NCBI GenBank assembly: GCA_951406725.2
Contig: OX597815.1
Span: 156,302,001-156,366,000 of the forward strand
Direction: 5' to 3'
Source: Octopus vulgaris
Taxonomy: Eukaryota
Length of the DNA stretch: 64,000 nt
Below the pieces are notes generated by a model. That model ran no database searches. It was not told where the DNA came from and saw only the letters and a program-made list of their open reading frames with translations. Each line of letters opens with the position of its first letter. Positions within the stretch are counted from its first letter, which is position 1. A program made the translations under genes and the position numbers. Of the stretch, positions 1 to 64,000 are shown one piece after another.

Positions 1-164
1 AGAAGAAGAAGAAGAAGAAGAAGAAGAAGAAGAAGAAGAAGAAGAAGAAGAAGAAGAAGAAGAAGAAGAAGAAGAAAGAGGAAGAGGAGGAGGAGGAGAA
101 GAAGAAGAAGAAGACGAAGAAGAAGAAGAAGAAGAAGAAGAAGACGAAGAAGAAGAAGAAGAAG

Positions 165-195
<31 letters not shown>

Positions 196-278
196 TGAAG
201 AAGAAGAACAAGAAGAAGAACAAGAACAAGAAGAACAAGAACAAGAACAAGAAGAACAAAAACAAGAAGAAGAAGAAG
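1..278. repeat. (GAA)n/(GAACAA) purine-rich simple repeat
   Basis: Directly visible; runs off the left edge of the window. Confidence 0.97.
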
Positions 279-740
279 TAAAGATTTCTGCATCTCATCC
301 CAAATCTACGAGTCCTACGAGTACACTGCTGCATAGTTACGGTGAGATCGTAATTATACACACCATGTGACTGAACCAATCGATTTATCGATCTGAATCT
401 AGTCAGCGTGGAATTTTGTTAAAACACGTAGATTTGGTTTATTAACACGATAGATTTGATCTCAGCAAAATCGGTCAAACGTGAAGAAATGCCGGATTGG
501 TTATTGCGTTATTTAGTTTCACTGGAGACAATATACGCACTACAAAGATCTTAAATTGACAATTAAGCAATTAGTAATAGCTTTCTTGATTATTCTTCAC
601 CATAATAATACTTGACACATTTTTATGCTTGCGTACAAACTCGTTAATTAAACTAATATGCACACTCGCATACAGTTTACATATTTAAAGGGACGAACAC
701 GAACCCATCATATTACACGGCACATCACCTCCGTCCACAG

Positions 741-874
<134 letters not shown>

Positions 875-1989
875 GCATATATACAGAGCGAGGGAGTGAG
901 AGAAAGAGAGAGAGGTGAGACCGAAATAGAATAGAGGAAAGAAAAAGATAGATAGAAACAAGTAGAGAAGGGAGAGGGAGAAACGGAGAGAAAAAGAGAG
1001 ATAGAAATCATGTTATAATTATCGTATTTTGGAGATATATCGAAGCTTTTAATTAGGCACAAGATTCTTTAATTATGAAGTGAATAAGTGGCATTTTGCA
1101 TGGTTCATGCTTTAACTAGATTATGATGTGAACCGAAATACTTTAAAGTTGGGTGGCTCTGTGGCCGGGGAAATGATGAGGACAATGGTGTTGATAATGT
1201 TGATGCTGATGATTACGGTGGCGGTTGTTCAGAAGTTATTGCCAATGGCTGTAGTGCTGTTGTCGTTGTTGATTATTTTAATTCCAAAGGAATTATCGTT
1301 GTCGCCATCGTTTTTTTTTTTTTGTTCGTGGTGGAGTTTAGCTTTGGCTACAGACTAATGGAGCAGATGTAGAATCAAAGCGTGTTGCTGTCGTAATTAT
1401 CTTGTCTGTCGGCGTATATGTAAGACCATATTATCTCCTATGTCATTCACATTATATAACGCTGTGACATTATTTGTGGGAGACTTGAATGCTATTTCAA
1501 AACGATGAGCCACAACACAGAGGCTTCTTCTTTGGCTTGAAGCTATTGACTATATAAATGCTTGCTGGGATGATTTGGGGATGAATTGACAGAATGGTCA
1601 ATACATCGGAAAAAATGCTTTGCGGTGTTTATTCTTTTTTTTTTTTTTTAACGTTCTGAGTTTAAATCCTGTCAAGGCGAAATGTGTTGTTCATTCATTT
1701 AAAGTCGAAGAAATAGTCCTCGAGTCAAATAATAAGCTAGATTTAGCCGAGTAGCTATCTCGACTAACACAATTGCCCCGATCAGCTGGCATCCACAGGG
1801 TCACAATGAAAGGTGAATTGACGAGTACAATGATATCACGTCTGTAATGCTTGTACTGCTATATATACTACTGCTAACACAATACACACTCATTTTCTCA
1901 TGCACATACACATTTCATTATACGTTCACTCAGATACAATAATAAACAGATAAGAATAATTATAGTATCAATGCTAAGGAACGATCGTG

Positions 1990-2107
1990 TATGATGATAA
2001 TGATGATGGTGATGATGATTATGATGATGATGATGATGATGACGTGGTGATGATATAGTACTCGTGTTAATGACAGGGATGAAGCATTTGATGTTGCTGC
2101 TGCCTTA

Positions 2108-2147
<40 letters not shown>

Positions 2148-2390
2148 GTAATGATGACGACGACGACGATGGTGATGATGATGACGATTATGATGACGAC
2201 AACGACGATGAGCATAATGATGATGATGATACTGATGAAAATGACAACGACGACGACGAAGATTATAGGAGCAGTGTTGGTGGTGATTATAGTAGGGGTA
2301 AGATGATGACGACGACGACTTACAGTGGCGGTGTTAATGGTCGTTATAACTCTAGTAGTAATGAGATTGGTGGCATTCATAGTGATGATG
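1990..2390. repeat. Degenerate (GAT)n/(GAC)n trinucleotide repeat
   Basis: Directly visible; source of the poly-M/poly-I ORFs. Confidence 0.9.
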
Positions 2391-3150
2391 GCAGCTGTGT
2401 AACTGACTGACAGTGTGGATAATAGAAAATGATATGACCAAAGTTATGATATTAGATGTCGCAGAAATGTTTATTTGGTTTAGAGTGAAATAGTTAAATG
2501 ATTGATCAACAGGATGTTTGTTTATTCTTTAATGAAGTTTCTTTACAGCAAGTTTCGACTAAATGATAGTAAGGATATCTCACATTCGTCATGGAAACTT
2601 TGTTATCGTTTGATTCGACACCAGGAAATTACTGGTATTCCTATTATTGACAGCATTAGAACATAAATAATGTAATGAGGGGAACTGACGAAGAAGCCTA
2701 CAACTGTTTTCATACCCGGACCGGACCGGACAGCACGTTGAGTTCGGGCAAAACACTTAATTTCAGGGTACCCCAGTCCTCTCAGCAGTGAAGGTGATGG
2801 TTTGGCGTCTCGTTTAGTGGAGTGCGTGATGCCTGTCAATTATACGCTACGGAAACTGGGTAACTCGCCACATGAGGTTTACGACTTTACATTTTACTCT
2901 CAGAGGTCGCTCGATCCACAAGAAAAAGCTTCCACATTACCCTGTTGCCTTGAAAATGTACGAAGATATTGGCTAATGTTTCAGGAATGCATAGGTTATA
3001 ATCGACGAGTCATGACTTATTTCGTGATAAAGAACAAGAATTATGAACAAGAGAGAGGAATGGCATTAATACACACATGTGCATACATTAGATAATAACT
3101 GATGAAAGAGAAGGAAGAGAGATTGGTATATATACATTAGTCACCAAAAT

Positions 3151-3283
<133 letters not shown>

Positions 3284-3328
3284 GAAAGAATGGAGTTGAA
3301 CGACGAATTAACAAAATTCCTTTATTTT

Positions 3329-3415
3329 ATTTTCGACATATGTTTCGAGGGCTGCATATTCCCCAATTTCGAAGGAATAAGGGTGTGCATTATGCCGCCT
3401 TCTCATCAGAAAAAT
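3329..3415 (-). ncRNA. Type-I hammerhead ribozyme with intact core and long stem II
   Basis: Minus strand reads AUUUUU-CUGAUGA-[56-nt hairpin gaaggcggcaua...uaugcagcccuc]-GAAAC-auau-GUC-GAAAAU. Stem I is 6 bp and stem III is palindromic (ACAUAUGU). Confidence 0.8.
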
Positions 3416-3494
3416 TAAGGAACTTATGTCAGCATCAAGATGCACAAAAACTTTTAGATGACTGCTCACACGGAGCCCATAGCGATAATGAGTG

Positions 3495-3567
<73 letters not shown>

Positions 3568-3570
3568 GAA

Positions 3571-3848
3571 GATGACCTTTTCAGCTTATTGACGAACGAC
3601 CGACTCAAATGATTTACTTATAGCGATCAAACGTTGGTGCCGCATATCAGCTTACTCTCTCCATCAAATCGACGTTGTCTGAACGAGTGCACTACATACC
3701 ACACGTTCGGTATCGAAGTGATTGCAGAGCAATGTAAGATTAAATTTTCTCGCTCAAAAACACAACGCACCACGTGGTCTAGGAATTGAAATCGCCATTT
3801 TACGGTCATGAGTGCAACAACCTAACCACTAATCTATGCGCCCTCAAC
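3571..3848 (-). mobile_element. tRNA-derived SINE, family C
   Basis: Reverse complement aligns by eye with 22409-22680 and 31620-31915 (tRNA-like head; gcgttgtgttyttgagcaa...gttgctctgca; tail atcact/gctataagyaaatcattt). Confidence 0.7.
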
Positions 3849-3851
3849 ATA

Positions 3852-3895
<44 letters not shown>

Positions 3896-3930
3896 TGTGT
3901 GTGTGTGTGTGTGTATGCGTGTAGATAGAT

Positions 3931-4006
<76 letters not shown>

Positions 4007-4180
4007 TGTATGTATGTGTGTGTATACTTATGACTTGTTAGAAATTCCTCAACTCAAAGGCAAAAATATACGTCACTAAAGCAATTGAGGGCGCTGTTCA
4101 GCACTACTATTGCTAGAAATAAGGGTCAAAACAATTCATAGCCACAATAACGCACCGTCTCAGAGTTTAACCCAAGTGTG

Positions 4181-4229
4181 AGGCACTGACGAGTGTTAAT
4201 GTAAACACGAAATTACTGCTGATCTGGTT
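4181..4229 (+). ncRNA. Type-I hammerhead ribozyme with intact core
   Basis: aggca-CUGACGA-gugUU(aaugua)AAcac-GAAA-uua(cugc)uga-UC-ugguu. Stem II is 5 bp perfect, stem III is 4 bp including a GU, and stem I has one G.G mismatch. Confidence 0.75.
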
Positions 4230-4255
4230 GTACATATATATATATATATATATAA

Positions 4256-4941
4256 AAGAAATATTGAATTTCTAAATCTCTCGTAGAGACATGAACGGTG
4301 GTGGGGCGATAGAATGGTTGTATACTGTCAATCTAACAAGAACGTGACTGTAGGGGGTACACCACCGCTGTATAGCCCTAGGAAGCATCGAACGCCTCCT
4401 GATAGCTTTGACACATTTTTTCCCTGTGTCCTTCTCTTCGTATATGTATATAAGGACACAGGGAAAAAATGTGTCAAAGCTATCAGGAGGCGTTCGATGC
4501 TTCCTAGGGCTATACAGCGGTGGTGTACCCCCTACAGTCACGTTCTTGTTAGATTGACAGTATACAACCACTCTATCGCCCCACCACCGTACATGTCTCT
4601 ACGAGAGATTTAGAAATTCAATATTTCTTATTTTGATAATCAGTGAATAGACTTCACTGAGTTTACATATATACAATTACGAAGTCGAGGCAAATATCAC
4701 CAGCTGACCGGTGTCTGCTACTCTAAACCGATGAAGGACAATGATCCTGAAACACGGTGTCCCTAGATGCAGTTCCGGCGGCCGGGGGTGTTTGTCTCCC
4801 CTTCGTATATGTATATAAGGACACAGGGAAAAAATGTGTCATAGCTATCAGGAGGCGTTCGATGCTTCCTAGGGCTATACAGCGGTGGTGTACCCCCTAC
4901 TGTCACGTTCTTGTTAGATTGACAGTATACAACCATTCTAT
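4256..4941. mobile_element. Inverted plus partial-tandem repeat array carrying a degenerate HHR (Penelope pseudo-LTR / retrozyme-like)
   Basis: Arms 4256-4433 and 4452-4629 are reverse complements (178 bp, 2 mismatches, 18-nt loop). 4436-4576 is repeated directly at 4801-4941 (period 365). HHR-like motif at 4722-4767. Flanked by (TA)n on both sides. Confidence 0.75.
4722..4767 (+). ncRNA. Degenerate type-I hammerhead motif (U4>C)
   Basis: ucua-aa-CCGAUGA-agga(caauga)uccu-GAAA-ca(cgg)ug-UC-cc-uaga. Stems II and III pair; the proximal part of stem I is mismatched. Confidence 0.6.
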
Positions 4942-4944
4942 ATA

Positions 4945-4990
<46 letters not shown>

Positions 4991-5163
4991 CATACATACA
5001 TATATATAACTGAAAAAATGGCGGCGTGGACTTCCACCTCGGCATCCGACACTCGGAGTTTTTTATGGCTACCGAATAATTGTCACATATTACATTTACA
5101 TATAAATTGCTCTATTTACATAATACCGAGTTCTCTTTCATTCTTTTATTGTCTTACTACATA

Positions 5164-5220
<57 letters not shown>

Positions 5221-6586
5221 GTACATACATACATACATACATACATACATACATACATACATACATACATACATACATACATACATACATAGAGAGATAG
5301 TGGGGGAGAAGCAGAGGGAGCAAGAGAGAAAGGGAGAGCTCAGTATGATTGATTCAAACCCGGCACATACGTAATTTTATCTAAACCCAGAGTGTCAACA
5401 GCCAAATTCAACTGTACCTATGTTTAAATATTCGAATTCAGAATATAAAAGAACATAACTCCCACAAGAGATAGTGTTGTATATTGTATTTCCACCATTA
5501 CATTGGTCCTCTATATCGTCTCCTGCGCCATAAGAGCTGCGGATAAACAACCAGACTCGTTATTTTTACAGTATTCCCTCTATTTTTATCAACAGATTTT
5601 TACACATGCACACACACAGTCATAACTTTGATAACTTAGAAAACTTAGATATGTTTCGACCAAAGATTGGTCCAGGCCATGTCTAACTTAATAGCACCAC
5701 CTGATAGGATTATTCGAATCCTGTTTAAGTCAAGTTTTGTTCAAGTAGTGAGTTCTTGTTGGGTGAGTTGTATCCAATTATGGGTGGCTTATCCCGTAAG
5801 AGATAATGTTCTATATTGTATATCTATCGTTGCAATTGTCCTCTACTTCGTTCTCATGCTCCATAAGAGCTGCGGAGAAACATACCGACTGTTATTTTTA
5901 CAGTATTCCCTCTAATTATATCAATAGATTTTTAATGCATCGTGGCATCTATTTTCAACCACATAGCTAAGACTAAAATACCTATAATATGGACACAGTG
6001 CGACCGAAGTGTTTGTAACAAAAATACGAACTAGTATCACATTGCACATTTTCCCCAACTTCTGTGTTCATACAAGCAGACATTAAGGCAAAGGAAATAT
6101 TCGATCACGCGCAGACCTATACACAATCACATACACACACACTCACACGCACACACACACACACACACACTTCTATATTATGGCACTCAATACATTCCAT
6201 TATAAATTCGTTTGTCTCATTTAAGTATTTTTGCTTCGTCGTATCATTGTATCGTCCAAATGGATTAGCTTTTCTCGTCATAAAAGCAAACATTTAACGT
6301 TTTTCCTGTTTTTCTATGTTTTTTTGAAGAGAAAAATCTCAAAATATTTCACAACGCTGAACGGCCACAAATAGTGAAATATAAAATGTTAGAGAAATAT
6401 TTAATTGTAGACTACTTGAAATCTTTACAAAATAACCTCTATTGATATAGCCGAAAATAAACACGAATCAATAACGACCAAATTACAACATGCTTTATTC
6501 ATCAACACACGGCTCCGGTATATTTTGTTATAAAATCTATTCACTTATTAAGGGGTTTATTTTCGATTTTAATCTCATCTGACCTA

Positions 6587-6635
<49 letters not shown>

Positions 6636-7129
6636 AGTATGTATGCATGTGTGCGTATATCAATGTATGTATGTATATATGTTTATTTATATATATATAC
6701 TATGTAATATTATATATATTGTTATCCCTTTTTCTAGTTAATTTTCCCCTCCCTTCCTCTTTATTTTTGTTCCTTTATTCTTTATGTATCGCTTTCTCAA
6801 CTTCGTTTTTACCTTCTCCCCATGTACTTTTCAGTTATGTCATAAAAATTTATGGTTTAATGAAAAAATTATGTGGCATAAAAGGGCTAGATATACAATG
6901 GACATTTTGGTAGTATTACATTAACTAATCTAGGGGGAGTAGAACGAAATTTTCATCGCCCGTGTTAAAACCATTGTACGAACTATGCCAGGATAGCCGA
7001 AATATATCTGTATTTATTCGAAGTACAGGCTTGTCTTAGTACAAGGAATGTAACTGAGCCAAAATCTAAAGAATGTAGTAGCATTTGGATTGGCATTTTT
7101 AGAATGGGGAGGTGTCAAAGGTAATGGAC

Positions 7130-8070
7130 TGCGGGGGTCGTTAGAGCATCGGAGAAAATGTCTTGCACTGTATGTTCCGATGCTTTTACAATGTGAATTG
7201 AAATACTACCGGGGTATTTTATCATTTTGTGTTTGATAAAATAAAATACATATGAAGAACTAGTGTAGATGGTATCAACTAGTTTTCGATTCACGAAATT
7301 GCTGATCTTCTGCCTAAATAGGAAACCATTGTCATTATCATTGCTTCAAATACAACCGAGGTCTACATTGTCTTTCATCCTTTTGGGGGTCAATAGAATA
7401 AGGTACTAGTGGAGTTCTGGGATGGATGCAATTGACTTACCTTTACCCCTGAATTTGCTGGCCTTTTACCAAACTTATTATTGCTGTTTTTCTTTTATAT
7501 TCTTTGTTTTAGTGTAGAGGATATAAAATCGAATAGAATCCAGAGTATTAAGTGAAACAAGATGTAATATCACTTAGTCATTTTCGCCTGTTCCACATTT
7601 CGCTTTCGTTTCCCACGTGAAATATGCCAATCATTTTAAGAATAGAAAATGTACTTGGTTCGAGAAATGGCTAATGACTCTAGGCGAATTTAAAATTGTA
7701 TTTGAATCATGAGTTTTCTAAGGACGCTTTATGCAAGTAACTATACTCTACTTTTTAATTTTTTCTCTTGGACCCTTGGACTCATAAGGCCGGTTGCCCA
7801 GTTTCCAAAGCATAAGTGTGATTAAGGTCACATTCCCTCAGAACAGGAAGCCGGTTCTTTGTACGTTCAACCTAGCAATTTTGAGAAGAGGACAATTCGT
7901 TTACATCGAACCCAATAATGGATTGGTACATTATTTTATCGATCTCGAAGGAATGAACAAGAAAAGTTGACCTCAGTGGTATCTGAACTCGGATTGTAAG
8001 GAGCCAGAAAAAATGCCTCTCAGCATTTTATCCGACACGATAACGATTTTGCCATCTCGTTGCTTTATTA
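7130..8070. mobile_element. Cluster of old family-B SINE fragments (about 7130-7330 +, 7350-7480 +, 7870-8070 -)
   Basis: Degenerate matches to the ttgcctttcatcctttcggggtcgat...aagtaccag core of the intact copy at 61841-62082. Confidence 0.6.
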
Positions 8071-9267
8071 CACTCTATTACTTGTTCTTATTTTATTGAT
8101 CCTCGAAGATTTAGAAACATCGGCCACGGATTTTAAAGACATATCCTACTTGGCATGAAACATGATTTTATAGAATATTCAGTCCAATCCTATCAGTTCT
8201 GCCAGCTCATCAGGACTTCTATAGGCATTTATATAAATAGAGATAGATAAATGTTTTTCTTCTTTTCTTGTACTAAAACTTTACTAAATCGATCATTGCT
8301 AGTAGTAGTTTGAACCACTTCCGACTGATTTAATCAAGATAGAGTACCTCGTCCTCAATTTAATTACACAGGAAGTTATAACGATCTCTTTAAATAAAAG
8401 TTCCTTAGCCGAAAGTTGCTTTGACCTTTATGAGCTTGTATCAGTCGACTGATGGAATGTTTCTCACATGGAAATATTACCTGCATGAATGCGTACACTG
8501 TTTAATTAGAAACAGTTAAACTACAAATAATTATCATTGAGCAGGCATTCCATAAAACAGGTCAGTCAAAACAGTTTAATCAGTATTACTGTAAAGTTAA
8601 TTTTCGTAATTCAAGCCAAGATACGTAGACGACCCAATGATGATCTTCTCGTGAACTACATACCCGTATTTATGTATTTACATTAACTGTTTGTTGGTTT
8701 ATCTAGTAATCATTTTCCAGACAGATGCTTGCAAATTGATATAACGATTTTTGTAGGATGAAATTATATGACACTTCATAGATGATAGAAATTAATTAAT
8801 ATAAGAATGTATTTCTTGCTTTGTCGTAAAATGATTTTAATGTTACAGCCTCGGTGTTAACAACGGAAGAATATCAATTTGATCTTCTAGAGACTCATTC
8901 AAAATTTATGCAATCTGAGCCACATACTATATAATATGGAGTCTCTTTCTCTCCTTGTCATTCATAGTTTATATATCAGATGGCATTCACAATAAATTAT
9001 CCAACAGTGTGAACTTTTCAAAGGTTTGCAAGAAATATTATTGTAACACACGAATTTGCTTTCAAGATTATCTATCCCTAGAATTGACTTACATAGCTGC
9101 ATATAGAATTATATAGTATTTATGCACGACAGTCTTACATATATTAAATTAGCATTGTAACTAGCACATCAATAGAAAGGAATGATCTTCTAGAAAACTC
9201 TGTCTATTTTGATCTCTTGTTGATAGGAATATACGCACGGCTATTTCCGTTTATAATAAACTCGCTT

Positions 9268-9317
9268 TTCTTCTTCTTCTTCTTCTTCTTCTTCTTCTTC
9301 TTCTTCTTCTTCTTCTT

Positions 9318-9369
<52 letters not shown>

Positions 9370-9860
9370 TACTACTTCTACTATTTCTTCTTCTTCTTTT
9401 CTACCTCTTCTTTTCTTCTATTTCTTTTTCCACTTCTACTTCTACTCCTTCTTCTTTTCTTCTTCTTCTTCCACTTCTTTTCTTCTTCTTCCTCTTCCTC
9501 TTCTTCTTTACTTCTTCTTCTACTTTTCTTCTTCTTCTTTTCTTCTTCTTCTTCTTTTCTTCTTCTTCTACTTCTTCTTCTTCTTCTTCTTCTTCTTTTC
9601 TTCTTCTTCTACTTCTTCTTCTACTTCTTCTTCTACTTCTACTTCTACTTCTTTTACTTCTTCTTCTTCTTTTACTTCTTCTATTTCTTTTTCTACCTCT
9701 ACTTCTACTTCTACTTTTTTCTTTTCTTCTTCTACTTCTTCTCCTTCTTCTCCTTCTTCTTCTTCTTCTTCTTCTTCTTCTTTTCTTCTTCTACTTCTTC
9801 TCCTTCTTCTTCTTCTTCTTTTCTTCTTCTACTTCTTCTTCTTTTTCTTCTTCTTCTTGT
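9268..9860. repeat. (TTC)n/(CTA)n compound pyrimidine tract
   Basis: Directly visible; explains the 235-aa poly-F/Y/L/S ORF. Confidence 0.95.
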
Positions 9861-10136
9861 CTTATCCACACTGAAGGACGTCACACAAGTCACCTTTATA
9901 AAAAAGGATTTGCAGGATTTGTAGAATTGTTCTATCTTTATATATCTTACAAATCTATTAATATCTGGTGTCGCTGTTCTTCATAAGAAGACTATAGACC
10001 AAAGTGTTTACGCATTCATCCAGCCTTAATACTCATGTAGCGCCAAAATGATCGGCTGGGGATTATCGGTCGCAGTCTTCGTACTTGAACTACAGCAGCT
10101 TAAGTCCATTTAATCAGCCTCCGTACTTGTCATGTA

Positions 10137-10201
<65 letters not shown>

Positions 10202-10886
10202 CAGCTCAACCAAGTGTTTTGTAATACGAAACTGTTAGCGTTCGAAGTTGAAGTTACTTCTTCCCACTCAAACAATCAGACGATGTGAAAATAATATAAA
10301 GCCCTGTACTATAGGAAAAAGGATATGAAAATTACATAGAAATGTGAGAGGAACGTTCAAGTATCTGTACGTCAAAGAAATATTCATCCTTCAGGCAAAT
10401 CAACAAGATGAATTACCAATCATTATATATATTTGTGTTACAACTTGTACGCATGTAGGTAATACGGAATGTGCCGCCAGCGGATCTACTCTACAAAGTG
10501 ATAACAGTTCATTTCGGCGTCATTTGATGTATGAGAGCAGTTATGGTCTAGAAATATCACAAAAGCGTTATACGTAATACTCTTATTACGCTGGTCAGCC
10601 GACTAAGGATGTGTGCGAATGTATCTATGACAGACAGGTAGATAGATAGATATTCTATCTACCTGTCTACCTGCGCTGTGTAGGTAGATGGAGGTAAGCT
10701 AATAACGTCAAAATCTCTTCCAACATCTGTCAGACCTATGCTACGTGACCAACTGTTTTATCTACTAACCTTCTGCTGGGAATTCAAAAATACCATGGAT
10801 GAAGAAGACAATGGCGGTAGGAAAATGAGAAGAAGAAGAAGAAGAAGAAGAAGAAGAAGAAGAAGAAGAAGAAGAAGAAGAAGAAG

Positions 10887-10939
<53 letters not shown>

Positions 10940-11684
10940 CGATAGATAGATAGATATAAAGGTTTCTGTATTTATCATATATATTTGCGATCTATCATTA
11001 ACCTGAAGGATTATCAAATACATTTTAAGCGATTATGTTTTATGATATATTACGTTGAAACGGTTCATACTTTCAGATTGTTCCCCTTCATGTGATGATG
11101 ATATATTTGGTTGCTTTTGGCTTAGTATAGTCTTTGCTTTTTATCAGAAGGTGGGGCAGCAATGTGATTGTATTTTAGTGCAGTGTAGGTAGATGGAGTA
11201 AGCTAATAACGTCAAAATCTCTTCCAGCGTCTGTCAGACCTATGCTAAGTGACCAACTATATTGTCTACAAACCTTCTGCTGTGAATTCAAAAATACCAC
11301 GGAAATTATTCTGACGTGAATGTGACGCGTTTGTTTACACCTTTCCTTCAGCCTGAGTGAAACTTAAAAAATCAAGATTCCCGTATCAAACCAAAACAAG
11401 TCTCTTCACCATACGTTTTTGTCAATCCGCATTCTGCAAATACGTAATTTTCCCCCGATTCTCCTCTAGTATGCACTTTTCCTACAGAAAATCTTTCTTT
11501 GTCTATCTACAACACACCTAATTTTCCTCATACTGCTCCATCTCTCCCAAAATAAAACCTACCGGATACTATATAAGCCACAAAGAAACAAAGTAAATCA
11601 CAATGTGATAAAGGCGACCAAGTGCAAACTTCAAAGTCACTGTCAACCTTCTCCTTGAAAAAAATTTGTTTTTCATAATCATGT

Positions 11685-11907
11685 GTAATATTGGCTTCAA
11701 ATCCTGGTTTCAAGGCAAATAATTTAGGAGGAGGGGCTAAGTCGATGACATCGACCACAGTGTTCAGGTGGGATTTATTTTACTGACCCAAAAGGATGAC
11801 AGGCAAAGTAGACCTCGACGGAATTTGAACTGAGAAAGTGAAGACAGACGACGAAATGCCACTAAGCATGCCAGACATGGTAAAGATTCTTCCAGCTGCC
11901 GCCTTAA
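11685..11907 (-). mobile_element. SINE family B
   Basis: aaaggatgacaggcaaagtagacctcgacggaatttgaactga...ccagctgccgcctt matches 61841-62082. Confidence 0.8.
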
Positions 11908-12190
11908 TCTGGTATAATATCACTACCACCACAGAAGCAATATACTAGCTTTTTTAAGTAGAATTTGTGAACCTACTGCAAGAAACCATTGGTAGTATTG
12001 CTAATCCACAAACAAAGTATACAACTATACATATACATAGAGAAAGAGAGAGAAAGACAAAGATGGACACAGAGGGAGATGTTGTAGTGTGTATAACACA
12101 CTTCAAATTGCCTACACCTGAAAATACTGACACTGAAACACAATACACATATATTTACCTTCACGCTATATTTTACTTTCCTCCTCTCTC

Positions 12191-12240
<50 letters not shown>

Positions 12241-12948
12241 GCACACACACACACACATACACTCACATCATTTGTAATCACATATACGTACACAGGCAAA
12301 TATAAAGTATCTGTATTTCACTGGCACACATACACACATACATTTCCACATACACCAATAATCTTTTTTTTATACACATATACAAATACATACGTACATG
12401 CGCAAACGTGCTAACGCTCACATACAACATAGTCATGTCTACAAGCATACAAATTCACAAACTTTTAATCCCTATCTTTTTTTTTATCCATCCTTAAACT
12501 TTTCCTATTGCCCTAATTTCCTTTATCTCGAGCATGGATGCATTGTTTACCTCAAACTTTTGAATTTACAGATATATGCAGACAAATCGAAGCATGATTT
12601 ATCTCACTTATAACATTATGTACAAATAGATACACATGCATACGAATGTTTATCATATTATATACATATATATTATACATATGATTTTGTTTGCAAACAA
12701 CACTTCCGTCTAATACCAAGAGAGTGTTCTGTGCATATGACCATGTGCGTGCATATACACATAAACCTATATACATTGATTCAACTAAGTACACATATAT
12801 CTAAACACTTTAAATGTATTTCATTCGCTATTAAATTCTTTCTGTTGATATTTCTGTTGATATTTCTTTAAATAGCGGTTTTTCCTCCTGCAGTTTGTTT
12901 CTGATTCTAGCGATCTATCTATCTAGCTAGCTAGTTATCTATCCATCC

Positions 12949-13071
<123 letters not shown>

Positions 13072-13539
13072 GCTAGCTAGCTAGCTATCCATCTATCTAT
13101 CTATATATCCATCTATCCATCTATCTATCTAGCTATGTCTCCATCCTATCCAACCACCTATCCATCCTTTCATCCATCCATCCATCCATGTAACTCTCTA
13201 TCTATTTATTTATCTATCTATCTATCTATCTATCTATATATCTATATATCTATCTATCTATCCATTTATCTCTTTCCACAATCTTTCTTTTACTTTTTTT
13301 TCGAATTGATAATGTGTTCCTTTCATTTTCAACAATTAACCATTGTATTCCTTAATTACATCCATTGAAAACCTTATTTTTCTGAATGACATTCAGTCTT
13401 TTACATGCATACACTCATACGCATGTATGCATACTAAAAAAAAACAATTACATATGAGTATGCAAATGCCATCATATATATGCATTTACACGCACAAGAA
13501 TATATGAAATATGTATGTGTGTGCGCACACATATAAATA

Positions 13540-13574
<35 letters not shown>

Positions 13575-13708
13575 TCGAGAGGTACAGGGATAAAGAAACA
13601 CGTGTACATACAAATGCATACATACATGCATATATATATGCATATATAGACGCATAAATATATACCTAGATGTATATATACATATATATATGCATCTATG
13701 TACATTTA

Positions 13709-13746
<38 letters not shown>

Positions 13747-13881
13747 TACATGCATGTATGCATGTGTGCATATATGTATGTATGTAAGTATGAATGTGCG
13801 TATGTATGTATGTATGTATGTATGCATATACGTATGCATGTACGTATGCATGCATGTATGCCTGTATGTATGTATCCATGC

Positions 13882-13914
<33 letters not shown>

Positions 13915-14607
13915 TGTATGTATGTATGTATGTATGTATGTATGTATGTATGTATGTGCGTATGTATATAATACATACAGGCACATACACTTCCCTGTAT
14001 ATCCAAAGCAGTTACTTTTAAATAGGTTCGTTAACCTAAAAATGCCAAGCTACGAGGTTTTCAGACTTGCATGTTAACAGATCAGAAATAAATTGCATCT
14101 TAGTTATCAGCTGTCGTTCGTCATACATTTTCTTCTATTTTGTTTGTGTTATTTTTCTTTTCTTCTGCTACAAATGTTTGTGATGAAAAAAGATGACATT
14201 TTGACTTCTCGATTTGTCTGTATTTGTTGAATTTGTTGAGTATATAGACCTACACTGTACTCTTAACATTATCTTGATGGCTTTTTACACACGTATATAC
14301 CTCTACACGCACATATATGTGTGCACATGCATATAAATACATACGCATATATAGTTGCATGTACATTTTGAGATTTTATAATTAAAAATATAATCTAAGT
14401 CAACAAAACATTTTAATACAGGAATTCGAGAATTTGAGATAAATATTTATTCTAAACAGATAACAGTAACTTCAACGACGTTTCGTTGAATAGGGCTTAT
14501 CAAAGAGGATGGTGAAAACGATATTAATGTATACGTATGTACATGTATAAATGTATATATATACGCATATATATATATATATCTTTATATATATACATGT
14601 ACATGCA

Positions 14608-14672
<65 letters not shown>

Positions 14673-15580
14673 TGAGTGTTATGTGTTACTATAAATATTC
14701 AGTCTTGGTAAAATAATCGAAAGTAGGGGGAAAACATTGAATAGACATAGCAATTATATAGATGTAATTCACACACACACACACACAGCCACGCACACAT
14801 GCATATATAGTAAGAGGAAGCAATAGAGAACAGGGAACCCAAGTATTGCGATAGGGTTAGTTCAATAACTGTATGTATGCGTACGTGCATGTGTGTGCAA
14901 CTATGTGCCTGGCTAAGAAATTTATGATGTTTGTTATGAATAATGGGTTATCTTGATTGGTGAAAAATACATGAAAATTTAACTCGCTAAATATTGAACT
15001 TTTAAACAAAGAAATGTATATAATAAACGAGTATTTTCATTTCATGCATAAAGTATGCGGTATTAGGAAAATGAATTCAGTTGGAATTTACCTAAAATCT
15101 GTAAAAAAAAAAATGCTTCTTAAAATGAAAGTGAAGTTAACTGAATGTATGAAAGAATTGTAAAAATGTATAAAAACAGTTTTTCTGAAGAGTGTAAGTT
15201 AAAAAAAAAATAGCTGTTAATTTTCGAAAAATCTTTCGATATTCTATAGTATCCGCATATTTATCTAATAAAAGTAAAATACCAATAGAGACGATAAGAC
15301 TTTAAAATTTATATCGTTATTCAAAGAGATGTTAGTCATATATTATATTAGGTGAAAAGCTTAAAATCTATGTATTAAAACTTTAAAATACCTGAGCAAA
15401 TAGTGATAAATATTTTGAATATCTGTATTGCTTATTCTCTTAAATCAAACCATACTTAAAATGGAAATAAAAACTCTTTTCAAAAGCGAAATAAAATATC
15501 CTAAATTTGATGATTATAATGTAAGCATAAACAATTCAATTTAGATATATTAAAGAAACCCAAATAATATTTATGTATAT

Positions 15581-15642
<62 letters not shown>

Positions 15643-15668
15643 GTTTATATATATATATATATGTATAT

Positions 15669-15739
<71 letters not shown>

Positions 15740-15925
15740 TGTGTGTTTGTGTGTGTGTGTGTTTGTGTGTATTTGTGTGTGTTTAAATATGCACACCGAC
15801 ATACCTATATCCATACATAGATAATTAGATATATACATAGCCAGACACACATTCACAAACAGACATATATGTATACACTATTCGCTGAAATACCTCAAAC
15901 CTTTTATTCCTTCCTAAACACACAC

Positions 15926-15962
<37 letters not shown>

Positions 15963-16938
15963 CATAGCTGTGAATTTAAATAATATTAAGATTTATTAGA
16001 TTAAACGAATTAAGGTCACTGGGAGAAGATTGTGCTTGAATTTACGGCTATTATTTAAACAAAAATTATTACGAATCACTGAACAACTTAAGAAAGAAAA
16101 CAATGAGATTGTTAAAAGATATATAAAAGGATAATTATTATAATAGTCTTTAAAAGATTTCTAGAATGGGCTAATAAACGTAGATGTATAAAACTATATG
16201 TATATAGATGTTCAAACAGGTGCACACATATAAGCAGACACGAATTTTAGTTTTTTTACAGTTAATATGACTGGGTTGAAGCAAAGCAAAGGAGAAAGTT
16301 ATTGTGTGAAAGTATAACTTTTCGGACATAGTTCTTTGTCAGATTCTAGGAGGAAGTTCATGGAGAGACAAAGAAGAAAGGAAAGGTTACGAGGAAGGGA
16401 TAAGTATAAATAGTTGTTCCTCGATTTGCACGGTTCCAGTTTAGCACAGTTTCAGCTTCTGGCGTTAGTTTTTAAAATCAACATGTACTGAAATGACATC
16501 TGAAGCTACAGTCGGTTTTATATTTCCTTTTCATTTCATTCGCTCGATTTTGATGTAGACCAACATATAAATTAATGTTAAGGTACGATTTACTATTCAT
16601 ATTGTTTTGTTTTGTGTGTGTGTGTATTATTTTCAAGATTTTCGTGATTACAATCGATTATTTCAATTTCGAGTCTCGAATATCAAGAAAGTAGGATTCC
16701 CTAGAAATTGAAACCATTACATTTAATCAAATTTCAAATGCAAATGAATGGCTTAAATAGAGGCAGTGGATCAGTTAATCATTAATGAAGCGACTATCAG
16801 AACACTGAAACGAAACGAAGTAAAATATCAAACCCAGAATAATTATACATTCTTACCAAATTTAATGAAACATCGGCTACTTATTTTTGACGGAGGATAA
16901 AACCGAAGAATACAACAGTAACCATACGCACACGCATG

Positions 16939-17004
<66 letters not shown>

Positions 17005-17663
17005 TGTATGTGTGTGTGTATACATATAAGATGATCGAAAATAAGTCAGAAGTGATGAAGACATCTTTTCCGTCTTTCTTATATATCTGTAAATAAGTAT
17101 TTTTTTAAATGTGGATTTTACTGTGAAAGTGGATTCTCCTAAGGAGAATACAGCTCAGTTTAGTTCTTTTGCGTTGCTTCTCTAGCGCTAGAAAGTCAAT
17201 TGGTTTTTCTTGTTAACGTCTTTCACAGATTGACTCAGCCGTGCCTGACAACAAGTACTTCTGAAAAACCAGGTGAAGTGGTATTCTATTGTTTCCTCAA
17301 GAAAATTCAGACTCGTTATATTTGTATATAAATATAAAGGAAGGAAACGAAACCTCCACTACCTCTAATTTAAGCTTGTATCATTCAATACACACACAAA
17401 TACGAACAAGATAATCGCATATATTTTCCCTATTTCAGTTAATAATTATTTTAATTTCTTTGTGCTTTTTTATTAATACTTTAAAAAAAAAAGTATTTCC
17501 TGTGTTTTAAACGATTTCAATATGCACAACGATTCGCGGAACCAGTCTACCGTATAAACCAAGAGATGTTGCATATGCGTCTATCTGTTTGTGTGGTATC
17601 TGTAAGCATACCTGTGTGTGTTGTGTATACAGATGTACGTAAATATATGTGTGTGTGTGTGTG

Positions 17664-18500
17664 TGTAGGTTTGATCGATAAGTATCTGGACAGTTGCCAT
17701 AGTAACATCGCTAAAGTACACAGTGGAAAGGCACTCGACAAAGGTTAAACTTGAACTCTGCTGTGCATGTGCACTAAGTTTGAACGCTCTAGCTAACTTC
17801 CGATACTTACAGCAGTACTTGGAAGGAAAGTGTGTCACATGTGATCGTCGCATTGATCATGACACAGCAGGTTTTAATGGCGATACCTTCTCATGCGCCT
17901 ACACAAAGTTGCAGAAAGTGTATGGAGAGGAATGTATGAGCCGCATATAAGTATACGAGTGGTTTAGATGTGTCCATGATGGCCGAAAAATATTGATATT
18001 GACGAACGTTCAGGGAGACAAGCAACTAACAGAACTAAAAGAAAACACATCACAGATGTGAAAGGAAATCGTCGAATCACGACCCGTAACTTTTCAGAGT
18101 ATATGCAGATTAGTTACGGTTCAATTCAGTCCATTATCACGGAAGATTTGAGCATGAGACGGATGTTTGTCAAGTTTGTGCCAAAACTACTTTTAGCTGA
18201 CGAACAAGACACACGGGTTGCAGTTGCACAAGATCTCCTTGATTGTACTGGGAACGATGGAACCTTTTTGAAAACTTTGCGTAGACCTCTAAGCAGGTAT
18301 CACCAAACTTTTGGCGAAATTTGATGCAGATTCTCCCCTCAACTTTTTCTGTCATGATCAATGTGACGATCACATGCTACACACCTTCCTTCTAAGCACT
18401 GCAGTAAACAGTTGAAGTGAGCCAGACTGTTAAAACTTATTGCGCATGCACAGCAGGGTACACTATGTCAACAGCCCGGATATTTATTGATCAGACTACG
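17664..18500 (+). mobile_element. Non-autonomous mariner-like element with long inverted ends and transposase N-terminal relics
   Basis: TIRs: gtaggtttgatcgataagtatctggacagttgccatag, and the reverse complement cgtagtctgatcaataaatatccgggctgttgacatag followed by TA. Plus strand has ...LQKVYGEECMSR..VYEWF...DERSGR and NRRITTR...ISYGSIQSIITEDLSMRR..KFVPKLL (mariner HTH and WVPxxL). Minus strand has MTEKVEGRICIKF... Confidence 0.88.
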
Positions 18501-18767
18501 TATGTACATATATATATATATATATATGCACGTATGTATGTATATAATTCAATTTCATTTAATTAGTCAAGGACCTAAAGCCCCTTAAGGTATACGAGCA
18601 TCCTATTTCACCGGCTTATACCAGCGTTCAGAGAAAACCAACTATATTAATTTATCACCGAAACGTATAGATATTTAAACAAACCTTTAAGAATAAGAAA
18701 ATGAAGAAAATGGATAAAAAATTATTTACAAATGTTTTTATTTAAAGACGTTCAAATACATACATAG

Positions 18768-18868
18768 AAATTCCTACCTATAGCTGTTTCAATACCCAAT
18801 TCTTTAATTTCAGAAATAAAATTTCATATTCGAAATCATTGAATTAGGTACATCCTCGGGGAGAATTT
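18768..18868 (-). ncRNA. Degenerate long-stem-II hammerhead
   Basis: Minus strand reads aaauucuc-c-CCGAGGA-uguaccuaauuc...gaauuggguauu-GAAAC-agcu-AUA-gguaggaauuu. Confidence 0.55.
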
Positions 18869-19573
18869 AATAGGATGTCATTTAACAACGTATAGTCTAA
18901 TCTACAACTAACTTAGAAGTGTTTTTTTTTCTTAACGCAAGCGTTCCGTAGAAACCGTCAGTGCCACATATATACCAAAATAAACACATTCAAAACATCT
19001 TGCTTGTGTCAATATGATACACAATAGTACATTGATGGTGTTATGGTAGTTAAGATATAGACATTATCGAGAGAGCAGCTAGACACGACAATTCGCCGAG
19101 CATATGCCTAAATATATCATATCAAACTCCACTCAACGCCATCCAAAATTGCTACGTCAATCAATGTTTACGCAAAGACACGGTCTATACGTATCAAGTA
19201 AACACAAACAGACCCCACATATTGCCACATTAAACCTACAGAAAATCAACATATAGTCCTAAGTGTCCATTTTGAAGGATGGACGCAAGACAATACCATT
19301 TCTATCTTAGTATTCATAGATAACCCTGATTAACATTTCCCACTACCGAAAAACGTCTTATTTTTTGTTATCTGTTAAATTGCAAATAAATTTACTAAGA
19401 CTAGTGAAAGCAGACCTATTTTTATTGTGTATGGAAACAGGTGTAGGTGGGAATTTGTATGTAAACATTTGAATGCCTTTAAGTAAAAGTATTTGTACCT
19501 AAAATTTTATCCATTTTCTTTTATATATATATATGTATGTATGTATGTATGTATATATATGTATATATGTATA

Positions 19574-19642
<69 letters not shown>

Positions 19643-19668
19643 ACACAGACACACACACACACACACAT

Positions 19669-19740
<72 letters not shown>

Positions 19741-19741
<1 letters not shown>

Positions 19742-19903
19742 TCCGACGGTCTTCTTTCAGTTTCCGTCTACCAAATCCACTCACAAGGCTTTGATCGGCC
19801 TGAGGCTATAGTAGAAGACACCTTGCCCAAGGTGCCACGCAGTGGTACTGAACCCGGAACCATGTGATTGGTAAGCAAGCTACGTACCACACAGCCACTC
19901 CTG
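19741..19903 (-). mobile_element. SINE family A, 5' half
   Basis: Reverse complement matches 22791-22955. Confidence 0.9.
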
Positions 19904-21174
19904 TGTGTGTGGGGAGGTTGTACAACTCACAGTAAATAAGAAACTCACAAGAAAGACTAAGTGATTTATTAGAAAGCCTATGCTTTGAGAGGTTGTTTTC
20001 ATTTCATTTCCCACACAGGTCGTTTGTTATTTAAGAGTCTGTATGCATGTGTGTATTGGACACATATAAATAATTATCTTCATATATTTTAGTAATTTAA
20101 AAAATATATATGTCACAAATGTTAATTTACGATTTAAAAATAATCTCTTATGGATAAATGAATTGTTGGCAAGATATATTTTGCGAACAAAGGAACAGAA
20201 GTAATTTTTCAAATAAAGAAATTGTCTAAAGATAACGTACTTATACATTTGTCACTGATGATACTAAATAGCCAGTTTTTGTTAAATAAAATCTTTTATT
20301 AAAATAAAGATTTCTAGGACAACTACGTGTGTAAATGTATCTGTGTGTGTGAGAGAGAGAGAGAGAAAGAGAAAAATTTCTTCCCGAAGCTCAAAATAAG
20401 CTTAGCTTTCGCTGAATACATAAGATAAGCTTTCTTTGCTTGACGCCAGAATAAGAAATCGCGAAGGGAGACCACAATAAATATTAGTTATCTCTTCAAC
20501 TTTTAACACAAGTTATTTTTCTAAAGACGGCTTTTCTGGGCATTCAATGATACATGAATCAAAACAAGCTAATTATAGATTATCGTCACCTGAAAGACTG
20601 TAGGTCTGCCAATCATGTACCAAACGTTGTTTATTCTTTTATTATTGATGACCAGAAGAAATGTATGTAATTGTGCATGGCATTCAACTGATAAAAGAAA
20701 TTTATGAAATATTTGTGGAAAAAGAATTTGACGTTCAGCTGAGCTGTCTTCCTCCATTTGTTTATGCTACAATACATAAAAAGTAGTTTGCTATCATGAT
20801 CAATGTTTATATTATTAAATAAGCTTAATATTTTCGGTGATGACTAAATAAGAATATAAACACACTTTGTATATGTTATTGATGTGTGAAAATATGAAGA
20901 GATTTTCCCCACGGGCCGTTTTTTGCAGGTTTTTGTCCGATCTTAATAGATGATGTACGTAACTGTCTTCCTCAATCATTGGCACAGTTCACCTGCTATT
21001 TAATGCATCGCAGAAATAAATTATACCTGCACATTAGTGGATATTCTAAGTTGCATATTTGTCCCTTTTCGTTTTTAAATGACATTTATTTTGTATAAAA
21101 CACAACGGTAAACAGATAAACTGGAATAAATTTAAGTATTTCTAAAGCTGGACTAAAAATGTAAACGTATTCTG

Positions 21175-21612
21175 AGTATTATCATTATCATTATTTGTTT
21201 TATTCTTTCAGTTTTGTTTCCATTTCCACCGAGTGTCTTCTCGACACTTAGAGTAGAGGAATTCACTATATACGTTCATACGGCATTGAAATAAAAATAC
21301 CAGATCGTTCATTTACAAAATCAAATAAAGTTATAACTAAAATTATATTTGCATGGAAGGATGTCATTCTCACGGCGACAATATTCTACTCAATACCTGT
21401 GAGGTATCTCTGGAAACAGTTTTCTGCATTTCTTGCAGGGGTGGTAGGCTAGGGATAGTTCTCAAATAATTTGCAGGAAAACCCCAAATATTCTATACAT
21501 TTTTCTCCCTCAGGTGATTATACCACTTGTCTACAAATTTTGATTTTATAATGCCGACATATCAATCAGTGGGGAAACTGGTCAACCCTGCCATGCCTTT
21601 ATTTATGATCTA
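21175..21612 (-). mobile_element. R4/Dong-like (RLE-type) non-LTR retrotransposon 3' fragment, pseudogenised
   Basis: Minus-strand translation gives RHGRVDQFPH*LICRHYKI..DKWYNH and YLRTIPSLPPLQEMQKTVSRDTSQVLSRILSP*. These resemble the RHDxVxxxLHWxICxxY...KWYxH and LQKxxLLGTxxILRxxL motifs. A 3' UTR and taa/tga tail follow. Confidence 0.7.
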
Positions 21613-21639
21613 CTGGTGCTAAAACTTTACACCAGGAGA

Positions 21640-21645
21640 TTATTA

Positions 21646-21742
<97 letters not shown>

Positions 21743-21745
21743 CAG

Positions 21746-21806
<61 letters not shown>

Positions 21807-21827
21807 GTTATTATTATTATTATTATA
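21640..21827. repeat. (TTA)n/(GTA)n compound microsatellite
   Basis: Directly visible. Confidence 0.95.
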
Positions 21828-22408
21828 AGCAGTGCAGTTTCTAATGGGGAAAATCTAATGCATTTTATGTGTTGGGGAGAGAATTTACGGTTAGCGTTAT
21901 AAAGTAGGCAAATTAAGCCAATATACAGGTGCCATTAAATTTTATCAGTGAACGGAATTCATTATCTTTTAAATTCAATAACAAGAGAATATTTACTGAC
22001 CAAAATCAATTATGTGTAGAGCAAAGCTAGGGCTTAAAAAGTTAGAGTTGAACAAGGTCTCTTGCAAGAACGACATTAATACGAAAACGCTTCTTAGATA
22101 AATACTAATGCAAATATTTACATTTTAGAACAATACACTGCAAATCAAATACAATTATTTCTGTGCTGTAGAACATACGTGAAAGCACATGCCCACAACA
22201 CATGCATATAGCTACATACTCTGAGAGTCATCATTCGTATGTATACATATGTATATATATGTGTATATGCACATATAAATACTCTTATACACACGCATGC
22301 AAAAGCACATATATGGGCATTACTATCTTCATACGCATAGAATATATGAAATTCCAATCAGATATTCCACTATATCTAAAGCTTTGTGTGTGTGTGTGTG
22401 TCTGTGTG

Positions 22409-22680
22409 TGAAGTCGTATGGCTTAGTCTATAGGACGTTGCACTCATTATCTAACGATCGTGATTTTAATTTCCAGCCCGGGTGCTGCGTTGTGTTCTTG
22501 AGCAAAACACTTCATCTCACGTTGCTCTGCAGTCACTTCGGCACCTGACATATGGTACACCATACACCTGTTCAGACAACATTTATTTGATGGAGAGGAT
22601 CGGTTAATGTGCGGCAAGAACATTTGATCACTACAAAAAATATCTTTCGTGCAAGTTGTTCAGCAAAAACTGAACGCTAT
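22409..22680 (+). mobile_element. SINE family C
   Basis: tRNA-like head (tggcttagt...), gcgttgtgttcttgagcaaaacacttcatctcacgttgctctg body; homologous to 31620-31915 and 3571-3848. Confidence 0.7.
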
Positions 22681-22790
22681 GCATACATGCTCGTGCATAC
22701 TAAAGCAATTGTAACCAGAAATAAAGTTGTGCTATGTTCAGTCTTTGTCTTTTCATCTAGATTACACATATATGAGAATATACAAATGTA

Positions 22791-23240
22791 GACGTAGGAG
22801 CGGCTGTGTGGTAAGTAGCTTGCTTACGAACCACATGGTTCCGAGTTAAGTACCACTGCGTGACACCTTGGGCAAGTATCTTCTACTATATAGCTTCGGG
22901 CCGACCAAAGCCTTGTGAGTGGATTTGGTAAACGGAAACAGAAAGAAGCCCGTCGTATATATGTATATTTGTATATATGTACATATATATATATGTGTGT
23001 GTGGTGTGTGTGTTTGTGTTTGTGTGCCTGTGTTGTGTTTGTCCCCCCCGCCCCAACATCGCTTGACAACCGATGCTGGTGTGTTTACGTCCCAGTAACC
23101 TAGGGGTTCGGCAAAAGAGACCGATAGAATAAGTACTAGGCTTACAAAGAATAAGTCCGGGGGTCGATTTACTCGACTAAAGGCGGTGCTCCAGCATGGC
23201 CACAGTCAAATGACTGAAACAAGTAAAAGAGTAAAAGAGT
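22791..23240 (+). mobile_element. Full-length tRNA-derived SINE, family A, with CORE-like segment, internal microsatellite and (gtaaaaga) tail
   Basis: A-box-like ggctgtgtggta and B-box-like ggttccgagtt; CORE-like gtgacaccttgggcaagt; internal (TA)/(TG); 3' hairpin cagtca-aa-tgactg. More than 12 other copies in the window. Confidence 0.92.
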
Positions 23241-25356
23241 AGACAATCAAATAATACACAACCCCACAATATAGACTAACATAGATAAAACTGAGAAATT
23301 ACAGTAAGTGTAATCGAATTCAATTTAATTCAATATAAACAGTGTCGGCTTAAAATAATCATGGTGTAAACAAAACTGTAATATTAGTATAATAGATTAA
23401 CAACGCCATTTGTCGAAATAAAACAGGACATTAGTTTTACTGATGACATTTAAAAGTAACAAGTGGAGTTGAATTAGATCGGCGAAGACGGGGACATGAG
23501 AGGTGTTTGTGTACATTACTTGAATAAAAATGGCATGTAAACGTACTTACGAGGATGTTGGTAGGCTTCACTATTCCCCGTTTTGGCATGTGATACGTGT
23601 AAAATATCTTACTGTGTTGAAGAGTTTTATGTTTGCTTTACGAAACCAGTTTAGTGTTACAGTTGAATTTGTTTACGAGATCATTTCGAAAAGTTTGGAA
23701 ATATATATGTGACATGGTGTGTTATTGGCTTCGTGAATCTAGTCGAAAATTAATGTTTTCCGAAGAATATTGAGGTGTGTATTTCTTCACTTTAAAGTCA
23801 ATATGCAAATATATTGTTTGAAACAGCTTGGTTATCAAACATATCGGTGACGAACTAGTTGTCTTATTGGTTGGTATGGTTATGTTGTACACTATATCAA
23901 CAGTATTCTACTTTCCCTTTTCAGAGCAAGATGATAGATTATTGAGCTACGGTTGGTTGAAACTGTTGTGTGATTTTCATTGTTAGATTTGGGTGATTTT
24001 TCAGGCTTAGATTTGGCTATTGTTTGTCCGAAGATATTAGTCGCAGTATTTGACAACTTGATGTTTTGTTCATTAATTAACTTATAATATTTATTACATT
24101 TTTAGCTAGAGTGTGTGTGTGGAGTGGTTTAAGTGTGTCTTTTAAAGTGTAAAGTAGCTAATGGAGTGGAAACATTTCTACACTCACCTAGTTCCATGCA
24201 TAAGTGATTTCGGCCAACATAAATTGAATTTAAACAGCAATAACTATCATTTGACTTAGAAATTCAATACCATTTCTGCTTTACCCTAATCTTTAACATA
24301 TCACCATTCCAACTCTCAGTGCGTCACTAATATCTAAAATATTTCTCTTTTCATCCCGCAAAGGTCCAGCTTCAATAAAGAATAAGGCCCATACATACAT
24401 ACATACATACATACATACATACATACATACATACATACATACATACATACATACATACATACATACATACACAAACAGACAGACACACATATATGCATGT
24501 ATGTGTTATGTACGTATGGATGTTTCAAGTTCAGTCTTTCATTCTTACACGATCCACTGGTCCTTATTTCGATTCATATGTCAGCAAGCATCTAATGTAT
24601 GTATGTATGTATGCATGCATGTATATCACAACAACTCTGGGTCTTCACTCAGGTAACAGAATTATGCATATAACTGCTACCCTCAACAACGTCATTAACA
24701 ATCTGACAAAAATCGTTCGCTGGCGAAATTTCGAAGCCGCTAGCACTCTTTTGTCAGTAAAAATAACTTTTATTTTTTTTCCGACGTATACATACTAGAT
24801 GTTTTTGTAGTTTTTTGTTTGAATCTGTTTATGTAAAAATTATACATGAAATGCAAGACATATATATCTAAAACTATTTCTGTGAAGTAATTACAATAAC
24901 GGAAGCCTTGTTACTGCTGATCCTCCTGTTCAATAATTTAATAGCAATACATCAAGTTTATATCATAAAGAAATTCCCAATGCTAAGTTTTCAGTCACAT
25001 ATATCGTCTATACAAATTTATATTTAGATAACTCCATACATTTTTTACAGTTAAGGAATATCCAAAGCTTTTTGTATCAAGTTCAAGGATTCAGCAAGAC
25101 CCAGAGTTGTTGTGATATACATGCATGCATACATACATACATACATACATACATACATACATACATACATACATACATACACACATACATACTTACATAC
25201 GTACGTACATTCATTGTGAGGCAAGTCAATATACAAAGTATATTATATACATGAAATACAAAACAATGTATGTTTGTTTATATTACAGAAAGGTCTTACT
25301 TACACAGAATAGAAATGATATCAAAAATTAAAAGGGTCGAGGAAAAGTATTACAAA

Positions 25357-25447
25357 TTCAACAGCTGTTTCTGGGGCTCGGTGTTCCAAAGTAATGTTTA
25401 TAGATTGGTTCCATCGTCGGAAGAGACGAGCCTTCGTCTTCAGAAAA
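25357..25447 (-). ncRNA. Long-stem-II hammerhead motif
   Basis: Minus strand reads uuu-CUGAAGA-cgaaggcucg...(65 nt)...cgagcccca-GAAAC-agcu-GUU-gaa. Stem III is palindromic; stem I is weak. Confidence 0.6.
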
Positions 25448-25991
25448 GAGATCTTACATTTGAAGTATTGGGGAATTTCTGTCGACACCACACATGTAAG
25501 ATCTCTTATGTATTGACCTGCCTAACTTGCTTGTCCTTACATTTACTCCTTTACCTGCTCAAGTTTAAACTTCTTGAGCACTACTAAGTGTATTCTATAC
25601 GGAGAATATTCGATTCTCATCTATGGACTATATGCATGCATACATACATACATACATACATACATACATACATACATACATACATACATACATACATACA
25701 TGCATACATACATACATACATACATACGTACACACATATATTCCTTTTCATGGAGACGGCAGATAGAATAAATGCAAACTCTGTACTAGAATCAATTCAT
25801 CTCAAAACTTATCATAAAAATGCCTGGCTTGATGTCAATTAAATCGGTAACCGATGGCCGACGGCTATGTCTTTAAACGTCATAAATATGTTTTATGTCC
25901 TTTTTGTTCATTGCTTTTGCTACCGTTGCAACTGGTGCTTACTATTTTCACGTTGTTGATACAATCTTTTGAGAAGATCCCCCCTCTCTTT

Positions 25992-26045
<54 letters not shown>

Positions 26046-28645
26046 ATAATGGATGAAGAAAATGGAAGATGGATTTGGTACAAGTCTTTACTTGGTACGA
26101 TGAAACTGTTCGTTATGGATAAGATTTTGTGCATCATTTGTGTTGTATCGAAACGATCAACATACTGTATAAAGACTAGCCCCAAATTTATCTTCCGTTT
26201 CCTCCATCACTTATTAGTATCTCAACTAACACTGCAAAATTCCTGAAGTAGATCCAGCAGAAATATACTCCAACTGTAGATGACACCAGTTTAGCCCAGC
26301 CCGTGAACGGGCTTTACTCAACAGACTAATTGACTTATACAACTTTACCTCAGAACAAAATTATACGTGTGTGTGTGGGGGGTGTTTGTGTGCATGTTTG
26401 TATGTATGTACACACACACACACACCATATTACAAGAAGATGGACTGAACAGGCTTAAATTCAGATCACTGCAATTGTTTCTGTGCGTTAACATCAGCCG
26501 TTAATTGTTGAGTTTTCACATAATAATTGTCGTGTACCTGCACGTCAACAGGTGAGTGGCTGTGTGCTCCTTTCAGAGTTTAATCTTTTCTTGTACCTGT
26601 AATTGCTTTTTCCTAGCGTGTGATCTTAAATGACTTTTGATCCCTGAAAGGCGATTGAAGAGCTGATCTTATATATGTATATGTATACGTATGTATGTGT
26701 GTGTATCTGTGTGTATTTGTGCACGTGTGTGTATACATATGTGGGTGAGAGTGCGTGCGTGTGAATATGTGAGTGTGTGTGTGTGTGTGTGTATGTGTGT
26801 GTGCGCGCGTAACGTTGCAATAGTACACCAGTTAAGCCGAAACTTCTATACATACATACCCGCTTCCTGTAAATGTGTATATATATGAGTGTTTATATAT
26901 GAGCATATCTATGAATGTACGCACACACATATACATTCTAGATATGTACAGCTGTTTTTTGTTGTTTTTGTTTTGTTTTATTTACTGCATTGATAGTTTT
27001 GCATTTGTGACTAATCTCTGCTACAATTCTACGCTGCTATAGTATATAAAACCAACACAAATTAATAAGTAAAAACAAATAACGACCTTGCCAAGATTTG
27101 AATTATTCGACTTAGTCTATATTTATTTCTTCTGCACTCTAACACCGATCAATGTTCTTGCTTCTAAGTCCATCAGGCTGAAAATTTATAGAACTCTTAT
27201 AATTCACTGACCTCTACTTGTAATATTTGCATTAGTGTTTGGCACGATATCTGTTGAGCCAGAAATTTGATGATAGAGGTAAATATGAATTTAATGTTTG
27301 AAAATATGGATTTATTTGGAAGATTATGCTACCGTATATACAAACTATAAAACTTTTGCGTTGTAGCACTCCACTACCGTTAGACCCAACATGCAACCTG
27401 GTTTATATTACAGTTTAAAGTAATTACGCTTCACATACATTGAAATACTTGTGTGGCACTCATAATCGTTACAGCCTCCTAGTTCTTAAGGATTGGATGA
27501 TATTTCCTGTATATTGCTCCAACTTATAAACAGCCCATATCGTGATGACAAATGCCTACTTAATATCCTATAGAAAGCTTAAATAGCTATATTTCAAGAA
27601 AATATCAATATATATTAATGGAATTCTAATATTATCATGTCAGCTTAAAATCACGGTAGCTATTTATATGGAAGTGACACAATAGTCTTGGTGTTGTTAA
27701 TGCTGATATAATAACTGTCCCCATCATTATAATAACTTCAAACTTTCTTAGAGTACAGTTTAATCTTTATTTAAATCTAGATACAGCTATAAATAGTTTG
27801 TTATAATGGATTTATGCGCAAGTTGATGGAGTCGTGGTACAACGCTAAGCTTTGATATGTTAGGTAGCGGATTCTCTCCTTGCAAGCAATTGTTGTCCTC
27901 CATCAGTGTCGGAGATATATTTTTAATTAATTAGGTAACTCAGCTTGATTAGTTTGGATGTGAGAGTACAGATGGTAAACCAACAATAAATGAAAATAAT
28001 GGATTTTGTATAAGTTTTTTGACGGCCGTACATAGTTGGACAATTTACCAGTAAATAGTGCTTTCCTCTAAAAGTTATTTACTATCTTCTTCACGAAAGA
28101 GTTCAGGGTTAAATATGGTATTATTGATACATTTTCATTGGAATAGTGAAGAAGTTATATTCATCATTTATAAACACACAAAAACTTAACTTCATTAGAT
28201 ATTTATTATTTAAATTTTAATCGCATTAACTGCATCATGGTCGTTGACGGAGTTGCACTGAGATTAGTTAACTGTGCGTTTGTTTGTTTCAATTGGCTAA
28301 TATGTGTCTTCTATGTTGTAATTGTTTTGCTTCCAATACACAATCTCAGATCAAATCACTTTCCTGGTAAGGAAATACCTTCGAATAGAAGATGATATAC
28401 TGTATATATACGCACACACGCACACGCATATACACACGCGCGTGGTGTGTGTAGGTATGTATGCATTGGAAGCCACTTGCCTTGTTTACTATGTAATGAA
28501 ACAGTGAACAAGATAACATGAACCATGTGATAATATTAAGTAAATAAAGGTCCTGACCTCGCTGCGGTAACATTAAAAACATTATCGGTGATTTTAATAA
28601 ACGTAGCAGAAAAAATAATTTTTTGATATATTCTAAATATTTTTA

Positions 28646-28677
28646 GACATGATCATGTTTTCGCTTCGTCAGACGTC
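28646..28677 (-). ncRNA. Hammerhead-like motif lacking stem II
   Basis: Minus strand reads gacgu-CUGACGA-agc-GAAA-acauga-UC-auguc; stem I is 5 bp. Confidence 0.35.
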
Positions 28678-29094
28678 TCTTAAAATATGTGGACACCTTA
28701 TGTCTTATAAATTGATAATAAAGAATGTCCTAAAAATTCTCAGTGCTTATATAACCATCATGTAGAAATTGGAGTAGTACGGGAAGTGTTCAAACACTAA
28801 GAATATATATTCCCATAATTTGCACGTAAAATTCTTCACGGATTTATCAGAATTTATCAGTAAATATAGAATTTATATTAATTCATATAAATGAGCTATT
28901 ATATTAATGTTACACAAATATGCTATATTTAAAGTCAAGAAGAATGCAATTGCTCTCATTACATTGATACACGATAACTATTTGACCAGTTTATCATTGG
29001 AAAAATACATACCGTTATCTTTTCAAATATTAATAATTTATTAGCTAATCTTCACTTAATTAATCACATCTTGATAGCTAATTATTATATTAGT

Positions 29095-29203
29095 GATAAA
29101 GATAACGAAAACGATGACGACGACGAGTGTAATGAAGATGAATCGATGACAACAACAATGATGATGATGACGGTGATGACGACGATGACGATGATGATGA
29201 TGT

Positions 29204-29248
<45 letters not shown>

Positions 29249-29295
29249 CGAAGATGACGATGGTGGTGATGATGTGTAACGATGAAGCTGATGAA
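29095..29295. repeat. (GAT)n-type repeat
   Basis: Directly visible. Confidence 0.9.
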
Positions 29296-30120
29296 GTCAG
29301 AGATTACAAGCAATCAGTGAGATAATTGAATATTAATACAATTTATCCACAAAAAACAAAACAAAAAAATTAATATCAAATTGAATATTAATACGTCCAG
29401 GACAACACGACCTTCTTACACCTGTTTATTAAACCTGTTTATCTTTAGAATATTAGAATAAATGACGTAATTGTACTCTTGCTGTTGTTGTGTTGTTATA
29501 ACTACACTCCACGTATTTGTTTACTTTATATAGTTATTTTATATATTCATATTGCATCTGTGCAGTTTTATATATAATGTTATATAGATATGCAAATAAA
29601 AATTGTAATAACAACAACAAAAACAACAACAACAGCAATGATAATAATAACAAGAGCATTCTGAGAGCGCAAACCACCGCCAAGGCAACACCAACGTCAT
29701 CCCAACGATTAGCCAGAGACGATTTTCAAAATGCGAATATCTGAAATAATCTCGACTGCTCTCACAACCAAGAATAGTAAACATGAACCCGATCGCTCCA
29801 AAAAGTTGAGTGAAAAAAAAAAGAAACGGAAAAATAATCAAGTCTCCTTGTCCGATACCTGATCGATCTCATTTGTAATCATGGAATATGAAGGTGACTA
29901 GAAAATTTAATTACAGTAATAAATAGTTTATCCTTATCGTATACAAGCCAACGATAACAAATTCAAAATAGTTTCAAAGGTGGAAGTAATAATAAGTTCT
30001 ACTCAGGAATTTTTAGATGGATAGCATGAGATCTTTTAGTCTTCTCGTCTCTTAAACTCCGGCCTTCCTTTAGCATTCCTGCTGTTTTAGATCGATGTAT
30101 GGATGTATGTTATATATGTA

Positions 30121-30428
30121 AGAAATCTCAAGACTCGTGCGTATGCACAACAGCCGCGTACATTGGCCGATTTGAAGGAAGCTATTCGCGTGGAAGTCAC
30201 CCAAATCAACAGAGCAATGCTGGAGAGAGTGGAAGCCAACTTCCAAGAACGCCTTCAGAAGTTCATTGATGAAAACAGACACCACATGAGGGATGTTGTT
30301 TTCCATACTTGATTTTGACAAATGCTAATTCAAAACGAACACATTGTTGTCAATAAGATTTGTTTACAGCAAAATTTTATGATTTTGTGAATTTTTCAAA
30401 AACATACGTCCTCTCTGTCCCAACCCGT
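30121..30428 (+). mobile_element. Tc1/mariner-superfamily transposase C-terminal fragment with right terminus
   Basis: LKTRAYAQQPRTLADLKEAIRVEV...RAMLERVEANFQERLQKFIDENRHHMRDVVFHT* resembles the LKxxVYxxxPxTxxxLKxxI...NFxxRLxxCIxxxGxHxxDxxF C-terminus. Ends in ...cccaacccg-TA. Confidence 0.78.
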
Positions 30429-30745
30429 ATATAAATATTATAGAAAATAAGCGAAGGGAAATAACATAGAGTGACCAGCGGTGTGTATATAGACAATACA
30501 GGCAACAAATACAGGTATATCAAATAGCACAGAGCATAATCTTTCGATTTATTAAAATCATCTCTGCTACTATGTGTTGTTCCCCAAATACAAAATAGCA
30601 GTTGAGAACATGAGGAGAGGTGATCTCAAAATTGAAGAACTTTTCAAAGTGGACATAAAATTAAGGAAAACTATAAACACAATATCTGGAAATATGAAGG
30701 CAGTGGTGGACGCTTTAGTAGATATCAACAGCGCGAGATATGTAT

Positions 30746-30782
<37 letters not shown>

Positions 30783-30998
30783 TTTGTATCTGTTTATGTA
30801 CGTGGGCGTTTATCGTTCCCTGTTTCAAATAGAATATGTACGCATAAGCACACAAATGCAAATTTGATGAATAGAGCTGGTTACATACTATTCTCTAGTT
30901 ACAAAGCATTCTAATGAGCAGTATATACAAGTGTATAATTACTTTATAGTGATTTGTAGATTTTTTATATCTGTGTGAGTGTATATAATATACGCACA

Positions 30999-31041
<43 letters not shown>

Positions 31042-31286
31042 TTATATAAATAAGGATAAGATCGTTATTTAAATATCGAGCTTATCAAGTGGTCAGCATG
31101 GGAATAAATACTTTCAAAGGTAATAATTATTATTAAAATTACATTTAGGCTATCTAAGAAATACCACCACGCTTGAAATAGCAGCCAAAACTTGATTCTA
31201 AAACCACATTAAAAGTTCATACAGCACCAGGAAAGAAGTCAAAAAGACAAAATATACGAGCAAAAATAAATACTTTTAATAATAAT

Positions 31287-31363
<77 letters not shown>

Positions 31364-31502
31364 ATATGTATATATATGTGTGTGTGTGTGTTTGTATATA
31401 TATATATATATATGGGGTGGGGCGCGGTATGTATGTGTCGATCGACAATACATCATAAATCCGAAAGAGAAGCACAGTCTAAGATATAGGGGCCACCGGC
31501 CA

Positions 31503-31568
31503 TTAGGGTCTGACGAGACGTATGTAAAACTAAGCGCTTTACGGACACGAAATCCTGGATAACCCTGG
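31503..31568 (+). ncRNA. Type-I hammerhead with intact core
   Basis: uuagggu-CUGACGA-gacguauguaaa(acuaagcgc)uuuacggacac-GAAA-ucc(u)gga-UA-acccugg. Stem I is 7 bp (2 GU); the base of stem II is partly mismatched. Confidence 0.7.
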
Positions 31569-31619
31569 GAACCGGCCACATCTATCTTTCTCTAAATACA
31601 TGCGCGCGCGCACGTGTGT

Positions 31620-31915
31620 GAGAGAGGGTTTATGGCCAAGTGGTTAAGGAGTACTCACAATCGTGAGATGATAGCTTCAGTTCCTATACCGGGTAGTGCG
31701 TTATCTTCTTAACCTAAACACATCATCTCACGTTGCTCTACGATCACTTCGATGCCTGATTTGTGGTACTTGCTCAGACAACATCGGTTTCATAGAAAGA
31801 TTCAGCTAATAGGCAGCATGAACATTTCTTTACTATAAGCAAATCATTTCTGCAGGTGGTTCAACAAGCTGAACGTTTATAAGTAGACTTACATCGTCTT
31901 CGACGGAAGAGTCCA
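31620..31915 (+). mobile_element. SINE family C
   Basis: tggccaagtggttaagg head; catctcacgttgctct body shared with 22409-22680. Confidence 0.7.
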
Positions 31916-31928
31916 TTATATATATATA

Positions 31929-32048
31929 TTGGCCTGCTCACTTAGCCAGCGGGGTGGCGTCATTCGAAGGCTAAAACAATGCGAATGCATTGTGACCAGC
32001 GATGTGTAACTACATCTGATGGACTGGTCGGTCACGTGATCACGTGAT
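31929..32048 (+). mobile_element. About 120-bp structured repeat embedded in (TA)n (copies at 54434-54556 - and 59233-59354 -)
   Basis: Three copies align by eye with high identity and the same boundary, (TA)n|ttggcctgctc. Confidence 0.85.
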
Positions 32049-32062
32049 ATATATATATATAA

Positions 32063-32365
32063 TGGACCAGTTACTGCAACAGCCTGGGTTTCAGGGGCCC
32101 ACAGCTTTTTAATATTCTCCTAAAGAGTCTGAGGAACCTGCACAAAGTAGATGCAGGGATTTTTTTCAATCAAAGCTGGACCTCTTCCTGTCGAGTGTCC
32201 AAGATGAACCTACCTCACGGCAAGAGGTGCAAATGAGGGTAGCTATATCAAAATCCATTCTTCACCAAGTGCCACATATTAGAGGAGGCTGTTAGTAATA
32301 ACAGTGTAGCAAAATGGCCGTGCATCACCATGACGCAGCTCTGAGCTGAAACTGGAGAGAAAACA
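32063..32365 (+). mobile_element. CR1/L2-group LINE 3' end (ORF2 C-terminus with one frameshift, plus 3' tail)
   Basis: YCNSLGFRGPQLFNILLKSLRNL...F/QSKLDLFLSSVQDEP...SKSILHQ...* fits the NSxxxRGPxLFNxLPxxxRN...FKxxLDxFLxxVPDEP motif of CR1-group ORF2 ends. Confidence 0.75.
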
Positions 32366-32372
32366 TATATAT

Positions 32373-32419
32373 CTTCCTGAAGATTTCATCTGAATGAAAC
32401 AGTTCTAGTCCTGTAGAAG
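32373..32419 (+). ncRNA. Type-I hammerhead with intact core
   Basis: cuuc-CUGAAGA-uuuc(aucu)gaau-GAAA-cag(uucuaguc)cug-UA-gaag. Followed by aataaa and (TA)n. Confidence 0.7.
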
Positions 32420-32507
32420 CTCCTTCTATAAAATAAATTACTTTACTCTGCTATGTATTGAGTACCTTATTTACTGTGGTTAACCCCGACTCAACCCGGG
32501 ACCTACA

Positions 32508-32548
<41 letters not shown>

Positions 32549-32654
32549 CTATTCATTTGTTAAATTTTAATTTATATAAATTATTTTATATTTTATGTAT
32601 TGGCTTAAGTCTTTCTTTGATTGATTTGCATAATAGTGGTTTTGTCTCTAATTT

Positions 32655-32687
<33 letters not shown>

Positions 32688-33193
32688 CTCCTTACAAACA
32701 AGCACATACATAAATATATGCATGTATACAAACACCCAGCGAAATACAGACAAAAATATAACCATATGATGATTAGATAATGATTATCATAAAACGACTA
32801 TACGTATTGACGTCTGTTTAAATTATGTAATATCAAGATAATTCTTACGTGTAAAGCTATTTGATTAATAGTGTAACAACTATAGAATAGATGTATTTAC
32901 CATGATGTACTCTCATATATGTACTTGCAAGATTCAGCTATAGAATGAATATCGCGTGTATTTCCACAGTAGCATTATCATAGGTGAATGAACATATAAC
33001 GATACATAGAGCAAAGGTCAGAAAAAGCAAAACTAAGGTTACCTCATAACATTTTTGCCTTTGTTTTTAGTATAAACACAAGATTCTAAATGACTGGATA
33101 TAAATAAGGAAAAAAGCATTAATATATGAACGTGTTTGTACAGTAGCATGGAAAGATACACCTTCATGAGATTGAAAATTGTGAGTGTATATA

Positions 33194-33251
<58 letters not shown>

Positions 33252-33435
33252 TTATACATGTATGCATGTGCATATATATGTGTGTGAGTATATCTACGTA
33301 TCTATGTATATGTGTGTATGTATATATATATACATGTTTAATGTATATATTTAACAGACTTTATTCAACTGATATATTATTCTTACAATCACATTTACAC
33401 AAACTCGGAAAAATGTTATATATATATATATATAC

Positions 33436-33469
<34 letters not shown>

Positions 33470-33472
33470 GTC

Positions 33473-33504
<32 letters not shown>

Positions 33505-33661
33505 TGTGTGTATACATATATGCTGTTTCGTTCTTGCTTGACTGAAATAACTTATTTTTTATATTGATTACAAAGTTACTTCTCTTATAACTTTCACATA
33601 TCTCTATTTATATTTTATCTAATATCAATAATATAATGCATCTAATAATAATAATAATAAC

Positions 33662-33707
<46 letters not shown>

Positions 33708-33832
33708 TATATACATGCAAATATGTATGCACATTAAAGTGTAGGTATATGTATTTGTGTATATTTATGTATATGTATGTACATGTATATGTGCGTGTAT
33801 TTATATTTATAACTTAACCTTATGTACTTTCT

Positions 33833-33965
33833 AAAATCTCTGGACGAAGCCTAGAGAAACACCCGAGTACCTCAATTTCATCTACTGATTACTTCAGTCT
33901 ACTGGGAAGATAAATGTAGAATGAGGTATTTTTGCCTCTAGGCTGAAACCGCTGTAAGATATTTT
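33833..33965 (+). ncRNA. Hammerhead with 97-nt stem II and a 1-nt core insertion
   Basis: aaaaucu-CUGgACGA-agccuagag...cucuaggcu-GAAAC-cgcu-GUA-agauauuuu. The base of stem II is 9 bp perfect, extended by gaguaccuca/ugagguauuu and ucuac/guaga. Confidence 0.65.
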
Positions 33966-34609
33966 CCCAATTTCTATTCATGTATGTTATATATTTTAAT
34001 AACCACTGGTATCTTTATACATTATATATGTTAAGCATATTATGTTATACATTTTATTAAATAAATGAATAAATTGACATAATATAATGTCTAAAAGTTG
34101 ATGAATACCACCTATTAATTCCCTCCATTTTCTTATTGCTCTATATATACATATATATATTTCATTAATAAAGCTGCAAAATACATCACAAAAACTGATT
34201 GTGTGCAAGTTAAATTTGTTAGTTTAATAATCTCTTTTAATGACTTGGGCTAGCAGCTGGGCTAAAAACCACGACAGAATCACTGTGCAGTTAAAATTAT
34301 ATCTGTAAGCTGACAGGATTTCGTCTTCTGCAGTGCTTATTAAGTGAACTTCTATGCAACCGATTCCCTTTGAAAAGGAACGGTAGCAGATGCAAGTCAA
34401 AACAATTGTTAAAGTTTATCATTTAATGATATTATTCTTTGAATGTTCGTTTATTGTCCAAAAAGTCGAGATACGTAAGCAATTAAGGATGGAATGAATA
34501 CGGAGCATATTTTTGGAAATTATTTACATTAATGTATTTTTGGCTTTTCTTCTCATCTGTACTTATCTGTACTTCCGTGTTGCTCTTTGTCAATGAAACA
34601 TTAAAAATA

Positions 34610-35137
34610 TTGGGTTGTCTAGAAAGTTCGTGCCAATTTTTAAAGAAAAGAAGAAGGTCAATAAATATTTGCCATTACGTTTTTAATCAACCAAATATGA
34701 ACCATTTTGTTGCACAATTCGTCTCCATCTTTCCTTTAACTTGAAAATACACTCTTCCTAGAATTGAGGTGGTTTCATGGCAAAGGATTCATCAATGTAT
34801 CTTTTTACGTCATCCAAGGAATTGAAATTTTTACTATTCTGCAGAGACCTGAATAGGTGGAAATCAAAAGGAGCAATATCTCGTGAATAGGGAGGGTGGG
34901 ATAACACATTCCAGCCGAACCAGTTTCTGTCTGGTTTTCAAAGCATCAATTACCGAAAATGAACTTTCTTATCTTCCACAGATTATAGGAACATAAACCT
35001 TCTTCCACGAAAAGATAGCTTAAACTGTGCTCTAAATGGAGGTGTAGTCAAATCCTATTTTATGGACTCAACCATGTTCTAAAATAAGTCGAAAAGTAAG
35101 CTACTATAAATCGGCACGAACTTTCCGGTCAACCCAA
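34610..35137 (-). mobile_element. Internally deleted mariner element with TIRs and TA target duplication
   Basis: TA|ttgggttgtctagaaagttcgtgccaattt ... aaatcggcacgaactttccggtcaacccaa|TA. Minus strand WNVLSHPPYSRDIAPFDFHLFRSLQN matches the mariner YSPDLAPxD motif. Confidence 0.92.
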
Positions 35138-35523
35138 TAGTATTATGGTGTAAGTGTGAAAGAAAGAGAAACTAAAGATGATACAGCAGTGCTTTAAAAC
35201 CTATTCACCTGAAGATGCGCATATAAACAGCTATTTTTCACTAATATTATTGCTTATCTTATATATGTTACATTTAATAATTAGCAGCTGATAATGATGC
35301 GTTGAAGCAATTATAGTGACTTGTAATAATCTTCTCGTGTTAAAATTCGGATACTTGCGGATTTCCTCATGTATGTCTAGTAAAAGAAATAGATCTACTG
35401 TATTATAGAATCTGGTGGTCGATACACGGAGAGAAAGAAGCTTTGGAAAGCATACTATAAGGTTATTACTCAAAGTGTGTCTGTGAGTGTGTGTATGTGT
35501 GTGTGTGTGTGTGCGTGTATATT

Positions 35524-35850
35524 GTGAAGGCACATGGATTTGTGGATAGAGCGTCGGGCTCACACTCATGAGGTAGTGAGTTCGATTCCTGGGCGGGACT
35601 GTGTGTTGTGTTCTTGAGCCAACGCTTTATTTTACCTTGCTCCAGTTCACTGGGCCGTAGAAATGAGTTGTGACGTCATTGCTGCCACGCTATATAGTAC
35701 TTTGCCTGCTACCTTGGATAATAACATCGGTGGCGTGAAGAAGGGAGGCTGGTATGCATGGGCGACTGCTGGTCCGCCATAATCAGCCATGCCCGGACCT
35801 GTGCCTCGGACAGTAATTTTATAGGTGTAATCCCATGGTCTTTCATGTGT
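35524..35850 (+). mobile_element. tRNA-derived SINE related to family C (different 3' body)
   Basis: B-box gagttcgattcc; gtgttgtgttcttgagc...ttgctccagttcact body. Confidence 0.65.
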
Positions 35851-36129
35851 GTATACACAAACACACACACACACACACGAACTCACACGAGACAAATAAA
35901 AACTATTACTTCCAATCGAGTGCAACTTGGAAGCGTTTACAATGTTTTTGCTAATTGTTTTCAGTACATATGTACTCCTTAACAGGTATATAGACTTCGC
36001 AATCTCTCAATCGTCCCGGCTTTCACCAACCGGAACATGTATTATGTGACATTACAATAAAAACAAGTTTACGCCAGCGCTTGCATCGTATTCATTTCAT
36101 TTCTGTAGGATGGAAAAACGTGTAATCTT

Positions 36130-36131
<2 letters not shown>

Positions 36132-36172
<41 letters not shown>

Positions 36173-36184
36173 CTATCTAGATAG

Positions 36185-36225
<41 letters not shown>
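36132..36225. repeat. Perfect 94-bp palindrome built from (CT)n(ATCT)6|(AGAT)6(AG)n
   Basis: Counted directly; centre of symmetry between 36178 and 36179. Confidence 0.9.
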
Positions 36226-36330
36226 TGTTAATAAAGGAAGATTTCGAAGTTCTTCACAGGTAGGTACTTCTACGTCAGAGATTGGTGCCTATAAATATTT
36301 TGAACCCCTTTACCGCTTGTTACGTTAATG

Positions 36331-36572
36331 TTTTACTCTTTTACTTCTTTCAGTCATTCGAATGCGGCCATGTAGGAGCACGGCCTTTAGTCGAGCAAAT
36401 CGACTCCAGGGCTTAATCTTTGTAAGCCTAGTACTTATTCTATCGGTTTCTCTTGCCGATCCACTATGTAGACACGGGGACGTAGACACACCACCATCGG
36501 TTGTCAGACGATGGTGAGGGACAAACACTGACACACACATACACAAACACGCACACACACACACACACACAT

Positions 36573-36656
<84 letters not shown>

Positions 36657-36818
36657 TACAGCTTCCTTTCAGTTTCCGTCTCCCAGATACACTCACAAGG
36701 CTTTGATCGGCTCGAAGCTATTGTAGAAGATACTTGTGCAAAGTGCAACTAAAACCCTTCAAGGCGGTGCTCCAGCATGGCCACAGTCTAATGACTGAAA
36801 CATGTGAAAGAATAAAGG
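36331..36818 (-). mobile_element. SINE family A (minus, 5'-truncated, 36331-36747) followed by a plus-strand tail fragment (36750-36818)
   Basis: Matches 22791-23240. Confidence 0.85.
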
Positions 36819-37119
36819 AATCAAAGATTACACACACACACACACTCATAGGTATATATATATATAAAAGGTAATGTGTAGATATGTACGTACATGCATA
36901 CATATGTACATACATGCATACATACATGCATACATATGTACATACATACATGCATACATATGTACATACATGCACACATACGTACATACATGCATACATA
37001 TGTACATACACGCATACATACATTCATACATACATAGGCACGTACGTATATACACGTGTCTAGGCCTCTGTCTATATATGACAGCGTATGTATGTTTATA
37101 CATATGGATTTATAAAGAC

Positions 37120-37186
<67 letters not shown>

Positions 37187-37734
37187 CAGCAGTAGTGGCA
37201 GTAGTGCAATTGTATATAAACACATCTGAATGAAATAAGAGTGAGCCAGTCGATGAAAGTTTGTTCTGAAAGAAATCGTTAAAATAATCGAAAGAGTGAA
37301 ACAGGATGTAGAAATTAAAGCTATGATTGATAGAGCACGAAGGATTGCTAACAGGATTCGATCAATGCTCTTGATCAACCATATAAAAACTGGGGTGTTT
37401 AAAAATAAAGTGTGTATTGCACTGTAATTGCGCGCACGTGTGTATGAATGGGTTGTATGCGTAAGTGCATGCGTGTGCATGCGTGTGCATGTGTAAAGAT
37501 ATACATACATACATACATATATATATATAAATATATATCTATATCTATATTTATATATATATATATACACATATACAGAAGCACACGCATATGTATATAC
37601 AGGAACATACACGCATATATATATATATATACGCACATACACATCTATAAACTTATACACACAAACATACATGTATATATATGTATATATAATGTAGATA
37701 GATAACCAGATGGACGAACGGACAGACAAGTACG

Positions 37735-37780
<46 letters not shown>

Positions 37781-37784
37781 TAGA

Positions 37785-37881
<97 letters not shown>

Positions 37882-37882
37882 T

Positions 37883-37940
<58 letters not shown>

Positions 37941-38303
37941 CACACAGACAGTCAGTCAGACAGACAGACAGATAGATTGATAGGTGTTCATACATACAAT
38001 TGCGGAAACGCGTGTGTAAATGCGTGTCTTGTGAATGTGCGTGTTGGTTGTATGCATGTCTATTCTCATGTCTAACGATGACGCTTATATTGATTTTTCT
38101 CACGAAGAAAGAAACATATTCCAGATTTGTTGGGGGTGTATTGTAACTTTTATGCCTTTCCTCTATGTAATTAGCGAATTCATTCAGGGGAAATATACTT
38201 TTCGCAAATGCTTAAACTGTATTATTACAAGCTCGGTTCATGTGGATTAGTCCCTTTACTTCTCTATAGTCTATTATCTATGTTGTCTTTCCTTTGCATA
38301 AAG

Positions 38304-38643
38304 CAGTGGTCCTCAACTAATGTCCATTATAGACCTCCGAGAGTCCATATAAATTTTTGGGGAGTCCATGCAACAAAATAGTGAATTGGCGATCCACAGT
38401 AGTATTCTAAGGGTCCTTTAAAAAGTTTGCTTTAGATGTATACATTGGTATGTATTGCAAGAGACAGCTAGGTTTTCTTTAAGACTTTACATAGATCAAC
38501 CTACACAAGTTAATATATGAAAAACAAAATAGGAATGTTGAAAGAAGTTTCTATAAAAGAAGTTTTAAATATCAAATGGGGATTCACCAGAATAAAATAA
38601 TAATCAAAGAAGTCCCTTGATAAGAAATGGTTGAGAACCCCTG
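38304..38643. mobile_element. hAT (Charlie-like) MITE
   Basis: TIRs cagtggtcctcaac / gttgagaacccctg. The 8-bp flanks gcataaag and gcacggag match at 5/8, consistent with a decayed TSD. Confidence 0.75.
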
Positions 38644-38802
38644 GCACGGAGCATAAATACTACACGTAATCTAACAATCCTTTTAGACAAGGGATACAGT
38701 GATGTAACAATTTTTTTTTTACAAAATTTTCAATGTGATCCACTGGTTAGGGTTCTTGGGCTTCACTCCGGCGGCCCAGGTGTATGGGAATGTAATGTTA
38801 TA

Positions 38803-39849
38803 GGCGCCGGCGTGACTGTGTGGCTCTTACGATTTACACCCAAGTGGTTTTGAGTTTAGTCTTACTGCATGACATCTTAGGTGCATGTCTTCTATTCTGC
38901 CGTAGAAGACACTTACCCAAGGTGCCACACACTGGGACTGAACCCGGAACCTTGTGGTTCGTAAGCAAGCTACTTACCACACAGCCACTCCTATGCCTAT
39001 AGGAACTCTTTTATTTTTTACTTGTTTCAGTCATAGTATAGTGGTCATACTGAGGCAGTTTTGAAGGCTTTGGTCAAAGAAATAGGCATCAATACTTTTA
39101 TTTTATGCCTGATACTTATTTTAATGGTCTCTTTTGCCGAAACCCTGAAACTATGTGGAGACCCGTTGAGTATATATGTATATGTGTGTCTTGTGTTTGT
39201 CTCTCTTCACCCTCGTCTGACAGCGCGTATCGGTCTATTTAAGACCCAGTAACAGAGAGGTTCGGTAAAAAAGAACGAGAGAATAAGTATCAATTTTTGA
39301 ACAAGATTATAAATGTTGGACTCTGTTTGCTCATCTAGAGCCTTTCAAGACCACAGTCCAATCACTGAAGTAAGATAAAAGGAGATATAGATTGAGGGAC
39401 CGAAGCTTTATAATGGACGTTATGCATCTTAAACCAACTTTTTTCTGTACGGTAATTATTGTATACTCTTTTACTTGTTTCAGTTATTTGACTGTGGCCA
39501 TGCTGGAGCACCGCCTTTAGTAAGCCTAGTACTTATCTATCGGTGTCTTTTGCCGAACCGCCAAGTTACGGGGACGTAAACACACTAGCATCGGTTACCA
39601 GGCGATGTTGTGGGGACAAACACAGACACACAAATTTGACCGCGTGTGTATCGTTGGCGATTTTCTTTCTCCGTCTTACCGTCCTTGGACTTTTCCTTTT
39701 TTCTATATTTCTGACGAAGAGCTCCACTCGAAACGTTAAATCCTCCTTCTTGCTTTCCTTTCCTGAACGTCCAATAACACTATACTTGTTCCACGTCCTC
39801 GTGTTGTTGTGTTTTCGCTTTGTGCATGCTTGGATTTTATCTATATATA

Positions 39850-39894
<45 letters not shown>

Positions 39895-40310
39895 ACGGGC
39901 TTCTTTCAGTTTCCGTCTAGCAAGGCTTTGGTCGGCCCGAGGCTATAGTAGAAGACACTTAATCAAGGTGCCACACACTGGGACTGAACCCGGAACCATG
40001 TGGTTCGTAAGCAAGCTACTTACCACAAAGCCACTCCTACGCCTATGGGAACTCTTTTATTTTTTTACTTGTTTCAGTCATAGTATAGCGGTCATTCTGA
40101 GGCAGTTTTGAAGGGTTTGGTCAAAGAAATAGGCATCAATACTTTTATTTTATGTCTGATACTTATTTTAATGGTCTCTTTTGCCGAAGTTCTGTATTGG
40201 TTTCAAATTTTGGCACAAGGTCAGCAATTTCGTCGAAGGGAGCAAGTCAATTACATTGACCCTCAGCGCTCAGGTACTTGTTTTATCGACCCGGAAAGAT
40301 GAAAGGCAAG
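38803..40310. mobile_element. Nest of SINE A fragments (both strands) plus a SINE B fragment, including a local duplication of about 240 bp
   Basis: Homology to 22791-23240; 38902-39141 is nearly identical to 39948-40188. Confidence 0.8.
39707..39741 (+). ncRNA. Minimal hammerhead of Penelope pLTR type
   Basis: auuu-CUGACGA-a-gag(cucca)cuc-GAAAC-GUU-aaau. Stem III is loopless and palindromic (ACGU). Confidence 0.7.
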
Positions 40311-41355
40311 TGTAATGGGTAGCGCGTCCGTCTCATAATCCAAAGCCAAACTCCTAAATTAAAAGGACATAAACAAACGCACACCTGTTGTCAAATGGTA
40401 AAAGGAACACAGACAGCATACACACGCACACGCACGCATACACACACATACACGCACACACACACACACACACATACACACACACTCACGCAGACACTCA
40501 CGCACATATTCATATGACGAGTTTCCTATCTAACAAATTCAGTCATAAGGCATCGGTCCCTCAGGGTCTTTAGTAAGTGATGCACAGTGGAACTGAACGC
40601 GAAACCTCGCAAGTGCGAAGTGAACTTCCTAATCACACATCCATGCTCTTTCTCTTTTATTCATCAGACAATAAGATTTCTATATTTTCACTAAGTAAAA
40701 AATATGTGGCAAAAGTGTCGTACCCCACTTGTAATAAGGATCTGATATTCAGTGGAAATTGAAATTGTGTTGCTAACTGTCTAGGTAAGGCGTCATACCC
40801 TACCAAAACTGAAAGCTCACATGCGCTCGATAACAATTGCTGCACGAGAAATAGTAAAGTCGATGACAACAAAAAAAAACAAAACAAACAAAACAAAACG
40901 ATAAACAGACGGATGACAATTGCGTCACTGGTGATGTTAACACAATGACAAAAATAATGACGGCGACAACGAAAAACGATTACGATAACGATCAGGATAA
41001 TTGTGGTGGTGCAGGTGGTAGTTGTGGTGGTGGTGGTGGTGGGTATGATAACGGTGGAGACGGTGGTAAAAGCACAGCAACAGTGATGACATAATGGGAT
41101 TATTGATCAATGACGATCTGAGCGATGTTGTATTACTAAAGATGCCAACTGTGTGGAAACAAACTACATCACTTCAGGCAACAGCACCACACCCCTCCTA
41201 CCACCACATAGTCTCTTTATTGTCTTTCGTCCTTCTGGGCATTGTTCTGACAGTCTCCCCCCCTTCTCCACGCACACACACGCATACTCATATACTTACA
41301 CACTCTATACACGCGTGTGTATGTGTGTGTGCATCTCTCTATCTTTCTCTTTATC

Positions 41356-41411
<56 letters not shown>

Positions 41412-41545
41412 TATATATAGGGAGAGTTTACGAATAAAACAAAAGATGAAGACAGGTGGTGTACAAAACAAACAGATGTATTAGTATAACGCTTAGGAAT
41501 AGGAAAAGTCTTTTACGTTTCGAGCCTACGCTCGAATATATATAT

Positions 41546-41614
<69 letters not shown>

Positions 41615-41615
<1 letters not shown>

Positions 41616-42007
41616 CTTTTATCTTTTATTTCTTTCAGTGATTAGACTGCGGCTTTACTGAAGCATCATATTGAAGAATTTTGTTTAATCGAATGAAACG
41701 ACCCGACTACTTATCTTTTAAAGCCTGTTACGTATTCTATTGGAATCTACTGTCGAACCGCTGAGATACGCGGACGTAAACACCTGTTGTCAGTTGGTGG
41801 TAGGTGATAACCCCAGGCACACACACACACACACACACACATAAATATATATACGACGGATTTTTTTTTTTTAGTTTCTGTCTACCAAATCTACCCACAA
41901 GGCTCTGGTGGCTATAGTAGAAAACACTTGCCCAAGGTGCCGTGCAGTAGGACCGAACCTACAACATGTGGTTGGGAAGCAAGCTTCCTACCACACAGCC
42001 ACGCCCA
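41615..42007 (-). mobile_element. SINE family A (diverged)
   Basis: Matches 22791-23240. Confidence 0.8.
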
Positions 42008-42469
42008 TCCTATCATTTTCTTCATTCCTCTTTTCTGTTGTTTTCCTTTTTCCTGTCATATCTATTTAGATATTTTCACCAATATTACGAAAACATGCTT
42101 CTTATATCGACGTATAGAATTCCATTCGATTTACTTAGACTGTGACACCCAAAAAGACATTTCTTAAGGCTTACCACTTCAGTTCTGATAACGTCATCAT
42201 CATAATAATATTAGAATGACGGCAAAAACGATAATTGATTTTCGTTGCCACAAAGATAGTATGTATAAAATGTCTAAGAAAATGGTTATATGGAAAGAGG
42301 ATGCAATTATACATTTATATATCTAAAAACTGAAGAGAAACAAAATTGCCAAATCATATATGAAGAAGCACCAATAATATGAAAAGGAAATAGATGATAC
42401 AAGCATCGTAAAGTCAGAGATGTGTGTCTGTGTGCACGTGCGTGCAAATACACAAAAGGTGAATATATA

Positions 42470-42690
42470 TTGTTTTCAAATTTTGGTACATGGCCAACAA
42501 TTTCGGGGATGTGCGTGATCGATTACATCGACCTCAGTGCTTAACTGGTATTTTTTTCATCGACTCCCCGAAAGGATGAAAGGCAAAATCGATCTCGGCG
42601 GAATTTGAATTCAGAATATTAAGATGGGCGACATGTCGCTAAGCCTTTTTTGCCCGGCGTGCAAACGATTTTGCCAGCCAGCTGTCTTAT
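42470..42690 (-). mobile_element. SINE family B with probable 10-bp TSD gtgaatatat
   Basis: Core aaaggatgaaaggcaaaatcgatctcggcggaatttga; gtgaatatat occurs at 42459 and 42692. Confidence 0.85.
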
Positions 42691-43296
42691 AGTGAATATA
42701 TTTTCAAAGAAATAAGACTAGCCCATCCATAGACACAACATAGGTTGGATCAAACCACCCTACAACCATGATCTCTTTCTGCCCCTAGATCTCGAATCTA
42801 CTACTTCCAAAATTACGCGTGAACAGTTATGGCCTCAAGTAAAGCTAGAACTATGACTCTTCGTCTTATACGTTGTACTCTAGTTTTCGCCAATAACATT
42901 ATTATTCAAGTTTCCCACAAAACCAGACACCATCTCCCCATCAGTCAGTATATTTTCCCTATCTTTTTTCTTCAGAAATTCCTGTTTATCATTGGTGATT
43001 CGAAAGAACCGTTAATTTCAAAACAATCTGAAGCGCAGATGAGTTGCCTTTCTTGTATTTTGCTTGATAATCTTTGATGTCCAGAAAAATCTGTTCTGTA
43101 TTTCCAGCATCCATCTTTCCCAGATCATCCCAAGGCGATCATTTACCACTGGCCATGTCCTTTTGGTCAGCTCTCTGCTGAAGAATGGGAAACTTCGGCT
43201 TTTACTACACGTCAGATCTAATGCAGCACAATTATCAGTCTACAATTTTCTGCTGGCAGAACTTAGATTTTGTAATTCGATAACAGAGTAGAAAGG

Positions 43297-44000
43297 AAAG
43301 AAATTGAAAAAACAAAGTAGAGAAATATCAGGATCAGGCCAGAGATTGAAGAGGTTACTCTTTTACTCTTTTGCCTGTTCAGTCATTTGACTGCGGCCAT
43401 GCTGCAGCACCGCCTTTGATCGAAGAAATGGACCCCAAGACTTATTCTTTCTAAGCCTAGTACTTATTCTATCGGTCTCTTTTCCCCGAATCACTTGGCT
43501 TCGGGGACATGAACATCCCAACATCGGTTGTCAAGCGATGGTAGAAGGATAAACATAGACACGAAGGCACAGACACATTAATATACATACATACATACAT
43601 ACATATATGCATGCATATATACATAAAGGACTTCTTTCAGCTTCCGCCAACCAAACCCACTCTCAAGGCTTTGGTCGGCCCGAGACTAAATTAGAAGACA
43701 GTTTCCCAATTTTCCACGCAGTGGGCCTGAACCTGGAACCATGTGGTCGGAATGCAAGCTTCTTACCACACAGCCACTCTTGCGACTAGGTTGTGGAATA
43801 TTAAAACAATAATTATTCCGATAGTAAGTGGTGCACTTGACACAACGCCCAAACCGATAAGTAAGAAACTGAAAGAGATGGGAACTGAGACTCGCATTAT
43901 TGACCCGGAGAAAAGTGCTAGTGAATATTCTGCCTGAATCTTAAGAAAGATTCTTAAGATTTGAGGAGACTTATTGTCATCACACCTCAAGATAATATTC
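43297..44000 (+). mobile_element. R4/Dong-like LINE C-terminal fragment interrupted by a SINE A
   Basis: KEIEK..VEKYQDQARD*R | RLWNIKTIIIPIVSGALD...EKSASEYSA*ILRKILKI* fits the RLE tail KExEKxxKYxDL...LW...IPIVIGALG...LQK...ILRKxL. Confidence 0.75.
43356..43787 (-). mobile_element. Full-length SINE family A
   Basis: Matches 22791-23240; aggtt on both flanks. Confidence 0.88.
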
Positions 44001-46762
44001 TCGCTAATTGAATCAGCATGTAATATATTTCTGATGGATTTAATGATGGGGAATCAATAAAATGTTTACATCAAGTGGAGACAAAACATCTTGATATTAA
44101 CACCATTGTTTGTAGCTATTTAAACGGCTATACTGTGAGTATTCCGCTATAGCAATAGCTTAAACAACGTGGGAAAGAGAGCGTTAGTAGTAGCAGTAGT
44201 TGTGATGGCAGTGGCAACTTTAGTTAGGATAACGAAACATACAGACATAAAGCGATAGAGAAAGGGCGTGATTGAGAGAATGAGTGGGAGAAAATTGAAT
44301 CAAGAGAATAGCGGAATGAATGAAGTATCAACTTCAACAGGAGATATATAGAGAGAAAGAAAGCATCGCAGAGATAGAAAGCAAAATGAAAGACATAAAG
44401 AATGCCTGGAAAAAAAGAGGAAAAAAACTTAGAGAAAATATAAATAATAGAGAGAATGAATAGTAAAATTTTTAAAAAAGCATAATACGAAGGAGAGGAC
44501 TACAGAGATGTCGTGGCGCAACGCTAGTGGTTCTAATGGTAAATTTTCGTGGTGATGGTGGCAGTAGTGATGGCGCTTGTTTATCGCTGGTAGTCATGAG
44601 AGTGGTGGTGGTGGTGGTGGTGGTGGCAGAGGCTTTAATACTATTATTATAGTGGTCGTTTGGTTACCGTTGGTGGCGCCGGTTGTTTGTTAGTTGTCGA
44701 TAGTTAAGGTAGAACCGGCAATGGCGACGGTGGCTCCTTTTCGTTTTTGTCTGTTTGATTATTATTTTTTGTTGCTTTTTATTTAATCTCATCAAATTCT
44801 GGAATATGTTTTCATTATTCGGACAAGCATCCCACTGATGTTGATTAAAACATTAAATAAATACTTTATAACAGACATACATACAAACGTGTATGTGTAT
44901 GTATGTGTGTGTGTGTCTGTGTGTGTCTGTGTGTGTGTGTGTGTGTGTGTGTCAATTATTTCAATTATTTCAAGTATAATATGCCAGATTATAAAGGAGC
45001 CGTAAATATGAGGTTTTAATTTACTTAACACAAAATAAAAACTGGTTAACTTCTATAAGATTAGTTGAAATGGATGCTTATTGATTTAGTTGTATTTTTC
45101 TCTGCTATGTTGTTTTGCAAATAAAAAAAGACAAGTTAATATGATGTCGTAAATATGTACTCGAAGATTAATATGTATTCAATATATTTAAGTTTTCTTT
45201 CTTGTGAGGTTTCCTCGAACTCAACTGGTAGCTGTGTGTCTTGGCTGCATGCTGTGCTTTCATTTTTTCTTTTGTTCTTTTTGCTTTTGTATTTTCTGCT
45301 GCATTGACATTTCTCTGTGTAATATGAGTGGACAATGTTTTCTTTTGCTTTTTGTTTGTTTTTGGTGATTATTCTGAGGCCATGCTGGGCTTTAGTAAAA
45401 TAAAATCACCGCAGTCCTTCAATGTTAAGTCTCATATCTATTCTGTAGGTTTCTTTTGATGAATCAACACCAATTGCGACGTGGAATGAGACACACAAAC
45501 GGAGACACACACACATGCGCAGAAAATCGTGCGCACATACACAAACACACACACACATATATGACGGGCTTCTACACAATTTCCGTCTACGAAAATCGCA
45601 AGTCATTGGTTGACCCGGAGCTATAATAAAAGACAATTAACCAACGTACCGTGTAGTGGGATTAAACCTGAAACCACGTGATTGCAAAGCAAGATTCTTA
45701 ACTACACATACATTTCCTGAACATGTAAAAAGCAGAAACGAAGTCGCCAAGCAGCATTTGACGTTTCAAGACAAACACTTTCTCTGGTAGCAATTTTGTT
45801 TCTTTTGTCTTTTATTATTAAAACTTCATTTTCTCCCGTTCAGATAAAACACATGTCCTCACTCACCATCTGTATTGTATGACTTGCACCGACTTAGAAC
45901 TCCAGCATCTTATATATTTTGTGTCTGTAAATCCCGATGTCATGGTAATACAGTCTAGCTTTATCTTTGCTTATCATTTATGGTATTTCTCATTATGGGA
46001 ATTGATTCTGTTTGCAGTCTACACTCTCAGGTTATCTACGCCATTACATTTTGCTTGTTTCTTTATTTGTATCAATATATATTGCCATTCTCTTTTTTCT
46101 ATTCTTGTAAGCATTATTTATAATTTAAAATAGATTCCCGTCGATCCTGTTGGCGAACTCCTGTCTTGGGACTTACTGATAACCTGACTATTCAAATCTC
46201 AAATCTCAGGGACATTACAAAAGTTTTATAACAGAACACAGAATGGTATTTTTCTATCATTCAGTAATAGTTCGCTATATACATTGTTCACTTCGAGTGT
46301 CTTTTAGATTTGATATTGACCGACTAGTTTGACTTTATGTGCAACGGTCACAAAGTCGAGAATCTATCACATTACAATGATTTTGAAATGGAAATAAGTA
46401 GCAGATGTTGAATACGAACAACAACATACGACTAGCAACAACAGCAGCAGCAGCGGTAGAGACAGCAGCAGTAGAGGCGGCAGCAACAACAACAACAATG
46501 ATTTCAAATTTTGGTACAAGGCCAGCAATTTCGGGGAAGTGGTAAATCGATTACAATGACCCCAGTATTCTATTGGTACTTATTTTGTAGACCCCCGGAT
46601 ATGATGTAAGGCAAAGTCGACCTCAGCAGAAGAAGAAGAAGAAGAAGAAGAAGAAGAAGAAGAAGAAGAAGAAGAAGAAAAAGAAGAAGAAGAAGAAGAA
46701 GAAGAAGAAAAAGAAGAAGAAGAAGAAGAAGAGAAGAAAAAGAAGAATGATAAATAGATTCG

Positions 46763-46956
46763 TTTACTCTTGTACTTATTTCAGTCATTTAGTCGAGCAA
46801 ATCGACCCCGTGACTTATTCTTTGTAAGCCTAGTACTTATTCTATCGGACAGTTTTGCAGAACCGCTAAGTTACGGGAACATAAACACACCAGCATCGGT
46901 TGTCAAGCGATGTTGGGGGGACAAACACAGACACACAAACATACACACAAACAAAG

Positions 46957-47012
<56 letters not shown>

Positions 47013-47175
47013 GACGGGTTTCTTTCGGTTTCCGTCTACCAAATCCACTCACAGTGCTTTGATCGGCCCGAGGCTATAGTAGAAGACACTTGCCCAAAGT
47101 GCCACACAGTGGGACTGAAGCCGGATCCATGTGGTTCGTAAGCAAGCTACTTACCACACAGCCACTCCTACGCAT
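46763..47175 (-). mobile_element. SINE family A (near full length)
   Basis: High similarity to 22791-23240. Confidence 0.9.
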
Positions 47176-47568
47176 ATGATGATAATAATGATAATAATTA
47201 GAAAACAATGGATAATAAAGAACAGACACAAAAACACTGATAAAACATTGCTGCACTTAAACCTCTACTCATAGTTCATAAAATCGTCCTGTCTGATACA
47301 CTGTATAGTCGATACCACCTTCAAATCAATTCGGCAACACACACTATACGGAACCACAGCGCAATTATATAACCCAACCTACACAACACATACTATATAC
47401 TATCAGTGCTTATTAGCAAAAAGATATACTCTTCTCCAGGTATGAGTAACCTGTGATCTTTGACTCCTTTAAATGATACTTTCTAGTAAAGGTTTGGATT
47501 CTGAGTAAAGGCTAAATATTCTTGATAACATATTATTATATAATATATAATAATATTCTTAAATTCTT

Positions 47569-47782
47569 GGGTGGCGAGCTAGCAGAATCGTTAGCACGCC
47601 GGACAGGGTGCCTAGCAGCATTTCGTCCGTCTTTAAGTTCTGAGTTCAAATTCCACTAGCGTGATTTTGCTTTCCATCCTTGTCAGGGTCGATGAAATAA
47701 GTACCACTCGAACACAAGGGTCAATGCGATCCACGAAACCCTTTTGCACGAAACTGCTGGCCTTGTTCCAAAATTAGAAATC
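47569..47782 (+). mobile_element. SINE family B with 17-bp TSD
   Basis: aatattcttaaattctt at 47552-47568 and 47783-47799; head ggcgagctagcagaatcgttagc and B-box gagttcaaattcc. Confidence 0.9.
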
Positions 47783-48474
47783 AATATTCTTAAATTCTTT
47801 ACACCTATAAATTTCTAGTTTTTCTGTATATTTCTTACTTAAATAATTATAATAAAATAATTATGATTAATATTTCTAATTATATAATTTTCAGCAGAAA
47901 TGTAATTACAATTTTCTGTATATTTAATATCTTCCTTTCATGTATCAGTCTTAAATTTCATTTAATTGAAAGCAGCTTTTCAATATAAAAAGGTTCCCCA
48001 CCCTTGTTCTTTCGATAATATATCACAACCCACACAGCAAACGCTTTACACAATTACCACCGATAAAATAACACAAAGCATACTCTTACATAATCGATAT
48101 TCAATACAATAACACATCCCACACACCACCAACAGCACACGCAGCTCATATTACCACCCAATAATATAACACAACTAACGTAATCTATACAGTACACACA
48201 GTACATGATCACCAACAAACAAAATAACACAACTCATATTGTACATATTCTACACAACAAACAAAACACTGATGTAAACAGTAAACATCAGGAACAACAA
48301 AATACACTCAATAACCAAGCAAAACAGACCCGATATGCAAACACAATATTCTACATTCTTAAACGATAAGTCGGCACACACCTTACACAGGAATCTGTTA
48401 AAATCAGAATGATGAAGGTGACGACGAAGACGACGGTCATGATGACCATAGTGGTGGTGGTGGTAGTGGTGATT

Positions 48475-48688
48475 TCTGTTTTAAGTACAAGGCCGGCAAT
48501 TTTTGAGGGGAGGTAGAGTCATAGAAACCATAAAATACCCAATGTTTGATTAGTATCTTATCTTATCGAACCTCGAAAAGATAGGAAATGTTGACTTTGG
48601 CGCGGTATGGATTCAGAAGGCGAGGATGGTGATGAAACACCGCAGGCATTTTGTCCGATGTCTAAAGATACTGGATATTCAATACATT

Positions 48689-48732
<44 letters not shown>

Positions 48733-48960
48733 TCATTCTACTATAGGTATAAGACAGAAGAGCTGAAATTTTTTAAGAAGGGGCCAGTCAATAACATCAA
48801 TAATGTCAACCCCAGAACATGACAAGTACTTATTTATCGACTCCGAAAAGATGAAAGGCAATGTCAACCTCGACGGGATTAGAGCTCCGAAAATAAAGAA
48901 CTGGCAAAAACGCTGCTAAGCATTATATCCGATGCGCTAACAACTCTGCCAGCCAGCGAC
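48475..48960 (-). mobile_element. Two old SINE B copies separated by (AAT)n
   Basis: Degenerate family-B cores at about 48475-48680 and 48740-48960. Confidence 0.65.
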
Positions 48961-48988
48961 AATATATTAATTATTATTATTATTGTTG

Positions 48989-49062
<74 letters not shown>

Positions 49063-49109
49063 TTATGTTTGACTTTTGCTTTACATTTCTACAAGTCTCA
49101 CCCAGAGTC

Positions 49110-49298
49110 CCCCAACATCGCTTGACAACCGATGCTGGTGTGTTTACGTCTCCGTAACTTAGCGGTTCGGCAAAAGAGACCGATAGAATAAGTACTAGGC
49201 TTCCAAAGAATAAGTCCTGGGGTCGATTTGCTCGACTAAAGGTGGTGCTCCAGCATGACCGCAGTCAAATGACTGAAACAAGTAAAAGAGTAAAAGAG
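49110..49298 (+). mobile_element. SINE family A, 3' half
   Basis: Near-identical to 23050-23240. Confidence 0.92.
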
Positions 49299-50117
49299 TA
49301 TTATAAACATTCGTAATAATTAAAAAGCTACGTTGTAATTACTTGGAATTCGGTGGAGCAACAACCTACATACGACTGAGGTTTGCAAATTATGATGAGT
49401 CAGAATACACCGAGACACCACTGAGCATTTACCACTTCTTGTTCATGGTATCGGAAACGCAAGAAATATCTCATGTCTTCTTAATTGCAAGTTAATAGAT
49501 GGTAGGCTGTAAGTGTGGTTTCCACTACGAGTCTCTGTTTCACCGAGTAGAATGTTTCACAGAGTAGAAACTCAACTAATGTATTACTACTCTCTTGCTT
49601 TTCACGTTTTGAGTGTGTGTTTGTGTATGACAGAAGGAGAGAGAGAAAGAGAGGGAGAGAAATAGAAAGAGAAGAAGGGAGGGAGCGTGAGTGGGCCTTC
49701 GCAGAACTGTGAATTACATAGAATTCCAATGCGTAATAGGCTTTTCGTCACACTTTTTCGTTGCTGTATTTCTTTCTGTCAGTGACTACCTTCACTGCGC
49801 GGAATACTTCTTCCCAATACAATAAAAACTTTACAAGACATAAAAGTGTAAAGTTTCCGAAGATAAATCTTTTTTCCACCCTAAGTTAAAAGGTATGAAT
49901 ACTGAAACTGATTCAAAGTCTTTTATCGATAAAATTATACGCACAAATTTCCTTCCATTAAATCCAAATCTTGTTTTTCTACTGGATTATTTAAGACACT
50001 CAAAAAAGTCAATAAAACACTACTACTACTACTACTACTACCATTAATACTAATAATGATGATAATGATGATGATGATGATGATGATGATGAAGATAATA
50101 ATAATAATAATAATAAT

Positions 50118-50625
50118 AAATGCCCTGATGCAGTACCAGGCAGTGGCTCTCATGGTTTCTGATCTTAACTGATTGGAAGTATTATCATGTACATTGTTTT
50201 GTCTTGGTATAAAAGATGGGCTACAGCAAATATTCTGCGCAATACCACAGATTTGCTTGTCAGTTGTTTGACCTTAACCAGTTGAGCATGTCCCTTAGTG
50301 GCTGACGATATGTGCATCTCTGATCACGAGCAGAAGTAGTGGGGGAGCATCATAGCCATATGTTGAGAAGGATTCTTTGGGGTTTCAATGATTCACCTCT
50401 GGAAACATGGGTGTTTCGTTCAACGTCCTTAAATAACCCTTATTCAGGGACCTTTTGAGCGGGATGGGTTACTCGATCTGAAGAAAATTTTAACTGGGCT
50501 CCACCTGCAAGGTCATGTGCTGTTTATCTTGATATGAGATCACCATGTCGCGCACATATGGTTGTGATGCATGTGCCTGGTGACTACCCTTATCAGACGG
50601 GTAGTCATGATGGGTATACTGGCAT
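50118..50625. mobile_element. Probable interspersed repeat of unknown class inserted in (TAA)n
   Basis: GC-richer block sharply bounded by (TAA)n. Single copy in this window, so repeat status is inferred. Confidence 0.4.
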
Positions 50626-50879
50626 GCTCTGCTCGCTCACTCAATAATAATAATAATAATGATTTCAAATTTTGGCACAGCCCCAGCAGTTTCAGTGGAA
50701 TGGATAAGTCTGGTACTTATTTTATCGACCCCGAAAAGATGAAATGTAAATTCGACCTTTGCGGAATTTCAACTTAGAACGTGAAGAGGGATGAAATAAT
50801 AATAATGATGATATAGTCCAAGTTTTAAATCAGAGGATGCGTATTTTGGATGTAATGTATAATAAGCATGAAAAGTGCA

Positions 50880-52280
50880 AGTGTAAAATTTTTTTATCTA
50901 GAAACAAATTAGACCTCGAAGACGAAATTAACACTTGCAAAATAAATGAAAATAAATAAAATAAAAATTAAATGCAAATCGCAAAATGCATCCTGTACAC
51001 TCAAAGACAAACTAGATCAACATAAGCAGTAGTATATTAAAGAAAATATGAGTAAGATTTAAGAATAGGAAATTCTGATGGAGGAAATCATAGCTATAAC
51101 AATGTAAAATTGGAAATAATTCAAGAAATGAAACTAATCGATTTTCCTCTGGACAAACAAATAAAAGTGCAAAGCATTGATATAAAACACAATGAGGAAA
51201 TACCAACGGCAGAAAATTCGCAAACATATTTGTCACATATGTAGTTACTACAGACACAAACATCGATATCACCTGACTAAATGAAATAATATATGCAACA
51301 GCCACTGTCGTCACAAAAGAAAACAGTTAGTCAGGTTTACTTAAATAGAAATATCAAAACCTAAGCAAACAACGTGGAAAACACGCACGGACAAGGTTAG
51401 AAAATAAGAGAAAAGTTATCTTAGTCCTTAACAAATTCAATAAAAAGAAAGGAAGGAAGCAAGGAAGAGCTAATACAATACATATTCAAATCTAAGAGTT
51501 CATAAAACAAGACATACTCCTACTCGTTGTTATGAAAAACAATAAATCAAAAGAGAAACAAAGAGTCCAATTCTATCCCAGAATGATTTTATCAGGAACT
51601 CGGTGAAAAGAATAATAAAAATCAATTCAGTATCAAGGGCAACAGCAACAAAAATAATTTTGAGGCCTATAGCTGCGGCGAAAGCACACAGATAAGATAG
51701 CTTAAATAATTTACAGAAAATAATATTTTCTACAGGGCCAAAATAAACTAGTAAGACTCGAAAGAAAAGAAAATAAAAACACTGAATTTACACTGTGAAT
51801 TCGAGAATTTGCTATTGAAAGACTATATTTAGTGGGGATACAGAAAGTCAGAAGTCTAATGCAGTTAGGAAGCTATTACAAAATATCGACCGTAGGATTA
51901 CAAAAATTTGTGGTAGAGAATAATGGAACATTAACAGAAATAGCTTTGTATCACGTAGAATAAAAATGAATCCCTATTTTCTGTTTTATTCATAGATCGG
52001 AAACAGAAGCTGAAAAGAAAGATAGTTAATGAGAAAACGGAGAAAAATCTGCAAAAACTATGACAAGGCTAGAAATTAGCTAAACTTAGTGCTACGGAAT
52101 GCTTTGTTAAAATGATGACAAAAAAGACCTTTCATTGAAGTTTCTAAAATATCTGAATCAGCGTCGATTAGGAATATTTCCACTTTCATTGCAAAGCACA
52201 AACTCAAAGACTAAAAGGTCTTTGTTGGCTGCGCAGTGTACAAGGGGCATAATTACTTTTTCGTTATATTTGGCGGGACG
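50880..52280 (+). pseudogene. Highly decayed R4/Dong-like LINE ORF (N-terminal region to RT)
   Basis: A-rich strand bias; scattered motifs in expected order: DIT*LNEIIYATATVV, TTWKTR, FYQEL, KYRP. Many stops and frameshifts. Confidence 0.5.
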
Positions 52281-52299
52281 AAAAGTTTGAATCAGACAT

Positions 52300-53240
52300 T
52301 GGTGTGTAGTAAGAAGTTTGCTTCCCGATCACGTGGTTTCGGGGTTAGTGTCTCTGCAGGGCAGCTTGGATAACTTGTTTCTACTATAGCCCCGAGCCGG
52401 CCTTATGAGTGGAATCTGGTGTAAGGAAACTGGAAGAAGCCTGTATTGTACATTTGTCTATATTTCTATGGGTTTGTGTGTTTGTGTTTGTCCACCACCA
52501 CAGCTTGACAACCAGTGTTGGTTTGTTTACGTCCTCGTAAATCACCAGTTTCCGATGAAACAAATATCAGGCTTTAAAAAATTAAGTATTGAGATCGACT
52601 CTTTTGGCTAAACCATTTCAAGGCAACGCCCCAGCATGGCCACTGTCAGTGACTGGAACAGATAAAAGGTAATAAGCAAAATGATGCACAGAATATATAT
52701 ATTTAAGATTTATGCTTGTTTGTTTATACACAGTTCTTAAAATTTCTGCAAAATAAATAATTAAAATAACCATATTGGTTTCAAGATTTGGCACCAAGCT
52801 AACAATTTCGCATGAAGGGCTAAGCCAATTAAATCACCGCCAGTGCTCAACTAGTGCTTCCTTTATCTTGAAAGGATGCAAAGCAAAGTCGAGCAAAGCG
52901 GAATGTGAACTCAGAACGTTAAGACGGACACAACGCCGTTAAGTATCACTCCCGGGGTGATAACGATTCAACCAGCCCACCGTCTTATAAGCAGAATTAA
53001 TATTATTCGCTATTACTTTCTTTTTCAAGGTGAACTAGCTGAATCGTTAACACGCCAGACAAAAAGCTTAGTGGCATTTCGCCCGTTACTACGTTCTGAG
53101 TTCAAATACTCTCGGGGTCAACTTTGACTTTCATTCTTTTGGGGGTTGAAAAATACCTACCAGTTGAACACTGAGATCGATGCAATTGACTTAGCTCCTT
53201 CCTCGAAACAGCTGGATTTCTACCAAAATTTAAGACCAAT
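52300..53240. mobile_element. SINE A (52300-52670 +) and head-to-head SINE B copies (52775-52990 -, 53025-53240 +)
   Basis: Homology to the reference copies in this window. Confidence 0.75.
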
Positions 53241-53541
53241 ATTATTAATCTTTTTATTTCACATAAGGGCTACGAATGAAGTGAATATTACTAGTATTTT
53301 ATGTAATGTAGAATATCATGGTTTAGAAGTGCGACTGGCGTTGTAGACTACTACGAGGATAACATAGAACTGTCCTTGGGTTAGTAGTATTTGACATTAA
53401 TCGGGTTACGGTAGGCCTGTTAGAATAAAACTACAAAATAGTTCCTTTTAGTTTGTTTGGTTAACATATTTCTGCTACATATACATATATATACACATAT
53501 ATATATATATACATATACATATACATGTCCATATATATGAA

Positions 53542-53674
<133 letters not shown>

Positions 53675-53804
53675 TATATATACATGCGTATAATAAGGGA
53701 TGTATTACAATTTTTATGAATTTTCAGATTTTTGTACATGATAGGCTACTGGTTTTAAATTGATGTTAATTAAATTAATATTCAATTTATTTCCCTCATT
53801 ATTT

Positions 53805-53854
<50 letters not shown>

Positions 53855-54397
53855 TGCTATACTTGATATCATTCTCGCTGTTTATTTATTCCGATGTTGA
53901 AAGTATCTGTTAACATAATTGTAATTGTGTTGAACGGAGTAGTTCCACTGAGAAATTTGGATATTTGTCAAATTGTATCTTTCCCACCTTAACCCAACAC
54001 AATGATGATAATTGAGGTTAGTAGCATTCTTTTGAATCTATTTCGATAAAGCATTCGCCTCTGTCTTTTATCTTTTCATCATTGCAGATTAGGCCGCGGC
54101 CATAATCGGGCACGGACTTGAAGGCTTTTAGTTCAACAAATCGGCCCCAGTACATTTGTTTTTTTCTGTATTTTATTAAGTTGTTATTTTGTTTTATTTT
54201 AAGTCTGGTACTCTATGTTCTTATTGCCGAACTGCAAAACACTGGGGACACAAACAAACCAACAGCAGTTGTCAAGCGGTTGGTGTAGGTGGTAAGCAGA
54301 GCCAAAAATACACACACAATGTATATGTATATTATATTTATACACGCACACACACGCACACACATATATATACATATACATATACATACACACATAT

Positions 54398-54430
<33 letters not shown>

Positions 54431-54433
54431 TAT

Positions 54434-54552
54434 ATCACCGTGATCAGCGTGACCGACCAGGCTATCAGATGTTGCTACACATCGCTGGTCACAATGCGCT
54501 TTGCATTGTTTTAGCCTTCAAATGACGCCATCCCGCTGGCTAAGCGAGCAGG

Positions 54553-54556
<4 letters not shown>
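54434..54556 (-). mobile_element. Copy 2 of the 120-bp (TA)n-embedded repeat
   Basis: Reverse complement of 31929-32048. Confidence 0.85.
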
Positions 54557-54604
<48 letters not shown>

Positions 54605-55486
54605 CATACATACATACATATATATATGTATGTATGTATACATACATCCATATATATATATATATATATATAAACACACACACGTTTACTCTTTTACTAT
54701 TCTCAGAATGAAAACCGCAGACTTTCTGGAGCGTCAGCGTTAGTTTCGCTACAACTTCATTACTTGGAAAATTTCCTCTGCTATGTGGCATTTAAAAAAA
54801 ATGAGGTACTCAGAAATCTTGATGGTTGTACATTTACAGATTTTTATTAATATGTCACATGTTTTTATTCTCTTGTAGAATCTGGAGATTCTACTAGAGT
54901 AGATGCAAGCGCTAATATATGATGCATAAAAACATGTGACTTTGTAATAAAAATCTGTAGACGTACAACCATCCAGATTTCTGAGTACCTTATTTTTTCT
55001 AATATATAATACCTGTACATCACCTCCAAACCTTCTAAGATATATATATATATATCAAAGAACTGTGTGGAATGCCATAACACACAAACACTCATATATA
55101 CGCTAATGTCTAACAATGAGGACGAGTGCTCAACACCACATTGGTAGATAAATATTCTTTATTTATGGGTTAACGACGCTGCCATTGTTTGCATGTCGAG
55201 ATCAATTATCAAGCCTGCTATATGGAACATAGGCACTCGTATACATCTCGGCATATAACCAGTAGTAGCCTTGTTAATCCTCAAATAAGTATACATACAC
55301 CCAGATATGTGTATGATTATTTGTGGGGGGGGTGTACTTTATTAATAAAGCATATTACTCTACCTCCGGTATTCGGGTACCTTTTTTTCCCACCTTGTTT
55401 CACATTTATGTACTTACTCTGGTATGTATGTATGCTGGTATACCTGAAGGTCAGCAATTGTCTTCTTCGATCGCGAGTGGACGACC

Positions 55487-55745
55487 ATCACCATCATGTA
55501 TTAAGCAGACTATCTTTTGTTGTGAAGCAATGCTTGTAAAATGCGCTTCTAAGCATTATCATAGCCTTTGAAAGATGCCATCCGCTTGGCTATGTAAGTA
55601 GACTAACATCTCACATGAACGAAATGCAATTCTGAGGCAGGGTTACCTATTTGCTGTTCACTGAAGTGAAGCAATGTGCAATGAAGACTCTTGCTAATGC
55701 ACACAACGCACCGCCGCTCTGGGAATCGAAACCGAGCTCCTTCAC
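55487..55745 (-). mobile_element. Old SINE whose 3' part resembles the 120-bp repeat
   Basis: Head ggtttcgattccc...gcgttgtg on the minus strand; tagcctttgaaagatgccatccgcttggcta resembles tagccttcaaatgacgccatcccgctggcta. Confidence 0.55.
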
Positions 55746-55773
55746 AAACGCACACAACACACACACACACACA

Positions 55774-55806
<33 letters not shown>

Positions 55807-56481
55807 GATTTATGCATAAACACGACAAACTGACACAGATTCCGTCAGTCAAAACGCATCGATCGATTCCTCGGCCAGGGCTGTAACAGAAGACACTTGC
55901 TGGAGGTGCTATGACCGAAACCACGTGATTGCGAAGCGAGCTTTCTTAGTACACATGCACTAAACATTTTTTCCATTAGTTTTCTATTCATTATATGTTT
56001 ATCAAGAAATGCTATACTGATGATTCATCTGGTTGTTTATTTGCCCACCAGTTGAATTATGCAAGATATACATCTGAAGGAATTTCTTTATTCCATTATC
56101 ATTTCCTCTTTCTCGTTCCTTTATTTTTTTCCTTCTTGTTTCGGAGTTTTTGTTACGTTTAAAAGATTTCACTCCGTTTTCTCATTTTTACACCTTGTTT
56201 GCTGCAAATTACTGGATTTATTACTTAATATTCCAAATATTCTTTGTCATCTATAGGCATTACTTTCGCTTTCACCTTATATCTCATATTACTCAGACAG
56301 AGCAGCAGAAAATATGCTTACAAGTAAATTGATGTTATTAAACAGACAAGAAAGCAGACGGCAAAAATTATCAGCCAGAATAATTCCCAGAACGTACTGC
56401 TACCTGAATCTTAGTAAAGTAAGACAGATTTGCCTGTTCATTATTCTTTCTTGCTATCAGCCTGTTGTTTCATATATATGT

Positions 56482-56535
<54 letters not shown>

Positions 56536-56562
56536 TAGGTGACGATAACTTGGTTGTCGTGC

Positions 56563-56619
56563 TAAGACTAAGAGTTTCGGATACCGGGGCTGAAGTCTGC
56601 TCCGGCATTTCATCAGTTA
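56563..56619 (-). ncRNA. Type-I hammerhead with intact core
   Basis: Minus strand reads uaa-CUGAUGA-aaugccggagc(agacuuca)gccccgguaucc-GAAA-cu(cuu)ag-UC-uua. Confidence 0.65.
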
Positions 56620-56743
56620 TTAAGACAAAACTCACACACTCTGAATTTTATTATGAAAAGCAACTAATTGTCACATATTATATTTATAGATAAATTCTTC
56701 TATTTTACATAATATCGAGGTCTCATTCATTCGTTTGTTGTTA

Positions 56744-56780
<37 letters not shown>

Positions 56781-56793
56781 ATTATTATCAATA

Positions 56794-56860
<67 letters not shown>

Positions 56861-57050
56861 AAAAGAAACAAAAGACGAAGACAGCTGGTGTAGACAACAA
56901 AAAAAATGTATTAGTTTAAAGCTCGGGAAGTGAAAAAGGCTTTAACGCTTCGAGCCTACGCTCTTCCACAGGAACACAGAAAGAAACAAAGAGAGAAAAT
57001 AAAGAGAAAAAAAATATGTGTGTGTGTGTGTGTGTGTGTTTGTGTGTGTG

Positions 57051-57317
57051 TGCCGAACCGCTCAGTTACAGGGAGGTAAACACACCAGCATCGGTTGTCA
57101 AGCGATGTTGGGGGGACAAACACCGACACACAGACAGAGACATACACACACACACACATATATATATATTATACGACGGTCTTCTTTCAGTTTCCGTCTA
57201 CCAAATCCACTCACAAGGATTTGGTCGGTCCTAGGCTATAGTAGAAGACTACCCCAAGGTGCCACACAGTGGGACTGAACTCGGAATCATGTGGTTGGTA
57301 AGCAAGCTACTTACCAT
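57051..57317 (-). mobile_element. SINE family A (partial)
   Basis: Matches 22791-23110. Confidence 0.88.
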
Positions 57318-57354
57318 GCACCACATATAATCTTACAAATATATATATATATAT

Positions 57355-58046
57355 ATTAGCAGTAATACCCGTCGTTCATCAGATAATTACTTTTACTCTT
57401 TCTCAGGAGTCACATTCAAAGTATTATTATATATATAATAGATTTTTCTCAACGGGGATTTCAGAGGAGAGTTTCAGGGAGTCGCTGGCTGTGTATCGTG
57501 ATGATCAAAAATCCAGCCTGCTAAAGTTTGGTTAAAGTGATTCAAACTGCAATCTCAACGCAAAATGGTCACATTTATTTCAAAGCGTTAAAATTGTTTT
57601 GAAAGCAATTGGTATGTGTTCACAAAGTCCAAACGATTAATACGAAAAAACCCTCCAGGCTACATCCCGAAAATTCATTTCTTTGCCTAATTTCTACAAT
57701 GTTTACGGCGATTCGTTTTTATATCTTGATTTTTCATTTTTCATGCAATTTACGCATGCTTGCACGCGTGGTGAACACAGTTCACGTCAAACAGCTGACT
57801 GAGTAAAGTTCACTATTCAATGCATGGGATAAGGCCTAAACAAACATTATCGATTTTTGCACTTGCGAGATGAATTTCGGAACAGAAATAGCGCAGTTCA
57901 ATTTTCATTCGCCTAAACTTTAAGTGACCCATTTTTAGTGGTTCTACGATTTGTTGGCTAGGAGGAGATGTGCCGGGAAGTTAAACACACAGACACACAC
58001 ACAGATACACACACAGACACACAAGTTGAGTTTTATATATATAGAT
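57355..58046 (+). mobile_element. Possible non-autonomous Helitron/Helentron (Lep1/DINE-like)
   Basis: 5' attagcagtaatacccgtcgtt and 3' (acag/acac)n...ttttatatatatagat resemble termini of that class; recalled pattern only. Confidence 0.45.
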
Positions 58047-58073
58047 GTTTGTGTGTGTATGTATATATATATA

Positions 58074-58141
<68 letters not shown>

Positions 58142-58592
58142 AATGTATATATATTGATGTTTGTGGTTTGAAGAAACGTATCTTAAATCTTTGTATGGAG
58201 AGACTACTCCATGTGTAGGTTGTAATATGCTTTCTACAATCTAGCATATTCCGCGGTGCCGGAGCGTCTGATCTTTTGCAACAACATTCATATTCTGATA
58301 GCAAGGTATACTGAAAACTGACAATATTGTACACATACACATGTACATATTACATGCTTGTGTGTGTGTGTGTGTGTGTATGTGTTTGTGTGTGTATGTG
58401 TGTGTGCGTGCGTGTGTGTATATGTATATATGTGTATATATACACATATATATACTTACATATCTCTATATATCTAATAATACATATACACATACATATA
58501 TGTGCATAACCATATATTTTAATATATTTGTACATATGCATATAAATATACATATGCCTCTACACATAAATATATATTTACATAATATATAT

Positions 58593-58649
<57 letters not shown>

Positions 58650-59117
58650 CGTGTATGTGTATTTATATACTATAGATATACACACATACACACACATTCC
58701 CTCACACACACGCATATCTACATGTATATCACATATTATATAACTTTTATGGAAAACTTCCACATCAATCGCTTTATCTGATCTGAAATTATCAGCTGCA
58801 TTGCCTTCCTTTCGGTTTTCAAACTTCTAACTGCCTCACTCTCTTTGATCCATACTCTTACTTGCTCTCTATCAAACAATATATTATCCAATGTTTGTTT
58901 CTCTGAGATATTTTTCTCAGATTCAAGATGAAGCAACGAGATTGATCGCTAAGTTTACGAAAATAACGTGTCAAATGTCGATCGGCAGGGAAGCAAACAT
59001 TCGTATTTTCTGCAGATTTAACGAGCAAATAATTAGAATTTCCCCCCCTTTTTTTTTTTGCTGTAACGTGTGTGAATTTAATAAGCAGGAATAAATCCGG
59101 CAAAAGCTGAAGGGTAA

Positions 59118-59172
<55 letters not shown>

Positions 59173-59232
59173 CATATATATATATGTGTGTGTGTGTGTG
59201 CATCTATCTATCTATCTATCTATTTATATATC

Positions 59233-59354
59233 TCACCGTGATCACCGTGACCAACCAGACTATCAGATGTTGCTACACATCACTGGTCACAATGCGCTTC
59301 GCATTGTTTTACCCTTCAAAAGACGCCACCCCGCTGGCTAAGCGAGCAGGCCAA
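59233..59354 (-). mobile_element. Copy 3 of the 120-bp (TA)n-embedded repeat
   Basis: Reverse complement of 31929-32048. Confidence 0.85.
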
Positions 59355-59859
59355 TATATATATAATCTGACGTGATGAAGGTGGACTTGATATTATTCAT
59401 GTACAGACAATGTCGGAGCCTGTAACCGGTTGGCCAGTATTCTATCATCTTTGTTGATTCTCCACTTTGAAATGAAATCAAACTATAAACAAAAAATAAG
59501 AAAAAGAATAGTTTTGGAACGCACAATTTGTAGTAATAACAAAGACTATGATTGCCCAAGAAAACAGACAGAAACCATTTCAATGCAGTCGTAGGCAAAA
59601 ACAATGGAATATTACATTATAATAGCGCTGAAAGTATTATAAAAATATTTTAATTAATACGTTGCTAAGAAATTGGGACAAAACGAAATAACTACATAAA
59701 AAAGTAAAAGCTTGGCATAGAAGAAGGATTAAGATAATACATGATGAATAACGTCCCACTGCGTTTAGATCATGTAGTCATTCTGTTAGCTATGATGCAA
59801 TGGAAATAATGGGGCATTAAAAAGAAGGATATATATATGATATAAATAATATATAAATA

Positions 59860-60401
59860 TATGCATATATACATATATGTACATACCTACATATATATAT
59901 GTATATATATACATGCATATATGTGTACAGGACATAAAAAAACGTTGAACAAGATGAGAAACGAAACATAAAAACAAAAACATTGAAAACGATTTTTTTT
60001 CCCCAACAACGAAAAAACAAACAGAGAAACGAGACATGCAACATAAAGAATATTCCCCTTCATCAGTTGTTCCTGTTTCATATAATCCGCGTAACGAAGG
60101 CAAGGACAATACGCTACGTTAAAAGAGTCCTTCCCTCAAAGCAAATTGAAAGTGGTAACAAGAACAGGACAGTAAAAACGAACAGTGAAGGCTGTTAAGC
60201 GAAGACGATAGAAAAATTATTATGAATGCTAGGACGACGGTCTTATGAGAAGAGACAGGTATCAGCACGTGTTGTCTTTAGGAAGGAAATATGCAACATA
60301 TGTATACATAGTGAGAATTTACAAAAAAACAAAGGACAAAAACATGTATAAATATATAGATATATATATGTACATATATATATATATATTTGTGTTTGTA
60401 T

Positions 60402-60480
<79 letters not shown>

Positions 60481-61288
60481 CAAAGCTCGTTTTCTCCAGC
60501 GTTCACTACTTCACATCGTCTTGGTTTAAAAACTCTCACCGTTTGATTTTACTGTTTTGTCCTCACTGTCCTGTTTTCATTACTACTTTCGCCACCCTCT
60601 GCAAAAAATCCCAAATCTTATTTAACTTTCTTTGCGGGAAAGACTGTTTTAACGAAGTTGCGTTTTCTCCTTACCTTCGTATTGCGGAGTAGATAAAACA
60701 GGGGACAACTGATAAAGGGAACGTTCTTTATGTTGGGTGTCTTGTTTCTCTGTTTTATTTTTCGTTGTTCGAAAATAAGTTCGTTTTCTATTTTCTTATG
60801 TTCTCGTGTCTCATTTTGTCAACGTTTTTTGACGCCCTGTACCCATATATCCATGTATATATACATATATGTAGGTATGTACATATATGTATGTATATAT
60901 GCATATATTTATGTATTAATTATATTATTATATGATCGAAAGTCACGCTTCCTTTTTCACCCTCTCCAAAAGATCCCAAATTTTATTTAATTTGCTTTGC
61001 GTGAAGGACTGTTTTAACGAATTCCAGTCTTGTCCTTACCTTCGTAACACGAAGTAGATAAAAGAGAGGACAATTGATGAAGGGAGTGTCCTTTATGTTG
61101 CATGTCTCGTTTCTCTGTTTGATCTTTCGTTGTTCGAAAACAGTTCGTTTTTCTGTTTTTGTATTTTATGTTCGCGTGTCTCAATTTGTCTGGGATTTTT
61201 TATATCCTCTACCCATATATGTATGTATATATACATATATATGTAGGTATGTACATATATGTATATATACATATATTCAGATATTATT

Positions 61289-61290
<2 letters not shown>
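59860..61290. mobile_element. Three copies of a 350-430-bp element: one inverted (59860-60250) and two tandem (60485-60915, 60950-61290)
   Basis: Shared blocks ccttaccttcgt...gacaactgatraagggra...ctttatgttgcatgtctcgtttctctg...catatatgtaggtatgtacatat. Confidence 0.8.
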
Positions 61291-61345
<55 letters not shown>

Positions 61346-61840
61346 TGCTCATTCGTTTTCAGTAAATCCTTGATGACACTTGAATAAGTGTCACTTGATG
61401 TGAAATTGAAAGGTGAATGCGGTAAAACAAATCTTTTACTGATATAAAAATATGTAAGGTACGTATGGAGAAAACATCCCTGTGAGCGTTCGCTTTGACT
61501 ATTTTAATGTTGGTATACGCTCTTTTTCATGTCCCGTTCAAAAAGGAACGATTTTCACGAAATTTTAACTATCTAGTCATGCATATGTGTGTTTCAATCT
61601 TTCTATCTCCCTCTTTTTGCACATGTGTATGTGAGAACGCGAAAGAGATAAAGAGAGGCAGATAGGGAGTGAGTGAGTGAGTGAGTGAGTGAGTGAGTGA
61701 GTGAGTGAGAGAGAGAGGTGGGAAGAGGCGAAGTAGTGGATTCACTAGTGTTGAAAAATATACATCAGCGACCTAGAGTATATTTATCCCCACTTAAACG
61801 TTGATGTTGCATTAGAGCAATCTATGGTGCGGTAGTTACC

Positions 61841-62082
61841 TATTTCTATTTCTTTACTATCTACAAGGGGCTAAACACAGAGAGGACAAACAAGGACAGA
61901 CAAACGGATTAAGTCGATTATATCGACCCCAGTGCGTAACTGGTACTTAATTTATAGACTCCGAAAGGATGAAAGGCAAAGTCGACCTCGGCGGAATTTG
62001 AACTCAGAACGTAACGAAGACGAAATACGGTTACGCATTTCGCCCGGCGTGCTAACATTTCTGCCAGCTCACCGCCTTATTC
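61841..62082 (-). mobile_element. Intact young tRNA-derived SINE, family B, with 13-bp TSD
   Basis: tgcggtagttacc at 61828-61840 and 62083-62095. Minus strand has an A-box-like head, B-box gagttcaaattcc, core gtcgactttgcctttcatcctttcgg and an (agaaat) tail. Confidence 0.95.
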
Positions 62083-62190
62083 TGCGGTAGTTACCGTGAC
62101 CGTAATTCTAATATTGGTTTATGGCGCAAAATCTACTCATGTTTATATCGCTAGGGAGGAGCTAAATCCCCGCTAACCATCAGTTCACGA

Positions 62191-62241
62191 GACCACCAGA
62201 TCAGAAGATTTCGACCTTGTTTGGTCTTGTCAGTGATGGTC
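62191..62241 (-). ncRNA. Type-I hammerhead, all stems intact, with a single G8>A core change
   Basis: Minus strand reads gaccauca-CUGACAA-gacc(aaacaa)gguc-GAAA-uc(uucu)ga-UC-uggugguc. Stem I is 8 bp. Confidence 0.75.
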
Positions 62242-62466
62242 ACTCGACGCCAGAGGTGATTCATCGCCCTACCAGGTATATATAATATTGTTCAAGTGTC
62301 AAGTGGTATTTTGGAATTTCTATGCCTTCTGTTCAATCCAGTTTTGTCACCTCAAGATATATAGACACACATTTTACTTCATGTAGCTGAAAGGTACACA
62401 CCTGTTTTCGCAGATATCCAGATTTTGCTTCATTTGCTGTTTCTTTTCTTTCATATATTATTCTTA

Positions 62467-62500
62467 CACTTTGATAAAGAGTTCGTGCGAAACGTCAGTC
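62467..62500 (+). ncRNA. Decayed minimal hammerhead
   Basis: acu-UUGAUAA-agaguucgugc-GAAAC-GUC-agu. Confidence 0.4.
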
Positions 62501-62771
62501 GACTTTGCCTTCTTTTGTCTTCGTAGGTCATAAGTTATTATGTTAACTTCTTTTGTCTTTACGTTTTCTCAATCACTTTTTGAATTTTTGGCTACCTATT
62601 GTAACCTCTCACGTTATCCAACAGTCAGCCTCGTCTTTCGTTTCATTTATACATAAACACACATACAGACATATGTATATATATACATACACACACACAC
62701 ACAAACACACTTATATCTATATCTATGTATATATACATATATATATATACATATATATGTATATATATATT

Positions 62772-62881
<110 letters not shown>

Positions 62882-62884
62882 AAT

Positions 62885-64000
62885 TAATAATAATAATATT
62901 AGGGAATAAATCCAAACTTACAGGGAAAAATTAGATTTAGAATTAAATCCAATTTTATAGTATGAATATATTATATTATATTAAATTAGAGATAAAACCA
63001 CTATTAGGCAAATCAAACAGTGAAAAACATAAGTCAATACTTAAAATTAATTAAAAAATATAAAAGTTAAAAATTTAAAAAATTATTTAAATAATTTAAA
63101 CTTATAAATTTTAAATATATATATACAAATATATATATATATGTATGTATATTTTATATTTATATTTATATATTATTTAATTTATTAATTTCTTTTAAAA
63201 ATAAATATCAAAAGTATTAAAAGTTTAATAAAAGATAAAGAGTAAAACACTACGATCGTTTCATGGCTGTACCAATTCGAATAACAATAATTTAAATTCA
63301 ATTAATAATTCGAGTTATGGTTACAGTCGATCTTCAGGTTAATTGAAATATTTTAAAAATAATCAGAAATATTTAAACAATATTTTTAAGGTATAAATAA
63401 TATAATAATATTACTAATAATAAACTCTATTATCAAACGAGAAACTTAAAACTTAACAATTATGATTATATCAAAATCGATTATAATGTTAAATATTAAT
63501 TTTAATTTTTAAGGTAAGAAACCCACCAATAATCTAATATCGGTAATAGTCTATATCTAATTACATAAATATATTTTAAAACATTACTATTATATATAAA
63601 TTATCAATGAAAATATATAAATGTATATAAATATCATAATTAAGATCTAAAATAATCTCTATAAATAAATATATATGCACATATGATAAAGACCTAATAA
63701 ATTAATTTTTCATATTTAAAGATGAAATAGCTAATTTCAAAAATACAAACAAACAAACTTAAGCGAACTTTCGGAAATCTTTTTTAAAATACTTATAGAA
63801 ATAATCAATTCGTAGTTATATAGTATCGAATAAATACTATAAATACTATAAATATATTTATCAATGGGAATAAACTAGCGAATATCAATTTAAAAAGACA
63901 ATAACTAAGATATGCTATTAAGTTAGACATGGCCTGGACCAATCTTTGGTCGAAACATATCTAAGTTTATCTAAGTTTATCTAATTTTAATTATAAGAAA
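62885..64000. mobile_element. Very AT-rich Penelope-pLTR-like repeat block
   Basis: 62980-63095 is the reverse complement homologue of 32545-32660; it contains an HHR at 63248-63340 and a 56-bp identity to 5641-5696. Confidence 0.5.
63248..63340 (-). ncRNA. Long-stem-II hammerhead with intact core
   Basis: Minus strand reads ac-CUGAAGA-ucgacuguaacca...(68 nt)...ugguacagccau-GAAAC-gauc-GUA-gu. Stem III is palindromic (ACGAUCGU). Confidence 0.65.

What the first reader, a model, noticed from the sequence alone, without database searches (positions are those of the whole stretch)
4436..4941. 365-bp partial tandem unit containing one hammerhead: retrozyme-like monomer
Seen: 4436-4576 recurs at 4801-4941 (period exactly 365, 3 differences), and the unit contains an HHR motif at 4722-4767. 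At the aaccaTtc site the tandem copy matches the inverted left arm rather than the right arm. Established: animal retrozymes are tandem repeats of a few hundred bp with one HHR per monomer and yield circular RNA. Inference: about 1.4 units copied from a circular or multimeric RNA, giving a permuted junction, with an added inverted end.
Basis: partly seen in the sequence, partly recalled or inferred. Interest (0 to 1): 0.75.

Follow-up and report, generated by a model that had tools for sequence, protein, structure and literature searches.

The report
Penelope-copied hammerhead retrozyme insertion
This is one damaged copy of a small non-coding jumping repeat that carries a predicted self-cutting RNA motif and has hundreds of scattered copies; their ends match the footprint of Penelope-type retrotransposons, which likely copy it from two fixed start points at once.

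Summary
Observation confirmed: 4436-4576 = 4801-4941 (3 differences), an inverted arm at 4256-4444, and a type I hammerhead (HHR) at 4722-4767. The 365-bp unit is a dispersed young family (295 exact hits of a 22-mer). Copies are not circularly permuted: 3' ends fall at two fixed sites 55 nt apart (E1, E2), 5' ends are scattered, most ends abut (TA)n. In 61 of 62 inverted insertions with both ends resolved one arm ends at E1, the other at E2. Two Neptune-like Penelope families here have about 56-nt tails; one (5 of 5 inverted copies) follows the same rule, and its tail forms the second arm of one chimeric copy. So this is a non-autonomous Penelope-type retrozyme. The family restores stem I but keeps a U4C core (106 of 115); this copy has two private stem I changes and one HHR, so it probably cannot release a monomer. 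A circle is compatible, not shown. Some copies carry an ORF1-only Tx1-like cassette in a 17-bp duplication at 4693-4709. The scan found this pattern before in sibling families on other DNA.

The parts
4234..4255 (.). left (TA)n target run
   Evidence: sequence; 74 of 97 E1/E2 ends in the pattern-selected set abut a TA run
4256..4308 (-). 55-nt Penelope-type tail (unit positions 1-53), end E2 of the inverted arm
4309..4444 (-). inverted arm, unit positions 230-365
4436..4576 (+). 5'-truncated first unit (positions 225-365); 9-nt overlap with the inverted arm at 4436-4444
4577..4941 (+). one full 365-bp unit (positions 1-365) ending at fixed end E1 (4941)
4639..4644 (+). candidate snRNA-type promoter motif: TCAGT 56 nt before the ATC at 4696; the same five letters lie 58 nt before U2 +1 in three U2 loci of two upstream types (inferred promoter, untested)
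   Evidence: lead from earlier notes
4693..4709 (+). empty target site of Tx1-like ORF1-only cassettes (up to 17-bp target duplication in other copies); predicted transcription start near 4696
4715..4772 (+). type I hammerhead with distal stem I (4715-4718/4769-4772), U4C core, short near-palindromic stem III; two private G-to-A changes at 4726-4727 break the two stem I pairs next to the core; predicted cleavage after 4761
4942..5008 (.). right (TA)n/(TACA)n target run

Best explanation
The stretch 4256-4941 is a single insertion of a non-coding, hammerhead-bearing 365-bp repeat (an animal retrozyme) whose ends show the Penelope footprint, and it was likely written by the reverse transcriptase/GIY-YIG protein of a Neptune-like Penelope element acting in trans. 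Shown: dispersed young family, two fixed 3' ends 55 nt apart, scattered 5' ends, one E1 arm plus one E2 arm in inverted copies, (TA)n targets, read-through of the cleavage site, same-sequence units within an insertion. Inferred: donor arrays are transcribed from an snRNA-type promoter just 5' of the ribozyme; paired hammerheads release a 365-nt monomer that may be ligated to a circle; the Penelope protein nicks both strands of a TA run and primes two cDNAs, one at E1 and one at E2, which run backwards for a random length (past the unit boundary) and are joined head to head by microhomology. This copy has one hammerhead with a broken stem I and is probably a dead end.
For: Family size and spread: 295 exact matches, 0 for the reversed control; mean 3.1% from the majority. 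Ends: 97 of 107 arms in the pattern-selected set (61 insertions) and 46 of 52 in the best-hit set (27 insertions) end at E1 or E2; 5' ends cover the whole unit, 2 of 107 within 3 nt of the cleavage site against 2.05 expected. Inverted insertions with both ends resolved: 34 of 34 and 18 of 18 are E1+E2, 9 of 10 among cassette-bearing loci. Same anatomy is described for Penelope-like elements, tail on one end only (PMC8557442, PMC3846280, passages), and the tail was shown in vitro to lie between two RT start sites with both strands cut and extended (PMC11167929, parts 1-2). Two intact-ORF Neptune-like families in this genome have tails of about 56-58 nt and TA targets; 5 of 5 inverted copies read (4 of the L125 type, 1 of the L094 type) have one tailed and one untailed arm. 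L026 is a chimera: a 1.3-unit arm ending at E1 joined by a 3-nt overlap to the inverted complete tail of the L125-type element (98% over 64 nt). Within-insertion differences at common polymorphic sites are 3.3 per kb against 30 per kb between loci. HHR covariation.
Against: No autonomous element with this pLTR was found: BLASTN of the unit against 50 loci of two Penelope families and 24 longer loci of three gave nothing significant, so the partner rests on tail length, target and one chimera (1 of 118 loci), which could also be an insertion at the end of an older Penelope copy. One inverted copy (L120) is E1+E1. Neither cleavage nor a circle was observed. U4C is reported to lower activity considerably in vitro (PMC3088659, passage), and 8 of 9 Xenopus retrozyme dimers did not cleave in vitro (10.64898/2026.07.22.740005). 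In the anole element HHR cleavage was not needed and unprocessed RNA was the main template. Only 4 of 107 arms in the pattern-selected set hold two or more hammerheads.
Confidence: 0.8

Rival explanations
1. Same element and enzyme, but the template is an uncleaved linear multimer transcribed from a few homogeneous donor arrays; the U4C hammerhead is slow or vestigial and no circle is involved.
For: [quoted passage not shown] U4C is fixed in the family. Longest arm seen is 3.4 units, within reach of linear donors. Allele sharing within insertions is also expected from young donors.
Against: Stems I and III keep changing in compensated fashion in U4C-bearing relatives (L111, L096 against the family), which suggests the fold stayed under selection. 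Other animal retrozymes with similar units accumulate as circles (PMC7229834, passages and discussion).
Confidence: 0.4
2. The unit is the ordinary pLTR of an autonomous Penelope element and the copies are its 5'-truncated, inverted ends.
For: Anatomy is identical to Penelope ends. Only three Penelope families were examined; more exist (other minimal HHR motifs).
Against: Head-to-tail units join directly (up to 3.4 units) with no ORF between; the only ORF found in register with the unit is the Tx1-like ORF1 cassette; no RT ORF joined to a unit in 118 loci except the L026 tail.
Confidence: 0.08
3. The true element is a protein-coding non-autonomous Penelope derivative (unit + 1.75-kb gag-like ORF), and the 365-bp unit is its deletion product.
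For: Unit-ORF-unit composites have Penelope ends and move as a whole; in L120 the inversion junction lies inside the ORF. Diverged sibling units carry diverged cassettes.
Against: The cassette ends in AATAAA, sits in a 12-17-bp target duplication, stacks in tandem, also occurs without any unit, and is homologous (26-33%) to ORF1 of full APE-RT LINEs that use the matching site in sibling units and in U2 genes. Only 2 of 61 pattern-selected insertions carry it.
Confidence: 0.07
4. Local tandem duplication plus fold-back, or an assembly artefact.
For: Zero-spacer palindromes can arise from fold-back reads (own knowledge); no contig of the laid runs spans the junction.
Against: The two arms differ at private sites and stop at different family-specific ends; the same layout recurs at dozens of loci with different junctions.
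Confidence: 0.02

Closest known systems
Animal non-LTR retrozymes (coral, mussel, axolotl: PMC7229834; vertebrate survey 10.64898/2026.07.22.740005)
   Same: Non-coding 150-400-bp class of unit (mussel 350-390 bp), one type I HHR per unit, short palindromic stem III expected to work as a dimer, low GC, dispersed monomers to short multimers, proposed mobilisation by Penelope-like elements.
   Different: Core is fixed as U4C; insertion ends, the one-tail rule and a chimera with a named Penelope family are read here, whereas the sections read argue from co-occurrence and pLTR similarity; circles and cleavage are shown there, not here; neither text as read covers cephalopods (0 hits for octopus/cephalopod in PMC7229834).
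Penelope-like elements, Neptune-type with C-terminal GIY-YIG (PMC8557442, PMC3846280, PMC11167929, PMC4209133)
   Same: Partial tandem, 5' truncation, inverted 5' copy with overlap, tail on one end only, (TA)n targets, HHR in the terminal repeat.
   Different: No RT or endonuclease ORF; tail 55 nt rather than the 30-40 bp quoted; HHR has the canonical 6-bp helix I and 4-bp helix II, not the minimal form; no sequence similarity to the terminal repeats of the three families examined.
Target-specific Tx1-clade LINEs (Tx1 in Tx1D, Keno in U2, Tx1-Mar in Mariner-N4; PMC4494074, passages) - for the cassette found in other copies
   Same: L1-like APE-RT-zinc finger ORF2 and CCHC ORF1, fixed site with target duplication, tandem stacking, a sister lineage at the U2 gene.
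   Different: Target is a hammerhead repeat, 15-18 nt (end of duplication) before the core; the passenger in this family has ORF1 only and is then carried as cargo by the Penelope-type reaction. Clade assignment is by domain content, best PDB hit (L1 ORF2p) and the U2 target, not by a tree.

Membership tests
Animal non-LTR retrozyme | Tandem unit of a few hundred bp with one type I HHR per unit | tested here: met
   365-bp period, up to 3.4 units, one HHR each
Animal non-LTR retrozyme | No protein coding; non-autonomous | tested here: met
   No RT ORF joined to units; cassette-bearing copies are secondary insertions
Animal non-LTR retrozyme | Dispersed, multicopy | tested here: met
   295 exact 22-mer hits, control 0
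Animal non-LTR retrozyme | HHR fold conserved by covariation | tested here: met
   15 of 18 pairs with changes on both sides in 14 units, 0 of 500 shuffles; no Rfam hit
Animal non-LTR retrozyme | Canonical CUGANGA core | tested here: inconclusive
   106 of 115 segments read CCGATGA, 2 CTGATGA; U4C is a described natural variant with lowered activity; 10 of 14 aligned sibling units have U4
Animal non-LTR retrozyme | Self-cleavage and accumulation of circular monomer RNA | not testable with these tools
   Only contigs of runs guessed to be RNA were offered
Penelope-type insertion (non-autonomous PLE) | Fixed 3' ends with optional tail, 5' truncation, inverted 5' copy, tail on one arm | tested here: met
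   143 of 159 arms end at E1/E2; 61 of 62 resolved inverted copies are E1+E2
Penelope-type insertion (non-autonomous PLE) | Terminal sequence shared with an autonomous partner | tested here: inconclusive
   No BLASTN similarity to three families; same tail length and one chimera; other families not examined
Autonomous Penelope-like element | RT plus GIY-YIG ORF between pLTRs | tested here: not met
   None in the window copy or in register with units in the fetched loci
   3' ends fixed at two sites; only 5' ends vary
Tx1-clade LINE (cassette in other copies) | RT phylogeny within Tx1 | not tested
   Pfam RVT_1, Exo_endo_phos, zf-RVT; best solved relative L1 ORF2p, E 4e-66; U2 target confirmed by Rfam

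The most novel reading that the evidence does not exclude
A three-tier parasite: a Neptune-like Penelope protein primes two cDNAs at once from start sites 55 nt apart on a 365-nt RNA circle kept closed by a deliberately slow U4C hammerhead, sometimes using its own RNA for the second arm; the retrozyme in turn hosts an ORF1-only Tx1-like cassette that lands at its transcription start and is then spread as cargo by the Penelope reaction. The short unit would be a minimal substrate to solve how Penelope tails, tandems and inversions form.
Probability: 0.3. Interest if true: 0.78.

Novelty: new variant of a known kind. Interest (0 to 1): 0.55.

Why it matters
Which enzyme spreads animal retrozymes, and how Penelope-like elements make their tandem, inverted and tailed insertions, are both open in the papers read. 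This family gives a near-absolute rule (61 of 62 inverted copies use each start site once), a named candidate enzyme with intact ORFs and a chimeric insertion, and a 365-nt template short enough for an in vitro assay. The fixed U4C core lets one ask whether a slowed ribozyme is kept to protect circles. The window copy itself is a damaged, ordinary member.

Tried and rejected
Rfam found no hammerhead; only hairpin look-alikes below threshold. Single-strand folding of four HHR stretches was not better than shuffles (z 0.4 to 1.55), as expected for a dimer-type motif; it does show stem I forming in family copies and not in the window copy. Expression: no RNA holder listed on record; contigs of runs guessed to be RNA cover the unit but cannot show ends, strand, level or circles - no evidence either way. 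The gag-like ORF was first considered the element's own ORF and rejected as a Tx1-like passenger. Penelope ORFs next to units in L094, L017, L103, L104, L061, L028 lie beyond an end or a TA run and were read as neighbours sharing the target. The second 365-bp period in the window (60593-61302) has no BLASTN similarity to the unit. Pile-up of 5' ends at the cleavage site was tested and absent. A cluster of 5' ends at unit positions 211-240 in the best-hit set (13 of 52) is partly a selection effect of the 499-nt query and is flat in the pattern set (11 of 107). Atlas hits for the cassette protein were all below 0.9 (CCHC proteins), a lead only. Literature searches for Tx1 targeting hammerhead or Penelope repeats and for octopus + Penelope + hammerhead (listings only) showed no such report in the held library; subscription journals, Repbase and preprint supplements were not searchable, so absence from print is not established.

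Full report
Observation. The direct repeat 4436-4576/4801-4941 is real: 141 bp, 3 differences, period 365. An inverted arm covers 4256-4444 and overlaps the direct arm by 9 nt; both outer ends run into TA repeats. I number the unit 4577-4941 as q1-365. A hammerhead motif lies at 4722-4767 with predicted cleavage after 4761. The genome is 2.8 Gb; the only database homologues of an associated protein are from Octopus bimaculoides, so the host is probably an octopus.

The family. A DNA search gave 89 matches from 40 scored of 2458 candidates; an exact 22-mer gave 295 hits and 0 for the reversed control. I analysed two sets. Set A: 27 best-hit insertions (L013, L023 and L030 dropped as repeats of L010, L019, L024; biased to long copies). 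Set B: 61 insertions taken from the first 100 listed of the 295 pattern hits (places already in set A and four further places were not fetched; biased to copies with an intact 3' half of the HHR). 3' ends fall at q365 (E1) or at q55 of the next unit (E2) in 46 of 52 and 97 of 107 arms. 5' ends are spread over the unit, with 0 of 52 and 2 of 107 within 3 nt of the cleavage site (1.0 and 2.05 expected). 31 of 46 and 74 of 97 fixed ends abut TA runs. Inverted insertions with both ends resolved are E1+E2 in 18 of 18 and 34 of 34; seven more were classed with one end at neither site. Among cassette-bearing loci 9 of 10 are E1+E2 and L120 is E1+E1. Copies are therefore not circularly permuted. Arms contain 0 to 3 cleavage sites (set B: 34, 69, 3, 1) without a break, the longest 3.4 units. 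Units within one insertion differ at common polymorphic sites at 3.3 per kb (tandem) and 3.7 per kb (inverted) against 30 per kb between loci, while rare differences are equal (17.5, 14.7, 16.9 per kb), so all units of an insertion started as one sequence. That fits a circle or a homogeneous multimer.

This is the Penelope footprint. PMC8557442 (passages) describes partial tandems, an inverted 5'-truncated copy, a 30-40-bp tail often on one end only, and (TA)n bias; PMC3846280 (passages) describes the same with overlapping inverted junctions and trans-mobilisation of sequences between pLTRs. PMC11167929 (parts 1-2 of 4) shows in vitro that both target strands are cut and extended, that the tail lies between two internal RT start sites, and that HHR cleavage is not required. 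PMC7229834 (passages and discussion) and preprint 10.64898/2026.07.22.740005 (parts 1-3 of 5; supplements not seen) propose Penelope-like elements as the mobilisers of animal retrozymes from co-occurrence and pLTR similarity.

Candidate enzyme. Three young Penelope families with long open ORFs were recovered (the L094 type has no Pfam hit as a whole but is 60% identical to the L125-type RT; 'Neptune-like' is my reading of the cysteine linker before GIY-YIG, not a tree). The L125 and L094 types have two 3' ends about 56-58 nt apart and TA targets; 5 of 5 inverted copies whose ends were both readable have one tailed and one untailed arm. Their terminal repeats show no BLASTN similarity to the unit. 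One of 118 unit-bearing loci, L026, has a 1.3-unit arm ending at E1 joined by a 3-nt overlap to the inverted, complete L125-type tail (98% over 64 nt), which obeys the one-tail rule across two different RNAs. In L125 a sibling HHR unit is fused to an RT fragment of the same family in an inverted arm. These are single cases; the partner is likely, not shown.

The ribozyme. The family restores stem I (103 of 115 perfect) but the core is CCGATGA in 106 of 115 and canonical in 2. The window copy has two private changes at 4726-4727 that break the pairs next to the core and holds only one HHR, with a near-palindromic stem III of the kind said to need a second HHR (PMC4209133, parts 1-2 of 4). It probably cannot release a monomer. 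Fourteen units from this and sibling families of about 350-365 bp covary in all helices, including C3-G8/U3-A8 (I wrote the structure from these sequences, which favours it over slid controls). U4C is a described natural variant with reduced in vitro activity that still allows viroid infectivity (PMC3088659, passage); it persists in relatives with compensated stems (L111, L096). Rfam does not detect the motif.

A passenger. Two of 61 set B insertions (L031, L049) and L016 in set A carry a 1.75-kb cassette with a 450-aa CCHC protein and no RT between q133 and q117; an exact junction pattern has 10 hits, the protein 95 matches. It ends in AATAAA, sits in a 12-17-bp duplication of window 4693-4709, stacks in tandem and also occurs without units. 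It is 26-33% identical to ORF1 of full LINEs with an L1-like ORF2. Of 20 such LINE loci, 11 end just before a hammerhead of a sibling unit (L214, 215, 217, 218, 221-227), 3 at the first base of U2 (Rfam), 1 is inside an array and 5 at other sequences. PMC4494074 (passages) lists DNA transposons, LTR elements, U2 and microsatellites as Tx1 targets. Composites move with Penelope ends; in L120 the inversion junction is inside the cassette ORF. Earlier notes suggested the site is an snRNA-type start; I found TCAGT at -58 in three U2 loci (two upstream types) and at -56 in the window unit, and at -57 to -58 in three sibling units by eye. This is a five-letter match chosen after the fact, so weak. 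The window's site is empty.

Mechanism, steps marked. Transcription from a promoter 5' of the HHR in tandem donors (inferred); dimer cleavage to a 365-nt monomer and ligation (inferred from other retrozymes, untested; about even odds against an uncleaved multimer); capture by a Neptune-like protein through the E1-E2 region (inferred); nicks on both strands of a TA run and two cDNAs from E1 and E2 (footprint shown, chemistry inferred); random truncation and head-to-head joining by microhomology (shown as sequence).

Verdict. A real, damaged member of an octopus retrozyme family with a Penelope footprint; a new variant of a known kind. The scan had noted sibling families with the same footprint and the Tx1 targeting on other DNA; the sequence look-up found nothing for this unit. 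I reached both readings before those look-ups and took only the promoter lead from them.

Noticed in passing
window 4181-4225: A minimal-type hammerhead motif (CTGACGA core, 5-bp stem II) just left of the insertion; it belongs to another, older repeat (about 76-82% matches elsewhere; partial echo at 7292-7312).
   Followed up: partly
window 31510, 39711 (+), 56616, 3409 (-): Further hammerhead-core matches; the 39711 type recurs in several fetched loci (L093, L192, L236) and looks like the terminal motif of another Penelope family.
   Followed up: no
window 60593-61302: An unrelated tandem pair that also has period 365 (82% matches), no similarity to the finding's unit.
   Followed up: partly
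window 5460-5934: A diverged direct repeat with period about 332.
   Followed up: no
L107-L116, L122, L193-L198: Long chains of two kinds of ORF1-only cassettes stacked head to tail, several ending in a full LINE; near-identical copies on different contigs.
   Followed up: partly
L221 2480-9901: A 362-bp sibling retrozyme (U3-A8 core) with an intact Tx1-like LINE in a 17-bp duplication.
   Followed up: yes
L073: One arm ends at q186, the predicted cleavage site; single case, cause unknown.
   Followed up: no
L024 and L030: The same insertion appears twice, 8 kb apart in inverted orientation: a segmental inverted duplication.
   Followed up: no
L187 6351; L228, L229, L231, L232: Other targets of the Tx1-like family that were not identified; Rfam found no RNA family in L228-L232.
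   Followed up: partly
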